From positions 352,001 to 416,000 of the forward strand of contig OY771506.1 of assembly GCA_963674705.1 (NCBI GenBank): DNA of 64,000 nucleotides. Direction: 5' to 3'. The DNA is from Phycisphaeraceae bacterium (GTDB lineage Bacteria > Planctomycetota > Phycisphaerae > Phycisphaerales > Phycisphaeraceae). The position numbers were made by a program, and so were the translations under genes. This document shows, piece by piece, positions 1 to 64,000 of the stretch (the first letter of the stretch is position 1; each line of letters starts with the position of its first letter). The notes under the pieces were generated by a model. The model saw only the letters and a program-made list of their open reading frames with translations. It ran no database searches and was not told the origin of the DNA.

Positions 1-151
1 GCAAAAACAGCCAGACCTTGAAGAAACCAAATAAGGCTTTGGCGATAAACGCCCCCTGCATCCCATACAGCGTCAACCACACCGCAATACTCGGCGCGGG
101 CACCAGAAGCAGCAAGGCTAACAACGCGTTACGTTTGCGATTGTCCGGCAT
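1..151 (-). CDS. Partial (5' end) membrane protein, probably CPBP/CAAX-type intramembrane protease
   Basis: Read manually: ATG at 151 gives MPDNRKRNALLALLLLVPAPSIAVWLTLYGMQGAFIAKALFGFFKVWLFL..., which runs off the window. The LLLLVPAPSI start resembles CPBP-family proteins from memory. Confidence 0.55.
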   Translation of the reverse strand, partial: MPDNRKRNALLALLLLVPAPSIAVWLTLYGMQGAFIAKALFGFFKVWLFL

Positions 152-179
152 GCTGAATTTATACTTGAATTAACACTTC

Positions 180-407
180 TTAACCACAAAGCCGCAGAAT
201 TGAGGAACAGGGATGGACACGGATAGGGGAGAATGGCGAATGCACGAATGTCGGATGTCGAATGAATGCTCAAATGACAAATGCCAAAATCATATACGTT
301 CAAAAATTCGTCATTGGTAATTGGGCATTCTTTCGACATTCGTGCATTTACAGATATCCGTGTCCATCCCTGTTCCATGTTTCTTTCTCTGTGCCTGTGT
401 GCTTCAA
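180..407. repeat. Nested inverted-repeat element (9-mer/7-mer short-repeat palindrome, empty)
   Basis: GAACAGGGATGGACACGGATA (~205-225) pairs with TATCCGTGTCCATCCCTGTTC (~356-376). Inside, AATGCACGAATGTCG pairs with CGACATTCGTGCATT. Confidence 0.85.
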
Positions 408-506
408 TCCATCCGCGCGCAAAAAAGCACGGCCCAGGCAGAGGATGCACTGAGCCGCACTCGATCAGGGGTACGGTTATTCCGGCGTTAACCGGTATGG
501 ATTCTT

Positions 507-1046
507 TCACATCGCCGAGGCGACGGGGCCTTTCTCGACCTTCGGCCGCATCGGAGCGGGGGCCGGGGTCATGGGTTGCTGCGGTGTCCGGCGTTGCATG
601 AAGTCCGGGCGGAGCAGGATCGCGCGGGGCGTGATCGTCTTTTTCTCTTCAACCGGCGCCAGTTTGCCGCGGTGGATCACGTAAGCGGTGTCCTGGGCGG
701 TCAAGGCTTTGTACAGCCGTTGGGCACGCAAAATGGAGTGCCCGGTGTCGATGCCGCCGGTCTGCTTGATGTAGTTGCGGTCCGGATCGACATAGATCGC
801 CTGTCCGCCCATCTGCAGCGTGGCCACTTCCGGTTCAACCACGTCGTCTCGCATCAACAAGCCCACGGTATCACGGTTCATGTTGCTGACCGGGATCAGT
901 TCGTAGGCGGATTTTTCGCGTTGTACGGGTACAGTCAATCCGGGCTTTGCTTTGCCGACGACGGTGACAGGCCCATCGGCCAGCACCGGCATCGCCATCG
1001 CGCTAAGCGCAACCATACTTATGCATACATCCCTGAATCTCATCAC
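507..1046 (-). CDS. Secreted hypothetical protein
   Basis: 179-aa ORF with N-terminal signal peptide (ALSAMAMPVLA-D) and an AGGAGAG Shine-Dalgarno upstream. Confidence 0.7.
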   Translation of the reverse strand: MMRFRDVCISMVALSAMAMPVLADGPVTVVGKAKPGLTVPVQREKSAYELIPVSNMNRDTVGLLMRDDVVEPEVATLQMGGQAIYVDPDRNYIKQTGGIDTGHSILRAQRLYKALTAQDTAYVIHRGKLAPVEEKKTITPRAILLRPDFMQRRTPQQPMTPAPAPMRPKVEKGPVASAM

Positions 1047-1480
1047 TGATGTCTCTCCTTCCGGCTCCGGGCGGCTTTTGTCCGGGGCACGTCGAAGGGT
1101 CCCTCAACCGATCGACGTTCGACTCTCTTCATTTTGCCCCTTGCGGGCGGCGTCATCCGGCCTGAACATCTCTGGCCGGCACCTCTCCCTCCGGGCGACA
1201 AGCAGATATTCGCAACCGTCATGCCACCCGTTATTACACATTATACCCCAATATAATCCAATGGCCAGCAGCACTTTATGTTAAATTAGGTGGTTTTCGG
1301 ACCCTGTCCGGTCACGCAGGTTGTTGCACGAAATCAACAGCCATCCCCCATTCGTCGCCCCCGCACAACATCAACGCAGACTTGAGTTTGCAGTATCGAA
1401 CCGACTCCCTATCATGCGCGCCCACCGGCTTGTGACGCGCGTCTGGGTCGAACACGCCAACCCTCCCCCCGCAGTACAAC

Positions 1481-2980
1481 ATGGCCCGCCGAAGTAGCCA
1501 ACCCAAACCCGCCCTATTGCGCACACGCACCAGCACCGGCCTGCCGCTGTCGCTGCGCAAACAACTGATGTTCGTCCTCTATGCCTGGACGTTCGGCTCG
1601 GTCTGGCTCTGGTCGATCTCGGGCGCGGCCATGACGCGCTTCAGCAAGGAAATGGGCCTGCCTGAGTACGGCTTCGGTGTCCTGGCGACGCTGCCGTTTG
1701 TCGGAACCTTGCTGCAACTACCCGTCAGCTATCTCGTCGAACGATACGGCCGACGGAAAATGGTCTTCCTCTGGCTGGGCAGTTTCGGGCGCGCGCTGTG
1801 GACACTCACAGCGATGATCCCATGGATCTTCCCCAACAGCCGGGAATGGTGGTGGCCGACGATGCTCTTGTCGCTGCTGCTGACCTGGTCATGCGCCCAG
1901 GCATCCGTCCCGGCGTGGATGAACTGGATGTCGGACGTGATCCCCAGGCAGATACGGGGCCGATACTTCGGACTGCGCAACCAGATAGGCCAACCCATCG
2001 GTCTCATCACGACGCTGGGTATCGGATACGCACTGGATCAGGCTGCCAACGCGCAAGGCATGCACCCGGACATCATGCTCAAGGTCACCTCGGCGATCCT
2101 CGGCGTTGCCGGCATGGTGGGCACGCTGGATATCCTGTGTTTCCGCTTTGTGGATGACACGGATGACAAACCCAAACCGGATACGGACGGCATCCTGCGG
2201 ATGATGCTCAAACCCCTGAAAGTGCCAGAATTCCGCAGGTATTTGGCGTTCAACTTCACACTCATGCTGGGGATCGGCTGCATCGGCCAATACATCTGGC
2301 TCTACCTGTTCGACGTCATCGGCTGGTCGAACCAACGCGCCAACATAATGCTGATCGGCGTCCCGCTGATCGTGCGGATGTTCAGCTTCAAGATCTGGGG
2401 CACACTGATCGACCGGCTGGGCAAGAAACCCGTGATGCTGATCGTCGGATGCTTGAGCCTGTCGGACTCGATCGGCTGGCTGCTGGTCGGCCCCAACCAC
2501 TACATGCTCGGTTATTCCATGGTGCTGATCGCGGTCTTCGTCTGGCCCGGGATGGAAATCGCGAACTTCAACTTCATCCTGAACATGTCAGGCGGCGGTC
2601 GGGGCAAGGATCGTACGGGGGGAACGGCCTATGTCGCGGTCAACTCCATCGCCACCGCGGTCGGCGGGATCCTCTCGGGGCTGCTCGGTGGGCTAGCGGC
2701 AAGCCAACTGGCCGGTTGGAGCCACGACCTGCCCATCATGGATATCCACCTGACGTATCACGGCGTACTGCTGCTGAGTTCTGGTTTCTTGAAGCTGGTT
2801 GCGATGTTGTGGGTGCTGAGCCTGCACGAGCCCAAAGCGGTGGGCACACGTGACGCGATCCGCTACATGACCACTTCGATCTATTCAAACGTACGCCAGG
2901 CCGCACTGATGCCGACCCGTGTCGTTGGCCAGGTGGCAAGGTGGAGTTATAAGGTTACGCCCTTGCCTAAGCGTAAATAG
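1481..2980 (+). CDS. MFS transporter
   Basis: About 12 hydrophobic segments; MFS motif-A-like ERYGRRK and DRLGKK; DVIPRQIRGRYFG loop. Confidence 0.9.
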   Translation: MARRSSQPKPALLRTRTSTGLPLSLRKQLMFVLYAWTFGSVWLWSISGAAMTRFSKEMGLPEYGFGVLATLPFVGTLLQLPVSYLVERYGRRKMVFLWLGSFGRALWTLTAMIPWIFPNSREWWWPTMLLSLLLTWSCAQASVPAWMNWMSDVIPRQIRGRYFGLRNQIGQPIGLITTLGIGYALDQAANAQGMHPDIMLKVTSAILGVAGMVGTLDILCFRFVDDTDDKPKPDTDGILRMMLKPLKVPEFRRYLAFNFTLMLGIGCIGQYIWLYLFDVIGWSNQRANIMLIGVPLIVRMFSFKIWGTLIDRLGKKPVMLIVGCLSLSDSIGWLLVGPNHYMLGYSMVLIAVFVWPGMEIANFNFILNMSGGGRGKDRTGGTAYVAVNSIATAVGGILSGLLGGLAASQLAGWSHDLPIMDIHLTYHGVLLLSSGFLKLVAMLWVLSLHEPKAVGTRDAIRYMTTSIYSNVRQAALMPTRVVGQVARWSYKVTPLPKRK

Positions 2981-3090
2981 TCTCATCTACACGGATTGGG
3001 GGCTACAATGCTGGGCGCAGCCTGTTGCAGGCATGGGGAACCGGCGGGCCTGTGCTGCGTCTAAAAGCGGTAGCAATGGAGATAACCATC

Positions 3091-3708
3091 ATGAATATGA
3101 ACCAAACCAAGCGTATGTGGACTGTAGCCCTGCTGGGTATCGCCGTCATGGCGGCAAGCGGCTGCATCAGTGACCGTGGCAACCGCGGCGGGCGGCTGGA
3201 CGTCACCGAAACGACCGAAGCCGAATGGGACTCCGCCAAGGTCCTGCCCGTCTCGCTCGTCGAGTTCAGCGATCAGGCGGCCCAACGGGTCGTCGAAGAC
3301 CTGGTCAAGCTGCCGCAGATCCGCGATAACCAGGGACGCGTCACCGTGATCCTCGGCGACATCAACAACAAGACCGGCATCGTCAGCTCGACCGAGTTCG
3401 AGGTCGTCACCGCACGCCTGCGCAACAACCTGATCAACAGCGACATCGCCCGCGGTACGCTCCGATTTGTCGAACGTCGCGCCCGGATGCTCGACCTTGC
3501 AGAACGTGAGGCCGTCGCATCCGACCAGGTGCTTGCCGATCCGCCCAACTACGATCCGCAGACCACCTACACACTCAACGGCGACTTCTACCGCATCGGC
3601 CGAGGTGAAACGAACCAGTACTACATGGAAGTGCAACTCGTTCACTTCGGGACCAACGAGATCGTCTTCTCAGACCGCTACGACTCCAAACATTCGACTA
3701 AAGACTGA
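3091..3708 (+). CDS. LpoB/CsgG-like lipoprotein
   Basis: Lipobox MAASG-C; LGDINNKT motif and Y-M-VQLV...TNEIVFS C-terminus typical of the LpoB/CsgG fold. Start uncertain (3025-3097). Confidence 0.7.
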   Translation: MNMNQTKRMWTVALLGIAVMAASGCISDRGNRGGRLDVTETTEAEWDSAKVLPVSLVEFSDQAAQRVVEDLVKLPQIRDNQGRVTVILGDINNKTGIVSSTEFEVVTARLRNNLINSDIARGTLRFVERRARMLDLAEREAVASDQVLADPPNYDPQTTYTLNGDFYRIGRGETNQYYMEVQLVHFGTNEIVFSDRYDSKHSTKD

Positions 3709-4361
3709 TGCGTACTTCTATGTGTGGCGAACGCACCGACGCTATCCCTGGCCGCCGGCTGCCAGCCGGCGCGTCGCGCCACTTGGCAGGTGGCGGCTAT
3801 CGGATCATCGCACTTGCGCTTACGGCGATGATACTGACCGGTTGTAACGCCAAACCCGTCGGCCAATCCACGCGCTGGACGATCGACGACGTCGAGGCCA
3901 TGACCCACGAGATGGCCCAGAGCCTGCGCGACAGCGAAGCCTTCGCCAAACGCGGCCCCGATAGCGAACCGTGGATCATCTCCATGGACAAAGTCCTGAA
4001 CCTGTCGGATGAAGTGATGACGCCGAACGAGCAGTGGTCGATCATGGCCCAGGTGCGCGGCGCGGCCGATATCCAGGCGCTGTGGGATGAAAAAGCCGTA
4101 CGTTTCGTGATCCCCCCCGAGCGCGTCGTGCAACTGCGCAACAGCGAATACGGCTACGACTTCGACGATAGCTTCGCGCAGAACCGAAAAGTCACGCACA
4201 CCCTCACCGCGACCTTCCGGTCATTAACCCGCGCCCAGGCCAAGCAGCGCAGCGACCTGTATTACTGTGAATTCGAGATACTCGACTTTGCCACCCACGA
4301 ACCGGTCTGGACCGACAAGTTCGAATTCAAACGCAGTGCAAAGGGGCACGTGTGGGATTGA
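3708..4361 (+). CDS. Second LpoB-like lipoprotein
   Basis: Lipobox MILTG-C; VLNLSDE and DLYYCEFEILDFATHEPVWTD resemble the LpoB fold; overlaps the upstream stop codon. Confidence 0.65.
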   Translation: MRTSMCGERTDAIPGRRLPAGASRHLAGGGYRIIALALTAMILTGCNAKPVGQSTRWTIDDVEAMTHEMAQSLRDSEAFAKRGPDSEPWIISMDKVLNLSDEVMTPNEQWSIMAQVRGAADIQALWDEKAVRFVIPPERVVQLRNSEYGYDFDDSFAQNRKVTHTLTATFRSLTRAQAKQRSDLYYCEFEILDFATHEPVWTDKFEFKRSAKGHVWD

Positions 4362-6172
4362 AACCGATCCAACATGTCGTCAGTTGCCAACGCGCGGATC
4401 TGCGATCCGCCGCTAAACGGTGGCCCGCGTTCTATTGCATGTTTAGCGGGCGATCAAAGATCGCCGTGTTGCTTGTCTTACCTGTACTCATTTTGTGCAC
4501 ACTCGGCTGTCAGGAACCGATGAAAACCCCCGCCGCACGGCTCGCCGTCGGTGACTACGGCCGACCACGCACCGAGTTGCAAAACGACATGCAGCCAAAA
4601 CGCTCCGACCGGGAATACCTCCTGGATCGCATGCGCGTCGGCATCCTCACGCTCGCGGACGGCTACCCCCAATCCGCGCAGCACATCTTCGAAGAAGTCT
4701 ACGATGTCCTGCGCACGCAAGGCATCAACAAAGACAAAACCGTCGCCTCGGTCGTCATTAACGAAGACATCAAGATATGGAAAGGTGAACCGTTCGAGCA
4801 GGCGCTGGCGTTGGCGTATTACGCAATGACTCAGGCCGAGCTAGGCTCGTGGGACAACGCACGCGCCGCTGCAAACAACTCCCTGTTCTCCCTGCGTGAC
4901 TTCGGCACGGATGATGAAGGCAACCGCATCGACACCTACGAAATCGCTCAGCGCGCCGTCGAATACGAACGCGCCATCGAAGCCGGCGACTCGCCCGAAG
5001 AAGCCCTGAAGAAAGCGAACTACATCGACAACGGCTACGTCGTCCGCGACTCCAACTTCATCCTCGGCTACCTGCTTGCCGGCATCGCCAACCAGCAGCT
5101 CGGCCGAGACAAAGAAGCCGATGACAACTTCCTGCGCGTGCTCGAAGTCGACGACACGTTAGCCCGGCTTGTCGAAGAGCTGCGCAGAAATCGGTACAAC
5201 ACGATCCTCGTCGTCAGCTACGGCCTGGGCCCACAAAAAGAAGGCTACGGCCCCGACAACGCCCTCGCCCGCTTCAGCCCCCGCTTCGCCAGCGACAAAG
5301 GCGAACTGCGCATCCGCTTCGGCCCGAGCATGGGTCGCGCCTACCCCGTCGTGCAGGATGTCAACACCATGGCCGCGGATCACATGTGGAACAACATGGA
5401 GGATGTCCGCAGCGCTAAAAGCACGATCGGAAACATCATGCTCGTCGGCGGCGCGATCGCAACACAGTACGGCGGATCGCGGGGCGGGCACGACGACGCG
5501 GTCTATGCCGGTTTGGCTGCAATGGCTGCGGGCATCATCCTCAAAGCCGGGGCGCACGTCGATATCCGTTACTGCGATGTCATGCCCCAACGCTTCTACC
5601 TCGTACCGCTCTACTTGTCGGACCCGAAGCAGACGATCACGCTCGACGTTCAGAACCGTCCATCAACCCAACTTGAATTGACCGGCCTCGGACCGCCGGG
5701 CCCGGAAATGATGGGTAAAGCCCAACTGCGATACATCCGCCTTGTCAGCAATAACAACCACAGCGCCCCACCACCCTCCTGGGCAAGCTCCGGCCAGATC
5801 TACTACACCAACCCGTACTCAACATCGCACACCTCCGGCCCATACATCCTCGGCGGGATGGATGTCAGCCCGCCCACCCAACAAGTGCTCGACAGCTACA
5901 AACAAGCAGGCCAGTTCTACGGCAAAACACTCAACGACCTGCGCGAACTTTATCGAGCCGAAGGCATCCAACTAACCACTGAAGACCAGGGCGGCTTCGT
6001 CGGCCGACATGTGCTCGAAGGCGGTAACTCACTGGTTTCCCCCCTGCCGGGGACGACCGGCTTCGTCCGCCTGTTCGGACAGTTGCACTCACCGTATCAT
6101 CCCAAGTCGCAGGAAGTCGCCCAGTTAGCCACCATCCAACCAGCCACAACGCCTCAAGGAGACACGCCATGA
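4352..6172 (+). CDS. COG3014-like TPR lipoprotein
   Basis: Lipobox CTLG-C; WKGEPFEQALA..YYA..G.WDNARAA and AHVDIRY motifs match COG3014-type proteins. Real start probably 4439. Confidence 0.65.
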   Translation: MGLKPIQHVVSCQRADLRSAAKRWPAFYCMFSGRSKIAVLLVLPVLILCTLGCQEPMKTPAARLAVGDYGRPRTELQNDMQPKRSDREYLLDRMRVGILTLADGYPQSAQHIFEEVYDVLRTQGINKDKTVASVVINEDIKIWKGEPFEQALALAYYAMTQAELGSWDNARAAANNSLFSLRDFGTDDEGNRIDTYEIAQRAVEYERAIEAGDSPEEALKKANYIDNGYVVRDSNFILGYLLAGIANQQLGRDKEADDNFLRVLEVDDTLARLVEELRRNRYNTILVVSYGLGPQKEGYGPDNALARFSPRFASDKGELRIRFGPSMGRAYPVVQDVNTMAADHMWNNMEDVRSAKSTIGNIMLVGGAIATQYGGSRGGHDDAVYAGLAAMAAGIILKAGAHVDIRYCDVMPQRFYLVPLYLSDPKQTITLDVQNRPSTQLELTGLGPPGPEMMGKAQLRYIRLVSNNNHSAPPPSWASSGQIYYTNPYSTSHTSGPYILGGMDVSPPTQQVLDSYKQAGQFYGKTLNDLRELYRAEGIQLTTEDQGGFVGRHVLEGGNSLVSPLPGTTGFVRLFGQLHSPYHPKSQEVAQLATIQPATTPQGDTP

Positions 6173-6579
6173 CACGCTCAACACTGCTTTTCGCCGCCCT
6201 GCTCGCCACGCCGTGCCTGCTTGTCGGCTGCGCCAACGCCACCAAGGCCCCCCACGCCGTGAAGCCCGACCCCGTCGCGCCGGTCAGCTATCCGCAGATC
6301 GCGACCGAGAGCAACCTCGGCGACTTCATGTCCTACACCAAGCCGATCGTCCACATGGGCCCACCCATGAAGGTGACCGTCGCCCTGCGTCTGCGGGATG
6401 ATAAGCCCGTCAACGCCCAGTACCGCTTCACCTTCCTGGACGCCACCGGGGCCCCCACCGGCCAGCCGATGGACTGGCGTTTCATGGTCCTGCCCCCCCG
6501 ACTGCAGGTCTTCATGGAAGCCACCGCCACCAGCAGCGAAGCTCGCGACTGGCGCCTGGAAGTGCGACCGGCCAAGTAA
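6169..6579 (+). CDS. YcfL/DUF1425-like lipoprotein
   Basis: Lipobox LLVG-C; QYRFTFLDATG...W...ARDWRLEVR signature of the YcfL family; AAGGAG SD. Confidence 0.75.
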   Translation: MTRSTLLFAALLATPCLLVGCANATKAPHAVKPDPVAPVSYPQIATESNLGDFMSYTKPIVHMGPPMKVTVALRLRDDKPVNAQYRFTFLDATGAPTGQPMDWRFMVLPPRLQVFMEATATSSEARDWRLEVRPAK

Positions 6580-6659
6580 TTACGCGTAAGTCTTTTATTT
6601 TTAAATATTAACGCCAGATCGAAAGCGGATGGATTCTCGCCCCACCACGGGTCGCCACG

Positions 6660-6687
6660 TTGCAATCCCCAGCCATCCTGCTAGACT
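6660..6687 (+). promoter_or_regulatory. Putative sigma70 promoter of rplU
   Basis: TTGCAA-16 nt-TAGACT upstream of rplU. Confidence 0.4.
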
Positions 6688-6741
6688 ACCCGGCTCGATT
6701 CAAGCGATAGAACCCAATAGAGAACAGGCAGGAACTCAGCC

Positions 6742-7059
6742 ATGTACGCGATCATTGAAGACTCCGGCATACAGATCAAGGTTTCCGAAGGCGACATCAT
6801 CCGTGTCGACCTGCGCGATTTGGCTGACGACGCCCAGAGCCTCACCTTCGACCGCGTCCTGATGATCGGCGGCGAAGAAGGCGACACCAAGATCGGCCAG
6901 CCCGTCGTTGCCGGCGCTTCGGTAACTGCCGACATCATCGACCCCGATGATTCGGAAAAGGTCAGCATCACCAAGTTCAGGCGTCGCAAGACCTACAAGC
7001 GCCAAAACGGCCACCGCCAGCACTACATCAAGTGCAAAATCACCGGCATCAAGGCCTGA
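6742..7059 (+). CDS. rplU: 50S ribosomal protein bL21
   Basis: MYAIIEDSG.QIKV.EGD and KFRRRK.YKR.NGHRQ.Y signatures. Confidence 0.97.
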   Translation: MYAIIEDSGIQIKVSEGDIIRVDLRDLADDAQSLTFDRVLMIGGEEGDTKIGQPVVAGASVTADIIDPDDSEKVSITKFRRRKTYKRQNGHRQHYIKCKITGIKA

Positions 7060-7096
7060 TTGGCGCACCACACTTGCACAAAGTTAATCACCCCCA

Positions 7097-7130
7097 CGGC
7101 GAGGCGTGCTTCAGCACGCCGGCGGTTTTC
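7097..7130 (+). terminator. Probable intrinsic terminator after rplU
   Basis: GGCGTGC-TTCA-GCACGCC hairpin followed by GGTTTTC. Confidence 0.5.
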
Positions 7131-7131
7131 T

Positions 7132-7222
7132 AATGTTCAATCTTCAATATGCAATGTTCAATCTGATGTTGTCACCGGCAACATGCTTTTAGATTGAACA
7201 TCGAACATTCCACATTGAACAT
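7132..7222. repeat. Inverted pair of AATGTTC/GAACATT heptamer arrays
   Basis: AATGTTCAATCTTCAATATGCAATGTTCAAT ... ATTGAACATCGAACATTCCACATTGAACAT between convergent rplU and yjbQ. Confidence 0.8.
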
Positions 7223-7234
7223 CCCACATCCCCC

Positions 7235-7669
7235 TCATTCCCCAATAATCTTCACCAGCACGCGCTTCCGCCTCCGCCCATCAAACTCCGCATAAAAGAT
7301 CTGCTCCCAAGGCCCGAAGTCCAACTCGCCATCCGTTATCGCGACCACCACCTCGCGCCCCATGATCTGCCGTTTCATATGCGCATCGGCGTTGTCCTCG
7401 CCCGTGCGGTTATGACGATACCCACCGGCCGAGACATCGCCGGACGCATTAAACGGCGCGAGCTTTTCCAGCCAGTCGTCATAGTCCTGGATCAACCCGG
7501 ACTCGTTGTCGTTGATATACACGCTGGCTGTGATGTGCATCGCATTCACAAGACAAAGCCCGTTCTGCACGCCGCTCTGCGTGACTAACTCCTGCACCTT
7601 CGTGGAAATGTTCACGTAACCACGCCGATCAGGAATATCAAACCAGAGTTCTTCACGTAAGTGTTTCAT
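7235..7669 (-). CDS. yjbQ: UPF0047/YjbQ family protein
   Basis: [24 protein letters not shown] and [14 protein letters not shown] motifs. Confidence 0.92.
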
Positions 7670-7686
7670 GGTGTAGGGTGTTTATA

Positions 7687-7887
7687 TTTATGATTCATGA
7701 TTTAGGATTTATGATTTGTGCTAATGGCTAACGGCTTTACCCACCCCCCAAGCCGCGCGATAGCTGCGCAGCAGCTTTACGCGGGTCTCTTCCCGGGTAT
7801 CGGGTATCGGGTATCGGGTATCGGAAAACGCACGTAAACATTGTCTTAATTTCCTGCTTTCCTAATTTCCTGTTTTCCAGCTTTCCT
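7687..7887. repeat. Composite repeat module: TTTATGA and GCTAATG heptamers, 47-bp REP-like unit, (CGGGTAT)4, TTTCC-rich octamers
   Basis: Directly visible. The 47-bp unit at 7750-7796 recurs at 16787-16833 with 1 mismatch. Confidence 0.85.
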
Positions 7888-7893
7888 CCTCCC

Positions 7894-8589
7894 CTAACGA
7901 TTCTTCCCCCTCACCTCTTCCTCCTCCTTCACCGGCTCATTGAACCGGCAAAGATAAATCCGCTCCGGCACGACCTTGCCGCCGTGCCCATCAAAGTATT
8001 CCGTGTTGTCGCCGATGCCGTCCGTCGAGCCTTGGCTCGAGCGGTACTTTAAACCGATGCGGTTGCCATCATCATCCGTGATCCAGCTCAGGAAGATAAT
8101 GCTGTGCCCGCCCTTGGTGCGCCAGAAGTTGCCGAAGTCGCCCGGGCGTGCTTCATCGTGCGTCACAGCATGGCCGACGCCGAGGTGCTCCATCGCCATC
8201 GTGCACTGCGTCTCGGCGCTCTCTTTGCTCGAGCCGTACCACTCGCGTTGGAAGTTCTTCACCTGCTCATACGTCTTGCCTTCAAACAGCCCGCGATGCT
8301 CTGCAAGACGGAACGCGACCTGGAACGTGAACCCGCAGCAGTACGTGCCTTCAGGCTGCTTCTTGAGGATCGTTTTGCCATCGAATTCAAGCGTTTCGTT
8401 GACGCCGGTCGAGTCTTTCCAGATATACCCGCCGCCGTCCGCGTAGGCGTATGCGACCTTCAGCGCATCGTTGGCGTACTTGCTCTCACTTGATTCGCTT
8501 TCCTCCGCACGCACAATCGACGACTGCAAACCAACCGCCAATAAAACCATGGCCAACAAAACACGCGTGAACAAAATATTGCTTCTCAT
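7894..8589 (-). CDS. Secreted NlpC/P60-like (papain-fold Cys-His) protein
   Basis: Signal peptide; GGGY.W, GTYCCGFTF, ARPGDF and GHSIIF give the NlpC/P60-type motif order. Confidence 0.6.
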   Translation of the reverse strand: MRSNILFTRVLLAMVLLAVGLQSSIVRAEESESSESKYANDALKVAYAYADGGGYIWKDSTGVNETLEFDGKTILKKQPEGTYCCGFTFQVAFRLAEHRGLFEGKTYEQVKNFQREWYGSSKESAETQCTMAMEHLGVGHAVTHDEARPGDFGNFWRTKGGHSIIFLSWITDDDGNRIGLKYRSSQGSTDGIGDNTEYFDGHGGKVVPERIYLCRFNEPVKEEEEVRGKNR

Positions 8590-8610
8590 CTGTCTATCCC
8601 TTCTTCCCGG

Positions 8611-8820
8611 TTAATCACGCTGACAATCAGGCAAACCATCTACTCCCAAAACTTCACGGACCTCCGCCACATCCTCCACATCTATCATCACGCCGTCAAT
8701 GATATACCCGCGGATTCCCACCGCCTCGCCCGCCCGATCCAGCCCCGCCGGCACAACCTCCTCCACCTCGTGAAAACAACGGTCCGTATGCCGACGGATC
8801 GCGATACGGGGATGGGCCAT
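8611..8820 (-). CDS. Small hypothetical protein (69 aa)
   Basis: ATG at 8820 preceded by CAGGAAAAG; fills an otherwise empty gap (MAHPRIAIRRHTDRCFHEVEE...). Confidence 0.4.
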   Translation of the reverse strand: MAHPRIAIRRHTDRCFHEVEEVVPAGLDRAGEAVGIRGYIIDGVMIDVEDVAEVREVLGVDGLPDCQRD

Positions 8821-8895
8821 CTTTTCCTGGCGCTGGCTTTCATCACACATCGTGCTTATTGTAGCTGACAAAGATACCAAGGATGGAGCCCGCGT

Positions 8896-9180
8896 ATGGC
8901 TGAAATCGAGATCGGCCCGGAGGTCGAAGGCAAAAAACACTGGTCCTACGAAGTCAGCGTCTTCGATGCCGGCAAACGCCACACCTACGCCGTCACCCTC
9001 AGCTTCCAGGATTACGACCACTGGAGCAAAGGCGCGATCCCCCCGTCCAAGGTCGTCGAAAAAGCCTTCAAGTTCCTGCTCGAACGCGAACCCGCCGCCG
9101 CCATCATGAGCAAGTTCGACTGCTCCGTCATCCGCCGCTACTTCCCAGAAGTCGATACCGTGTTGCCGAAAATGAGTTGA
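8896..9180 (+). CDS. Conserved hypothetical protein
   Basis: Host-like codon usage; FLLEREP..I...FD..VI.RYFPE motif of a small conserved family. Confidence 0.8.
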   Translation: MAEIEIGPEVEGKKHWSYEVSVFDAGKRHTYAVTLSFQDYDHWSKGAIPPSKVVEKAFKFLLEREPAAAIMSKFDCSVIRRYFPEVDTVLPKMS

Positions 9181-9217
9181 TAGCTTGTTGCATTTTACTT
9201 GGATGATGTGAGATATT

Positions 9218-9655
9218 ATGGATTATCAAGAATTCTATAAAGTCTTATTTACACCTCTGGTCAAACAATATGGTGAATTAGACAATGAAACATTGACGTC
9301 CATAATCGGCTTTTCCGCAGGCGGCCCCGTCTCATTATCTACAAATAAGAAACAAAATCTATTTGTGACCTGCGAACTGGCTACGTATCCCGAACAACAA
9401 CTAAGCTCTGAAGGCATCAGGTATGAGTTGTATTCTGTCGGCCAATTCCCTGCTGAATGGTGCAGTGTTGTCTTTACAGCTATAGGGAACTTATCTTTAA
9501 ATAAGCAGCTCGGTGATCGGCATACCATCGATATATCGGATCTAATGAGCGGGTCTGATACGATCGATGCCGTTCAGTTGCGATTATTCAGCCAGACAAG
9601 CATCAATAACCAGCCTTATGGCCTTTATGAAGTATCCCCACATAAGCCAGTCTGA
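9218..9655 (+). CDS. Suppressor-of-fused (SUFU)-like protein
   Basis: AT-rich ORF; IIGFSAGGP, FVTCELA, RYEL and LGDRHTIDI resemble bacterial SUFU-domain proteins. Confidence 0.55.
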   Translation: MDYQEFYKVLFTPLVKQYGELDNETLTSIIGFSAGGPVSLSTNKKQNLFVTCELATYPEQQLSSEGIRYELYSVGQFPAEWCSVVFTAIGNLSLNKQLGDRHTIDISDLMSGSDTIDAVQLRLFSQTSINNQPYGLYEVSPHKPV

Positions 9656-9680
9656 TATGGGTAATAAATCGGAGCCTATT

Positions 9681-10451
9681 ATGCCCCCACGTCCTTACGT
9701 CCTAATGGAAGCCAACTACAAGCAGCTTCTCGAAGATAAACCCAACGTCGCCGTCCTGCCTTGGGGCGCAACCGAAGCGCACAACTATCACATGCCGCAC
9801 GGCACGGATGTCTACGAAGCGCAGCTCCTCGCCGAACTGGCCGCGGGTGAAGCTGTCAAACAAGGCGCAAAGCCCATCGTCCTCCCCGTCGTCCCCTATG
9901 GCAACGACGGCCAACAACTCGACCAGGTCGCCACCATCAGCATCACCACCACCACCGCGCTCGCCATCCTCACCGATGTCGTCCACTCGCTTCAAAAACA
10001 AGCCATCGACAAACTCGTCATCCTCAACGCGCACGGCGGCAACGAATTCAAACCCTTAGTCAGAGACCTGCAAGCCAAAACCGGCATGCTCATCGTCGTC
10101 GTCAACTTCTGGCAACTCGCGTTGGACGTTCAAAACAAAGTCCTCGACGATCCCGGCGACCACGCCGGCGAACTCGAAACCGCCATGCTCCTGCACCTCA
10201 CGCCCGACCTCGTCAAACTCGACCAGGCCGGCCCGGGAAGCATGAACGAATTCAAACTAAAAACCCTCCGCCAACCCGGCGTCTGGACCCCCCGCCCCTG
10301 GTCCGCCACCCACCCCGACACCGGCGCAGGCGACCCCCGCAAAGCCACCGCCGAAAAAGGCAAAAAATGCATCGAAGCCATCACCGCAAAAATCGCGGAG
10401 CTGTTGGTGGAAGTGTCGAATGCGGAAAAGGGGCAGTTGCCTTACGTTTGA
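9681..10451 (+). CDS. Creatininase family amidohydrolase
   Basis: LPWGATEAHNYH.PHGTD, NAHGGN and DHAGELET motifs; GGAG SD before ATG 9681. Confidence 0.92.
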   Translation: MPPRPYVLMEANYKQLLEDKPNVAVLPWGATEAHNYHMPHGTDVYEAQLLAELAAGEAVKQGAKPIVLPVVPYGNDGQQLDQVATISITTTTALAILTDVVHSLQKQAIDKLVILNAHGGNEFKPLVRDLQAKTGMLIVVVNFWQLALDVQNKVLDDPGDHAGELETAMLLHLTPDLVKLDQAGPGSMNEFKLKTLRQPGVWTPRPWSATHPDTGAGDPRKATAEKGKKCIEAITAKIAELLVEVSNAEKGQLPYV

Positions 10452-10466
10452 AAACAAAGAAGAAGA

Positions 10467-10543
10467 TTCACCGCAGAGATCGCGGAGGACGCAGAGTAGG
10501 ATAAGAAGTGTGGAACAATGATAAACGCTGATGAACGCTGATA
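10467..10543 (+). repeat. Left arm of 9-mer inverted-repeat bracket
   Basis: TTCACCGCAGAGATCGCGGAGGACGCAGAG plus AACGCTGATGAACGCTGAT. The outer part is complementary to 11269-11298 and 13335-13364. Confidence 0.8.
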
Positions 10544-10594
10544 GTCACGATTTGATCCCGTAGGAGCGGGCCTATCCGGGCGCAAACACTGAAT

Positions 10595-11101
10595 ATGCCT
10601 TCAACACCTGTCCCCGAAGTCAGAGATCATGATCTTCCGGTTGTCGAATCGACATTCTGGAGAACCTCCTATTGGCTTGTGTTGATTCACTCAACATGCA
10701 TTTGGATTAGTTGTTTCGTATGCGTATTTCCGTTGCTAGGTGCGAAAACAGATCCTGATGACAGCACAACACTTCTTGTTCTTTTCGCGGTTATATTTTT
10801 TCTTTCCATCACAAGTATCCTGGCCAGCGTCGGGTTTTATAAATGTAGACGAAGCGATCGAAGCAAAGGGTACTTGATAGCCTACATTATCCTCCAGTCA
10901 CTTTATTTTGTCAGTAGCTTGACTTGCGTGTCATATGTTTTCTACGTGATCTTGGCTTTGGCTGCTGGTTATCAAAACCAATCAACAGTTGGGTTAGCAG
11001 TCGTGATTATCTTGGCTCTTGTCGGCTCCTGTCTGCCTTTGTGGCTCGTGATAGGCAGAGGCGTATGGATACTTTTTCATCGGCCCCAGGCAACTGGTTG
11101 A
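10595..11101 (+). CDS. Orphan 4-TM membrane protein
   Basis: AT-rich 168-aa ORF with four hydrophobic segments, enclosed by inverted repeats. Confidence 0.7.
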   Translation: MPSTPVPEVRDHDLPVVESTFWRTSYWLVLIHSTCIWISCFVCVFPLLGAKTDPDDSTTLLVLFAVIFFLSITSILASVGFYKCRRSDRSKGYLIAYIILQSLYFVSSLTCVSYVFYVILALAAGYQNQSTVGLAVVIILALVGSCLPLWLVIGRGVWILFHRPQATG

Positions 11102-11220
11102 TGCCAATGGTAGATTCCTGAATTGCGTCACTTGAGGCTATGACTTGCGAGGCACATACGGCCCAACCTTCCAGGAATGCGGAGCCTCAGTACGTAGGCC
11201 CAGACCCACATCCGCAAAAT

Positions 11221-11309
11221 CAAAATATGCGTAATCCCCGTAATCTGCGAATACTTCTATTTGCCTTTCTCAGCGCCCTCCGTGTCCTCTGCGGTGAACC
11301 CGCTTATCC
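11221..11309 (-). repeat. Right-arm repeat, copy 1 (89 bp)
   Basis: 79/89 identical by manual alignment to 13287-13375. Confidence 0.9.
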
Positions 11310-11400
11310 CCCTATCACCAACCAACATCTCATTTTGATTGTAAAATTACTGATATGTCGAGCATGAGACAGTTGCCATAGGTATGAATAGAGGGGGCAC

Positions 11401-12324
11401 ATGTTTTATCCCATCCGGTCGTTCTATCCTGAACTGAAGCCACTACCCTGGAAACTGAGGTGGGCGGTTATCAAGCGCGTCTGCGAAAACCCGATGTCGC
11501 GAAGCCGTGCGCCTAAATTGCTTGTGGGTATTGGCACGGTTGTGGGGCTGGTGAGTATGGTCACCGCCATCTATCTCACGTTGGGCACATTTTCAATGAA
11601 CAACGATGTTGTGGTTGTGATGGCCGCCGTGTTGGCATTGCTGCCGTTTTGTATAGCCGCTTATGTCGTGAAAGTCATCGACGACCGTAAGTCGTTTCTC
11701 ATCTGGCTGGAAAATCACACATACAACCAACGGTCACACTTCTGCCTGAACTGCTGGCAACCTTTGCATGATCTCGATCGCGAAGATTGCCCACACTGTT
11801 CACAGCAGCAATTCACGTTCAACACCGACCGCCAGGGCACCGCTTTACCCTTAGAGGAAGCAACAGAAGAAACACCCGAACTGCAACTACCCGCCATCGA
11901 GTTGCCGGACAAGACTGACCGAGAAGCCATCAGCTACTTCCTGCAAGGCAAAAAACCACCGGAAGCAGAATTCTGGTACGCCATGACCGAACCGTTGGCG
12001 TATGCCGTCATCTTCGGCCTGCCGATCTCCATCGGCGTCGTCATCTACAGCCCCACATACCGGTGGTATGCCATGGCTGCAGCGATAGCCATCATCTCTC
12101 TCGCAGGGATAGCGGGGTACCGTATTCAACGAACCACCCGAGCACATTCAAAACGGGCTATCAAAAAGTACTGCCCCGACGGCGTCGCCCCGTGGTGCAT
12201 CTACTGCGACTACGACCTGCGCGGCCGCATCGAATCTTCCTGCCCGGAATGCGGCAAACCCATCTTCGTCTACGACTTCAAATGGCGGCCGTGGAAGTTC
12301 AGACGATCCCGGCCTGAAAAATAA
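11401..12324 (+). CDS. Membrane protein with two (2TM + CxxC..CxxC zinc ribbon) modules
   Basis: CLNC...CPHC and CIYCDYDLRG...CPECG, each following a pair of TM helices; GAGGGG SD. Confidence 0.8.
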   Translation: MFYPIRSFYPELKPLPWKLRWAVIKRVCENPMSRSRAPKLLVGIGTVVGLVSMVTAIYLTLGTFSMNNDVVVVMAAVLALLPFCIAAYVVKVIDDRKSFLIWLENHTYNQRSHFCLNCWQPLHDLDREDCPHCSQQQFTFNTDRQGTALPLEEATEETPELQLPAIELPDKTDREAISYFLQGKKPPEAEFWYAMTEPLAYAVIFGLPISIGVVIYSPTYRWYAMAAAIAIISLAGIAGYRIQRTTRAHSKRAIKKYCPDGVAPWCIYCDYDLRGRIESSCPECGKPIFVYDFKWRPWKFRRSRPEK

Positions 12325-12335
12325 GGGGGAATGCC

Positions 12336-13250
12336 ATCTACATCATCCGCTCCCACTATCCCGAACTGCAGCATCTTCCGCATGAACTACGGCACGATCT
12401 ACTCAAGCACATCTGTGCCAATCCCGTGCATCAGCCCGTCCTACCGTTGGTCGTTTTTTCCGCCGGATTGATCCCGGTCTTCGTCACACCCTTCGCCGCA
12501 ATCTGGTACTACGGCATCTATCTGGTGTCCCTCACAAATATCCTGCTTATCACCGGCAGCGTCGCGCTATTCTGGGTTGCAGGCATCGTGATCCCCAAAC
12601 TTATCAGCGACCGTAAAAAGTTCTGTAGATGGTTAGACCGACGCACATACCGTGGGTATCCACATCATTGTTTAAGTTGCAGACACCTGTTGAAAGACCC
12701 GATCGCCACATGCTGTGAATCTTGCGGAGCGCAAACGCATCGACTGGACACGGAACGGCAAGGCGTCGCTCCGCCGGCCGAGGACATGGCTCTGCAATCA
12801 CTGATCGATCCGTCGATGACCACGTATCCGAAGGACCGACAACGTAAAGACCTCACCAAGAATCTCCACTTTGCTCAACGGCAACATCTGCTGCTGGAGG
12901 GCTTCGTAGTATCTCTCACGCTGGTCTTAGAGGGATGGTTGCTATGGGCTATCCTCGTATGTGTAATTGGGTACTGGATCTGGCAAAGTTGGGGCACATG
13001 GTGGCTGATGACACTGAAAATCGCAGCGATCGTGGCGTTATATATTCTGGTTGTAGCCTGGATCGCAATGCAACCGCGGCTATTGCTTAAGGCCGTTAAA
13101 AAGTATGGGCCATATGGAGCGTTACCCTGGTGTCTATCCTGTGATACTGATCTGCACGGCAATCTGACTCGCGACAGAGACGGGCGTCTCAAGAAACGAT
13201 GTGCCAAGTGTGGACGGCCAGTGTTTGAATATGAAGTGGATGACAAATAA
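12336..13250 (+). CDS. Tandem paralogue of 11401-12324 (zinc-ribbon membrane protein), start anomalous
   Basis: The frame upstream of GTG 12426 reads IYIIRSHYPELQHLP...ICANP, aligning with FYPIRSFYPELKPLP...VCENP. Contains CLSC..CESC and CLSCDTDLHG..CAKCG. Confidence 0.7.
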   Translation: MYIIRSHYPELQHLPHELRHDLLKHICANPVHQPVLPLVVFSAGLIPVFVTPFAAIWYYGIYLVSLTNILLITGSVALFWVAGIVIPKLISDRKKFCRWLDRRTYRGYPHHCLSCRHLLKDPIATCCESCGAQTHRLDTERQGVAPPAEDMALQSLIDPSMTTYPKDRQRKDLTKNLHFAQRQHLLLEGFVVSLTLVLEGWLLWAILVCVIGYWIWQSWGTWWLMTLKIAAIVALYILVVAWIAMQPRLLLKAVKKYGPYGALPWCLSCDTDLHGNLTRDRDGRLKKRCAKCGRPVFEYEVDDK

Positions 13251-13286
13251 TAAACAGCCCGTAGTCCCGGGCTCGCATTTACTCAT

Positions 13287-13375
13287 CAAAATCTGCGTAA
13301 TCCCCGAAATCTGCGGATACTTCTTCTTGTCTTTCTCCGCGCCCTCTGCGTCCTCTGCGGTGAACCCTCTTATCC
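13287..13375 (-). repeat. Right-arm repeat, copy 2 (89 bp)
   Basis: Direct repeat of 11221-11309. Confidence 0.9.
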
Positions 13376-13383
13376 GAACCGCA

Positions 13384-14700
13384 TCACTCCGCCGCAGACT
13401 GCTTCACCTCGCGCGGCATGATTTCGATCTGCGGCGTTGGATCGGCGGGCAGTTCCTTCGCCGAATCCGCGCCGAGTTCTTTGAACTTGCGGGCGCTACT
13501 GACGACACGAGTCTCGAAGCTGCCGACGAAGTCGTTGTAAGACTTGACGGCCCGGCCAAGGTTCTGGCCCAGCTTGTCGACGTGGCCCGTCGCGACGGTG
13601 ATGCGTTCGTGCAGCTCTCGGCCGAGGTCGCTGATCTTGCGGGCGTTCTCCGCCATGCGCGTCTCACGCCAGCCCATCTCGACCACGCGCAGCAGGCTGA
13701 TGAGGATCGCGGGTGTTGCGATGACGACGCCGTTGGCCATCGCGCTTTCAGCAAGGCCCGTTTCGACATCGAGCGCCGCGGTCAGAAACGCTTCGCCCGG
13801 CACGAACAACACCACAAAGTCCGGCGCTTCGGTCAGGCTCTGTGTGTAGCTCTTGCGCGACAGTTCCGTGACGCGCGACTTCAGATCGCCGGCGTGCTTG
13901 TGCAGCAGGTGCTTGCGCTGCGTCGGGTCTTCGGTTTCCATCGCCTGGAAGTAGTTTTCGCCGACCGCCTTGGCGTCGATCACGATGGATCGGCTTGATG
14001 GCAGATGCACAACCATGTCCGGGCGCAGACGGTCTTCGCCTGTCCAGATGGTGACCTGTTCATCAAAGTCGCAGTAGTTACTCATGCCCGCCATCTCGAC
14101 GATACGCCGGAGCGTGATCTCACCCCAGCGCCCGCGCGCGGTGGCGGAACCCTTAAGCGCGGTCGTCAGTGCGGTGGTCTGTTCGCCGAGTCGGCGCTGC
14201 ACATCGATCATGGATGACAGTTGCTGACGCAGCGAACCCTGGTCCTGCTTGCGTTCCTTCTCGATATCGGTGACGGCTTTGGAGTGTTTATCAAGCGCTT
14301 CGCGGATCGGTTTGATCAGCGCCTCAATCGCCTGCTTGCGCTGCTCAAGCTGCGCGGCCGCATCCTTCTGTTCGCCATCCAAGGTCTTCTTGGCTAGCTG
14401 CAAAAACTGCTCGTTCGACTGCTTGAGCACATCGTTGGCCAGGGCTTTGAACTTATCATCCAGCCCCTCGTGTTTGGCGCGCAGCTCGGTGAGTTGGTTT
14501 TCCTTCTCGTGAACCGACTTCTCCAGTTCATCGATCGCATTCATGTAGCCTTCGATCGCGGTTTCACGCTGCTTCAGATCGCCCGCCACACGGTCACGGT
14601 CGGCCCGAAGCGATTTGCGGTCGGCATACAGCCATACGCAATACGCAGCAGAAGCAGCCAGCGCGATCAGGGCGACGATAGAAAGAATCTGCCAGAGCAT
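13384..14700 (-). CDS. rmuC: DNA recombination protein RmuC
   Basis: N-terminal TM and coiled coil; RGRWGEITLRRIVE.AGM, RPDMVVHLP..IVIDAK and PDFVVLFVPGE motifs. Confidence 0.93.
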   Translation of the reverse strand: MLWQILSIVALIALAASAAYCVWLYADRKSLRADRDRVAGDLKQRETAIEGYMNAIDELEKSVHEKENQLTELRAKHEGLDDKFKALANDVLKQSNEQFLQLAKKTLDGEQKDAAAQLEQRKQAIEALIKPIREALDKHSKAVTDIEKERKQDQGSLRQQLSSMIDVQRRLGEQTTALTTALKGSATARGRWGEITLRRIVEMAGMSNYCDFDEQVTIWTGEDRLRPDMVVHLPSSRSIVIDAKAVGENYFQAMETEDPTQRKHLLHKHAGDLKSRVTELSRKSYTQSLTEAPDFVVLFVPGEAFLTAALDVETGLAESAMANGVVIATPAILISLLRVVEMGWRETRMAENARKISDLGRELHERITVATGHVDKLGQNLGRAVKSYNDFVGSFETRVVSSARKFKELGADSAKELPADPTPQIEIMPREVKQSAAE

Positions 14701-14751
14701 GATTGGATTGTACCCCGGCAGCGGGATGCAAGGAATGGTGATTTAAGGATT

Positions 14752-14835
14752 TGGGGTGTGGGGTGTGGGGTGTGGGGTGTGGGGTGTGGGGTGTGGGGTG
14801 TGGGGTGTGGGGTGTGGGGTGTGGGGTGTGGGGTG
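14752..14835 (+). repeat. (TGGGGTG)12 heptamer tandem array
   Basis: 12 perfect copies counted. Confidence 0.95.
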
Positions 14836-14873
14836 TGGGAATTGTATTGCTAATGGCTAATTGCTAAAGGCTA

Positions 14874-15914
14874 GAGCATCTTCCACGCCACTGTAGCGCC
14901 CTTGTACACAAGTGATTATGCTGTGCCTTCAAGCAAGGAGGCTTTGATGAAGGCATATTCAATGGATCTGCGGAAGCGGGTGTTGGCGGCGTGTGATGCC
15001 GGGCACGGCACGCGTGAGGTGGCCAAGCGGTTCTCGGTCAGCGCCTCGTGGGTGCGTCGGCTCAAGCAACGGCGTCGTGAAGGCGAGGGGATCGCGCCGC
15101 GGCCTCAGGGCGGCGACTACGTCAGCCGGTTCGCCGGCAAAGACCTGCAGCGTGTACATGCGATGCTCAAGCAGAAGCCGGACACGACGCTGGATGCGTT
15201 GCGTGTGCGTTGTGAGCGTGAGCTGGGCATCCGTTGCGGGCTGGGCACGATGTGGCGGACGGTGCGTTGGAAGCTGGGGTGGACGTTTAAAAAAAGTCAT
15301 TACGGCCCAGCGAGCAGGACCGCGCGGATGTGAAGCAGCAGCGTGTGAACTTCCGCATCGCCACACGGTTCATCGAGCCTAAGCAGCTTGTTTTCCTGGA
15401 TGAATCGGGCGCGAGGACGAACATGACCCGCCTGCGGGGCTGGGCCGGACGCGGTTGCCGGCTGGACGCCGCGGCGCCGCACAGCCACTGGCGTACGACG
15501 ACGATGCTCAGCGCGATCGGTTGTGAGGGTGTGATCCAACGGGCGACGCTGGCCTTCGACGGCGCGACGGATGCGGCGCTGTTCCGAGGCTACGTCGAGC
15601 GTTGCCTGGCCCCGGCACTAAAGCAAGGCCAGATCGTCGTGATGGATAACCTGGCGTCGCATAAGGTGCGCGGGGTGCGTGAAGCGATCGAAGCGGCGGG
15701 CTGTGACCTGTGGTACTTACCGCCGTACTCACCGGACTTCAACCCGATCGAGAAGATGTGGAGCAAGGTCAAAGCCCTGCTGCGTGCCGCCGCCGCGCGG
15801 ACCAGCGACAAACTGATTGAGGCGATCGGTCGGGCGTTGCGTGCGGTATCCCTGGACGAGTGCCGCAACTACTTCCGCAGCTGCGGGTATGCTACATGAG
15901 ATTGGAAGACGCTC
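14874..15914 (+). mobile_element. IS630-family insertion sequence, 1041 bp, TA target duplication
   Basis: Left end TA|GAGCATCTTCCAcgccacTGTAGC; right end GCTACAtgagatTGGAAGACGCTC|TA; encloses a DDE transposase. Confidence 0.93.
14947..15899 (+). CDS. IS630 transposase (two ORFs joined by a -1 frameshift)
   Basis: HTH ORF MKAYSMDLRKRV; catalytic ORF with FLDESG, VMDNL and LPPYSPDFNPIE; slippery TTTAAAAAAAG at 15286-15296. Confidence 0.92.
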
Positions 15915-15931
15915 TAATGGCTCCCCTCCCC

Positions 15932-15968
15932 CCCAACGCCGGTTCTGAGCGCAGCGAAGGGCCGGGCC
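15932..15968 (-). repeat. REP-like element family A (CCGG[C/A]CCTTCGCTGCGCTCAG[A/G]ACCGGCGTTGGG)
   Basis: Other copies at about 16951, 35481, 35601, 35661 (rc variant), 36273, 45752 (rc variant), 45829 and 48459. Confidence 0.88.
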
Positions 15969-16112
15969 GCTTTGAGCAGGAGAGGGTAGATCAGAAGAGC
16001 AGGAGAAGAGGATCACGCGAAGGCGAGTAAACTCGCCCGCTAAACGGGGAGTGTGGCAACAGTTCCAAATCATGAACTCCGGTCCGACCAGACCCCAGAC
16101 CCTAAACCCTAA

Positions 16113-16604
16113 TCACACCTTGATATCGATGTGCGTGTACAAGGCATCACCATCTTCGCGCGGGCGGGCGCTGATCGCTTTCTGTTTGATGGCCGGATCG
16201 GCACTGGCGTTTAGCTGCTGCAGCAGCGTCTCGGAGTCGGGCAGACGACTGGCCTGCTCGTAAGCCATGCTGGCGGCCTGCTCCTCGGCCTCAGCGTGCT
16301 TCTCAGCCCGTTGATCGTCCGGGTGCTCCCGGTCAGGCTGCTGATTGTCCACGTGCAGACGTGTCGCGTCCTCGTCGCCATCGTGCTCTTCCAGACCGAG
16401 CAGGCGGATCTCGAACACCTCCGAATCACGCTGAGCCTGGCGGGTCCGGTTGTTCTCCTTACGGTCCTGCTGACGGGCAACCTGCTGAGACTGCAGGCCC
16501 GTCTGGGCGACCGCGGCAGCGATACCGGTTCCTATAGCACTCACGATGAAGTCTCCAAGAGGCGTTTGCAGGTTGGAGTCGCCTGTATCCCATTCATCGG
16601 CCAT
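16113..16604 (-). CDS. Hypothetical protein
   Basis: Q/E/D-rich ORF with host-like codon usage, ending HIDIKV; start uncertain. Confidence 0.6.
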   Translation of the reverse strand: MADEWDTGDSNLQTPLGDFIVSAIGTGIAAAVAQTGLQSQQVARQQDRKENNRTRQAQRDSEVFEIRLLGLEEHDGDEDATRLHVDNQQPDREHPDDQRAEKHAEAEEQAASMAYEQASRLPDSETLLQQLNASADPAIKQKAISARPREDGDALYTHIDIKV

Positions 16605-16687
16605 AACGGACGCCGAACTTTAATCAGAATCTATAAAAGCAGATAGATAAGTTGTTTATCTAAATTTACGGGGTTGTAGGAACTGGG

Positions 16688-16833
16688 GGGATTGGGGTGT
16701 GGGGAATTGTATTTATGATTTAAGATTGATGATTTAGGATTTGTGCTGATGGCTAACTGCTAAAGACTAATGGCTTTCTGCCCCTAAAGCCGCGCGATAG
16801 CTGCGCAGCAGCTTTCCGCGGGTCTCTTCCCGG
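16688..16833. repeat. Composite repeat module, second copy
   Basis: GGGGTGT, TTTATGA and GCTAATG heptamers plus a 47-bp unit 46/47 identical to 7750-7796. Confidence 0.85.
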
Positions 16834-16893
16834 AGTTCGAGAATCTGCAGGATCGTATTTTCTGTTTTTCTGCTTTCCCCCTCCCCCGCGCAT

Positions 16894-16920
16894 AAAAAAC
16901 GCCCCTCGAAAGGGGCGCTT
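16894..16920 (-). terminator. Intrinsic terminator after nusG
   Basis: Minus strand GCGCCCCT-TTCG-AGGGGCGT-TTTTT. Confidence 0.85.
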
Positions 16921-16997
16921 AAGTGTAATCTGGTTATTGAGCCGCATGTCGCCCGGCCCCTAGCTTCGCTCAGGACCGGCGTTGGGTTGACGGGAAA

Positions 16998-17048
16998 ATA
17001 CCCGATACCCGATACCCGATACCCGATACCCGATACCCGATACCCGAT
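16998..17048. repeat. (ACCCGAT)7 heptamer array abutting the nusG stop
   Basis: Directly visible; reverse complement of the CGGGTAT array at 7794. Confidence 0.93.
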
Positions 17049-17049
17049 T

Positions 17050-17781
17050 TTACTCTTCGAACTTCTCGATGAGCCAGTATTCCAGTTCGATCGGGGTGGC
17101 TCGACCGAAGATGGTGACCACCACGCGAACCTTGCCCTGGTCGGGCAACAACTCGTCCACGGTGCCTTCCATGTTCTCGAACGGGCCCTCGCGGATCTTG
17201 ATGTGATCGCCGGGTGCGAATTCCATCTTGACGGTGGGCTGTTCCTCGGCGGGCTTGGACGCCATCTGCATCTTCTCGATCTCGGGGATCGACATGGGCG
17301 ATGGACGCCCGGCTGTGCCGATGAAGTCGCCGACGCCGGTCGTTTCCTTGATGAGGAAGAACACGTCCTGGGGGATGCGGCCGTCATCTTCAAGCTGCAT
17401 CTCGACGAAGACGTAGCCGGGGTACAGCTTCTTCTCGACGATCTTCTGCTTGCCGGCCTTGATGGTCTTTTCCTTCTCGGTCGGCACGAGGATGCGGTTC
17501 ACGAGGTGCTCGAAGCCCTCGATCTTGATCTTGCGCAGCAGCGTCTCGCGGACGGAATCTTCCTTGTTGGAAGCGACACGCAGGACGAACCAGTTCATGC
17601 CTGGCGTGACCAGCAGTTCTTCGTCCTCGCCGCCGGGCATGCCGGAGGCTTCGGGCGATTCGTGCGGCTGCGAGGATCCCGCTTCGCCTTCGTTCGGTTC
17701 TGGCGTTTCGTCAGGAAGGTCGGGGTGTTCGGGATTCTGCATCGTGACGTCTTCGTCCTGGAGGAGGTTATCGTCAGCCAT
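17050..17781 (-). CDS. nusG: Transcription termination/antitermination factor NusG, with acidic N-terminal extension
   Basis: WFVLRVASNKE, KKLYPGYVFVEM and KOW motif GPFENMEGTV...IFGRATPIEL. Confidence 0.96.
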   Translation of the reverse strand: MADDNLLQDEDVTMQNPEHPDLPDETPEPNEGEAGSSQPHESPEASGMPGGEDEELLVTPGMNWFVLRVASNKEDSVRETLLRKIKIEGFEHLVNRILVPTEKEKTIKAGKQKIVEKKLYPGYVFVEMQLEDDGRIPQDVFFLIKETTGVGDFIGTAGRPSPMSIPEIEKMQMASKPAEEQPTVKMEFAPGDHIKIREGPFENMEGTVDELLPDQGKVRVVVTIFGRATPIELEYWLIEKFEE

Positions 17782-17830
17782 AATAGTTGCCCTGATCTGC
17801 GAGATTCGCCGGGGTTGCCGTGGATTATCC

Positions 17831-18232
17831 TTAGACCAACAGGCCGATGGCTCGGAACAGTGAAGCAAAGCCAATATTGATCCCCCACAGCAGCAGCGCG
17901 ATGAACGCGGTGCCGCAGATCACGACCCACGTCGAGCCGATGATCTCTTTCTTGCTGGGCCAGTTGACCTTGTTCATCTCGGCTTCGGTGGCGATCATGA
18001 AGTCGGCGACGTTAGGCTTGTTGAGGATCAGGAAAACGATGATCCCGAAAACCGCGATCACGCCGACCGCCATCCCCGCCTGGTAGTACAGGATGTGGTC
18101 CGTGTTACGGACGATGGTGGGCATCTTCTCCCACAGCCAGCCCACACCCGAGAGCACCATCACGCCGACACCCACCGCCGAGAGCATCCGCGTGTAATAA
18201 CCTTGACCGGGTTTGTAGATAGATAGTGCCAT
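17831..18232 (-). CDS. secE: Preprotein translocase subunit SecE
   Basis: FMIATEAEMNKVNWPSKKE motif; position between tRNA-Trp and nusG. Confidence 0.95.
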   Translation of the reverse strand: MALSIYKPGQGYYTRMLSAVGVGVMVLSGVGWLWEKMPTIVRNTDHILYYQAGMAVGVIAVFGIIVFLILNKPNVADFMIATEAEMNKVNWPSKKEIIGSTWVVICGTAFIALLLWGINIGFASLFRAIGLLV

Positions 18233-18431
18233 GGGTATTCACCAAGCGTTAGGCTTGCATTGCGGCTGGATCAGTTGCAATTGACAACGAACCGCTTGTA
18301 TTTAGTCGTCGGCCAGAACAGAACATTGCCTGCCACCCGGAAAGCCTTTGCAGGAGGCGAAAGGCCAATGGCCGACGGGTTTCGTTCACGTTGACAGGCC
18401 AAGCTTTCCTAACCAGCCCGTCCCGTCCAGA

Positions 18432-18504
<73 letters not shown>

Positions 18505-18612
18505 AAGAGCGTGCGGCACGAGGGGTCGAAGCCTGGGGCCGAGCAAGCTCGGCCGTTAAACTCGGGCTGCGCCCTCAGCACGGCCAAGCCGTGCGTGCCC
18601 GCTTCGCGGTCA

Positions 18613-18792
18613 CTACTTACGTTTGATCTTATGCAGCGTGTGTTTACGCAGGCGTGGCGAGTACTTCTTCAGGCCGGCCTTGAGCTTCTCGGGCAGACCG
18701 CCCTTGACGTTCACGGGTGTGCGGTAATTCAGATCACCACACTCCGAGCACTGGAGCCACACGTATTCAACTGCTTCGGCTTTCTTGGCCAT
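18613..18792 (-). CDS. rpmG: 50S ribosomal protein bL33 (not in ORF track)
   Basis: Manual translation [59 protein letters not shown]; canonical position between tuf and tRNA-Trp. Confidence 0.95.
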
Positions 18793-18799
18793 GGTAAAG

Positions 18800-18888
18800 A
18801 GCCTTTAGCTAATTCGAATCAGCCTTTAGCCAGCCTTTAGCCATCAGCATCATCAGTGCTAACGGCTAAAGGCTAACGGCTAAGGGCT
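18800..18888. repeat. Inverted pair of AGCCTTT/GGCTAAC heptamer arrays
   Basis: AGCCTTTAGCCAGCCTTTAGCCATCAGCA ... TGCTAACGGCTAAAGGCTAACGGCT in the tuf-rpmG spacer. Confidence 0.8.
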
Positions 18889-18894
18889 TGTTAA

Positions 18895-20100
<1,206 letters not shown>

Positions 20101-20252
20101 CGTCTGAAACCTCCGCCTAACTTTCCGTTGTTCTTGGTTGTACCCGGACACGCTGTGTTAGGCGTCAACGCGTCCGGCCGTGATCGGTTTCCAATTCACC
20201 TGTGTCGGCCGCCGAGCCCGTACCCGGCTGATCTAATTAGCCGTCCTCAAAA

Positions 20253-20324
<72 letters not shown>

Positions 20325-20852
20325 GGCCAAATGCCTTGACAGCCCGCGCACCCTGACGCAGTGGCTGTCACCGAGCCCAAGACTCGGCACTTTAGCGACT
20401 TCACACCGATTGACAAGGGGCGTCGAACTGGCCTTGTAACCAATCCGCGCCCCTAACATCCGGTCGCTATGAAAACCGCTGCATCGGTCAGCCTGGATCA
20501 GATCCAAACCGACGCAGGAGCATATCAGCATGCCCCATCCACGTCAAACCCGCAGCAGTTACCACTCAATGCCATAAACATCCTTGCCGAACTGGGGATA
20601 CTGCTATCGACCAGCAACCCGCCCCCGATCGTAAAATCAATCCATTTAACAGATTATCGGATTCAAATTGCCGCCAAAATCTTTGTGTAAACCCCTTTTA
20701 AACACCCCATCCCCCACCCGACTGAATTGTCTATTACCTTATGCCGACCTATCATACGGTGTCGCAGACGCAGTGACCCGGCAGCCCCGGACGTTCCGGG
20801 ATAACCCGGCTATCAACGCGGCCACCACTTTCGATGGATCGCAAGGAGCACA

Positions 20853-21116
20853 ATGACCCAGGACGGTAATACCACAGCTGACACCCGCAGTATCTACGAA
20901 CGCGTGGAAGAGGTGATCGAACGGATCCGACCGGCCGTCCAGTCCGACGGCGGGGACCTGGAACTGGTCGCCGTCACCGACGAGGGTGTCGTGCAGATAC
21001 GCCTGCTGGGCGCCTGCATCGGCTGTCCGTCCAGCGGGATGACCCTGCACATGGGCATTGAACGCAACGTGCGCGAAAAGATCCCGGAAGTGACCGGCGT
21101 TGAGCAAGTGAGCTAA
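20853..21116 (+). CDS. NifU C-terminal/Nfu-type Fe-S carrier
   Basis: IRPAVQSDGGDLELV and GACIGCPSS..TL motifs; AAGGAG SD. Confidence 0.93.
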   Translation: MTQDGNTTADTRSIYERVEEVIERIRPAVQSDGGDLELVAVTDEGVVQIRLLGACIGCPSSGMTLHMGIERNVREKIPEVTGVEQVS

Positions 21117-21214
21117 ACCCCTACCCCGCCAATGTAATCGGCGGACTCAGGACGAGATACCCAAGCCGCGACACCCCCAGCGGCCCGGGAAGACAGGGTC
21201 AGGAGACCAAAGGC

Positions 21215-21430
21215 ATGCTCGCACTCACACGCCGCGTCGGCGAAGAAGTCGTAATTGGCGACCCAGGCAACCCCCAAGGGGTCATCCGCATCGTCGAAAT
21301 CCAAGGCGACAAGGTACGCCTCGCCTTCGACTTCCCACGCGAAACCGCCATCAACCGCCGAGAACTCGCCGACCAGAAAGCCCGCGGCGAAAAACCAACA
21401 AAGAAAAACAACGGCAACGGCGGCAAGTAA
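21215..21430 (+). CDS. csrA: Carbon storage regulator CsrA
   Basis: MLALTRRVGEEVVIG...GDKVRLAFDFPRE..INRREL. Confidence 0.9.
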   Translation: MLALTRRVGEEVVIGDPGNPQGVIRIVEIQGDKVRLAFDFPRETAINRRELADQKARGEKPTKKNNGNGGK

Positions 21431-21458
21431 ACCTCACCGTCCTGCCTTCGACCCATTT

Positions 21459-21489
21459 AGCCCCAGGCGGAAGCCTGGGGTTTTTTATT
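21459..21489 (+). terminator. Intrinsic terminator after csrA
   Basis: CCCCAGGC-GGAA-GCCTGGGG-TTTTTTATT. Confidence 0.85.
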
Positions 21490-21535
21490 CGTCTACCACA
21501 TTGCCGCCTAACCACCGCCGACTAAGATCGGCCCC

Positions 21536-22321
21536 ATGACCCAAAACAATCACTCACAACCCGCCCCACAAAAACTCGGCGACTTCACCGAACAAGCCGA
21601 CGCGTATCAGGCTTCACGCCCGAACTACCCCGTCGCCCTGATCGAAGAGCTTATCCACCAACTCAACCTCCAACCCAGCGCCAACGTCGCTGACATCGGC
21701 GCGGGCACCGGCATCTTCACCGCTCAACTCGCAGCGCATGGCTTCAACATGACCGCCGTCGAACCCAACCCCGTCATGAGTAACAAAGCGGTAACCCATA
21801 CGAACGTCCGTTGGGTCAAAGGCACGTTTGAAGAAACTTACCTGCCTGATGCTTCGCAGGATTGGATCACCGCCGCACAGGCATTCCACTGGGCCAAACC
21901 CGACCAGGCCCTGCCCGAACTGCACCGCATCCTCAAACCCAACAGCGCTTTCACCGCGCTGTGGAACAACCGCCTTAACAATGAAGAACCGATACTCACG
22001 CGCACATGGGAACTGATACGTACCAACGTCCCCGAATTCGACGATACCTACCGCGACAACGGCAACTGGGAAAACGTACTCACCTCAAACGGCCTCTTTC
22101 ACGATGTAACCCGCAACGAACACCGCCACATCATCAACATGCCCCGCGAGCGCTACCTCGCACTCTGGCACAGCCACAACCACCTCAACGTCTCCGCAGG
22201 CCCACAGCGCTTCGCCAAACTGATCCAACTCATCGAACAGGACCTGGACAAACACAATGTCGATGTTGTGCCGATGCCCTATCTATGCCAAGCCTGGACC
22301 GCCAAACGCCGCGATACATAA
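21536..22321 (+). CDS. Class I SAM-dependent methyltransferase
   Basis: Y..SRPNYP, VADIGAGTG, AVEPN and AAQAFHW motifs. Confidence 0.92.
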   Translation: MTQNNHSQPAPQKLGDFTEQADAYQASRPNYPVALIEELIHQLNLQPSANVADIGAGTGIFTAQLAAHGFNMTAVEPNPVMSNKAVTHTNVRWVKGTFEETYLPDASQDWITAAQAFHWAKPDQALPELHRILKPNSAFTALWNNRLNNEEPILTRTWELIRTNVPEFDDTYRDNGNWENVLTSNGLFHDVTRNEHRHIINMPRERYLALWHSHNHLNVSAGPQRFAKLIQLIEQDLDKHNVDVVPMPYLCQAWTAKRRDT

Positions 22322-22368
22322 AACACACTTAGCCCCGGGCTTGCCCGGGGTAACTCAACAAATGCAGA

Positions 22369-22424
22369 TGAACCGCGAAGGCGCAAAGAGCGCGAAGAAG
22401 ATTAGCCACCGATAAACACGGATA
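22369..22424 (+). repeat. Left inverted repeat of a filled bracket
   Basis: TGAACCGCGAAGGCGCAAAGAGCGCGAAGAAGATTAGCCACCGATAAACACGGATA, complementary to 23060-23125 with about 5 mismatches. Confidence 0.9.
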
Positions 22425-22443
22425 CGAGCCAAGCGAAGAGGTG

Positions 22444-22956
22444 CTATTCCAACAAACGCGACGACACGACATACAATGCCGCCAGGCAAACCGGTGTCAG
22501 GCTGTCGAAGAAAAATGCAACCAGTAGATTGATATTATCGTCCACTGGAATAACCCGAACGATCGCAGTTGAAACCAGACAAACCGGCACGATGGCGATG
22601 CACGCAAGCTTCACCCATTCGATGCCTTTTAGATTCGCTTCTCGCCAAAGCCCTATCAAGAGAAACAAGAGCGTCAGCAGGTAGAGGATGTAGAAAGGCC
22701 AATAGGTCCAGACATAAAGCCAATCGAGACGATCGGTCGTTTGGCCCCTGAATAAATCAGGAAACGTCAGAACTACTTGAATACCTGATGCAACAGCAGC
22801 AAATGAATACACCTTCTGACGATCACGTATCGCCCAGCAAGCCCCGGCAATGAGGCCATATCCAATACAGCTTGGCAGACAAATACCTAGCCCGTTGACT
22901 TCCAGGTTTAACGCAACACACAACAAGCCAATCGCAATCAACCAATAATGTGTCAT
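22444..22956 (-). CDS. Orphan multi-TM membrane protein (cargo between inverted repeats)
   Basis: Lower-GC 170-aa hydrophobic ORF with AGGGGG SD. Confidence 0.75.
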   Translation of the reverse strand: MTHYWLIAIGLLCVALNLEVNGLGICLPSCIGYGLIAGACWAIRDRQKVYSFAAVASGIQVVLTFPDLFRGQTTDRLDWLYVWTYWPFYILYLLTLLFLLIGLWREANLKGIEWVKLACIAIVPVCLVSTAIVRVIPVDDNINLLVAFFFDSLTPVCLAALYVVSSRLLE

Positions 22957-23059
22957 CAGTAAATTCCCCCTTTAAAACATGGATCGAAAACGAACAATCC
23001 TCTACTACTAACTGAATCTAAGAACCAAACGCTGCTCATCAGCCTCAACTCTTTTTTCT

Positions 23060-23125
23060 TATCCGTGTTCATCCGTGTTCATCTGTGGCTAATCTTCTCC
23101 GCGCTCTTCGCCCCTTCGCGGTTCA
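23060..23125 (-). repeat. Right inverted repeat of a filled bracket
   Basis: TATCCGTGTTCATCCGTGTTCATCTGTGGCTAATCTTCTCCGCGCTCTTCGCCCCTTCGCGGTTCA. Confidence 0.9.
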
Positions 23126-23129
23126 CCCC

Positions 23130-24038
23130 CTATCCAAAATACTTCCCCCACAACAAATCCAACCGCTCAACCGCCACCCGATCGATCTTCGAGTTATCCG
23201 ACCAGATTCCCAGCGCCAGCGCGCTGTGCGCCGGACTCGGTTCAGCCTGCAACGCGCTCGTATCGCGCAGCGCCTGCTTCATCAGCGCGATGTTCGCCTT
23301 CGTCGCTTTTTGCAGGTTCCCGATGATCTCTTCCAGCAGATTCTGCGCAGGTACATTCGGATCGTGTGGCCGCCAACAGTCGTAATCCGTCGGCATGGCG
23401 ATCATCGCATACGCGATCTCCGCTTCACGCGCGAGCTTCGCCTCGGGCATCGCCGTCATGCCGATCAGGTCGCCGCCCCACTGCCGGTGCATGTTGGATT
23501 CAGCCTTGGTCGAAAAGGCAGGCCCTTCCATCACCACATACGTCCCCGTTTCGTGCACCTTGATCCCGTCGAGCCCCTTGGCCGCATCCAAGAGCCACTT
23601 GCGCATCACCGGGCAGAACGGCTCGGAAAATTCCACGTGTACCGCGGCACATTCGTAAAAGGTGTTTGCCCGCTTGTGCGTCTTATCTATCAGTTGATCG
23701 ACGATGACAAGATCACCCGGTGCGACCTCTTCGCGCAATGAGCCGGTTGCGCCGCTTGCGAGAATATGTGTAACACCCAGGCTCTTGAGTGCGTAGATAT
23801 TAGCGCGGTACGGCACAGCCGAAGGGTTGAGCGTGTGCCCCGGGCCGTGACGTTGAAGGATCGCGACCTGTGTGCCACCCCCGGAAGTTCCCCAATCCGC
23901 GAGCGTGATCGGTGAACTGGGTTTACCGAAAGGGGTATCGACTTCGATCGTCTCGCCCTTTTCCGCCCCGAGCGCGTCGCCCAGGCCGCTGCCGCCGATG
24001 ATGCCGATTTTTACTTGTTCATGGGTTGTCTGATTCAT
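23130..24038 (-). CDS. mtnP: S-methyl-5'-thioadenosine phosphorylase
   Basis: IGIIGGSG, TPFG.PS, RHG..H, EGPAFST.AES, GMT..PEAKLAREAE and TDYDCW motifs. Confidence 0.95.
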   Translation of the reverse strand: MNQTTHEQVKIGIIGGSGLGDALGAEKGETIEVDTPFGKPSSPITLADWGTSGGGTQVAILQRHGPGHTLNPSAVPYRANIYALKSLGVTHILASGATGSLREEVAPGDLVIVDQLIDKTHKRANTFYECAAVHVEFSEPFCPVMRKWLLDAAKGLDGIKVHETGTYVVMEGPAFSTKAESNMHRQWGGDLIGMTAMPEAKLAREAEIAYAMIAMPTDYDCWRPHDPNVPAQNLLEEIIGNLQKATKANIALMKQALRDTSALQAEPSPAHSALALGIWSDNSKIDRVAVERLDLLWGKYFG

Positions 24039-24231
24039 CACAGGATCATAACCCATTTACAAAAGTGCAGACCCGATGCACAAAACCACCCGCGAGCACG
24101 GTGTGATCAATGAATACACACCCGAATCAAAATTTCCTATTGGGGGCATGACATAAATCTGTCCGTCATGCGACTACACCCATGCATCAGCCTGAAAGTG
24201 CCTCTGGCACGACACGCTAGGGAGGTGTCAC

Positions 24232-25002
24232 ATGTCAACGACGACGCTCCAGCCCAGTCTCAGCGATTGCACATCACAAACGCAGCCCCAAGCCATCCAA
24301 ACACCTTCCGGGAAACTTGCTTCCGGGGCTATTCATTCGCCTCATTCTGCCCGTCCAGGGGGACAAACGCCGGCGCTTTCCGCCAAGAGCAGCTCGGCCG
24401 CGTCCCCCGGACTTTTAACATCCACCCACCGCCGCCTCGCCCCTGCCCAGGCTGGCATCCTGAGCAAAATGACGACCCAAGGCCTCGCGCTTACCGGCCT
24501 GGGCATCGTCGCCGCCTCGGTCTGGCTGAGCTACCAGATGGGTGAGATCGACCGCGTTCGCAACTTCATCGCAGACTGGCCCAACTTCATCACCTTCAGC
24601 GCCATCGACGAAGCCTACTACCCGTCCGTCTCAGGCTACCTCGGCCTCGTGTTTGCCGGCCCGCTCGGCGCGATCCTGACTGCCGCGCTTGCGATTTGCA
24701 TGGGTATGGGACTATGGGCGTTAAGATCCGGCCGCCGCTCACAACCCCGCCTGTTTCCCAAAGCATTACCGCTTACCGCCGCATACCTTTTACCCTTCCT
24801 GGTCCTCGGCTTTGCGATCTTCTCCGCCTTCGAATTCGCCGGGGCATACGCGATGCCCGCCACGCTCCGCGCTCAGCCCGCCCTCATAGACATCTGGGTC
24901 ATCACCGCCCTCTCCTGCGCCGCCCTCCTGACCCTCTCTTCCACCGCCCTGCTGCTTATCTGGGCCTGGCGACGCGAAAATCGACTCACAAAATGCGCCT
25001 GA
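24232..25002 (+). CDS. Hypothetical membrane protein
   Basis: GGAGG SD; four hydrophobic segments after a low-complexity N-terminus. Confidence 0.65.
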   Translation: MSTTTLQPSLSDCTSQTQPQAIQTPSGKLASGAIHSPHSARPGGQTPALSAKSSSAASPGLLTSTHRRLAPAQAGILSKMTTQGLALTGLGIVAASVWLSYQMGEIDRVRNFIADWPNFITFSAIDEAYYPSVSGYLGLVFAGPLGAILTAALAICMGMGLWALRSGRRSQPRLFPKALPLTAAYLLPFLVLGFAIFSAFEFAGAYAMPATLRAQPALIDIWVITALSCAALLTLSSTALLLIWAWRRENRLTKCA

Positions 25003-25100
25003 ACCAAACCGGCCCCAAAACGTCTGTAACACTCCGGCCCCATCCGACGTATGCTTGATTGACCGACCAAACAAACATGCGTCAGCCGGAGAAAATAACC

Positions 25101-26144
25101 ATGAAACGCAATATCACGTCCCTGATCCTGATCCTCTGCCTGCTTCTCACCGTCCTGCCCACCCAGGCCCAATCACAATCGACGCTCGTGCCGGACGATG
25201 CACAGTTCGCGCTCGTGCTCAACCCCTCACGGATCATGCAGAGCAAGCTCGGCCAAACCATCCTCGAAAGAATCCGCGAGGAAGAACCCGAAATCGACTC
25301 AATCATCGATGAGTTCTCCAACACCGTCGGCATCGACCTGCGTAACTCGCTCGGCCAAACCGTCCTCTTCGGCTCAGGCTATGACAAGAAACAGTTCGCA
25401 CTCGTCGCCGACATCGGCCCAAGCGCGGGCAACATCAGCGGCCTGTTGCTGACCGCCCCGGATTACAGCTCCGAAGTCTACCGCGACAAGGTCATCATCC
25501 ACTCCATACTCACCGAAGACCCGATGGGCCAGGCCGACCGACTCTACTGCGCCATCCCCAAACGATCGTTCGGCGATTCCTACTACCTCGTCGCCTCCTT
25601 CGACCCGAAGCGTACCCGCGACATGGTCGACCAGACCATCGACGGTAACGCCAAACTGATGTCCGACGGCGACGATTCAGGCACCCTGCTGAATGCCTGG
25701 TTCAACGGCCTGCCCGAACTGGCGCAAGCCGCCCGCGCCGAAGGCCCCCCCTCCAGGATCGCTGAGATGATCCAACGCGGACAACTCACGCTCAAAGAAG
25801 CAGGCGAAAACGCCACCGTCACACTCAAACTCACCATGACCGACGCACTCCGAGCCGAGCAGGTCTGTCAACTACTGCAAGGCGGCCTGGCGATGATGCA
25901 ACTGGTCGCCAGCAGCGAACCCGAGGCTCGACCGCTCGGTGAACTCGGCCAACTCATCAAGGTCAACTACACGCCCAACGACACCGTCGTCGTCGCCACC
26001 ATGACCAGCAGCTTCGAGCAACTGGAAGAACTGATCGGTAAACTCGAAGACATGGATCATCATCAAAACAATCATCATCCCAAGGCCGCGCCGGTAGAAA
26101 TGCAAGAGACCGAAGAAACAGTCGACGTCGTGGAAACGCCCTGA
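25101..26144 (+). CDS. Secreted hypothetical protein (first gene of an ECF locus)
   Basis: Signal peptide MKRNITSLILILCLLLTVLPTQA; host codon usage. Confidence 0.8.
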   Translation: MKRNITSLILILCLLLTVLPTQAQSQSTLVPDDAQFALVLNPSRIMQSKLGQTILERIREEEPEIDSIIDEFSNTVGIDLRNSLGQTVLFGSGYDKKQFALVADIGPSAGNISGLLLTAPDYSSEVYRDKVIIHSILTEDPMGQADRLYCAIPKRSFGDSYYLVASFDPKRTRDMVDQTIDGNAKLMSDGDDSGTLLNAWFNGLPELAQAARAEGPPSRIAEMIQRGQLTLKEAGENATVTLKLTMTDALRAEQVCQLLQGGLAMMQLVASSEPEARPLGELGQLIKVNYTPNDTVVVATMTSSFEQLEELIGKLEDMDHHQNNHHPKAAPVEMQETEETVDVVETP

Positions 26145-26188
26145 TAATCCTGTCCACTCATCGCAACTAAACAATCGGATTCGGCAAA

Positions 26189-26875
26189 TTGACTGACCCA
26201 AGCACGCAACAGACCACCAACGCAGGGGGACTCGGCACGCTCAGCGATGAACAGCTCGCTGAGCGTGTCCGCGGTGGGTGCGTCAAGTCCTACGAGCAGC
26301 TCGACAAACGTTTCCGCCCCAGGCTTGTGTACCTGATGCGTAAACGCACGGGTAGCCGCGAAGATGCCGAAGACCTGACGCAGCAGGCGCTGCTGCGTGC
26401 CTACCAGCAGATCGACAAGTACAACCCCAAGCACTCGTTCCGCGCCTGGCTGTTCACGATCGCGATCCGCATGGCGATCGATGCGTTCCGCAAACGCGGC
26501 ATCGATGCAGCAGCCGAAGGCATCGAACGCGCCCAGGACCCGACGCCCGGCCCAGCCGAAACCGTCAGCCGAATGGATACCCAACGAAGACTCTGGGCGC
26601 TGGCCGACAAAGTACTGGACCCCGTCCAGCGGACCGCGCTATGGTTACACTACGGCGAAGACCTGAAAACCAAGCAGATCGCCAAAACACTGGGACTCAC
26701 CGCGGTACACGTAAGAGTATTGCTCTACCGTGCAAGACGAACCATGATGACGCATCTAGAGGAGACCGAAAACAAAACCGAGGCCGTCACCGTCCCCGAA
26801 CCGGCATACGCCTCGACACCACCGCACGCCTCGACCCCTCGTAAGTCAAGGCTGAGTGAAGGAGCTGTGACATGA
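26189..26875 (+). CDS. ECF RNA polymerase sigma factor
   Basis: DAEDLTQQALLRAY and FRAWLFTIA (region 2); IAKTLG.T...VRVLLYRARR (region 4). Confidence 0.92.
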   Translation: MTDPSTQQTTNAGGLGTLSDEQLAERVRGGCVKSYEQLDKRFRPRLVYLMRKRTGSREDAEDLTQQALLRAYQQIDKYNPKHSFRAWLFTIAIRMAIDAFRKRGIDAAAEGIERAQDPTPGPAETVSRMDTQRRLWALADKVLDPVQRTALWLHYGEDLKTKQIAKTLGLTAVHVRVLLYRARRTMMTHLEETENKTEAVTVPEPAYASTPPHASTPRKSRLSEGAVT

Positions 26876-27525
26876 TCCGTTGGCTTTCACAACTATGGGT
26901 CAGTAGCGCGATCGATCGAAACGACGCGCCACCGAAGCTCTGGACATGGACGTTCGGACGCCTGAAGTCCCACCGCAAGTTCGCATCACAACTGCAACAA
27001 CTCGACGGCCAACTCAAACGCCAGGCCGTCTCACAACAGCGATCCCTCGCGCAAGAGCACCTGCCCATCGGTGACTACACAGCAAACAAAACAATCACCG
27101 ATCCCGCGCCGGCCAGCGCATCAAACGAATGGCTACTTCGCCTGCTCAAACCAGCCGTCGCACTCGCCTGCTGCGCGATCCTCGCCGCCGCTACCTGGAC
27201 ACTTTGGCCCAAACAACCTGCACCAGACACCGACCTGCTCACCAAGGCTTTCGAAGATCAATTCGAACAACTCTGGACCCCAATCTCCGAGCAGGCCCAA
27301 ACGACCGGCCAAGCCCTGCGCCAGCAAACCACCTACATGACCGACCTCCCCCAGCATCTGCCTAAGATCGACCAGGTTGTTCAGGACCTGAGCATCAACA
27401 TCGAAACACCCATCCGCGAAGAAATGAACCGCTTCGCACAGGACATGACCCAACCCTGGATCTACATCACCAACCAACTCCCCCGCCCCACCCCACGCCA
27501 AGACCCACCACCCTCAAACGGCTAA
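26872..27525 (+). CDS. Putative anti-sigma factor (single TM)
   Basis: Overlaps the sigma-factor stop; one central TM helix. Confidence 0.6.
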   Translation: MIRWLSQLWVSSAIDRNDAPPKLWTWTFGRLKSHRKFASQLQQLDGQLKRQAVSQQRSLAQEHLPIGDYTANKTITDPAPASASNEWLLRLLKPAVALACCAILAAATWTLWPKQPAPDTDLLTKAFEDQFEQLWTPISEQAQTTGQALRQQTTYMTDLPQHLPKIDQVVQDLSINIETPIREEMNRFAQDMTQPWIYITNQLPRPTPRQDPPPSNG

Positions 27526-27792
27526 ACACAATTCAACTGGATAGCCCACCCGGGGTACCCACCTAAAGCCCGGGGATAGCCATCCCAGGGCACAAGGGCG
27601 CTAAGGCGTTAGCGCATCTACCACAACCAATATCGCAACAATCGCGCAAGATAATCTTGGAATCCTTAAGCGCGGGTGTTACACTGTCACATAGCGTCCG
27701 ACGGTGTAGCTATACAGAAGCTATATAGAAAATGCCGGGCAATTCAACAAGCTGGCTTCATGCCATCGCATGACTGTTAAAGGGGGCTTTCG

Positions 27793-28602
27793 ATGAACAC
27801 TTCCCGTCTTGCCTTTTGGCTCACCGCTTTACTATGCACAGCCGTCGTATCCTCCGCCTGGGCGGCAACTGTCAGTATCCACGTGCCGGAGTACGAAGGC
27901 ACACGCCACACCTATGGCGATGCGACACGCTATGTCGATCTCGACTTCGGGATGGCCTTTTCTCAGATCAACAACATCACAATCGAAGTCACCGGGACCG
28001 GCCACGAGGGAGCAGGGATCATCACCGGCGGCCTCTGGGACCCCGGCACTTACCCGGTGGCGCTGGACGCCGAATTCCTGATCGGATCGATGTCCGAGTA
28101 CCTGACCGACGGCAGCAGACTTTCCGGATGTTACTTCGGCGTCGTCGGGCTGTTCGATGACACGCCCCAAACGCTCCAACCATCCACGACCGTGCGGCCG
28201 CGTTACCAGACCTTCCTTGACGGGCAGGCCCAGTTGTACATCGAATCAAACTTCATCGGCACGTTTGATGGATACTTCTATCCGACCGATCCGTCATACG
28301 TCGATATCGAATCCTTCGTCATCACCATCGAAGGCGAACCTGCAGCACTAACCTTGGACCCCGACAACGACGGCTACGTCGGGTTGTCGGACCTCGACCT
28401 GGTGCTAGCTCATTGGGGCCACACCGTGACGCCGGGTAACCCCCTCAAGGGCGACCTCGACGGCGACGGACTCGTCGGCCTGGCCGACTTGGATATCGTA
28501 TTGAACAACTGGAACACAGCAACGACGCCGGCAGTCGTCGTACCGGAACCGACAGGATTTGTGCTGCTGAGCCTTGGTGTCTGTGCGTTATTAAGACGTT
28601 GA
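27793..28602 (+). CDS. PEP-CTERM protein with dockerin-like Ca-binding repeats
   Basis: Signal peptide; DPDNDGYVGLSDL and GDLDGDGLVGLADL repeats; C-terminal VPEPTGFVLLSLGVCALLRR. Confidence 0.9.
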   Translation: MNTSRLAFWLTALLCTAVVSSAWAATVSIHVPEYEGTRHTYGDATRYVDLDFGMAFSQINNITIEVTGTGHEGAGIITGGLWDPGTYPVALDAEFLIGSMSEYLTDGSRLSGCYFGVVGLFDDTPQTLQPSTTVRPRYQTFLDGQAQLYIESNFIGTFDGYFYPTDPSYVDIESFVITIEGEPAALTLDPDNDGYVGLSDLDLVLAHWGHTVTPGNPLKGDLDGDGLVGLADLDIVLNNWNTATTPAVVVPEPTGFVLLSLGVCALLRR

Positions 28603-28678
28603 AAATGGCAATAAACAGCCTTATCCACCCTCTTTTCAACCCGCAAGTCGATGTTTTAAACAAAGCCCGAATGCTCAA

Positions 28679-28712
28679 CTAACGCCCGGGGATAGCTATC
28701 CCCGGGCGTTAG
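28679..28712. repeat. Perfect 34-bp palindrome, REP-like family B
   Basis: CTAACGCCCGGGGATAGCTATCCCCGGGCGTTAG; related to 27567-27591 and 22331-22350. Confidence 0.8.
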
Positions 28713-28816
28713 GAAGTTCGGAAGTTGAAACCTCACCCAATCAGATAGACAGCGTTGCGATGCGCTTATCCACTCCCTGCATAAGAGTGAGAACCGATGC
28801 TACTTGCTTCCTGATA

Positions 28817-29242
28817 TTAACTATCACCGAAGTAGTAGTCTTTTACAACATCCGTTTCAATGTCATATTCAAACCTCAACCAATGGCTCCATTCCGAACC
28901 AAACAGAGAGTATTTAAGATGAAACGGCCCATACTTGAACTTACCCTCTGAAGAAGCGTCCGGCTCCCCAAGCATGCTACGAACTTCCGTGGCCGATAGA
29001 TTGTCTAAATGATGATCGTGTACGAGACTATCCATCATCTACAGCCGATCTGCATTGTCTGCAGCCAACCATTCTTGTTCTGTGAATTCACGATTAAACA
29101 GCCCAAGCTCGTACACTTGAATCAACGGACTAGACTTCTGCGACGGGTAAAGACATACCAAGAAACATACCAACAATGCGATTATCGCAATAACGACATA
29201 TCGAATACGTCCGCGTTTCTGCTTGTTTATACGACTGCTCAC
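28817..29242 (-). pseudogene. Hypothetical membrane-anchored protein split by an in-frame TAG
   Basis: ORFs 29039-29242 and 28817-29038 abut in the same frame: ...EWLAADNADRL*MMDSL...LSATEVRSMLGEPD. Confidence 0.7.
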
Positions 29243-29405
29243 AGGATGCCCGTTTGCACCTTCGCTTAACTATACAACAATATAATAGCCGCATTGCAAC
29301 GCAATGCGGGCCCTGCGTTGCGTCGCAACGCAGCTATGACAGAAACCTCCGCGATACACCCGAACTACTTCGTCTGCGTCGCCTTCGTCAAAGTGCAGCG
29401 CTCTG

Positions 29406-30092
29406 CTAACCGCTGTTTGAAGTCGAGGCCGAATCGAGCCATTGACGGCCGCCGGGAACAATCACTTCAGACCAGCCAAAATATCCGTAGAAATGAAGTG
29501 AAATATCGTCCCGATGCCGTTCAGGCACACGGCCTTTGTAATACCACGATTGTCCATCGTCACCGGATATCGTGACTTCAAACTCAAGATAAGAACCTTC
29601 ATGACTGGGGTAGAAAAGCTCAGCACGCCTTGTGTGATCAGCAAATGATTCGATTTGCTGTGCATCTGTGATGTGAACGCCCGGATTATTCTCAACATAA
29701 ACCCACACGTCGGATATCTCAGCCGCAGTCAGCGAACGAATGAAACCGCGTTGCTGCTCCTGGGCATGCAGATCTGGCGCGACAAAAATCAGCGCAAACC
29801 CAGCGAACAATCCACAACCCCCGAACCCCATCACAATGAACCAGCCCGAGGTGGCGGGCCATCGCTCACGAACGCGTAGTTGCCAGATAGTACCCGGCAC
29901 CATCCCAACCGCGAACCCCGTTGTCATGCCGGCACAGAACTTAGTGAACCATAACGTGTGTGGCCAACACAGTTGCCAAATGAACAATGAGATTATGCCA
30001 CCGAGCACCACGCAAAGGAGCATGCGCCAGTGCCCCCCCACGTTGCAGCTTCGCGCTGAGGTTTCCCAATCAAGTCCTTGAAACATCCTCAT
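29406..30092 (-). CDS. Hypothetical membrane protein
   Basis: 228-aa ORF with three N-terminal TM segments; lower GC. Confidence 0.65.
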   Translation of the reverse strand: MRMFQGLDWETSARSCNVGGHWRMLLCVVLGGIISLFIWQLCWPHTLWFTKFCAGMTTGFAVGMVPGTIWQLRVRERWPATSGWFIVMGFGGCGLFAGFALIFVAPDLHAQEQQRGFIRSLTAAEISDVWVYVENNPGVHITDAQQIESFADHTRRAELFYPSHEGSYLEFEVTISGDDGQSWYYKGRVPERHRDDISLHFYGYFGWSEVIVPGGRQWLDSASTSNSG

Positions 30093-30150
30093 CGACCTTA
30101 TGACTGACCTGTTACCCCAGCTTGAGTCGAGTCACATTTTGATCCGCAGT

Positions 30151-30231
30151 GACAAAGTGCGCCGGAACACATTGCATTAAGATGATACATCCAGCGGCTG
30201 ATGCCTGTCATCGTTCAATCACCCCCAGAAC
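30151..30231 (+). repeat. 81-bp diverged direct repeat, copy 1
   Basis: 63/81 identical and ungapped versus 30665-30745 (manual alignment). Confidence 0.8.
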
Positions 30232-30279
30232 ATTTACAGAATCTCTGGCAAAGTGTGGCCCCCGGCATTAACTATATAT

Positions 30280-30618
30280 CTAGATTTGCTCACCGCATTC
30301 GGGACATTTGGGCTCGGATATGCCCTTGAGTATGTAGCCGCATTTGCGGCAGCGGCATTCGCCATCATCTTTCGCTCTCTTGATATATGAGTAGATAATG
30401 GCGGTTACGAGACAACCTAACGTGCCCATGGGAATCCAGAATACAAGCGTGCGATATAAGTAGACGCTCCAAAAATCACTTGGCACTTGGCTCTGAGCGT
30501 AAAAGCGGTAAACTGAAAAGTATGCATAAATGGCATACGCAATTGTGTATGCGAATACGCCGGACAAAACAGATACCATAAACCTTGATACTTCTAGCTT
30601 TGTTATCCGCATGGTCAA
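30280..30618 (-). CDS. 2-TM protein with C-terminal zinc ribbon
   Basis: CRKCGYILKGISEPKCPECG; AT-rich. Confidence 0.8.
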   Translation of the reverse strand: MTMRITKLEVSRFMVSVLSGVFAYTIAYAIYAYFSVYRFYAQSQVPSDFWSVYLYRTLVFWIPMGTLGCLVTAIIYSYIKRAKDDGECRCRKCGYILKGISEPKCPECGEQI

Positions 30619-30664
30619 CCCTTATGCCACCCAATAGCCGATCGCCACACTTTTGTCATACCGC

Positions 30665-30745
30665 GACAACGTGTGCCGGAATACATTGCATTCATATGAT
30701 ACATTCTGCGGTTGATGTCTGACGATGTACAAACACACACAGCAC
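30665..30745 (+). repeat. 81-bp diverged direct repeat, copy 2
   Basis: See 30151-30231. Confidence 0.8.
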
Positions 30746-30834
30746 TCTTTGCAGCTTTGCTGTTAAGGGACAATACCCGGTAAACCTTACGCGCAACGGG
30801 AATCCCAAAGACTTGCTGGAACAAGGTTGAACGC

Positions 30835-31155
30835 ATGCAATATGACGACTTGAAAGCTAAGTATCCCGAATTTATTGCTGGCTTGAAGCGACTGCCTTTG
30901 AATCGAAATAATGTCCCCCCTGAACTCCATGCATATATTCCATATGCAGAAGTATGGGGTGTGCCTGACGACCTTGAGCGAGAGCAACTTGCTGAACGAG
31001 CGCCTGAAGCCGCTAAAGCTGAAGTTGCCAGAATCGTTAAGGAAATCGATGATCAACTGGATGAATGGCTTGCTGGACCGGAAGCGGAAAGTGAGAATCC
31101 GTCGGATGAGTATGTGGCATTCTCCGCCATGCGTATGGCAGTTGACTTTATGTAA
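30835..31155 (+). CDS. Small acidic hypothetical protein
   Basis: 106-aa ORF (VPPELH.YIPYAE.WGV.DD..RE...WLAGPE) with AAGG SD; lower GC. Confidence 0.7.
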   Translation: MQYDDLKAKYPEFIAGLKRLPLNRNNVPPELHAYIPYAEVWGVPDDLEREQLAERAPEAAKAEVARIVKEIDDQLDEWLAGPEAESENPSDEYVAFSAMRMAVDFM

Positions 31156-31520
31156 CATGATGGACAACTAGCCGATTTATGTTCTCAAGTGCTACTGTAC
31201 ACATGTCTGCGCCATGGGTACGAGGATCGTGTCTTTGTAAGTTTATCCATGGGTAACTTGCCTATCCGAGATGGGCAGAAGCCGGTTACCGTCGCGCCCT
31301 AACGCGCCGATTCGTTGCGATCAAATCACCGCCTGCTCGACGGTCGGTTATCCACCACCTTACATGCGCACAGCCCTGTCGCGATTACCTGGCGCGCGCA
31401 CTTTTCTGCTTTCCCAATTTCCAGCTTTCAAGCTTTCCAGCTTTTTCAATTTCCCGCTCCCCCTCACCCCGCGTACAATGCCCGGCGACTGTGGCTTCGT
31501 GACTCATCGAGGGCTCGGGT

Positions 31521-32081
31521 GTGGAAAGTCAGGCATTCCGTGAATTGGCGTTGACGGAGATGGACGCTGTGTATCGCATGGCGATGCATCTGACGCGCAA
31601 TTCCGAGGACGCCTCCGACCTGGTGCAGGACACCTATCTCAAGGCGTTCAAGGCGGAAAAACGCTTTGAACTGCGTGAAAACGGGGTTCGGCCTTGGCTT
31701 TTCAAGATCCTGCACAACAACTTCTATACCCGCGTCGGCCGCAAGAGCCGGGAGCCTGTGCTTTCCGAGGACCTGTCGTATCAGCCGCACCAGGATGGCG
31801 ACCCGAGCCAGGACACGCCGGCGTGGGACCTGTCGCACCTGGACTGGGAGCAGGTCGACGATCGGCTCAAGCACGCAATCCATGAATTGCCAGAGCATTA
31901 CAGAGAGGTGCTATTGCTTTGGGCGGTGGAAGGATTGAAGTACCGGGAGGTCGCGGATGTGCTGGGTGTGCCGTTGGGCACGGTGATGAGCAGGCTGTAC
32001 CGGGCGAGGTCGATCCTCGCGGAGTCGCTGACCGGGCTGGCGGCGGAGCACGGGATAAGACCTGATGATGAAGGATCTTAG
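31521..32081 (+). CDS. ECF RNA polymerase sigma factor
   Basis: DASDLVQDTYLKAF, RPWLFKILHN and YREVADVLGVPLGTVMSRLYRAR motifs. Confidence 0.95.
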   Translation: MESQAFRELALTEMDAVYRMAMHLTRNSEDASDLVQDTYLKAFKAEKRFELRENGVRPWLFKILHNNFYTRVGRKSREPVLSEDLSYQPHQDGDPSQDTPAWDLSHLDWEQVDDRLKHAIHELPEHYREVLLLWAVEGLKYREVADVLGVPLGTVMSRLYRARSILAESLTGLAAEHGIRPDDEGS

Positions 32082-32104
32082 AGTAGACAGGCTGCCGGTG
32101 TATC

Positions 32105-32186
32105 GGGTGCCACATCTTGATCGCGCAGCGACAAGGTGTGCTGCTACCCACACACTTTGCTCCTGCGGAGTCAAAGTGTGGCACCC
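32105..32186. repeat. ~80-bp REPIN-like palindromic element, copy 1
   Basis: GGGTGCCACATCTTGA...TCAAAGTGTGGCACCC; near-identical copy at 42430-42510. Confidence 0.88.
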
Positions 32187-32361
32187 ATCCGAAACGCTCA
32201 ATGATGAAGCGTCGTAAACCGAGGCGTGGCAGAGGATTTTGCCGCGCTATGCTACGCGAAGTGCGATATAAAAAGACATAAAAATCTTGGTAATTCCCGG
32301 GAAGAAAACACAACGCTGCGGGGTTAGCTAAGCGGAGCAATCAAGGAAAACTTAGTCCACC

Positions 32362-33285
32362 ATGAGTACCGACTTCCCCCAACTCGATAAAGAGCAGCAA
32401 CTTGCGGCATTTGCCGACGGGGAACTCGATGGTGCGCAGAACCTCGAAGTGCTCAAACGGCTCAAGGAGGACCCCGCGACAGCCGGGCGAGTTGAGAATC
32501 AGCAGAAGCTGCGTCAGGCGGTCGCCGCCGCCATGGATGGCCCGGAGTTCAAGGCCCCCGCCGCCCTGCGCGATCAACTGATGCAACTCGCCAAGTCAAC
32601 GCCGGCAGAGTCGGGTAGTGATACCGAACCTGCTTCTGAACAACAAGTTAGCGATACCTCAGGACATGCGGGCGGTTCCTCGGTGCTGGCGGTGATCGGG
32701 CGCTGGATCCCCGCCGCCGTCGCCGCGATCCTGCTGATCGGCGCGCTGGTGGTGTTCAACCAGAACAACAACAGCTACAGACTCGGCGATACGCCGAACC
32801 TGATCAACGCATCCAATGTCCTGAACGCTTCCATCGTGGATCAGTTCGGCGACAGGCACTTCAAGTGTGCCCGGCACATGGCGAAGATGCACGGCGTCGA
32901 CAAGCTGCCGCAGAATCTGACCGAGCTGCCCGGGGCGCTCAGTGAATACTTCCACGAACCGATAAACCCGGAAGTGCTTGACTTCTCAGAACTTGGCTAT
33001 GAATTCGACGTCGCGGGCCTGTGCCTGATCCCGGGCAAGGGTGCGGTGCACGTGGTGTATCAGTCCAAAGCCTCGACCGGCCAGACCGACTCGCTGAGCC
33101 TGTGGATGCGGCCTAACGAAGAAGGCACAAGCATCGAGCCGGACAAGCTTTACGCCTCCAAAGCCACCGAAGAGACCTACCCCATGGTCGTCTGGCACCA
33201 CGGCGACATGGTCTACTACCTGGTCGGCGACAACCACGAGACCGTCGAGCGGGCCTTCGACCTCATCCGCACCAGCCAGGAATGA
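32362..33285 (+). CDS. Anti-sigma factor (RsiW-like, single TM)
   Basis: LAAFADGELD N-terminal anti-sigma motif, TM segment and periplasmic domain; lies downstream of an ECF sigma. Confidence 0.8.
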   Translation: MSTDFPQLDKEQQLAAFADGELDGAQNLEVLKRLKEDPATAGRVENQQKLRQAVAAAMDGPEFKAPAALRDQLMQLAKSTPAESGSDTEPASEQQVSDTSGHAGGSSVLAVIGRWIPAAVAAILLIGALVVFNQNNNSYRLGDTPNLINASNVLNASIVDQFGDRHFKCARHMAKMHGVDKLPQNLTELPGALSEYFHEPINPEVLDFSELGYEFDVAGLCLIPGKGAVHVVYQSKASTGQTDSLSLWMRPNEEGTSIEPDKLYASKATEETYPMVVWHHGDMVYYLVGDNHETVERAFDLIRTSQE

Positions 33286-33349
33286 ATCGATCTGCAAATT
33301 GAAGCGATCCGGGCGGATAACCGATCAACAAACGTCTAGAGATTAATCC

Positions 33350-33379
33350 TTGACGAATAAGGGTACTACGTGGTAGTAT
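33350..33379 (+). promoter_or_regulatory. sigma70 promoter of the ilvB leader
   Basis: TTGACG-18 nt-TAGTAT with an extended -10 TG. Confidence 0.6.
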
Positions 33380-33387
33380 AAGGGTCT

Positions 33388-33486
33388 ATGTTGTCCCTTG
33401 GACTCATTCTGATTACGGCCGTTCTGGCCCTGACGCTCCGCCTCGAGCTTGCTCGGGTAGCGGTATCACGCGTCGTTGTTAGCTGA
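33388..33486 (+). CDS. Putative ilvB leader (attenuator) peptide
   Basis: MLSLGLILITAVLALTLRLELARVAVSRVVVS: 17 of 32 codons are Leu/Ile/Val; ends 152 nt upstream of ilvB. Confidence 0.75.
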   Translation: MLSLGLILITAVLALTLRLELARVAVSRVVVS

Positions 33487-33638
33487 GCGGAAGACCCGCA
33501 CTCCCAGCTAAGCGTCCCCAACCCCGATCGAAACTCCTCGATTTAAACTCCTCTTAATCTATACCTGATATCATCAAAACCAGATGCTACCGGCTTATCC
33601 CGGCGGGCCTTACAGACAGATAGAAACGGAATTGAATC

Positions 33639-35429
33639 ATGATTCTCCACCACAAAAACCTGAACGCGGAATCCATCAAGACCACCGGCCACGGCGTGCC
33701 GACCGACAAGTACATCGGCATGACCGGCGCGCAGATCTTTCACGACCTGATGCGTGAGCACGGCGTCGAAGCGATCTTCGGTTATCCGGGAGGCGCGATC
33801 CTTCCGGTGTTCGATGCGATCCACGAGTCCGAATACTTCAAGTTCATCCTCTCGCGTCACGAACAAGGCGCGGGGCACATGGCCGAAGGCTATGCACGCG
33901 TGACCGGTAAGGTGGGCGTGGTGCTGGTGACATCGGGCCCGGGTGCGACGAACACGGTAACCCCGATGCAGGACGCGTTGATGGACGGCACGCCATTGAT
34001 CGTGTTTGCCGGCCAGGTGGCGACGGGTGCGATCGGTTCGGATGCGTTCCAGGAAGCGGACATGGTGGGCATCAGTCGGCCTTGCACGAAGTGGAACGTT
34101 CTCGTGAAACATGCGGCGGACCTGCCCCGTGCGATCAACCAGGCGTTCCATATTGCGACGAGTGGCCGACCCGGTCCGGTGTTTGTGGACTTGCCGAAGG
34201 ACATGACCGCCAGCGTGCTCAAAGAGCCGGTGTACGACCAGCCGCATCTGCCCGGTTTCCACATCCGTGAGTTGGGTACGAGCAGCGAGATCGAGCGCGT
34301 CGCGGAGATGATCAACAACGCGAAGAAACCGCTGTTTTACGTGGGCCAGGGTGTGATTCTTTCTGATGGCTGCGATGTGTTGCGGCAGTGTGCTGAGAAG
34401 GCGAACATCCCCGTGACGACGACGTTGCTGGGCCTGGGCGCGTTCGATCAGGAGTCGCCTTTGGCGTTGGACATGCTGGGCATGCACGGCGCTGCGTATG
34501 CGAACTGGGCGATGCGTGATGCGGACTGCGTGATCGCGGTGGGCGCGCGTTTTGATGACCGTGTGACGGGTAAGATTTCGGCGTTCGCGCCGGGCGCCCG
34601 TGCCGCGGAAGCCGAAGGGCGCGGCGGCATCATCCACTTCGACATCTCGCCGGACCAGATCAACAAGAGTGTGCCGGTGACAATCGGCGTTGAAGGTGAT
34701 GCACGTAAGAACCTCGAGTTGTTGCTGCCGTTGTTGAAGGATTCGGCGCGTGGTGAATGGTTATCACAGCTCACACAATGGAAGAAGGATTACCCGTTCA
34801 CGTATGAACATGATGAGCGTGAGTTCCACCTGAAGCCGCAGGCGGTGATCGAGGAGTTGTACAAGCAGACCAAGGGTGATGCGATCATCACGACGGGCGT
34901 GGGCCAGCACCAGATGTGGGCGGCGCAGTTCTACAAGTTCAAGACGCCGCGCCAGTGGGTGACGTCCGGCGGCCTGGGCACGATGGGTTTCGGTGTGCCG
35001 GCATCGGTGGGCGCGAAGCTCGGCGCGGGCGATACACCGGTGATCAACATCGACGGCGACGGCAGCTTCAGCATGACCGCGATGGAAATGACCACCGCGG
35101 CGCAGTACGGCATCGCCGCGAAGACCATTATCCTCAACAACGACTTCCAGGGGATGGTGAAGCAGTGGCAGGATTTGTTCTACCAGGAACGTTACAGCCA
35201 CACCGAGATGCACAACCCCGACTTCTGCAAGCTGATCGAGGCGATGCATTGCAAGGCGGTGCGCGTGACGAAACTCGCGGACCTGCCGGCGAAGATGAAA
35301 GAGTTCCTCGAACACGACGGCCCGGCGATCCTCGAAGCGATGGTCGAGAAGCACGAACACGTGTACCCGATGATGCCCGCGGGCAAGACGGTGGACGACA
35401 TGGTGCTTGGGCCGGCGGTGAAGAAGTGA
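33639..35429 (+). CDS. ilvB: Acetolactate synthase large subunit
   Basis: FGYPGGAILP, RHEQGAGHMAEGYAR, TSGPGATN, GARFDDRVTG and GDGSF..NN (TPP motif). Confidence 0.97.
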   Translation: MILHHKNLNAESIKTTGHGVPTDKYIGMTGAQIFHDLMREHGVEAIFGYPGGAILPVFDAIHESEYFKFILSRHEQGAGHMAEGYARVTGKVGVVLVTSGPGATNTVTPMQDALMDGTPLIVFAGQVATGAIGSDAFQEADMVGISRPCTKWNVLVKHAADLPRAINQAFHIATSGRPGPVFVDLPKDMTASVLKEPVYDQPHLPGFHIRELGTSSEIERVAEMINNAKKPLFYVGQGVILSDGCDVLRQCAEKANIPVTTTLLGLGAFDQESPLALDMLGMHGAAYANWAMRDADCVIAVGARFDDRVTGKISAFAPGARAAEAEGRGGIIHFDISPDQINKSVPVTIGVEGDARKNLELLLPLLKDSARGEWLSQLTQWKKDYPFTYEHDEREFHLKPQAVIEELYKQTKGDAIITTGVGQHQMWAAQFYKFKTPRQWVTSGGLGTMGFGVPASVGAKLGAGDTPVINIDGDGSFSMTAMEMTTAAQYGIAAKTIILNNDFQGMVKQWQDLFYQERYSHTEMHNPDFCKLIEAMHCKAVRVTKLADLPAKMKEFLEHDGPAILEAMVEKHEHVYPMMPAGKTVDDMVLGPAVKK

Positions 35430-35480
35430 GCATCGGGTAAGTCTTCTGGAATCAGCAGACAATAGTTGATGCTATGAAGA

Positions 35481-35703
35481 GGTCCGGACCTTCGCTGCGC
35501 TCAGGACCGGCGTTGGGAGGGGGAGTGAGATTGCTAATCTCTAATCGCTGATCGTTAATGTACGGGGTGATTTTAGCGATTAACGATTAGAGATTTCTGA
35601 GGTCCGGACCTTCGCTGCGCTCAGGACCGGCGTTGGGTGTGATTGTGTATTCAATGACGACCAACGCCGGTCCTGAGTCGACGCAGTCGGCGAAGGTCCG
35701 GGC
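35481..35703. repeat. Cluster of three family-A REPs and an inverted GATTAGC-type heptamer pair upstream of the RAYT
   Basis: Identical 37-bp copies at 35481 and 35601, inverted variant at 35661, heptamers at 35529-35596. Confidence 0.88.
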
Positions 35704-35741
35704 TTCTTTATTTTCATAATTACCGTTGATATGATGCGCCA

Positions 35742-36269
35742 ATGCCGACACCGGGTAAGCGCTGGTATCACATCATTCTAAATACTCATGGTTCCTGATT
35801 GCCCGGGGACCCACGTGGATTTCGTAGTCGTAAACATAGAAAACATAGCAGTGGTGATTACAAACATCCACCACCTAATGGCGAACATGCCGAACTGCAC
35901 GAATATGCGAAGCGTGTAAGCGGTGACGCGATTTGGATCAAACCGTCGCTCAGGTCGATTGTGGGAGAAACGATACTTGGAAAAATCGAGAAGCAGGAAC
36001 ATCGTGTTTTAGCGATCTCTGTTGGTTCCAATCACGCACATATCCTCGTCGAATTACCCGATAACCGATCGGTCGTCGGGGCTATCTGTGGGACATGGAA
36101 GCAGGCGGCTTCGCACAAAGTGCGTGAAGAATTGCCCGGCAATATTTGGGCGGAGGGTGGTGATCCGATACCCATCCGTGATGAAGCACATCACCGACGG
36201 GTGTATGAATATATCCTGCGGCACCTGGATGAGCATGCATGGATATGGTCGTTTAAAGATGAAAAGTGA
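35742..36269 (+). pseudogene. REP-associated tyrosine transposase (RAYT, Y1 HUH) with in-frame TGA at codon 19
   Basis: MPTPGKRWYHIILNTHGS*LPGDPRG...NHAHILV (HUH)...IWAEG...YEYI; flanked by REPs on both sides. Confidence 0.8.
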
Positions 36270-36321
36270 AGAGGTCCGGCCCTTCGCTGCGCTCAGAACC
36301 GGCGTTGGGGGGGAGGGGTTG

Positions 36322-36564
36322 TTAGTCGTCTGTTGTTTCTGAGAACTGCTGATCTGTCTGGTCGTCGTGTTTGTGCATGACGAGTTTTTCAAGCAGTGTG
36401 TCGATGTAGTAGCCGATGGACCAGGCGCTGACGATGCAGCAGGCGATGGCGTAGAGGACGTTGGACCAGAATAAACAAACAAATGCGCCGGCGAGGGTGA
36501 GCAGGCCGCAGGTTAAGAGTGAGAAGCGGAAGAACTGTTCGTTGTCGCCGAGGAATTTATTCAT
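36322..36564 (-). CDS. Small 2-TM hypothetical protein
   Basis: ATGA overlap with the recJ stop; two hydrophobic segments. Confidence 0.6.
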   Translation of the reverse strand: MNKFLGDNEQFFRFSLLTCGLLTLAGAFVCLFWSNVLYAIACCIVSAWSIGYYIDTLLEKLVMHKHDDQTDQQFSETTDD

Positions 36565-38372
36565 GCGCTTGTCACCGCGGTGTGGATCCTGAAGTCTTGT
36601 ACGTGCAGTTCGGGTCGGCGTACGCCTTGCCAGGTGTTGATCTTGGGCTCGAACAGGACGTCGATCATTGCGCCGGCGGGTAGTTTTGTTGCGTGGTCGC
36701 CCTGCCCGAACGCGACGGCTCTGATCGCTCTGCCATTATAGGTAAAGGACATCGACAGGTGTTTGCCGGACGCGCCCATGCGTTGGGCGGGTCGATCGAG
36801 TACGGCTTGTCGCAGAAGCAATCTCGGTGTCGGGTTGCCGCGGCCGAACGGGGCGAGTTTGGTTAATTGATCGAAGACATCGAGCGTACACCAGTTCGGC
36901 TCGACTTCGGCATCGACGCGGATGCTGCGTGTCAGATCTTGCTCAGTCAACATCTTGTTGACTTGCTGAACGAGCAATTCGCGGAAGTCGTCGATTTTGT
37001 CGGCCTGGAGTGTGAGTCCCGCTGCCATGGCGTGGCCGCCGAATTTATCCATGAAGTGGCTGCACGCGGTGAGCGCTTCGTGGATGGATACGCCGTCGAC
37101 GCTGCGTGCCGAGCCTTGCGCGATGCCGTTGTTGATGCCGAGGACGATCGCGGGGCGAGCGTAGGTATCGACGAGGCGGCTTGCGACGATGCCGACGACG
37201 CCGGAGTGCCAGCCCTGGCCCCCCACTACGATCGCGCGGCGGTCCGGCGTGTTGTAGCCTTTCTCTTCAATGATCTGTTTTGCCTGTTCGACGATGGTAC
37301 GTTCAGTGGCTCGTCGTTTATCGTTTTCGTTTGTGAGGAATCGTGCGAGTTCTGTAGCGCGTGGGCCTTGCGCGGTGGTCAGCAGTTCGAGTGCATCTTT
37401 AGCGTGTCCCATGCGGCCGCAGGCGTTGAGTCTTGGGCCAAGAACGAAGCCGACGTGGTAAGCGTCGATTTTTTCATCGCGCAAGCGCGCGACGTCGATC
37501 AGCGCGGCTAAGCCTTCGAAGTTCGCCTGCTTGATCCGGCTTAGGCCGAACGCGGTGAGGATGCGGTTTTCATCGATGAGGGGGACGACATCGGCGACGG
37601 TGCCGAGCGCGACGAGACTAAGCAGCTCGATCATCAGCTTGCGATAGCTATCGGGCAGGCGGTCGGAGCCGCAAAGCTCTCTTGCGAATTGCCAGGCGAC
37701 TTTGAAGGCGACGCCTGCGCCGCAGATGTGTTGGCAAGGGTATGGGAGGCTTGAGGCTTGAGGCTTGAGGCTTGGGTGAACCAAGGCGTAAGCGTTGGGG
37801 AGATTTTGGGGGTCGAACTCGTGGTGGTCGGTGATGATGAGGTCGACGCCGAGGTCTTTGGCGACTTGCGCCGGTTCGGTTGCGGTGATGCCGCAGTCGA
37901 CGGAGATGATAAGAGGTTTAGCGGTGGCGTCGTTGATGATGGCGCGGATGGCGTCGGCGTTGAGGCCGTAGCCTTCATCGAGTCGGTGCGGGATGTAGGT
38001 GTGGACATCTGCGCCGGCGAGTTTGAGTGTGTGCCAGAGCGCGGCGCTGGCGGTGACACCGTCGACATCGTAGTCGCCGTAGATCACGATGGGCTGTTTG
38101 TCGTGGACGGCCTGGACTAAACGTTTGGCGGCTTGGGTCGCGCCGGGGAGCAGCGCGGGGTCGTGCAGGTCGTTGAGTTTGGGATTGAGGAATTTGGCGG
38201 CGGATTCGCGGGCCTGTTCGCTGTTATCACAGCTTTCGGTGCGCTGCGCGAGGATGCGCGCGACCAATGGGGGCACGCCCAGCGAACGGATCAGGTCCTG
38301 CGCGAGCTGATCGGTCGCCTGCGGCGTTTGCTCGGTGAACTTCCAACGATAACGAATCCCTGCCTCCTGCAT
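36561..38372 (-). CDS. recJ: ssDNA exonuclease RecJ
   Basis: YGDYDVDG, EGYGL, VDCGI, TDHH, GTVADVVPL, PRLNA.GR and GSARS...GGH.MAAG motifs. Confidence 0.97.
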   Translation of the reverse strand: MQEAGIRYRWKFTEQTPQATDQLAQDLIRSLGVPPLVARILAQRTESCDNSEQARESAAKFLNPKLNDLHDPALLPGATQAAKRLVQAVHDKQPIVIYGDYDVDGVTASAALWHTLKLAGADVHTYIPHRLDEGYGLNADAIRAIINDATAKPLIISVDCGITATEPAQVAKDLGVDLIITDHHEFDPQNLPNAYALVHPSLKPQASSLPYPCQHICGAGVAFKVAWQFARELCGSDRLPDSYRKLMIELLSLVALGTVADVVPLIDENRILTAFGLSRIKQANFEGLAALIDVARLRDEKIDAYHVGFVLGPRLNACGRMGHAKDALELLTTAQGPRATELARFLTNENDKRRATERTIVEQAKQIIEEKGYNTPDRRAIVVGGQGWHSGVVGIVASRLVDTYARPAIVLGINNGIAQGSARSVDGVSIHEALTACSHFMDKFGGHAMAAGLTLQADKIDDFRELLVQQVNKMLTEQDLTRSIRVDAEVEPNWCTLDVFDQLTKLAPFGRGNPTPRLLLRQAVLDRPAQRMGASGKHLSMSFTYNGRAIRAVAFGQGDHATKLPAGAMIDVLFEPKINTWQGVRRPELHVQDFRIHTAVTSA

Positions 38373-38444
38373 GGGTACATCATACCGCCCGACGCGCCCG
38401 GGTTCTTAGCGGTATTTGCAGCAATTTTGTCCGCCCCATTTGCT

Positions 38445-38519
38445 GTCATCCTCGTGCAGGCGGGGATCTACGTCCGGGGATTCATTGGACGCGTGGATTC
38501 CCGCGTGCGTGGGAATGAC
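38445..38519. repeat. Inverted REP-like pair (GTCAT[C/T]C.CG...G.GGGAATC type)
   Basis: GTCATCCTCGTGCAGGCGGGGATCTA ... TGGATTCCCGCGTGCGTGGGAATGAC. Confidence 0.75.
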
Positions 38520-38655
38520 GAGATTCATCGTGTAAATCACTTTAGCGGTATACTGGGGTGAAGTAATCACCCTTTTTAGCGGAGGATCACGGATGATCCG
38601 GCGCGATTCTGAGCAAACAGAACGTTTTAACAGCAATCTATCGCATGGTAGAGCC

Positions 38656-40032
38656 ATGTCACACGGGCGGTATGCCACGGCACGAGCGGCGCTGTTGTGT
38701 GCGATCGTTGGGCTGATGCTGGTGATCCTGGGCTGCGATGCGACGACGCCCGTCTCGCCTGTTTATCATCCCCGACCGATGCAGCCGGTCCCGGCACAGA
38801 AGCAGGTCGTGCAGCAGCAGATCGTGTTGCCAGCGATCACATCTATCCGCAGCGAACCGGTGATTCGCGTACGTATCGACAAGGGCCAAACGCGGGCGAA
38901 CCTGTCGAGCCCATCGGGATTGATGGTGGGCCCGGCCGATCCGAACCTGAACACGGCTGCACGCCATTATCCAACCGCGGTGGCGGTGACGCTCTATCAG
39001 GGCGCGTTTCTGATCACGGATACGAATCGACAGTCCATACGCTGGGCGTTGCCGGAGCTGTTGATTTCGCCGGCGGCGACGGGTCAGCTTGTGACTTTCA
39101 ATGGTAAGACGTACCCCGGATCGATTGCGCTTGTGCCGAGCAAGAACGGAAACGGTGTGCCGACCGGCGGGCTTGATGTGGTGAATCACGTGGGGATGGA
39201 ATCGTACCTGCCGGGCGTTGTTGAGCGGGAGTTGTATGGCTCGTGGGAGCCGACCACTTTCCGTGCGGCGGCGATCGCGGCGCGAACGTATGCGATCTTT
39301 GAAGCGTCGATGAGTGCGGACAAGCATTTTGATCTTGAATCGACGACGGCAAGCCAGGCGTATTCGGGACAGGCGACAAATCCGAAGGCGGTGTCGGCGG
39401 TGGCGCAGACGCGCGGGTTGTTGATTGAATACCAGGGGCGGATCGTGCCGGCGTTTTATTCGAGTTCCTGCGGGGGGACGGGGCAGGACGCGGTGTCGGC
39501 GTTTACGTGGTTGCCGGGTTTGCCGGACATTGCACCGTTGCGCGGGCAGAACCACGGGCCTTACTGTAACAAGAGCACCAAATTTCGATGGGGGCCGATC
39601 ACGCGCAACAAATCGACGCTGGAAGCGCGGATGCGTGCGTGGGGCGAGAGCGAAGGGCATCCGATCAAGTCACTGCGTGGCTTGCGCGATATCCGGATCA
39701 CGAAGACGAACGCGGTGGGTCGGCCGACGCAGTTCACGATTACGGACAACGCGGGATTGATGTACACGCTCGGGCCGGAGCAGTTCCGCTTTGCGTGTAA
39801 CAACAGCGCGACGGGGATCGGGGCTGTGCCGAGGGAGCAGTCGTTGAACAGCAGCCACGTGCAGGTATCGGTCGGCGCGTCGACGGTGACGTTCCATGAC
39901 GGGCGCGGGTATGGGCACGGCGTGGGGTTATGCCAGTTCGGCGCCCAGGCGCTGGCGCAGGCGGGGTATAACGAGTATTCGATTTTGTCGTTCTACTATC
40001 CGGGGTCGCGCGTGGTGCGGGCGTATCGGTGA
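38656..40032 (+). CDS. SpoIID/LytB-domain lipoprotein (peptidoglycan lytic transglycosylase family)
   Basis: Lipobox VILG-C; VN.V.ME.YLPGVV..E, A.AIAARTYA, SQAY, YSSSCGG and GYGHGVGLCQFGA motifs. Confidence 0.92.
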   Translation: MSHGRYATARAALLCAIVGLMLVILGCDATTPVSPVYHPRPMQPVPAQKQVVQQQIVLPAITSIRSEPVIRVRIDKGQTRANLSSPSGLMVGPADPNLNTAARHYPTAVAVTLYQGAFLITDTNRQSIRWALPELLISPAATGQLVTFNGKTYPGSIALVPSKNGNGVPTGGLDVVNHVGMESYLPGVVERELYGSWEPTTFRAAAIAARTYAIFEASMSADKHFDLESTTASQAYSGQATNPKAVSAVAQTRGLLIEYQGRIVPAFYSSSCGGTGQDAVSAFTWLPGLPDIAPLRGQNHGPYCNKSTKFRWGPITRNKSTLEARMRAWGESEGHPIKSLRGLRDIRITKTNAVGRPTQFTITDNAGLMYTLGPEQFRFACNNSATGIGAVPREQSLNSSHVQVSVGASTVTFHDGRGYGHGVGLCQFGAQALAQAGYNEYSILSFYYPGSRVVRAYR

Positions 40033-40119
40033 GAGAACGAAACTGGTTTAGGGCAAGAGCGCTAAGCCGCAAGCGGCTTATGGGGCGGGGTTACTGATTG
40101 AACACATTACGGCGTGTTG

Positions 40120-40905
40120 TTATTCGTCGCGTTCGGCGATCGGGGGGTAGGAGGTTCGGCGGCGTTTGGCTTTTTCTACGTGGCCGATGACCGGCTCGGG
40201 GATGGTGGGTTGGGTCTTGAGGTTCCACGATTCGAGGTCGAAACGGCTGAGGATGTGGTCGACACCGTCTTTGACATCGTCGGTGATGTAGAAGAGGTTC
40301 AGGTCTTCGGGGCTGATGGTTTCGTACTTTTTAAGCAACGTGCCGCGCATCCAGTCGACCATGCCGGACCAGAAGTCGCTGCCGATGAGGACGACGGGGA
40401 AGGGCGCGATTTTTAGGGTCTGGATGAGCGTGATGGCTTCGAAGAATTCGTCCATGGTGCCGAAGCCGCCGGGGAAGCAGATGAACCCGCAGGCGTACTT
40501 GACGAACATGACCTTGCGGATGAAGAAGTAGCGGAAGTCGAGTGCGTGAGTCTGGTAGCGGTTGGGGTCCTGCTCCATGGGCAGGTCGATGTTGAGCCCG
40601 ACGCTGGTGCCGCCGGCTTCGTAGGCGCCTTTGTTGGCGGCTTCCATGATGCCGGGGCCGCCGCCGGTGATGACGGCCAGCTCGTTCTTGACGATGTATC
40701 GGCCGCAGGCAACTGCCTGTTTGTAGATTGGGTTGTTTGATTCTGTCCTGGCGGAGCCGAAGACGGTGACGGCGGGGCCGACCTCGCTCATGACTTCAAA
40801 GCCGTCGACGAACTCCGAAAGGATACGGAACAACCGCCAGGTTTCGCGACTGAGGGATGCTTCGCGGTTGAACACTTCGATGCCGTTACCATTGCCGTTT
40901 GCCAT
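40120..40905 (-). CDS. LOG family (TIGR00730) nucleotide phosphoribohydrolase
   Basis: VFGSAR, TGGGPGIMEAANKGA, YFFIRKVMF and PGGFGTMDE motifs. Confidence 0.94.
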   Translation of the reverse strand: MANGNGNGIEVFNREASLSRETWRLFRILSEFVDGFEVMSEVGPAVTVFGSARTESNNPIYKQAVACGRYIVKNELAVITGGGPGIMEAANKGAYEAGGTSVGLNIDLPMEQDPNRYQTHALDFRYFFIRKVMFVKYACGFICFPGGFGTMDEFFEAITLIQTLKIAPFPVVLIGSDFWSGMVDWMRGTLLKKYETISPEDLNLFYITDDVKDGVDHILSRFDLESWNLKTQPTIPEPVIGHVEKAKRRRTSYPPIAERDE

Positions 40906-40933
40906 GTCTGCCTCCTAATCCGGTTCTCCATCA

Positions 40934-41077
40934 AGCCGCGAAGCTTAAAGACTTTTTATTAGCCGCAAATGAACGCAAATGGACGCGGATGTTGTTGAAG
41001 GTCGAACCCTATCAATCGACAGATTAATTTGCGTGGATTAGCGTTTATTGTCGGCTTGCTTTGCTGCTTCGCGGTTG
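40934..41077. repeat. Empty nested 9-mer inverted-repeat element
   Basis: CCGCGAAGC..AGCCGCAAATGAACGCAAATGGACGCGGAT ... ATTTGCGTGGATTAGCGTTTATTGTCGGCT..GCTTCGCGG. Confidence 0.8.
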
Positions 41078-41095
41078 GATCTCCTATGAACGAAA

Positions 41096-41136
41096 TAAAA
41101 ACCGGCCGGGCGTGTTGCTCCGGCCGGGTCGTTTTG
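41096..41136 (-). terminator. Terminator after rplT
   Basis: CCGGCCGG hairpin followed by a T-run on the minus strand. Confidence 0.7.
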
Positions 41137-41162
41137 ACGCTTTTAATTGCGTACACCCGGCG

Positions 41163-41537
41163 TTATGCCGCAGTGTTCAGGGATGCCAAGCCTGCCTTGG
41201 CTTGCTCGACGATCTTGTCGAAGCCGGCCGGGTCGTGGATCGCCACCTCGCTGAGCATCTTACGGTTCAGGTCGATGTTGGCGGCCTTGAGACCGGCGAT
41301 GAACTGGCTGTAGTTGATGCCGCGCATCTGGCAGGCGGCGCTGATGCGGGTGATCCAGAGTTGGCGGTAGTCACGCTTGACCAGACGACGGTCGCGGTAG
41401 TTATAGACACCGGCGCGGATAACCGCTTCCTGGACCTTGCGCCATTGCGTCCGGCGTGCGCCGCGGTTGCCCTTGGCTTTCTTGAACCAGCGGACCTTCG
41501 CCTGTCGGCGGGCCGCACCTTTGCGTGCTCGTGGCAT
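41163..41537 (-). CDS. rplT: 50S ribosomal protein bL20
   Basis: MPRARKG, YRDRR..KRDYRQLWITRI and LNRKMLSE.AI.D motifs. Confidence 0.98.
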   Translation of the reverse strand: MPRARKGAARRQAKVRWFKKAKGNRGARRTQWRKVQEAVIRAGVYNYRDRRLVKRDYRQLWITRISAACQMRGINYSQFIAGLKAANIDLNRKMLSEVAIHDPAGFDKIVEQAKAGLASLNTAA

Positions 41538-41693
41538 CGCTGCTCTCCTTTATCGCGACGGCGGGGGACGGGTTTTACGCACCCGACACTTGGAGTTCCC
41601 GACTCGCAGATGTTTCAGGGTGTAGGGGTGTGGGGTTTGGGGTGTAGGGTCCCAATCCGCAGCAGCCCGACCCATTGGGGTTACTTCCGGGGG

Positions 41694-41912
41694 TTAGTCG
41701 GCATCGACGGGCTTGAGGGGGCGGTGAAGCATGTGCTTGAGCCGGTTCATATCGCCCTTCTTAGCCACGAACTTACCGCGTAGCCGTCGGCTCTCGTTGC
41801 CGGTCGACACGCTGTTAAGGTGGCTGGTGCCCGCTTTACGGAACTTGACCTTGCCCTTGGCGGTGATCTTCGCGCGCTTGAGCAAACCTTTATGTGACTT
41901 CATCTTGGGCAT
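41694..41912 (-). CDS. rpmI: 50S ribosomal protein bL35
   Basis: MPKMKSHKG..KR.KIT..GK; lies upstream of rplT. Confidence 0.96.
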   Translation of the reverse strand: MPKMKSHKGLLKRAKITAKGKVKFRKAGTSHLNSVSTGNESRRLRGKFVAKKGDMNRLKHMLHRPLKPVDAD

Positions 41913-41957
41913 GGTGGTATCCCGTGGTTGATTGCTACTCGTTCAGTCGAGCCGGGT

Positions 41958-41986
41958 ATTGTAATCGGGGCGGGCTGAGATGCCAA
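41958..41986 (-). promoter_or_regulatory. sigma70 promoter of rpmI-rplT
   Basis: TTGGCA-17 nt-TACAAT on the minus strand. Confidence 0.65.
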
Positions 41987-42080
41987 ATAATTGGCTTGTC
42001 GCCTCCGGCCGGCTAGAGCGGACATGTCCGCCTCCACCCCCTCCCCCCGCATGTATTTATACGCATATCCATTTATCAAA

Positions 42081-42277
42081 GATCAACTTAACGCATGTCC
42101 GCCCCAAAGGGACAGGACGTCCGCCCCCTTGATTCCGGGCCGTGAGGGCCGATCGAAGTGTCCGGGCGGACACCCGGTGACACGCTGGTCCAGCCGGGCC
42201 GGCACTTCGTGGGAGGCGAAAAAACAGAGCCTCCCTAATAGGGAGCAGGGACCGGGGCTGTGCGCACAACAGCGACC
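42081..42277 (-). ncRNA. ssrS: Probable 6S RNA
   Basis: ~195-nt rod-like self-complementarity; GTCCCTGCTCCC / GGAATCAAGGG pairing resembles the 6S CCCUGAGCC / GGUUCAAGGG stem next to a central bubble; apical stem CGAAGTG-CCGG...CCGG-A-CACTTCG. Confidence 0.5.
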
Positions 42278-42429
42278 AATCAGATCCACCAGGATTGATG
42301 CATCTGCTCGAAATCGCGGGTGATGTCACGATCGTGATAATAATCTTCGCAGCAACGGCTGAACTCGCGATGAGACTTGCTGAGTTGCTTGAGTTCTGCC
42401 ATAGCATTGGAGCAGAGTATGCCATTGAT

Positions 42430-42510
42430 GGGTGCCACATCTTGATCGCGCAGCGACAAGGTGTGCTGGTACTAGCACACTTTGCTCCCGCGGAGTCAAA
42501 GTGTGGCACC
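42430..42510. repeat. ~80-bp REPIN-like element, copy 2
   Basis: Near-identical to 32105-32186. Confidence 0.88.
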
Positions 42511-42614
42511 GATCAATTGATAATGTTGGCTTCAAAATGTTTGAACCAGCGATTGATCGCAGATGATGCGTATGGTTGGAGGGACCATACGCGCGTCTGC
42601 GGTTGGCCGTGGCA

Positions 42615-44507
42615 TTAGTGCGGTTTGTCTGTCGGCACATCGACAAACGATGGGTCGGGCAGGTTGGATTGATCTTCCTGCTGCTGATCGCCAGGTGAGG
42701 GTGTCCCCTGGTTTTTGTATCGCTCGGGGATCGGTGAGAGATCGAGTTCGTAGCGCCAGAAGGTCGGGCCGGCGGGTGCTAATGGTTTTTTACCTGCGCT
42801 TGCGACCTGGATGTTGTTCGGATCATTGCGTCGCATCACGACCGTCTGGCACACGGTGGGCCGGATGAAGTGGATGCGTGCGCCGGGGATCAATTCATCA
42901 AAGGCCTGATTGGAAGGAAAGCCGTCCGCGTACAAGCGGGAATCGCCTGCCTGGGTGGCGACGTACACGAGGTGTTTGCTGTCCGGGCTGAAGGTCGGGA
43001 ACTGGACATCGTCGTATTCGCCGAGGACATTGCCGTCGAGTATGACGGCGGGCCGGCCGTAGTTGGATGCCAGGTAGACGATGCGCTGGCTGTCCGGGCT
43101 GAACGCGATCGTGTTCACATCGATCTGGGTGTAGGACGGGTGAGATTTTTCGCCTTCGATCAGTGACCACTGCCCCTGGTCCAGTGCGACATACACAAAA
43201 CGTTTATCGTCGGGGCTGAAGCGTAAGCTGCCGGCGGCGAGTTGCAGGTAGGTGGCCTGTTCCTTGCCGTCGATCACCACCGCCCAGCCGTCGGGCTTGC
43301 GTACCGCGTAGGCGAAGCGACTGCCGTCGGAGCTGAGAGTCAGGCTGTTCTGCCCGATCGCTGTGTACGCGGGGCCGGGCATCTTGTCCCGCACGACCAT
43401 CCACTGCTCATTGCGTTTGAGCACCGCCCAGAGGGTTTGACCATCCGGGCTGATCGCGAGTTGGCCGGGCCGATGTGCTTCGTAGCCACGGACGGGTTTG
43501 TGGTTGCGGTAGACGCGCCAGACCTGGTCCTCACCCATGGCCCAGTAGGCAAATGTTCTGCCGTCGTCGCTGGCGACCGGCGGGGAATCAATCAGATACA
43601 TCCCGGGCCCGGCGGTGTGACGGTCGACGATGTGGTAGCGCCCTTTGTTGAACACGATGTAGAAAACACTGCGTCCATTGGGCACGGTAACGGGAGCGGA
43701 CGCGATGCGGTCCCACTTCGGCCCGGGGTCGCCATTGATGACCATGCGCCATGCGCCGTCGATATGTGCCGGGTACGCAATGATGAACGAGTCCGGCGTG
43801 ACGACGAGGTTGTCCCAGTCCAGTGAGTCGGCCAGTGGATGTGCATATTCACCATCAACGACGAAGCGTTTGTCTTCCTCGCGCGAGAGGTAGTAGGTGC
43901 GGTGGCCATCCGGTGTGAAGCATACGGGCGTGACGGGTTCGTAGGCTTCCAGTCGTTGCTTGCCGTAGAAAAGTGTCCAGCCACTATCACTGATGATCAG
44001 CCCAACGTTCTTGCTATCGGGGGTAAAGGTGGGGTCGGTGCTGTGGATGGATGTGACGACCAGTTTTCCGTTGCATGCGACACTATCGAGGCTCAGGTCG
44101 TGACTGTGGCGTTGTCGGTAGGCAACGGACCCGGAATCGGGGCTGACGCGAAGCGTCTGCATGAGGATATAGCGTTCGGGCTTGTCCGGACCGATTGGTT
44201 TGGTGCGTAAGCGCATGTCCGGCGGTTCGCCCCCCGGCAAAGCTGAGCGTTTCGGCTCTTGATCGGGCTGCTGATCCGGCTGTTGACTGGCTGAGGGCGG
44301 TTGGACGGAGTCGCTGTAGCCGGCGATGGTCTGGATCGAGAACAGCGGCCGGTCGGTTTTTTCGACTACCGGCGCGGATTCAGCGTCCGGGCCTTGCGCC
44401 AGGGGCAGGCCGGGGGTTGAAAGCAGCAGAGCCATGGCTATCGCTTGGGGGATCACGAGCTTTCTCCCATTGATTATCGGACCCATGCCCCATGGATCGG
44501 GGCCCAC
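42615..44507 (-). CDS. Secreted WD40/PD40-like beta-propeller protein
   Basis: Repeated FSPDG/S...AY.A...W.VV.DG units; signal peptide. Real start probably ~44435-44486. Confidence 0.85.
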   Translation of the reverse strand: MGPDPWGMGPIINGRKLVIPQAIAMALLLSTPGLPLAQGPDAESAPVVEKTDRPLFSIQTIAGYSDSVQPPSASQQPDQQPDQEPKRSALPGGEPPDMRLRTKPIGPDKPERYILMQTLRVSPDSGSVAYRQRHSHDLSLDSVACNGKLVVTSIHSTDPTFTPDSKNVGLIISDSGWTLFYGKQRLEAYEPVTPVCFTPDGHRTYYLSREEDKRFVVDGEYAHPLADSLDWDNLVVTPDSFIIAYPAHIDGAWRMVINGDPGPKWDRIASAPVTVPNGRSVFYIVFNKGRYHIVDRHTAGPGMYLIDSPPVASDDGRTFAYWAMGEDQVWRVYRNHKPVRGYEAHRPGQLAISPDGQTLWAVLKRNEQWMVVRDKMPGPAYTAIGQNSLTLSSDGSRFAYAVRKPDGWAVVIDGKEQATYLQLAAGSLRFSPDDKRFVYVALDQGQWSLIEGEKSHPSYTQIDVNTIAFSPDSQRIVYLASNYGRPAVILDGNVLGEYDDVQFPTFSPDSKHLVYVATQAGDSRLYADGFPSNQAFDELIPGARIHFIRPTVCQTVVMRRNDPNNIQVASAGKKPLAPAGPTFWRYELDLSPIPERYKNQGTPSPGDQQQEDQSNLPDPSFVDVPTDKPH

Positions 44508-44615
44508 CCCATAAACCGCTATCGGCGTAAAACAGGGGCGGCTTGGGGCCTTTCAGGCTTGCCGCAGCGGCAGGCAGGCGGTAAGTTGTGGTGTTCCAAT
44601 AAGAAGGTGGTTCCC

Positions 44616-45716
44616 ATGAAGGTAATTTGCGATCGTGGCGCGTTGGTCGAGGCCCTGAACGTCATCGGGGGCGTGGTGGCATCCCGCACCCCCCGCCCGG
44701 CGTTAACCTGCGTAAAAATCCATGCCCACAAGGATGGCCTGAGCCTGTCGGCGACCGACGGCGAGGTGTCCCTGCGCCTGGCGGACGCCCGTGTCGAGGT
44801 GTCCGAGCCCGGTGATGCGCTGATCCCCGCGGATAAGCTCCAGCAGATCGTCCGTGAGTCGATCGATCCGACGCTGACGCTGCACACCGAGCAGGATGTC
44901 GCCCACATCACCGGCCAGGACTCGAAGTTCAAGGTGTTCGGCCAGCCTGCGGGTGACTTCCCGACGATCCCCACTTTCAAAGGCGATGCTGACTTTGAAA
45001 TCACCGCCGGCGAATTGCACCGGCTGATCGCGATGACGATTTTCGCCACCGCACGGGAAAACAGCCGGTACGCGATCAACGGCGTACTCGTCGAGCGTGA
45101 CAAGAAGAAACTCGTCGTCGTTGCGACGGACGGGCACCGGTTGGCCCTGGCCAAGGGTTCGTGCAAGAGTTCGACGGACCAGGCGGCCACAGCGATCGTG
45201 CCGACCAAGGCGCTGAACCTGCTGCTGCGGCTGTTTGACGATGCGGAGCAGACCGTCCGAGTGAAGATCGCGGACAGCCAGATCCTGTTCGCGACGGATA
45301 AGGCGGAGCTTTCGTCGAATCTCGTGGATGGCAACTTCCCGCCGTACAAGGACGTCGTGCCGAAGGACGGCGACAAGAAGGCGACGCTGTCGACGGACCT
45401 GTTCATCAGCGGCGTGCGGCGTGCAGCCCTTTTGACCAACGAAGAATCCAAGGGCGTACGTATGGCGTTCTCGCCGGGTGGGCTGACGCTGCGTAGCCGT
45501 GCGCCTGAGATGGGTGAAGCGGAGATCAACGTCGACCTGGCCGAGTATACCGGTGAAGACCTGGAAATCGGGTTCAATCCGGGTTATCTGCTGGATGCGC
45601 TGAAGGTGGTGGATGAGAACCAGGTCCAGCTTGAATTCAACGCGGCGAACAAGCCGGGCGTGATGAAGACCGGCCCGAACTTCCTGTACGTGATTATGCC
45701 GGTGAATCTGCAGTAA
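44616..45716 (+). CDS. dnaN: DNA polymerase III beta clamp
   Basis: LSATDGE, SRYAINGV, VATDGHRLA, GNFPPY, IGFNPGYLLD and YVIMPV motifs. Confidence 0.97.
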   Translation: MKVICDRGALVEALNVIGGVVASRTPRPALTCVKIHAHKDGLSLSATDGEVSLRLADARVEVSEPGDALIPADKLQQIVRESIDPTLTLHTEQDVAHITGQDSKFKVFGQPAGDFPTIPTFKGDADFEITAGELHRLIAMTIFATARENSRYAINGVLVERDKKKLVVVATDGHRLALAKGSCKSSTDQAATAIVPTKALNLLLRLFDDAEQTVRVKIADSQILFATDKAELSSNLVDGNFPPYKDVVPKDGDKKATLSTDLFISGVRRAALLTNEESKGVRMAFSPGGLTLRSRAPEMGEAEINVDLAEYTGEDLEIGFNPGYLLDALKVVDENQVQLEFNAANKPGVMKTGPNFLYVIMPVNLQ

Positions 45717-45915
45717 TTGCTGTTGCACCGTGTCTGAGCTTGATGCTCTGGACAACGCCGGGTCTGAGAGCCGCGAAGCGGATCGAGGGTGCGGGTGACT
45801 GGAAGAATTTCGCAGTGGTCGGTAGAGACCCGGCCCTTCGCTTTGCTCAGAACCGGCGTTGGGTGGGAATGATGTTTGTTGAATACTCCCGGGGGCGTGG
45901 GGTCGGAGGTTTGCC

Positions 45916-46194
45916 ATGCCTGAAACGTTTGGTTGGACGGATATCGAGGACATTGTGCTGTCGCTGGATGAAGCTCATCCGGATGTTGATCCACTGAGTG
46001 TGCGATTTACCGAACTGCGGAAGATGGTCGAGGCGTTGGAAGACTTCGAGGCGGAGCCCGGCCACAACGTGAATGAGCAGATCCTGGAGGCGATCCAGGC
46101 CGGCTGGCACGAGGAACGGCAGGAGCAGGCGGCCCTGGACCGTGATGAAGACGATGAAGAAGACGGCTACGAGCCCAACCGGCCGTTCCGTTGA
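45916..46194 (+). CDS. iscX: Fe-S cluster assembly protein IscX
   Basis: WTDIEDI...L.E.HPDVDP..VRFTEL...V..L.DF...NEQILEAIQ..W; GGAGG SD. Confidence 0.9.
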   Translation: MPETFGWTDIEDIVLSLDEAHPDVDPLSVRFTELRKMVEALEDFEAEPGHNVNEQILEAIQAGWHEERQEQAALDRDEDDEEDGYEPNRPFR

Positions 46195-46296
46195 GGATAC
46201 GCAACTCTTCTAAGGGCGTGTGAACAACGTTAATTCATCTTTTTTTCTGCTACTGCCCGCACTTACGCCGCTGGATCGGCTAAAGTATGTCAGTTC

Positions 46297-46995
46297 ATGA
46301 AGACAGCAGAAATGACAGCCCCTGCCCCCGATCAGGCGGTTGCCGTGGCTGACGCGGCCCCTGACCCCGTGGATACAAAAGAGTCTCCACGGCCAGTTCC
46401 GCTGCGCGCCAGGCACGAGGAGCCAAAGGTCGGCTGGTTCAAGCGCCGGATCCTGAACATGGAGGCCCGGATTTCCCGGCTGTCGACCAAAAATAACTTC
46501 TGGCACCGCGTCTGCTCCTGGATTTTTCTGCCGTTGGCGTTTCGAAGTGGTGTGAAGTTCAAGCACGTCGCGAAGGATTCGTTCTCCGTCATCCTGCCCT
46601 TCCGGCGGTTCAACAAGAACTGGTATTCCGCGATGGCGGGCGCGTCGCTGCTGGGCAACTCCGAAGTTGCCGGGGGCATGTTCGTCTTCACCAAGTGCGG
46701 CGGGGACTACACCGTCGTCTGCAAGCACCTCGATTACAAATTCCTCCGCCCCTGCTACGGCCCGGCGATCTACAACATCGAGCCGCAAGAAGACCTCGAA
46801 GCGCTCATCAAAGAAGGCGGCGAGTTCAACATCACACTCGACATGACCGTCAAGCAGGCGGTGCACAAGAAAGACAAAGCTGAGCCGCGCGTCGGCAAGG
46901 CCGTCATCACATTCCATGTCACGCCGAAGGCCCAGGCACGGGCGCGCTGGCAACGACGGTTGCAGCGGCTGCACGCGAAGGCGGAGAAGAAGTAA
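46297..46995 (+). CDS. Hot-dog-fold thioesterase-like protein
   Basis: LPFRRFNKNWY.AM.G.SL and VVCK.L.YKFLRP, PaaI/DUF4442-like. Confidence 0.65.
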   Translation: MKTAEMTAPAPDQAVAVADAAPDPVDTKESPRPVPLRARHEEPKVGWFKRRILNMEARISRLSTKNNFWHRVCSWIFLPLAFRSGVKFKHVAKDSFSVILPFRRFNKNWYSAMAGASLLGNSEVAGGMFVFTKCGGDYTVVCKHLDYKFLRPCYGPAIYNIEPQEDLEALIKEGGEFNITLDMTVKQAVHKKDKAEPRVGKAVITFHVTPKAQARARWQRRLQRLHAKAEKK

Positions 46996-47122
46996 GAGTC
47001 CCCACACGAATCTATTTCAATGCACCCGTTTAGCGTGGCGACTTGTCGCCACATCGGGCAGCAAGCTGCCCGGCTAAACGGGATGGATATCCTTTGGCGT
47101 TGAAAGCGGTACACTCTAATGC

Positions 47123-48352
47123 ATGTCCGACGTGGTGAACGAAACAATGAATGATGCCCCCCTGCCGGCGTCGATGCGTGGCGGGATGGCGGCGATGATG
47201 TGGGCGGTATTTCTGGGTTGCTCGTGGACGTGGGTGATCGGGATGTACCTGCCGGTGCTGCTGGTGCGGGATTACGGTTTGTGGGGGTGGGTCGTGTTTG
47301 CGGTGCCGAACGTGCTGGGGGCGGCGGCGATGGGGTTTGTGCTTAAAGACCCCGAGACCAGCCGGCGGCTGGTGAAAAAGCATCTGACGGCCTGTCGATG
47401 GTTCGGGCTGGTGACGGTGGCGTACCAGGCGTACCTGATCGGTGCGTTTGCCGGGCCCATCGGACTGGTGATTGCGGGACTGGTAGCGGTCGGGATTCTG
47501 CTACTGGGCAAGACGCACACCATCCGCGACACTTTTTCGGCTTTGATCGTGTTCGCGATCTCGCTGGGGCTGTTCGCTTATGCACAATCCACGGGCAACC
47601 TGTGGAAAGACCTGTCGGCTGTGGAATTCACGGGCAGACTCACGCCGATGCACCTGCTGATGTTCGTGCCGGCGGCGGTGTTCGGGTTTGCACTGTGCCC
47701 GTATCTGGACCTGACGTTCCATCGTGCACGGCAGGCGACCGATGCGAAGACGGGGCGGATCGCGTTTGCGGTGGGCTTCGGCATCGTGTTCTTCTCGATG
47801 ATCATCTTCTCGCTTGCGTACGCAGGCGCGTTCGAGAATGTCACGGCCACGAAAGGCATCGAGTATGCCCCCAAGCTCTGGCCCGTGCTGCTAAGCCAAC
47901 TCGTCGTTCAGGGCGGCTTCACCGCGGCGGTGCACCTGCGCAGCCTGCGGAGCCCGGAGAACAGGCGTGCGGAGTTCGGACTGTTCGTCGCGGTCTTTCT
48001 CGGCCTGATACTCGGACTCGGCGCTCTTCTGATGGACCGTGAGCCGGGCCCGTGGCGGGACTGGACATTCGTCACCAGCGTGACGGAACTGGGCTACCGC
48101 GGCTTCCTGCTGCTGTATGGCACGGTCTTTCCTGCCTATGTTCTCATCTGCATGACGCCGACTTACCGACAGGTTTCTCACAAATCCAGAATCCTTCTCT
48201 TCGCGATCGTCGCTGCGTTAAGCTATCCGTTGGCCTGTACGGCCTTCATCGCCAACCGAGCCGGCTGGGTCCTGCCGATCCTGGTAATTATCGTGATTGG
48301 GCGGGTGGTGGTGGAGTGGTTGCCGAGCAGGGAAGAGATCGCTGATCTCTGA
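47123..48352 (+). CDS. Multi-pass membrane protein (transporter-like)
   Basis: About 12 TM segments; SWTW.IG..LP...RDYG..G...FA.PN motif reminiscent of the solute:sodium symporter fold. Confidence 0.75.
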   Translation: MSDVVNETMNDAPLPASMRGGMAAMMWAVFLGCSWTWVIGMYLPVLLVRDYGLWGWVVFAVPNVLGAAAMGFVLKDPETSRRLVKKHLTACRWFGLVTVAYQAYLIGAFAGPIGLVIAGLVAVGILLLGKTHTIRDTFSALIVFAISLGLFAYAQSTGNLWKDLSAVEFTGRLTPMHLLMFVPAAVFGFALCPYLDLTFHRARQATDAKTGRIAFAVGFGIVFFSMIIFSLAYAGAFENVTATKGIEYAPKLWPVLLSQLVVQGGFTAAVHLRSLRSPENRRAEFGLFVAVFLGLILGLGALLMDREPGPWRDWTFVTSVTELGYRGFLLLYGTVFPAYVLICMTPTYRQVSHKSRILLFAIVAALSYPLACTAFIANRAGWVLPILVIIVIGRVVVEWLPSREEIADL

Positions 48353-48560
48353 TCGCTGATTGTTAATTTGGAAAGAGCGCTGAGGTGTGAGTGCTTAGTG
48401 CTGAGGTTTTTGGCGATTACAGATTACAGATTGAACATCGAACATTGAACATACAAGAGGCCCGGCCCTTCGCTTCGCTCAGAACCGGCGTTGCCCCCGG
48501 AAGTGGAGCCCTGATGTAGTCCTCTAAACCGATACCCGAAACCCGATACCCGAATCCCGA
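48337..48560. repeat. Mosaic of five heptamer families plus a family-A REP
   Basis: GATCGCT, GTGCTGA, GATTACA, GAACATT and CCCGATA/CCCGAAT runs, with a REP at 48459-48493. Confidence 0.85.
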
Positions 48561-48563
48561 CCT

Positions 48564-49907
48564 ATGCCCTTTACTAAAAGCCGACTTTCGTTCTGCCGTT
48601 TTTCTGTGACAGGGGATGCACCGACTTTAGCTGATGAGACCGCGATCGCGATCCTCAATGAGCACGGATTCAAAGAAACCGAGATCGGTGCGCCGGATGA
48701 AGTCGAAGCGGGATTCGTCACCGGCGAGCACATCCTCGATACACGTTTCAGCTATGAAAAGAACGGCTTCGGCGATGCGCTGCTGTTTGCGATGCGCATC
48801 GACACGCACAAGGTGCCCAGCGACCTGAAGCAGGCGTATCGCAAGATCAACGAAGATGCCGCGGCTGCGGGGAATCCATCCGGCTTTGCTTCCAAGGCCC
48901 AGAAGAAAGATGCCAAGGATGAAGCGGAGCGTCAGCTTCGTGAGGACCTCGCGGACGGCAAGTTCCGCCGATCCAAGATGGTGGAGGTCTTGTGGGATTT
49001 GCCATCGCAAACCATCTACGTGTCGGCGACGGGCAACACGATCCTCGAACAACTGGCGAAACTGATGAAGCAGGCTTTCGCGGTGGACCTGCAATACCAA
49101 AGCTCAGGCACGCTGGCCGGTCGGCTGCTGCGCGGCTCGGGCAAAGGGCGCGACTACGAAGACCTGCGCCCAAGCGCCTTTACCGCCCCACCACCCGGCG
49201 CGACCGATGTGCATGATGATGCTCCAACTTCCGGGGGTGGCAACTACATCGAGGGCCCGCAGGACATCAACACGCCGCTGGTGCCGTGGATCGTTAAGAG
49301 CGTCGACCTGAAGGATTTTCTGGGCAATGAATTCCTCTTCTGGCTGTGGTGGCTGAGCGAAACCAAGGAAGGCACGCTGAACGCCACGGATGAACATGGC
49401 AACAAGCACGAAGTATTCATCGCGATCGACAAGGCGCTGGATATGGACTGTGCGTGGGATGCCGGCGGCAAGCAGACGCTCCGAGCCGCCGGCCCGACAC
49501 GCCTGATTGAAGCGGGTGACGCGCTGGCGACCGGCAAGTGGCCACGCAAGCTCGGGCTGATCCTCTCCGATGGCGAGCACCAGTGGGAGCTTGGCTTCCA
49601 GGGCGATCAGTGGGCCGTCTCCAGCGCCCTGCTGCCGACCATCGAAGACGCTTCCAGCCCTCGCGAACAGCTCGAACAACGCCTGCTGATGGCCCGCTCG
49701 TTGGCCGGGGCGATCGAGGGCATGTACCGCACGTTTTTGAATATCCGCGTCAGCGAGAAGTGGTCGGCCCAGCGGGCGGAGATCCGCAAGTGGATCACGG
49801 GCCGACTGACCAAGCGCACGCAGAAGCTGGAACCGGTCATCACCGTGTCATCCGATTCGATAAAACCCATCACGGTGCCCGAATCGGTATCATCTGAGGA
49901 CACATGA
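48564..49907 (+). CDS. RdgC-like recombination-associated protein (two-module)
   Basis: N-terminal SF.RF.V.G...GFVTG.H...MRID..KVP; C-terminal FLGNEFL.WLW...AL.TGK.PRK. Confidence 0.65.
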   Translation: MPFTKSRLSFCRFSVTGDAPTLADETAIAILNEHGFKETEIGAPDEVEAGFVTGEHILDTRFSYEKNGFGDALLFAMRIDTHKVPSDLKQAYRKINEDAAAAGNPSGFASKAQKKDAKDEAERQLREDLADGKFRRSKMVEVLWDLPSQTIYVSATGNTILEQLAKLMKQAFAVDLQYQSSGTLAGRLLRGSGKGRDYEDLRPSAFTAPPPGATDVHDDAPTSGGGNYIEGPQDINTPLVPWIVKSVDLKDFLGNEFLFWLWWLSETKEGTLNATDEHGNKHEVFIAIDKALDMDCAWDAGGKQTLRAAGPTRLIEAGDALATGKWPRKLGLILSDGEHQWELGFQGDQWAVSSALLPTIEDASSPREQLEQRLLMARSLAGAIEGMYRTFLNIRVSEKWSAQRAEIRKWITGRLTKRTQKLEPVITVSSDSIKPITVPESVSSEDT

Positions 49908-49936
49908 TCCACTGATTTACACTCCGGAGACCTCTC

Positions 49937-51271
49937 GTGATTATCGGGGAAATTGCGCTAGCGTTCGCATCACTGATCTATGTGATGGTGTTGTGTGTCG
50001 GCCTGATGGTCGAACTGATTGTCACCGGCATGTCGTTGTTGCTCGAACTGCTGTTCTGGCTGATCGCTTACCGTAGTGTAAAAAGCAAGTCGGATGAAGA
50101 ACGCGTCGAGGCGGTCAAACAGCTCAAATCCGTCTCCCTGACCCGTAGCAAGTGGGCCAAGCGCGTCGCCATCGTGTCCGGCATCGCCCTTGTCTGCACC
50201 GTCGGTTTTGTTCTCATCCTCAATACGTTCTTCTTCGAGCCGACCGCGCGCATGCTGATCAATGCCGCCGCGACCAAGGCCGGCGCTACAGTCACGTTCA
50301 ACCAGGCGGATGGCAACCTGTTTACGGGGCGGATCGAATTGCAGGACGTTACGATTATTCGGCAACAGCACTCGACCACCAACGTCGACCTGCACGCCGA
50401 CACATTAATCCTCGACCTGAACCTGACCGCGATGGCGTGGGGCAAAAAAAACGTTGAGTTTGCCGAGGCAAACAATCTTACGGGCACAGTCGACCGCGTC
50501 GGCGCGGGGCCCAAGCAGCCCTGGTTTTCCCGCCCGAATATTGTGATCGATGAACTTCTGATCAACGATGTTGATATCACCTTCAACGACCACACGCGCA
50601 ACAATCCGGTCACGCTGGACCTGCTGATCGATCACTGGCGCAGCGAACCGATCTACAGCCGATGGTTTGTCTTTAACATGCTCTTCCACACCAATGCGAG
50701 GGGCAGTATCAACGGTGCGAACTTCGAGCTGGATTCAAACCACTCCCCCACTCAGGGCCAGGCCAACTGGGCGTTCCGGAAAGTGCCCGCCGATCTTGCC
50801 GGGCTCGTTATCGGGGGTCCGCTCACGCTGCTCGATGCGGGTGAGGTCGACATCGACATCAAGAACCGCTGGGGCACGAACTCACGGCTGGTAATGGACT
50901 GGGCCTTTACGCTGCGCGACCCCCACGCCACGACGCCGTCTCACCTGACCGGCTCGATGAAGAAGCTGGCCGACACGACCGTCACGTTCATCAACAAGCA
51001 GGAAGAGGACATCAAGCTCGCGTTCACGCTGGACCACGACCAGAACGACTTCAAGGGCACCGCCTCGGTGCAGGCGACGGGCCTGGTGAAAAACGTGGCG
51101 GAGTCGCTGGTGGAGGAGCTGAAAAAATCCGCGGTCGCCGCGATGGCGGGCGGGGCCGAGAAAGTTCAGGAAGGGGCTGACAAGGTCAAGTCATACTTCA
51201 AAGAGCGGTTTAAACGCGATGAGGGCGAAAATTCAGAAGAATCTGAGCCCGAATCCGGCAGCACGGAATAA
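49937..51271 (+). CDS. Membrane-anchored AsmA-like beta-rich protein
   Basis: N-terminal TMs; GNLFTGRIELQDVTI and IVIDELLINDVDITFND strands. Confidence 0.55.
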   Translation: MIIGEIALAFASLIYVMVLCVGLMVELIVTGMSLLLELLFWLIAYRSVKSKSDEERVEAVKQLKSVSLTRSKWAKRVAIVSGIALVCTVGFVLILNTFFFEPTARMLINAAATKAGATVTFNQADGNLFTGRIELQDVTIIRQQHSTTNVDLHADTLILDLNLTAMAWGKKNVEFAEANNLTGTVDRVGAGPKQPWFSRPNIVIDELLINDVDITFNDHTRNNPVTLDLLIDHWRSEPIYSRWFVFNMLFHTNARGSINGANFELDSNHSPTQGQANWAFRKVPADLAGLVIGGPLTLLDAGEVDIDIKNRWGTNSRLVMDWAFTLRDPHATTPSHLTGSMKKLADTTVTFINKQEEDIKLAFTLDHDQNDFKGTASVQATGLVKNVAESLVEELKKSAVAAMAGGAEKVQEGADKVKSYFKERFKRDEGENSEESEPESGSTE

Positions 51272-51371
51272 CGTGAAAATCTACAAAAATCGCCCCTGAG
51301 GGGCCGAAATCCGGCTTGCGACCGTATTATTATAGTATAATGCCGGGCTTAACCCTGTTGGAGAAATAATC

Positions 51372-52472
51372 ATGATCATTGGCGTCCCGAAGGAAACGAA
51401 GCCGGATGAGTACCGCGTATCGATGCTGCCGGTGGGTGTGGAGTTGCTGGTCAAGGACGGGCACAAGGTGCTGGTCGAGAAGCATGCCGGCACGAACAGC
51501 GGCTATGAAGATGACCAGTATGCCGAGGCGGGCGCCGAGTTGATCAATAGCGCTGAAGACGTCTGGGCCAAGGCCGAGATGATCGTCAAGGTCAAGGAAC
51601 CGATCGGCGACGAGCTGAAGATGATGCGTAAGGGCCAGACGGTCTTCACGTACTTCCACTTCGCTGCGAGCCGTGAGTTGACCGAGGCTTGCCTGGAAGC
51701 GGGCATCACCGCGGTGGCTTACGAGACGCTGACGGACAAGCACGGCCGACTGCCGCTGCTTACGCCCATGAGCGAAGTCGCCGGGCGCATGAGCGTGCAG
51801 GAAGGCGCGAAGTATCTCGAGAAGCCGATGGAAGGCCGAGGGATTTTGCTCAGCGGCGTGCCGGGCGTTGAGCCGGGCAACGTGCTGGTGCTCGGCGGCG
51901 GTGTCGTCGGCACACAGGCTGCGAAGCTCGCGGCAGGCATGGGCGCTCACGTCGTGATCCTCGATGTCAACCTCGACCGATTGCGTTATCTCGATGATGT
52001 CATGCCCGCGAACGTGACGACGGCCTACTCCGATCCGCACACGATCCGCAAGCACCTGCCGTTGGCGGACCTGGTGATCGGCGCGGTGCTGATCCCCGGT
52101 GCGCGTGCGCCGCAACTGATCACACGTGACATGCTCAAGACGATGAAGAGCGGCGCGGTGATCGTGGATGTGGGCGTCGACCAGGGCGGGTGCGTGGAAA
52201 CCACGAAACCGACGACGCACAGCCAGCCGATCTACATCGTCGACGATGTGGTGCACTACTGCGTCGCCAACATGCCCGGCGCGGTCGGCCGCACGAGCAC
52301 CCAGGCGCTGTGCCACGCGACTCAGCCCTACGCGCTACGCCTTGCCAAGCACGGCATCGACAAACTCGTGAAGGAAGACAACGCCTTCGCCACCGCCCTG
52401 AACTGCAAGGACGGCAAGCTGACCAACGAAGCCGTCGCCGAAGCACATGGCATGCAGGAAGTACTGGTGTAA
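51372..52472 (+). CDS. ald: Alanine dehydrogenase
   Basis: MIIGVPKE.K..EYRV, KVKEP, LLTPMSEVAGR, GGGVVG, DQGGC.ET and HYCVANMPGAV motifs. Confidence 0.97.
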   Translation: MIIGVPKETKPDEYRVSMLPVGVELLVKDGHKVLVEKHAGTNSGYEDDQYAEAGAELINSAEDVWAKAEMIVKVKEPIGDELKMMRKGQTVFTYFHFAASRELTEACLEAGITAVAYETLTDKHGRLPLLTPMSEVAGRMSVQEGAKYLEKPMEGRGILLSGVPGVEPGNVLVLGGGVVGTQAAKLAAGMGAHVVILDVNLDRLRYLDDVMPANVTTAYSDPHTIRKHLPLADLVIGAVLIPGARAPQLITRDMLKTMKSGAVIVDVGVDQGGCVETTKPTTHSQPIYIVDDVVHYCVANMPGAVGRTSTQALCHATQPYALRLAKHGIDKLVKEDNAFATALNCKDGKLTNEAVAEAHGMQEVLV

Positions 52473-52477
52473 GACTT

Positions 52478-52653
52478 TTCACCGCGAAGGCGCGAAGAGC
52501 GCGAAGAAGAAACAGAATTAGCCGCGAATGAACGCTAATCAACGCAAATAAGAAAGAAGAGGTCGATGATTCAGCCTCTTCTTTTTTTATTATTCGCGTG
52601 TATTTGCGTTTATTCGCGGCTTATTTTCGCGCTCTTCGCGTCTTCGCGGTTCA
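52478..52653. repeat. Empty nested 9-mer inverted-repeat element between convergent ald and dapA
   Basis: ACCGCGAAGGCGCGAAGAGCGCGAAG..TAGCCGCGAATGAACGC ... GCGTTTATTCGCGGCT..TTCGCGCTCTTCGCGTCTTCGCGGT; same arms as 22369/23125. Confidence 0.9.
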
Positions 52654-52655
52654 AC

Positions 52656-53546
52656 TCACTTCGCTACCGGCTCAAGCACCCCGTGCTGTTTTAATATCTT
52701 TTCCAGCGCGGCGCAGTTGTCTTCTGACATTTCGCACATGGGCAGGCGCATTTCGCCGGAGTCCATGCCGGCGAGGCGCATGGCTGTCTTGATCGGGATG
52801 GGGTTGGTCTCGATGAACATGGCTTTGAAGATCGGGAACAGGTCCAGGTGCAGCTTACGTGCGGTGGCGAAGTCGCCGGACAGGGCCGCGTCGGCCAGGG
52901 CTTTGACGCGAGCCGGCAGCAGGTTCGATAGCACGCTGATCACGCCCTTGCCGCCGACGGAAATCAACGGCAGCGTCAGCGTGTCGTCACCTGACAGGAT
53001 CGTGAACTTCTCCGGATCGCAAAGCTGGGCGACTTCGCTTGCCATATCGAGCGAGCCGGTCGCTTCCTTGACGGCGATGATGTTCGGGTGCTTGGCGAGG
53101 CGGGCGATGGTGGCGGCGGTGAGCGCGACGCCGCATCGGCCGGGGATGTTGTAGAGCACCATGGGCATGTCGGCCGAGTCGGCGACCGTCATGAAGTGGC
53201 GGTACATCCCTTCCTGCGTCGGCTTGTTGTAATAGGGATTGACCTGAAGCGAGGCGTCCGCGCCGACTTCTTTCGCGTGTTTGGTCAGACGGACGGCTTC
53301 GTCGGTCGCGTTGGATCCCGTGCCCGCGATGATCGGCACGCGGCCGGCGGCGGCTTCGACTACCGCTTCGATCACCTTGTCGTGCTCATTATGCGATAGC
53401 GTCGGCGACTCACCTGTCGTGCCGACCGGTACGAGCCCGTCGATGCCGTGATCGATCTGAAACGCAACGTTGGCTGCAAGCCGATCGTAATCCACGACGC
53501 CGTTCACCATCGGCGTCACCAGCGCGGTCATAGCGCCTTTGAACAT
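52656..53546 (-). CDS. dapA: 4-hydroxy-tetrahydrodipicolinate synthase
   Basis: ALVTP, GTTGESPTL, PYYNKP, LYNIPGR, KEA, SGDD and ETNPIPIK motifs. Confidence 0.97.
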   Translation of the reverse strand: MFKGAMTALVTPMVNGVVDYDRLAANVAFQIDHGIDGLVPVGTTGESPTLSHNEHDKVIEAVVEAAAGRVPIIAGTGSNATDEAVRLTKHAKEVGADASLQVNPYYNKPTQEGMYRHFMTVADSADMPMVLYNIPGRCGVALTAATIARLAKHPNIIAVKEATGSLDMASEVAQLCDPEKFTILSGDDTLTLPLISVGGKGVISVLSNLLPARVKALADAALSGDFATARKLHLDLFPIFKAMFIETNPIPIKTAMRLAGMDSGEMRLPMCEMSEDNCAALEKILKQHGVLEPVAK

Positions 53547-53634
53547 AACCTTACCTCCTGGTCAAAACCGCAATGTAGCGAGGACACCTGCACGACGCAA
53601 AAAGCACGTAAAAACAAGGACTAAAGTTATTATG

Positions 53635-53743
53635 TAACAGGGATGAACACGGATGAACACGGATTAGAATTCAGGGGAATAACATACTCGACGACCTACA
53701 CATACTTCTTCTATCTGTGTTTATCCGTGTCCATCCCTGTTAC
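53635..53743. repeat. Empty 9-mer (GAACACGGAT) inverted-repeat element
   Basis: GTAACAGGGATGAACACGGATGAACACGGAT ... ATCTGTGTTTATCCGTGTCCATCCCTGTTAC; same family as 205-376. Confidence 0.9.
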
Positions 53744-53763
53744 AAACTTCTCGCCGTGATTCA

Positions 53764-54345
53764 CTACGATTTGCGCAACGCCAGGATCAGTTCGACTTTG
53801 CCGACGTGTTCGTCGAGTTGTTTGGCGATTTCGATGGGGTCGTTGCCCATGTCGGAAAGCTCGCAGACGCGGGCCTTGAGGTCGGCATCGGGATCGGGGG
53901 GTTCAAAGGCTTGAGGCTTGGGGGCGGAGGAGTCTTGAGGCTTGAGGCTTGAGGCTTGGGGTGCTTCCGGGGTTTCCGGGGGGCGGAGAGCGTCGACGTT
54001 ACGCTGGGTTTGCTGGAGCTGTTTCAGCTCGGCGATCTTTTCGTTGGCTTCTTCGATCAGGCGCTCCATGTGGGCGGTCTTGGCATCGAGCTGGGCGCCG
54101 AAACGTTTGGCAAGTTGCTCGACTTCGGTCATGAGCTGATCGAGGTCGCCGCGCACGGCCTGGCGTTGACGCAGTTCGTCGACCGTGTCACGCGCGGAGT
54201 TACTCACGCCCGGCCGACGACGTTTTTTGCGGATGCCCATCATCATGCTCATGGTGATCAGCAGGATGCCCAGCATCGGGATCCCATACTGCGCGATCGG
54301 CGGCAGCTCAGACATCTCAAAGCCAAGCGTCATGGTCGCGATCAT
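53764..54345 (-). CDS. TM + coiled coil + C-terminal HTH-like hypothetical protein
   Basis: One TM, a coiled coil, and EIAKQL....GKVELILALR C-terminus. Confidence 0.75.
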   Translation of the reverse strand: MIATMTLGFEMSELPPIAQYGIPMLGILLITMSMMMGIRKKRRRPGVSNSARDTVDELRQRQAVRGDLDQLMTEVEQLAKRFGAQLDAKTAHMERLIEEANEKIAELKQLQQTQRNVDALRPPETPEAPQASSLKPQDSSAPKPQAFEPPDPDADLKARVCELSDMGNDPIEIAKQLDEHVGKVELILALRKS

Positions 54346-54833
54346 CCGCCGGTCCCCCGTCCCCCGCTGGATAACTCGGCCGCCGCGGCCTGCGCCGCGT
54401 CCATGACTTCACGGACGGTCACCCCCGCTTCCTGGGCGAGTCGTTTGGCATCATCGAACTCGGGCCGGGCAACGACTACTTTGCCGTCCAGTTCACCGAT
54501 CTTGATCCGCATCTTGCCGAAGCGCGTGTCGACGGAGACGTGTCGGCGGTCGAGGATGAGTCGATCCCACTGCCGGTAGCGTACGCCGAAGCTGCCGGTC
54601 AGCTCGATGACGAGCCTGGCCAGTTCGTCCCGCTTTTGCGGCTCGCACAATAGTGAAAGCGACACGGCCGGCCGCTGCTTCTTCATCAGGATCGGCGTCG
54701 TCCACACATCCAACGCCCCCGCCTGCATCAGCTTCCGCTGGGCCTCCCCGATAAGCTCGCCGGTCACGTCGTCAAGATTGACAACAATCTCGGTGACGGC
54801 GGTCGGGGTGGGGTTGTCAGGTGAGGTGGACAA
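54342..54833 (-). CDS. larC: LarC C-terminal domain (nickel-insertion protein, LarC2-like)
   Basis: NLDDVTGE..G, GALDVW.TPI.MKKQRP, TGSFGVR and PEFDD motifs. Confidence 0.85.
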   Translation of the reverse strand: MSTSPDNPTPTAVTEIVVNLDDVTGELIGEAQRKLMQAGALDVWTTPILMKKQRPAVSLSLLCEPQKRDELARLVIELTGSFGVRYRQWDRLILDRRHVSVDTRFGKMRIKIGELDGKVVVARPEFDDAKRLAQEAGVTVREVMDAAQAAAAELSSGGRGTGG

Positions 54834-54921
54834 TGGATCGGCTCCTTAGCGCAATGTTAATACCCTTAAGTGTACGGCAGTTGCATTACTTTCCACAACC
54901 GGTCACAGTAGAATGCTTGGG

Positions 54922-55305
54922 ATGGAGGAACAGAACGAACAATGTGACTATGCGTATCTTTGTGCTGAATTGGAGGTCTGGCCGACCAAGCAGCGGATGG
55001 CTTCGCTGCTGAAAAACGCCGGGTTGAATATATATGTCGGCCGGTATTCGATCCGAATCGAAGACTTTTCGCACTTCACATTTGAGGAATACGGCGGGGA
55101 TATGGGTGATCCTGTTGTCGATGCCGATTGCGATACACTCAAACAGATGTTGCACGAGAGTAGTATTGTCTCAAACATCCTTTGCGATGCAGGGATACGC
55201 CACAGATTCGAGATATATGGAGCCGATCGCGATGTGTTGCGTGGCTACTTCCATCATAACTGGCCTTGTGATGAAAGCTTGTACTTCATGGATGATGCAA
55301 CATAA
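54922..55305 (+). CDS. Hypothetical protein
   Basis: Lower-GC acidic ORF abutting tilS; start 54913 or 54922. Confidence 0.7.
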   Translation: MEEQNEQCDYAYLCAELEVWPTKQRMASLLKNAGLNIYVGRYSIRIEDFSHFTFEEYGGDMGDPVVDADCDTLKQMLHESSIVSNILCDAGIRHRFEIYGADRDVLRGYFHHNWPCDESLYFMDDAT

Positions 55306-56367
55306 ATGCGCGTGAATGCCAACAATCACTATAGTCGTATGGTAAAACAAATAGCACATACACTGCGTCGACGTTGTGGTGTGGGTGAAGGGGCGCATGT
55401 GCTTGTGGCGGTCAGCGGGGGTGCGGATTCGGTGGCGTTGCTGCGGGCGCTGGATGCGATCAAGGGGCGACGGCGGTGGAAACTCACACTTACGGTCGGG
55501 CATGTGCAGCATCATTTGAGGGGGGATGAGGCGGAGGGGGATGCTTTGTTTGTGGAGGAGTTAGCCCGGCAGCTTAAGCTGCCTCGCCTGCGGCGGGACC
55601 TGGATGCTTCGGAGATTGAAGGCAATGTTGAGGCGTGGGCGCGGCGCGAGCGGTATCGGGCGTTGCGTGAGATGGCGCGCGAATGCGGGGCTGGGTTTAT
55701 TGCGACAGCGCATCATGCGGATGATCAACTTGAAACACTGCTGATGCGCATGCTGCGCGGGGCGGGAACACGAGGCATGTCGGGTATCGGGTATCGGGTG
55801 TCGGGTGTCGAGGAAGCATTCGACACTTCTTCCCGAAACCCGAATCCCGAAACCCGAATCCCGACGACCATCCGCCCCATGCTTGCCGTAACGCGCACGC
55901 AGGTACTCGACTACCTGCATGCAATCAATCAGCCATGGCGGGAGGATCATACGAATGCGGATGTGACGCGGTGGCGGGCGCGGCTGCGGCAGGATGTGCT
56001 TCCGGTGCTGGAAGAAATTCGGCCGAATGCGGGGCGGAAGGCGACGGCGTTTGCGCAGCAGATGCGTGATGTGCATCGTGTGTTGAATGATGCGATCGAC
56101 GATGCGAAGCAATTGGTTGAGCATGAAGGGGATGAACGGTGGATCGATCGCGTGGCGGCGAGGCAGATGCGGCGGGTGGTATTGTCGGGATTGTTACGCG
56201 AGCTACTTAACGAAGCGGGCGTGCATGGGGATAAGCTTGGGGTGAACCAGATCGGCAAACTCGTGCGGGCGGTTCGTGATAAGGAAGGCGGGGAGAGGAC
56301 GTTTGGTTTTAAAGGAGGGGTTTGTGTTGTGGTGACGCGGGATCGGGTGCGGGTTGGGCGGGGGTAG
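55306..56367 (+). CDS. tilS: tRNA(Ile)-lysidine synthase
   Basis: VAVSGGADSVAL, H.LRG.E, ARRERY, TAHHADDQLET, IRPML and W.ED.TN motifs. Confidence 0.95.
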   Translation: MRVNANNHYSRMVKQIAHTLRRRCGVGEGAHVLVAVSGGADSVALLRALDAIKGRRRWKLTLTVGHVQHHLRGDEAEGDALFVEELARQLKLPRLRRDLDASEIEGNVEAWARRERYRALREMARECGAGFIATAHHADDQLETLLMRMLRGAGTRGMSGIGYRVSGVEEAFDTSSRNPNPETRIPTTIRPMLAVTRTQVLDYLHAINQPWREDHTNADVTRWRARLRQDVLPVLEEIRPNAGRKATAFAQQMRDVHRVLNDAIDDAKQLVEHEGDERWIDRVAARQMRRVVLSGLLRELLNEAGVHGDKLGVNQIGKLVRAVRDKEGGERTFGFKGGVCVVVTRDRVRVGRG

Positions 56368-56393
56368 GATTTCGATTTTTGGTAGCGCAAGGA

Positions 56394-56421
56394 AAAGCCC
56401 ACGTTCGGCGAACGTGGGCTT
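56394..56421. terminator. Hairpin, probable terminator between convergent tilS and pfk
   Basis: AAAAGCCCACGTTCG-G-CGAACGTGGGCTT. Confidence 0.7.
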
Positions 56422-56461
56422 CGGGGGGGTGTTTTTTTGGGGGGGGTATTTTGCTGCGGGC

Positions 56462-57673
56462 TTAGTGGGCACGCAGGGCTTCGATGACGGGTAGTTCGCC
56501 GATGATCGGGCGGAGGTAGTCGCAGAAGCTCGGGTCGATGTTGTTGCCTTCGACGATGTACTTCGGATCAAGCGTGCGGGTCTTGGCCGCGACGTCGGTG
56601 AGGTGGATCCGTTTGTACTCGACGGTGTAGGGGTTGTCGCTGGTGCGCTGGATGGCGATGGAGCCGTCGATGTCGCCGGACAGGGCCTGCTTGGCGGCGT
56701 AGCGACCGGCCTCACGGGCCTCATGTGCGTCGGTGGCGGAGACGCAGCCCACGAACGAACGCTGGAGGTAACCGAACGTATCGGCACGCACACGCAGGTT
56801 CGAGCCGAGGTTGTCCTTGATGAGCTTGACAGCGATGTCGCCCAGCGCGCCGGTGCCGGACAGTTGCACGTTGCCGTGCGCGTCCTTCTCGACATCCTGT
56901 GAAACCTTCGTGACCAGCGGGGTGCCGTCGGCGTCGTGGACGCCTTCGCTCATCGCGACGAGGCATCGGCCGTACTGCTTGTAGACCCGGTCGACGTCGG
57001 CGAGGAACTTGTCGGTGTCGAACGCGACCTCGGGGACGTAGATCAGGTGCGGGCCTTCGCCTTCGTGCTGACGGGCCATGACGCTGGAAGCGGCGAGGAA
57101 GCCGGCGTGACGGCCCATGATGATGTTGATCTTGATGCCGGGCAGGGCGCGGTTATCGAGGTTGTCGCCCATGAACGCCTGCGTGACGAACTTGGCGGCC
57201 GAGCCGAAACCGGGCGTGTGGTCGTTGTGCATCAGGTCGTTGTCGATGGTCTTGGGCACGTGGAAGCAGTGCAGCTCGTAGTCGTCGGCCTTGGCCAGTT
57301 CGTTGACGATCCGGCAGGTATCGGAGCTGTCGTTGCCGCCGATGTAGAAGAAGTAGCGGATGTTGTTCTTCTCGAACGATTTGAGGATGTTGTTGCAGTA
57401 GTCGGCGTTGGGCTTGTCACGGCTGGAGCCGAGCGCGGCCGAGGGGGTGTTGGCCAAGCGTTCGAGCCGATCCTTGGGGATGTCCTGGAGTTCGATGAAG
57501 TCATCCTTGACGATGCCTGCGACGGCGTGGTGGGCGCCGTAGACCTTGTCGATGCCGGGCAGGCCGGCCATGGTTTCGACGACGCCGACCATCGACTGGT
57601 TGATGACGGCGGTGGGCCCGCCAGACTGCCCGATCGCGACGTTACCTTTCAGGGGAGGGGTTATTTCAGCCAT
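56462..57673 (-). CDS. Phosphofructokinase, probably PPi-dependent
   Basis: QSGGPTAVIN, GGNDS (Asp at the phosphoryl-donor position), PKTIDNDL (Lys) and MGRHAG motifs. Confidence 0.9.
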   Translation of the reverse strand: MAEITPPLKGNVAIGQSGGPTAVINQSMVGVVETMAGLPGIDKVYGAHHAVAGIVKDDFIELQDIPKDRLERLANTPSAALGSSRDKPNADYCNNILKSFEKNNIRYFFYIGGNDSSDTCRIVNELAKADDYELHCFHVPKTIDNDLMHNDHTPGFGSAAKFVTQAFMGDNLDNRALPGIKINIIMGRHAGFLAASSVMARQHEGEGPHLIYVPEVAFDTDKFLADVDRVYKQYGRCLVAMSEGVHDADGTPLVTKVSQDVEKDAHGNVQLSGTGALGDIAVKLIKDNLGSNLRVRADTFGYLQRSFVGCVSATDAHEAREAGRYAAKQALSGDIDGSIAIQRTSDNPYTVEYKRIHLTDVAAKTRTLDPKYIVEGNNIDPSFCDYLRPIIGELPVIEALRAH

Positions 57674-58062
57674 AATAAAACGGGCTCCGTATGCTGTTGA
57701 GGTAAGGTCTACCGGATGGAATCGGCTGTACGACTTACCAGGTCTGTGGGGGAATCCGGCCGCGCCAGAAGCGACCGAATCGGCATTTTAGATGAATCCA
57801 GATCAGAAGACAAAACCGGTGGCTGGTCGTTCGTCGAACCCCAAAAACGTCGTAAAACCCTGCTCAACAAGTGTTTTGCGTGATATATCAAATCGTATTG
57901 GGGCTGATAACGATCTGAGCTTTTCACCAGATTCTTGTGACCGCAGCGCGAGGCTGGGACGGCTGGGGAAACGGGGGCGGATGCGGGTACGAGGAGCGTG
58001 GATTGCTGAAACAACCACGCCGGGTGTGAAGATCAGGGCGGGAGGTAAAGATGCGAACGGCT

Positions 58063-59262
58063 TTAACCAATCGCGTTGAGTTCTTGCTTGGCCAGTTCCA
58101 ACTCTTCGCCGCTGAGCCGGGGCATTGCCTGGTTGAGAAGCTCCTTGGCACGCTGTTTCTGATCGAGGTAACGCGAGAAGATCAATCCAAGAATGAGCTG
58201 GACCTGCTGTCGATCGGGGTACGTTTTGTAAGCGTTGAGGAACAGCGTGTAGGCCCGGGCCGAAGCGTCGTAACGCCCTTCGGACATCAATTGATTGGCA
58301 ATATCCAGTTGATACTGTTGCGTCAGGACCTCTTCGGGGTGCTCATCGATCAGCTCGACATAGAGCTGGGCGGCCTTGGGCATTTCATGTTCACGGATGG
58401 CGCTACTGATCGCGGAGCGTGCCTGCATCAGTTTCTTTTCATCTTCCGTGGCAACGGGCGCAGCGCCCTTGCCCGATGGGTCGCCGGGCTTGTTGTGTTC
58501 CCAAGGTCTGAAACCACTATGTGAGAGTTTTTTGAATTCCGCCTTGCGGCGTTTGTGTTCGATCAGTGAAAGCAGGTCGTAGGGTTCGCGCGCAAGGATA
58601 CGGGTCAGCAACAACCCCATCCCCACCGTAAAGCCGTACGTATACCCGGACAGGTGCGCAAGGTAAGCCGTATTCCCGACGCCGCCGACCTGGAAGAGGA
58701 TGTCCTGGGCGACCTGGAAGAGGATGAGGATGATGCTGGAGATTTCAAACGAGCCGGGCAGGATAAACCAGTAAACGATCGTGACATTGGATAGCGGGAA
58801 CAGCGCCAAGTACGCGCCGGTCACCGCGGAAACCGCACCGCTGGCGCCGAGCACGGGACTGGTATCCACCGCGGCGTGACCGAGTCCGGCCGCCACACCG
58901 CCGCCCAGGTAGAAAAACAGATACCCGAGCTTACCGAGTCGATCCTCCACGCCGTTGCCGAAGACGTACAGGAACAGCATGTTCATGATCAGGTGCATCC
59001 ACCCGGCATGCAGGAACAAGCATGTGAAGTATTGCAGGACGCTGCCGTCACCCGGCACCAGGTAATAATTCAGCACATCGGGCTTAGGCGGGATGACGGC
59101 ACCGGTCTGTAAGGCAGCACTCAGCGCGATGAAGTATTCATCAACCCTTTGGATTTGTGGATACGTCAACAGGAACACCACCACGTTGACCGCAATCAGC
59201 GTGTAATTCACCCATGGGGTGCGTTTGAGTCGTCGGTCGGTGTTGGTCGGGAACAGAATCAT
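58063..59262 (-). CDS. Rhomboid intramembrane serine protease with C-terminal TPR-like region
   Basis: FLHAGWMHL..NM.FL.VFG..VE, GASGAVS and AY.AHL.G motifs. Confidence 0.93.
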   Translation of the reverse strand: MILFPTNTDRRLKRTPWVNYTLIAVNVVVFLLTYPQIQRVDEYFIALSAALQTGAVIPPKPDVLNYYLVPGDGSVLQYFTCLFLHAGWMHLIMNMLFLYVFGNGVEDRLGKLGYLFFYLGGGVAAGLGHAAVDTSPVLGASGAVSAVTGAYLALFPLSNVTIVYWFILPGSFEISSIILILFQVAQDILFQVGGVGNTAYLAHLSGYTYGFTVGMGLLLTRILAREPYDLLSLIEHKRRKAEFKKLSHSGFRPWEHNKPGDPSGKGAAPVATEDEKKLMQARSAISSAIREHEMPKAAQLYVELIDEHPEEVLTQQYQLDIANQLMSEGRYDASARAYTLFLNAYKTYPDRQQVQLILGLIFSRYLDQKQRAKELLNQAMPRLSGEELELAKQELNAIG

Positions 59263-59353
59263 GCGGTAACGGGGCTTGATGCGTCCAGTTATGTACGCTT
59301 AAGGCCGGCCTTTGGATCGCCCAATAGTCGGCAAAGCGGTCGGGGTTGGCGGG

Positions 59354-60640
59354 TTAACGGGCGGCTGCGGTGACGGTCCATTCCTTGATATTCCAGGAAG
59401 GATTTACCGCGGTTCGGGTAAAGAACTCAACATAGTCGGCTACGTCCATCGGCAGGTCCCACTGCACACGCCAGCGACGCAATGGTTGGGCATCAGGGTC
59501 CCATGCGGTGATGATCAGCGTGACAGACTGGATCTTCTCGCCGCTGTCGTTTCCGATGGTCAAACGAGCGATGGTGTCGGCGCCTGATGATTCGGTTTGT
59601 ATATCGAGGTCTTCGAGGAAGACAGCGGATTCTGCCAGGTCATCGATCGTGATGGACCAGGCAGGGTGCAGCGCGGTCGGGTCCAGGTTGGCGGGGATGG
59701 GCATGCGCAACAGCAGGGAGTGATCGTGGCTGATCAGTGACAGCGGCGCGGTGGTGCTGGCTTTTTCGATCCCCTGCGGATTCACCAGCGAGATGGACAA
59801 CTCACCATCCATGATGACGCCGGGCTTCGTGCTGACCACGCGTCCGACGTACTCGATCACACCCGCTTCAGCGGGCACGAGTTCGTCATCCGCAACATAC
59901 ACATCCGTATTCGTCTGCGGCTGGGATACGAACGGGCGGTTAGGCTGTTCCCAGGGATCGTGCTGCAAAAGCACGGAGTGCAGCATCGGCAAGCCTTGGA
60001 AGATCGGTCCATCGTATACGGGTCCCGGATCGGGTTCGGGCTCAGCACGGGTCTGGGGGCCGGGGCCGGCATCACCGCTGAACGAAAGCATGATCCCGAC
60101 GCCGAGGATCGCAATGGAGACAGCCACCCCCGCTGCCAAGAGGTATCCGCTTCGGATAGCCTTCTGCTGCTTGGTACGTTGGGGTATGGTCCTGACTGGT
60201 GGTGCCGGGGCCGGTGTCATGGGGGGGGCTGTAGCTACCGCGGCGGGCATGACGGGCGGTTTATCCGGCTCGGGAGCGATCGTGTCGTAATCATTGAACT
60301 GGCTGTCACGCTCACGCTCGGCTTCGACACGCATCACTGCTGAGAGGTCTTGAATGCCGCCGGGGCGGATCGTGCCGGCTTCCGCAGGCGCCGGCTTGGC
60401 AGCACCTTCCCCCCCCGCTCTTGCCGAGGACGGGACGTGCCTGATGTGCGATTGATCGATCAGGTAACGGTGCTGGCAGGACGTACAGGTCACCACCGCG
60501 CCGACCCGGACAAACGGCGAGCTTACGACAACATGGCAGGATGGGCACGTGACTTCGTACACCTTACCTAACACTCTAGCAACAGCACCGAATTTGAACC
60601 AATGAACCTCGGTATATCCAACCTGGGCCCTATAATGCAT
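59354..60640 (-). CDS. Zinc-ribbon + Pro-rich linker + TM + extracytoplasmic domain protein
   Basis: VTCPSC...VTCTSC N-terminus; start probably ~60575. Confidence 0.75.
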   Translation of the reverse strand: MHYRAQVGYTEVHWFKFGAVARVLGKVYEVTCPSCHVVVSSPFVRVGAVVTCTSCQHRYLIDQSHIRHVPSSARAGGEGAAKPAPAEAGTIRPGGIQDLSAVMRVEAERERDSQFNDYDTIAPEPDKPPVMPAAVATAPPMTPAPAPPVRTIPQRTKQQKAIRSGYLLAAGVAVSIAILGVGIMLSFSGDAGPGPQTRAEPEPDPGPVYDGPIFQGLPMLHSVLLQHDPWEQPNRPFVSQPQTNTDVYVADDELVPAEAGVIEYVGRVVSTKPGVIMDGELSISLVNPQGIEKASTTAPLSLISHDHSLLLRMPIPANLDPTALHPAWSITIDDLAESAVFLEDLDIQTESSGADTIARLTIGNDSGEKIQSVTLIITAWDPDAQPLRRWRVQWDLPMDVADYVEFFTRTAVNPSWNIKEWTVTAAAR

Positions 60641-60642
60641 CC

Positions 60643-61695
60643 ATGGCGATGGCCCTACCCATCCTCGACACCGCCCCGCAGCGCCCCATCTACGCGCAGG
60701 GGCCGCGCGACCTCGCCGCTGTGCGACTGCTTCGGCTTTCGGTCACCGATCGCTGTAATCTGCGGTGTGCGTACTGTATGCCTGAGGATGGCATCACATT
60801 CTATGACCGCAAAGACCTGTTATCCGCCGAGCAGATCATCACAGCGGCGGCGGCGGCCCGGTCCGTCGGGATCAACCACTTCAAAGTCACCGGCGGCGAG
60901 CCTACCGTCCGTAGCGACCTCGTCCAGATCATCCTGCAGCTCAAAGCGCTGGCCCCTGATGACTTGTCCATGACTACGAACGGGCTGTTGTTGCCGGACC
61001 TGGCCGGGGACCTGAAAGCCGCGGGCCTGGACCGGCTGACGATCAGTTGGGACTCGATGCAGCCTGAGGTCTTCAGGAAAATCACCGGCGGGCGATACGG
61101 GCTGGATCAGCTTCGCCGGGGTATTGATGCCGCGATTAATGCGGGTTTCGAGAAACTGAAGCTGAACGTGGTGGTGATCGGCGGGATGAACGTCGGGGAG
61201 GTCGGCGACTTTGCCCGTCTTACGCTGGATCGGCCCTGGACGGTCCGCTTCATCGAGTACATGCCCCTGGGAGAGAGCAAGCTGCTGGCGAACGGGCTGG
61301 ACACGGCCAAGCTCTACACGGTCGACAACGCCGCGGTCATGAAGCGGATCGAAAAGGAACTTGGACCGCTGACGGCTGTAAACCGCTCAACCGAGGCGGG
61401 GGTCGGCCCGGCGGATGTTTATACGCTTGCGAACGCCACGGGCCGCATCGGTTTCATCTCGGCGATGAGCCGGCCGTTCTGCGAACGTTGCAACCGGCTG
61501 CGTCTGACCGCCACGGGGCAACTGCGAGCGTGTTTGTTCGATGGCGGTGAGGTCAACGCCCTGCCGTTATTGCGTCGCATGCGGCCGGACGATGACCCGC
61601 AACCGTTGATCGATCTGATGGCCCAGAGCGTGGCCCAGAAGCCCGACACGCACTCGGCGCGCGGCAACCGCCCAATGAGTCAATTGGGCGGCTGA
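60643..61695 (+). CDS. moaA: GTP 3',8-cyclase (molybdopterin biosynthesis)
   Basis: LRLSVTDRCNLRCAYC, TGGEP, RFIEYMP, FCERCNRLRLT..G.L..CL and terminal GG. Confidence 0.96.
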   Translation: MAMALPILDTAPQRPIYAQGPRDLAAVRLLRLSVTDRCNLRCAYCMPEDGITFYDRKDLLSAEQIITAAAAARSVGINHFKVTGGEPTVRSDLVQIILQLKALAPDDLSMTTNGLLLPDLAGDLKAAGLDRLTISWDSMQPEVFRKITGGRYGLDQLRRGIDAAINAGFEKLKLNVVVIGGMNVGEVGDFARLTLDRPWTVRFIEYMPLGESKLLANGLDTAKLYTVDNAAVMKRIEKELGPLTAVNRSTEAGVGPADVYTLANATGRIGFISAMSRPFCERCNRLRLTATGQLRACLFDGGEVNALPLLRRMRPDDDPQPLIDLMAQSVAQKPDTHSARGNRPMSQLGG

Positions 61696-61757
61696 CCGTA
61701 GGTATTCGTTTTTTAACTCGGCGGGGTCGGGAGACCCGCGCCGAGCGCGTTGCTGGT

Positions 61758-62192
61758 TTAAGCTTCTTCAAGGCGGCGCTGTGCTTCACGCACGCCCAGC
61801 TTGCGGACGGCGGCGACGGCCGGCATCTGGCTGCGACGCGGACGGGTCTTTTCACGCTCCCACAGGTAAATCGTCTGGGCAGAGACGCCTACCAGCGTGG
61901 CGTAATCGGCCGCGGAAATGCCGAGTTTTTCCCGATGGCTGCGCAGGCCCTTGGCGCTGAAGCGGAAGCGTTCGCCTTCTTCCGACTCAACCTGAACCGA
62001 CTTGGACGGCTTGCCCTGCTGGGTCTTGAGCTTCGAGATGCGTTTCTGAAGGTCCTTGATCTGTCGCTTGAGTTCGGCGATGTCCCTGCGGTGCTGCGTC
62101 GCGGCCTTGCGGACGGATGCCATCTCTTGTTTGACTTCCTTGCGGGCAAGCCTTGCGATTTCGCTCTTCAGAACTTGTGTGAGGTTCGCCAT
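61758..62192 (-). CDS. XRE-family HTH protein with N-terminal coiled coil
   Basis: LKSEIARLARKE...; R.KLGISAADYA.LVGVS.QTIY.WE..K.RPR. Confidence 0.88.
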   Translation of the reverse strand: MANLTQVLKSEIARLARKEVKQEMASVRKAATQHRRDIAELKRQIKDLQKRISKLKTQQGKPSKSVQVESEEGERFRFSAKGLRSHREKLGISAADYATLVGVSAQTIYLWEREKTRPRRSQMPAVAAVRKLGVREAQRRLEEA

Positions 62193-62243
62193 ACAAATTG
62201 CTCCTTGATTTATTCGACCGAGCGGTGATTCGGCGCATTCGTG

Positions 62244-62705
62244 TCAAGAGGTCTGATCCTGGCTCTTGGCATCTCTGCGCCAGGCAACCTGCGGTGCATC
62301 ACCCCAGAGCATTTCCAGGTCGTAATGCGCCCGTGCCGTCGGCTCGAACAAGTGAATAATGGTGTCTACGTAATCCAGTACCAGCCAGGTCGAATCCGCG
62401 TCACGTTCGGAGCCGAAGCGGTCCAACCCGGATTCTTTCGCCAGATCATCCACCTGTCCGGCGACACCTTTGATCTGCCGGTCACTGGTGCCGGTGGCGA
62501 TCAGGATGTAGTCGGTCAGGTCGCTTAATTTATGCACATCGAAGAGGACAATATCTTCGCAGTGCAGGTCATGCAGCAGTCTTGCCGCCTCGATGAGAAA
62601 CGCGCGCACGACCTGTTCGCGTTCGGTGCCCGTGGGAGCGGGCTTGGGCCGATCGTTCAGGTGCAGAGCACTGGCGGTTGGATCTTCGCGGGACTGAGCA
62701 GTCAT
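62244..62705 (-). CDS. rsfS: Ribosome silencing factor RsfS
   Basis: TDYILIATGTSDRQ, WLVLDY.D.IIHLF and R.HYDLE.LWGDA motifs. Confidence 0.95.
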   Translation of the reverse strand: MTAQSREDPTASALHLNDRPKPAPTGTEREQVVRAFLIEAARLLHDLHCEDIVLFDVHKLSDLTDYILIATGTSDRQIKGVAGQVDDLAKESGLDRFGSERDADSTWLVLDYVDTIIHLFEPTARAHYDLEMLWGDAPQVAWRRDAKSQDQTS

Positions 62706-62726
62706 GACATAAAAAAAGCTGTCGAT

Positions 62727-62757
62727 AAAAAACCCCCGACGGTAGCCCGCCGGGGGT
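62727..62757 (-). terminator. Terminator after hppA
   Basis: Minus strand CCCCCGGCGG-GCTA-CCGTCGGGGG-TTTTT. Confidence 0.8.
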
Positions 62758-62801
62758 AGTTGATTATAGCAGATAAACGGTGCTAACGCATGGGAAGCCG
62801 A

Positions 62802-64000
<1,199 letters not shown>

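Follow-up and report, generated by a model that had tools for sequence, protein, structure and literature searches.

The inverted arms that enclose a low-GC membrane gene at positions 22369-23125 of the window studied here probably represent the termini of a small selfish element which encodes a GxxExxY (PF13366) protein. Judging from sequence comparisons, most copies of this element would now be gene-less remnants, and their interior would be replaced now and then, at this locus by a roaming membrane gene. The window is the whole stretch of 64,000 nucleotides that was analysed (G000:C1:352001-416000). It lies within a one-contig genome of 5.54 Mb, which we refer to as G000. Coordinates are those of the window unless they are given as G000 positions.

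The two focal arms (22369-22423 and 23071-23125) are 55 nt long each and 91% complementary, and a third word on the right lengthens that arm to 23061. Each arm has two layers: an outer layer of 9-bp words of the CGCGAAG type ("A") and an inner layer of 10-bp words of the CACGGAT type ("B"). On the plus strand, the left arm carries its three A words at 22372-22397 and its two B words at 22405-22423. The right arm (23061-23125, minus strand) has three A words outside three B words and begins 4-5 bases past the stop codon of the mtnP-like gene. This flanking gene (PNP/UDP phosphorylase, 23130-24056, minus strand) is the conserved anchor of the slot and is convergent with a class I methyltransferase gene on the other side (21536-22321, plus strand), which comes after mtnP in 5 of 11 genus genomes. 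A short REP-like palindrome at 22329-22353 lies outside the left arm and is separate from it; it is missing at the equivalent spot in the genus genome G004. No sigma-70-like promoter was found in or near the arms (22250-23200), and the three terminator-like matches in the same interval all fall within the bracket, none of them at the arms.

The passenger gene (22444-22956, minus strand, as mtnP) encodes a predicted four-helix membrane protein of 170 aa with four hydrophobic segments, and its GC content is 0.48, compared to 0.57 and 0.59 in the neighbouring genes. A Pfam search returned no family for it, and an NCBIfam search returned weak matches alone, far below the cut-off. The ESM Atlas placed it with unnamed clusters at 0.92, but with a recognition score under the threshold, so that this is a lead only. 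A word-index protein search returned only the passenger itself. Homologs with 31-41% identity were found in 5 of 143 genomes of the same family and in none of 10 genus genomes; in one case (L220) the homolog directly adjoins a gene which, going by its motifs, we take to be RAYT-like. The initial annotation had described a low-GC orphan membrane gene between inverted arms and convergent genes. The bracket is as described, while the five homologs mean that the gene is not an orphan in the strict sense.

Across the genome, the three main word patterns have 85, 47 and 32 matches, compared to 0 in an order-3 Markov simulation. Arm profiles gave 326 matches above 20 bits, which merge to about 280 arms in G000; on one strand of the reversed genome, each family had 0-1 matches. 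Among neighbouring arms less than 300 bp apart, 98 of 105 point inward, and in 98 of 99 tight pairs both arms share the word family. The arms are thus paired and not distributed independently of each other, as the capture proposal had supposed. Well inside called genes we found 6 of 341 arm matches, and the median arm start lies 15-17 bases past the host stop codon. Exactly three words are present in 131 of the 144 B arms of empty pairs. Where layers are nested, A lies outside B or its sister word B2 (27 cases) and never the other way round. The suggestion that the arms are not plain terminators also held: a T-rich tail was seen at 28 of 220 bracket ends, which does not amount to the pattern of rho-independent terminators, and the bracket at 40934 stands behind a separate hairpin with a T-run. 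In arm orientation, the base triplet that borders the first word on its outer side is mostly TTA (T 174, T 135 and A 166 of 220). This edge reads TAA on the other strand and may be a target or end signature.

A loose A pattern was found at 123 loci in 4 of 64 parts of the species collection; an exact two-layer A+B pattern had no match in the collection. By their names, the records with A arrays belong to Planctomycetota, cyanobacteria, Chloroflexota, Acidobacteriota, Nitrospirota, deltaproteobacterial families, Alphaproteobacteria and Gemmatimonadales. For the 72 A loci whose inner sequence extends over 1200 bp or more, a pattern search found a partner within 300 bp in 24, at 300-1200 bp in three and none in 45. 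The three wider pairs enclose one GxxExxY gene and two other genes.

Several further brackets lie in the window. Two of them, reported earlier as empty copies of the same two-layer arms, share the outer A layer with the focal bracket, but their inner word is the sister type CGCAAAT (B2). The first (52478-52653) lies between convergent genes for alanine dehydrogenase and dapA. Six of the seven genus genomes with sequence at this junction have the outer A arms, all six empty, with an inner layer of three different word types among them; these counts leave aside G005 (contig end) and G007 (partial dapA match). The second (40934-41077) is the one behind rplT and rplT's own hairpin; its left A arm is decayed, and it was found in 6 of 10 genus genomes. 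Upstream of dapA, an empty B-type bracket at 53635-53743 has words of the CAGGGAT type, which is the arm type of the GxxExxY gene at G000 2220387. The B-type bracket at 205-376, whose arms are both reduced to two words, is indeed related; it is not empty, since a 7-mer hairpin of the four-helix-bundle type, itself without a gene, is nested inside. The hairpin matches the arms around a four-helix-bundle gene at another genomic site (23 nt, 96%, both arms), and the G004 counterpart of the bracket has three-word arms around a different inner hairpin.

The bracket at 10467-11298, built from a third word type (C) around ORF 10595-11101, had been counted as a second filled orphan example. It encloses a shortened member of a resident membrane-protein family, with relatives at the same junction in G010 (E 2.5e-13), G007, G002 and others. 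A variable low-GC gene is present at this creatininase junction in 9 of 9 genomes (G005 left aside, as its contig ends there), and both arms are present in G000 only. As the gene family occurs at the junction in arm-less relatives, we dropped this locus as an example of capture. The creatininase-rmuC junction as a whole (10595-13250) holds membrane proteins in tandem that diverge fast, and most of them have Cys motifs at the C terminus that look zinc-ribbon-like; at least one such protein is present in every genus genome examined, and they are very divergent from one another.

The gene that belongs to the arms is likely that of the GxxExxY nuclease. All three GxxExxY genes of G000, one of them with an internal TAG, lie within such arms. 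GxxExxY proteins are present in 11 of 11 genus genomes (37 matches); 30 of these loci, three of them G000's own, were fetched and read by eye. Inward word arrays stand on both sides in 29 of the 30, and the remaining locus is cut by a contig end with the other arm present. One further copy in G004 (L094) has no recognisable arms. Because word arrays enclose all the GxxExxY genes of G000 and those fetched from the genus, the nuclease is a better candidate for the cognate than the RAYT of the window, in keeping with its earlier listing as a possible mobiliser. The disrupted RAYT had been named as the only candidate cognate in the window. This decayed RAYT-like frame (35799-36269, plus strand; 27 bits against a cut-off of 80) lies outside the bracket system and is flanked by an unrelated palindrome family (D3), and it was ruled out as mobiliser on that ground. 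Among genes in such arms, no transposase was seen save an IS nested within another repeat (G000 1802027).

The two intact G000 copies match PF13366 with E about 1e-40. E89 and K91 are invariant among 27 sequences and D79 is present in at least 90%, an acidic-lysine catalytic pattern, and the structure model (pLDDT 89.8) matches Cas4 SSO0001, lambda exonuclease and Hjc. The arm ends match those of GxxExxY units, and the protein is nuclease-like. In a FastTree phylogeny of 33 GxxExxY proteins, many tips of which come from one insertion site and are not independent, the proteins whose arms have 10-bp words group in a single clade (support 0.91), which includes one arm-less copy and is separate from the proteins with 9-bp AAG or GAG words. 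As an exception, the A-armed L128 groups with C-armed proteins. Arm word type broadly follows protein clade. A comparable arrangement was seen for the four-helix-bundle genes (TIGR02436), of which 5 of 6 in G000 lie within clear inverted arrays of 7- or 8-mers; their units swap with GxxExxY units at the same junctions.

The history of the focal slot can be read from G004, the closest relative, which is about 94% identical to G000 in DNA sequence and colinear over the compared regions. Its methyltransferase-mtnP junction has the same A and B arms, and a short hairpin, as a third layer, stands where G000 has the gene; homology to G000 stops exactly after CACGGAT at 22423 and, on the other side, at 23059. 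In G000 the left arm lacks the third B word that the empty allele has. The filled/empty polymorphism that the initial annotation had suggested looking for at this junction is therefore present, with G000 filled and G004 empty between the same arms. Since the focal arms and the arms of the empty allele are orthologs, they predate the divergence of the interiors. The same 635-base skip is spanned by a contig of a different study (run X6), which may be of the G004 lineage. In run X1, the likely source run, a look for the empty allele gave only short-sided joints, which may stem from other brackets; contigs, moreover, lose rare variants.

Other genus genomes have further contents behind mtnP. G002 has a secreted or lipoprotein-like gene between A arms; G001 has a 51% homolog of it next to a decayed arm; and G008 has a broken gene without Pfam family between A arms. 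The G008 gene (L010:2399-2914) is broken by one stop codon, and it has a YIG-like motif that we take to recall GIY-YIG nucleases, although it has no Pfam match. Empty brackets of differing word types are found in G004, G009, G005 and G003, a lone right arm in G006 and G007, and nothing in G010. Equivalent exchanges occur at other junctions. A GxxExxY gene in one genome corresponds to an empty bracket in G000 at 1758768, 5406217 and 2209046, to a four-helix-bundle gene in 7-mer arms at 2218998 and 2916684, and to an unrelated armed gene at 1252419 and 2274324. The breakpoints lie either at the flanking stop or start codons or at word ends. The exchanged stretch is thus either the part enclosed by the arms that both alleles share or the entire spacer from gene to gene, with no duplicated target. 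From these comparisons, empty remnants appear to act as exchangeable slots, of which the focal locus is a clean filled/empty example.

The arms themselves are mostly inherited in place: they are present in both G000 and G004 at 40 of 55 arm-bearing junctions. The G004 sample consists of 44 regions, about 874 kb of 5.76 Mb, and is partly targeted. Within it, length changes of at least 250 bp occurred at 10 of 55 arm-bearing and 17 of 445 arm-less junctions. A restriction to junctions of at least 100 bp reduces the excess (10 of 52 vs 17 of 232, p 0.016), and at spacious loci that had not been chosen for a filled bracket it is 4 of 21 vs 8 of 115 (p 0.09). Many junctions also swap unrelated palindrome families, so that slot behaviour is not specific to these words.

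Individual loci in this comparison show a variety of rearrangements. At 3870825 (L093), G000 has a nearly clean empty site in place of a B bracket that measures about 100 bp in G004; ATCGTA stands on both sides of the bracket, for which duplication and deletion between short repeats are indistinguishable. At G000 2250488-2251396, a 177-aa gene is flanked by two complete empty brackets, against one bracket in G004; this looks as though a piece carrying a bracket had been integrated through a single crossover. At G000 1801744-1803050, a transposase-like gene (297 aa, with a second copy near 5281150) sits in a CCCTCTCCC-type palindrome, which in turn sits within a B bracket, giving three nested elements. 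A B arm in G004 (L088) overlaps the end of a host gene and provides its stop codon; the corresponding site in G000 (1394366) has another palindrome and a different gene end. In the window, an IS630-family element in two reading frames (NCBIfam) at 14874-15914 lies inside a GGGGTGT 7-mer array. It is absent at the G004 spot, and a 96% copy is present elsewhere in G004. An arm-less difference lies 13 kb from the focal site: a low-GC gene of 145 aa at 9218-9655 (GC of the gap 0.42) is replaced by a short palindrome in G004.

These data also bear on the simplest alternative, namely that the brackets are inert and that accessory genes land there because spacious junctions behind stop codons tolerate insertions, without any step directed by the arms. 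Across all 4065 junctions, defined with approximate gene calls from an in-house dicodon model (4342 genes), low-GC genes and arms share a junction more often than expected (OR 2.6-2.8, p below 0.001), which argues against this idea. The enrichment of low-GC genes at armed junctions, which had been predicted, is no longer significant when junction size is allowed for: among junctions of at least 100 bp, low-GC genes are present at 21 of 150 armed and 193 of 1897 other junctions (OR 1.44, p 0.16; OR 1.64, p 0.066 when GxxExxY and four-helix-bundle genes are left out). The arms face the low-GC gene in 16 of 19 cases (p 0.03), which is largely a matter of geometry, as a bracket covers on average 62% of its junction, and the share of such genes that are enclosed, 5 of 7, does not reach significance (p 0.18). 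Such arms are absent from most of the gene-size differences that separate G000 from G004; the low-GC genes of the creatininase junction, mostly without an arm pair, point the same way, and the replacement of a segment with the help of homology on one side is a general route that has been described as homology-assisted illegitimate recombination (PMC2884548). On the other side, three unrelated genes lie tight within A-type arms behind mtnP among 11 genomes, one of them directly behind an arm. Truncated arms also end within about 2 bases of a word end; the informative ones number about 7 and were chosen after the fact, and breakpoints at arm ends are expected anyway where both alleles carry similar arms. 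Mere tolerance of insertions accounts for the cargo statistics nearly as well as the element reading. Taking all observations together, we consider it unlikely, though it is the alternative that survives best.

On present evidence, gene capture would be a minor side effect: when GxxExxY and four-helix-bundle genes are excluded, about 5 of the 270 low-GC genes are enclosed by an arm pair, and one of the five is the resident gene of 10467-11298. Lone arms face DNA of lower GC content (inner 0.537 vs outer 0.577, 49 of 67). We dropped this as a sign of capture, since a lone arm faces its lost partner and the inner windows hold more non-coding DNA.

Two further alternatives fare worse. Arms might be kept for pairing in the transcript, where they would loop out the interior or serve as RNase III or stability signals, as in the intervening sequences (IVS) of rRNA, the termini of which form stems that are cut by RNase III (PMC4990558). 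Bracket units can fold as strong hairpins, the filled focal unit folds with its arms as a single long stem (z -5.3, 20 shuffles), and 108 of 165 arm-bearing junctions are co-directional. However, partner arms are no more alike than shuffled ones (24.7 vs 24.6 and 24.2 vs 24.9 of 29). In 29 B and 21 B2 pairs we found neither covariation nor a G-U bias (41 vs 42). Pairing alone would require neither the near-invariance of the word cores nor their recurrence in distant phyla. We thus regard an RNA function as improbable. The three-word count, the period of 9 or 10 bp, the lack of covariation and the invariant cores suggest instead that the words are DNA sites read by a protein.

The last alternative, that arm-gene-arm moves as one unit in the manner of a mobile insertion cassette or a MITE with a passenger, would agree with the arm-GxxExxY-arm units that come and go as blocks from stop codon to start codon and with the nearly clean empty site at G000 3870825, but it is largely refuted at the focal locus and the least probable of all, since the focal arms are older than their cargo, none of the five distant homologs of the focal cargo (at five unrelated sites, read by eye) and none of three of the G001/G002 cargo has arms, G000 contains no second copy of any of the five enclosed low-GC genes, and flanking direct repeats of at least 5 bases are not in excess (9 of 110 pairs vs 12.9 shuffled, in a test blind to duplications of 2-3 bases). 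The view of the brackets as ends or landing pads of a cargo-acquiring element thus survives in its landing-pad half; arms that travel as moving ends with their cargo do not fit the empty allele or the arm-less homologs.

We therefore return to the GxxExxY element as the preferred reading. The words would be binding sites of a protein, the likely reader being the GxxExxY protein itself. The nuclease, made in trans, may introduce breaks at an arm or within it; recombinational repair that uses the flanking host gene or an arm as its anchor could then spread the element to equivalent junctions. Such cutting and repair would place new layers within older layers and produce empty remnants, and from time to time an unrelated gene would get in. 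Genes of this kind might enter as an occasional by-product of repair, by a replacement aided by one-sided homology as mentioned above, or simply because the interior is neutral space, and they would not turn into passengers of a moving cassette. For the binding, cutting and movement of the nuclease, it is its association with the arms and its predicted fold that suggest these steps. A bolder version, which we put forward tentatively, takes the three-word arms as recognition arrays of GxxExxY and the empty brackets as nuclease-primed slots behind stop codons. Cuts at word ends would let foreign genes or mini-elements in repeatedly, under host transcription, and the result would be a form of gene capture that needs no integrase and operates in many phyla.

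The GxxExxY/PF13366 family is widespread and its function is listed as unknown; with the arms it gains a specific candidate substrate, three-word arrays that track the protein clade. The link would also account for one kind of intergenic repeat that is abundant in Planctomycetota and other phyla. Should the cutting be confirmed, the arms and the protein would be a new small pair of sequence-specific nuclease and repeat, comparable to Ssn/NTS and RAYT/REP, and if the filling of slots depends on the nuclease, they would offer a new route for the uptake of single genes.

Among known systems, mobile insertion cassettes and MITEs have inverted ends, an optional passenger gene and no transposase inside. 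The brackets share these features, but they lack a target-site duplication, their arms are inherited in place, and their passengers are arm-less elsewhere. ORF-bearing IVS of 23S rRNA likewise have a small low-GC ORF between stem-forming terminal inverted repeats (PMC4990558). Unlike these, the brackets lie between protein genes and not in rRNA (Rfam found only two tRNAs in the window), and there is no sign of selection on arm pairing. In REPIN-RAYT systems, extragenic inverted doublets are far over-represented, singlets are likely remnants, insertion into existing copies occurs, and the cognate gene is flanked by its own repeats (PMC3116915). The arms resemble REPINs in being mostly inward extragenic doublets; they differ in having no palindromic REP core and a cognate that is not an HUH tyrosine transposase. 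The report on NTS-ssnA-NTS describes a small GIY-YIG nuclease gene (Ssn) flanked by its own SRM repeats, hundreds of gene-less intergenic repeat copies, often near genes for variable membrane proteins, and an enzyme and repeat that vary together (PMC11893778). The likeness to a single-domain nuclease gene with its own repeats and gene-less intergenic copies is close. In that system, however, the enzyme is a cd10448 GIY-YIG nuclease that cuts single-stranded DNA at specific sites close to the repeat, and the SRM is a self-hairpin of 20-50 nt (PMC11893778), whereas here the protein belongs to the PD-(D/E)XK nucleases with a fold like Cas4 and lambda exonuclease, and the arm is a direct, non-palindromic array of three words of 9 or 10 bp that pairs with its partner arm only and nests. 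The survey entry for PDDEXK_3/PF13366/TIGR04256 gives the function as "Unknown", with multiple transfers, and in that entry neither flanking repeats nor empty derivatives are named (PMC3424549). Searches of open PMC papers and bioRxiv preprints on GxxExxY/PF13366 or on the repeat architecture brought up no description of the arms. The repeat-nuclease element is real and apparently undescribed. It works most like NTS-ssnA-NTS and REPIN-RAYT and resembles ORF-bearing IVS, but it lacks a defining feature of each.
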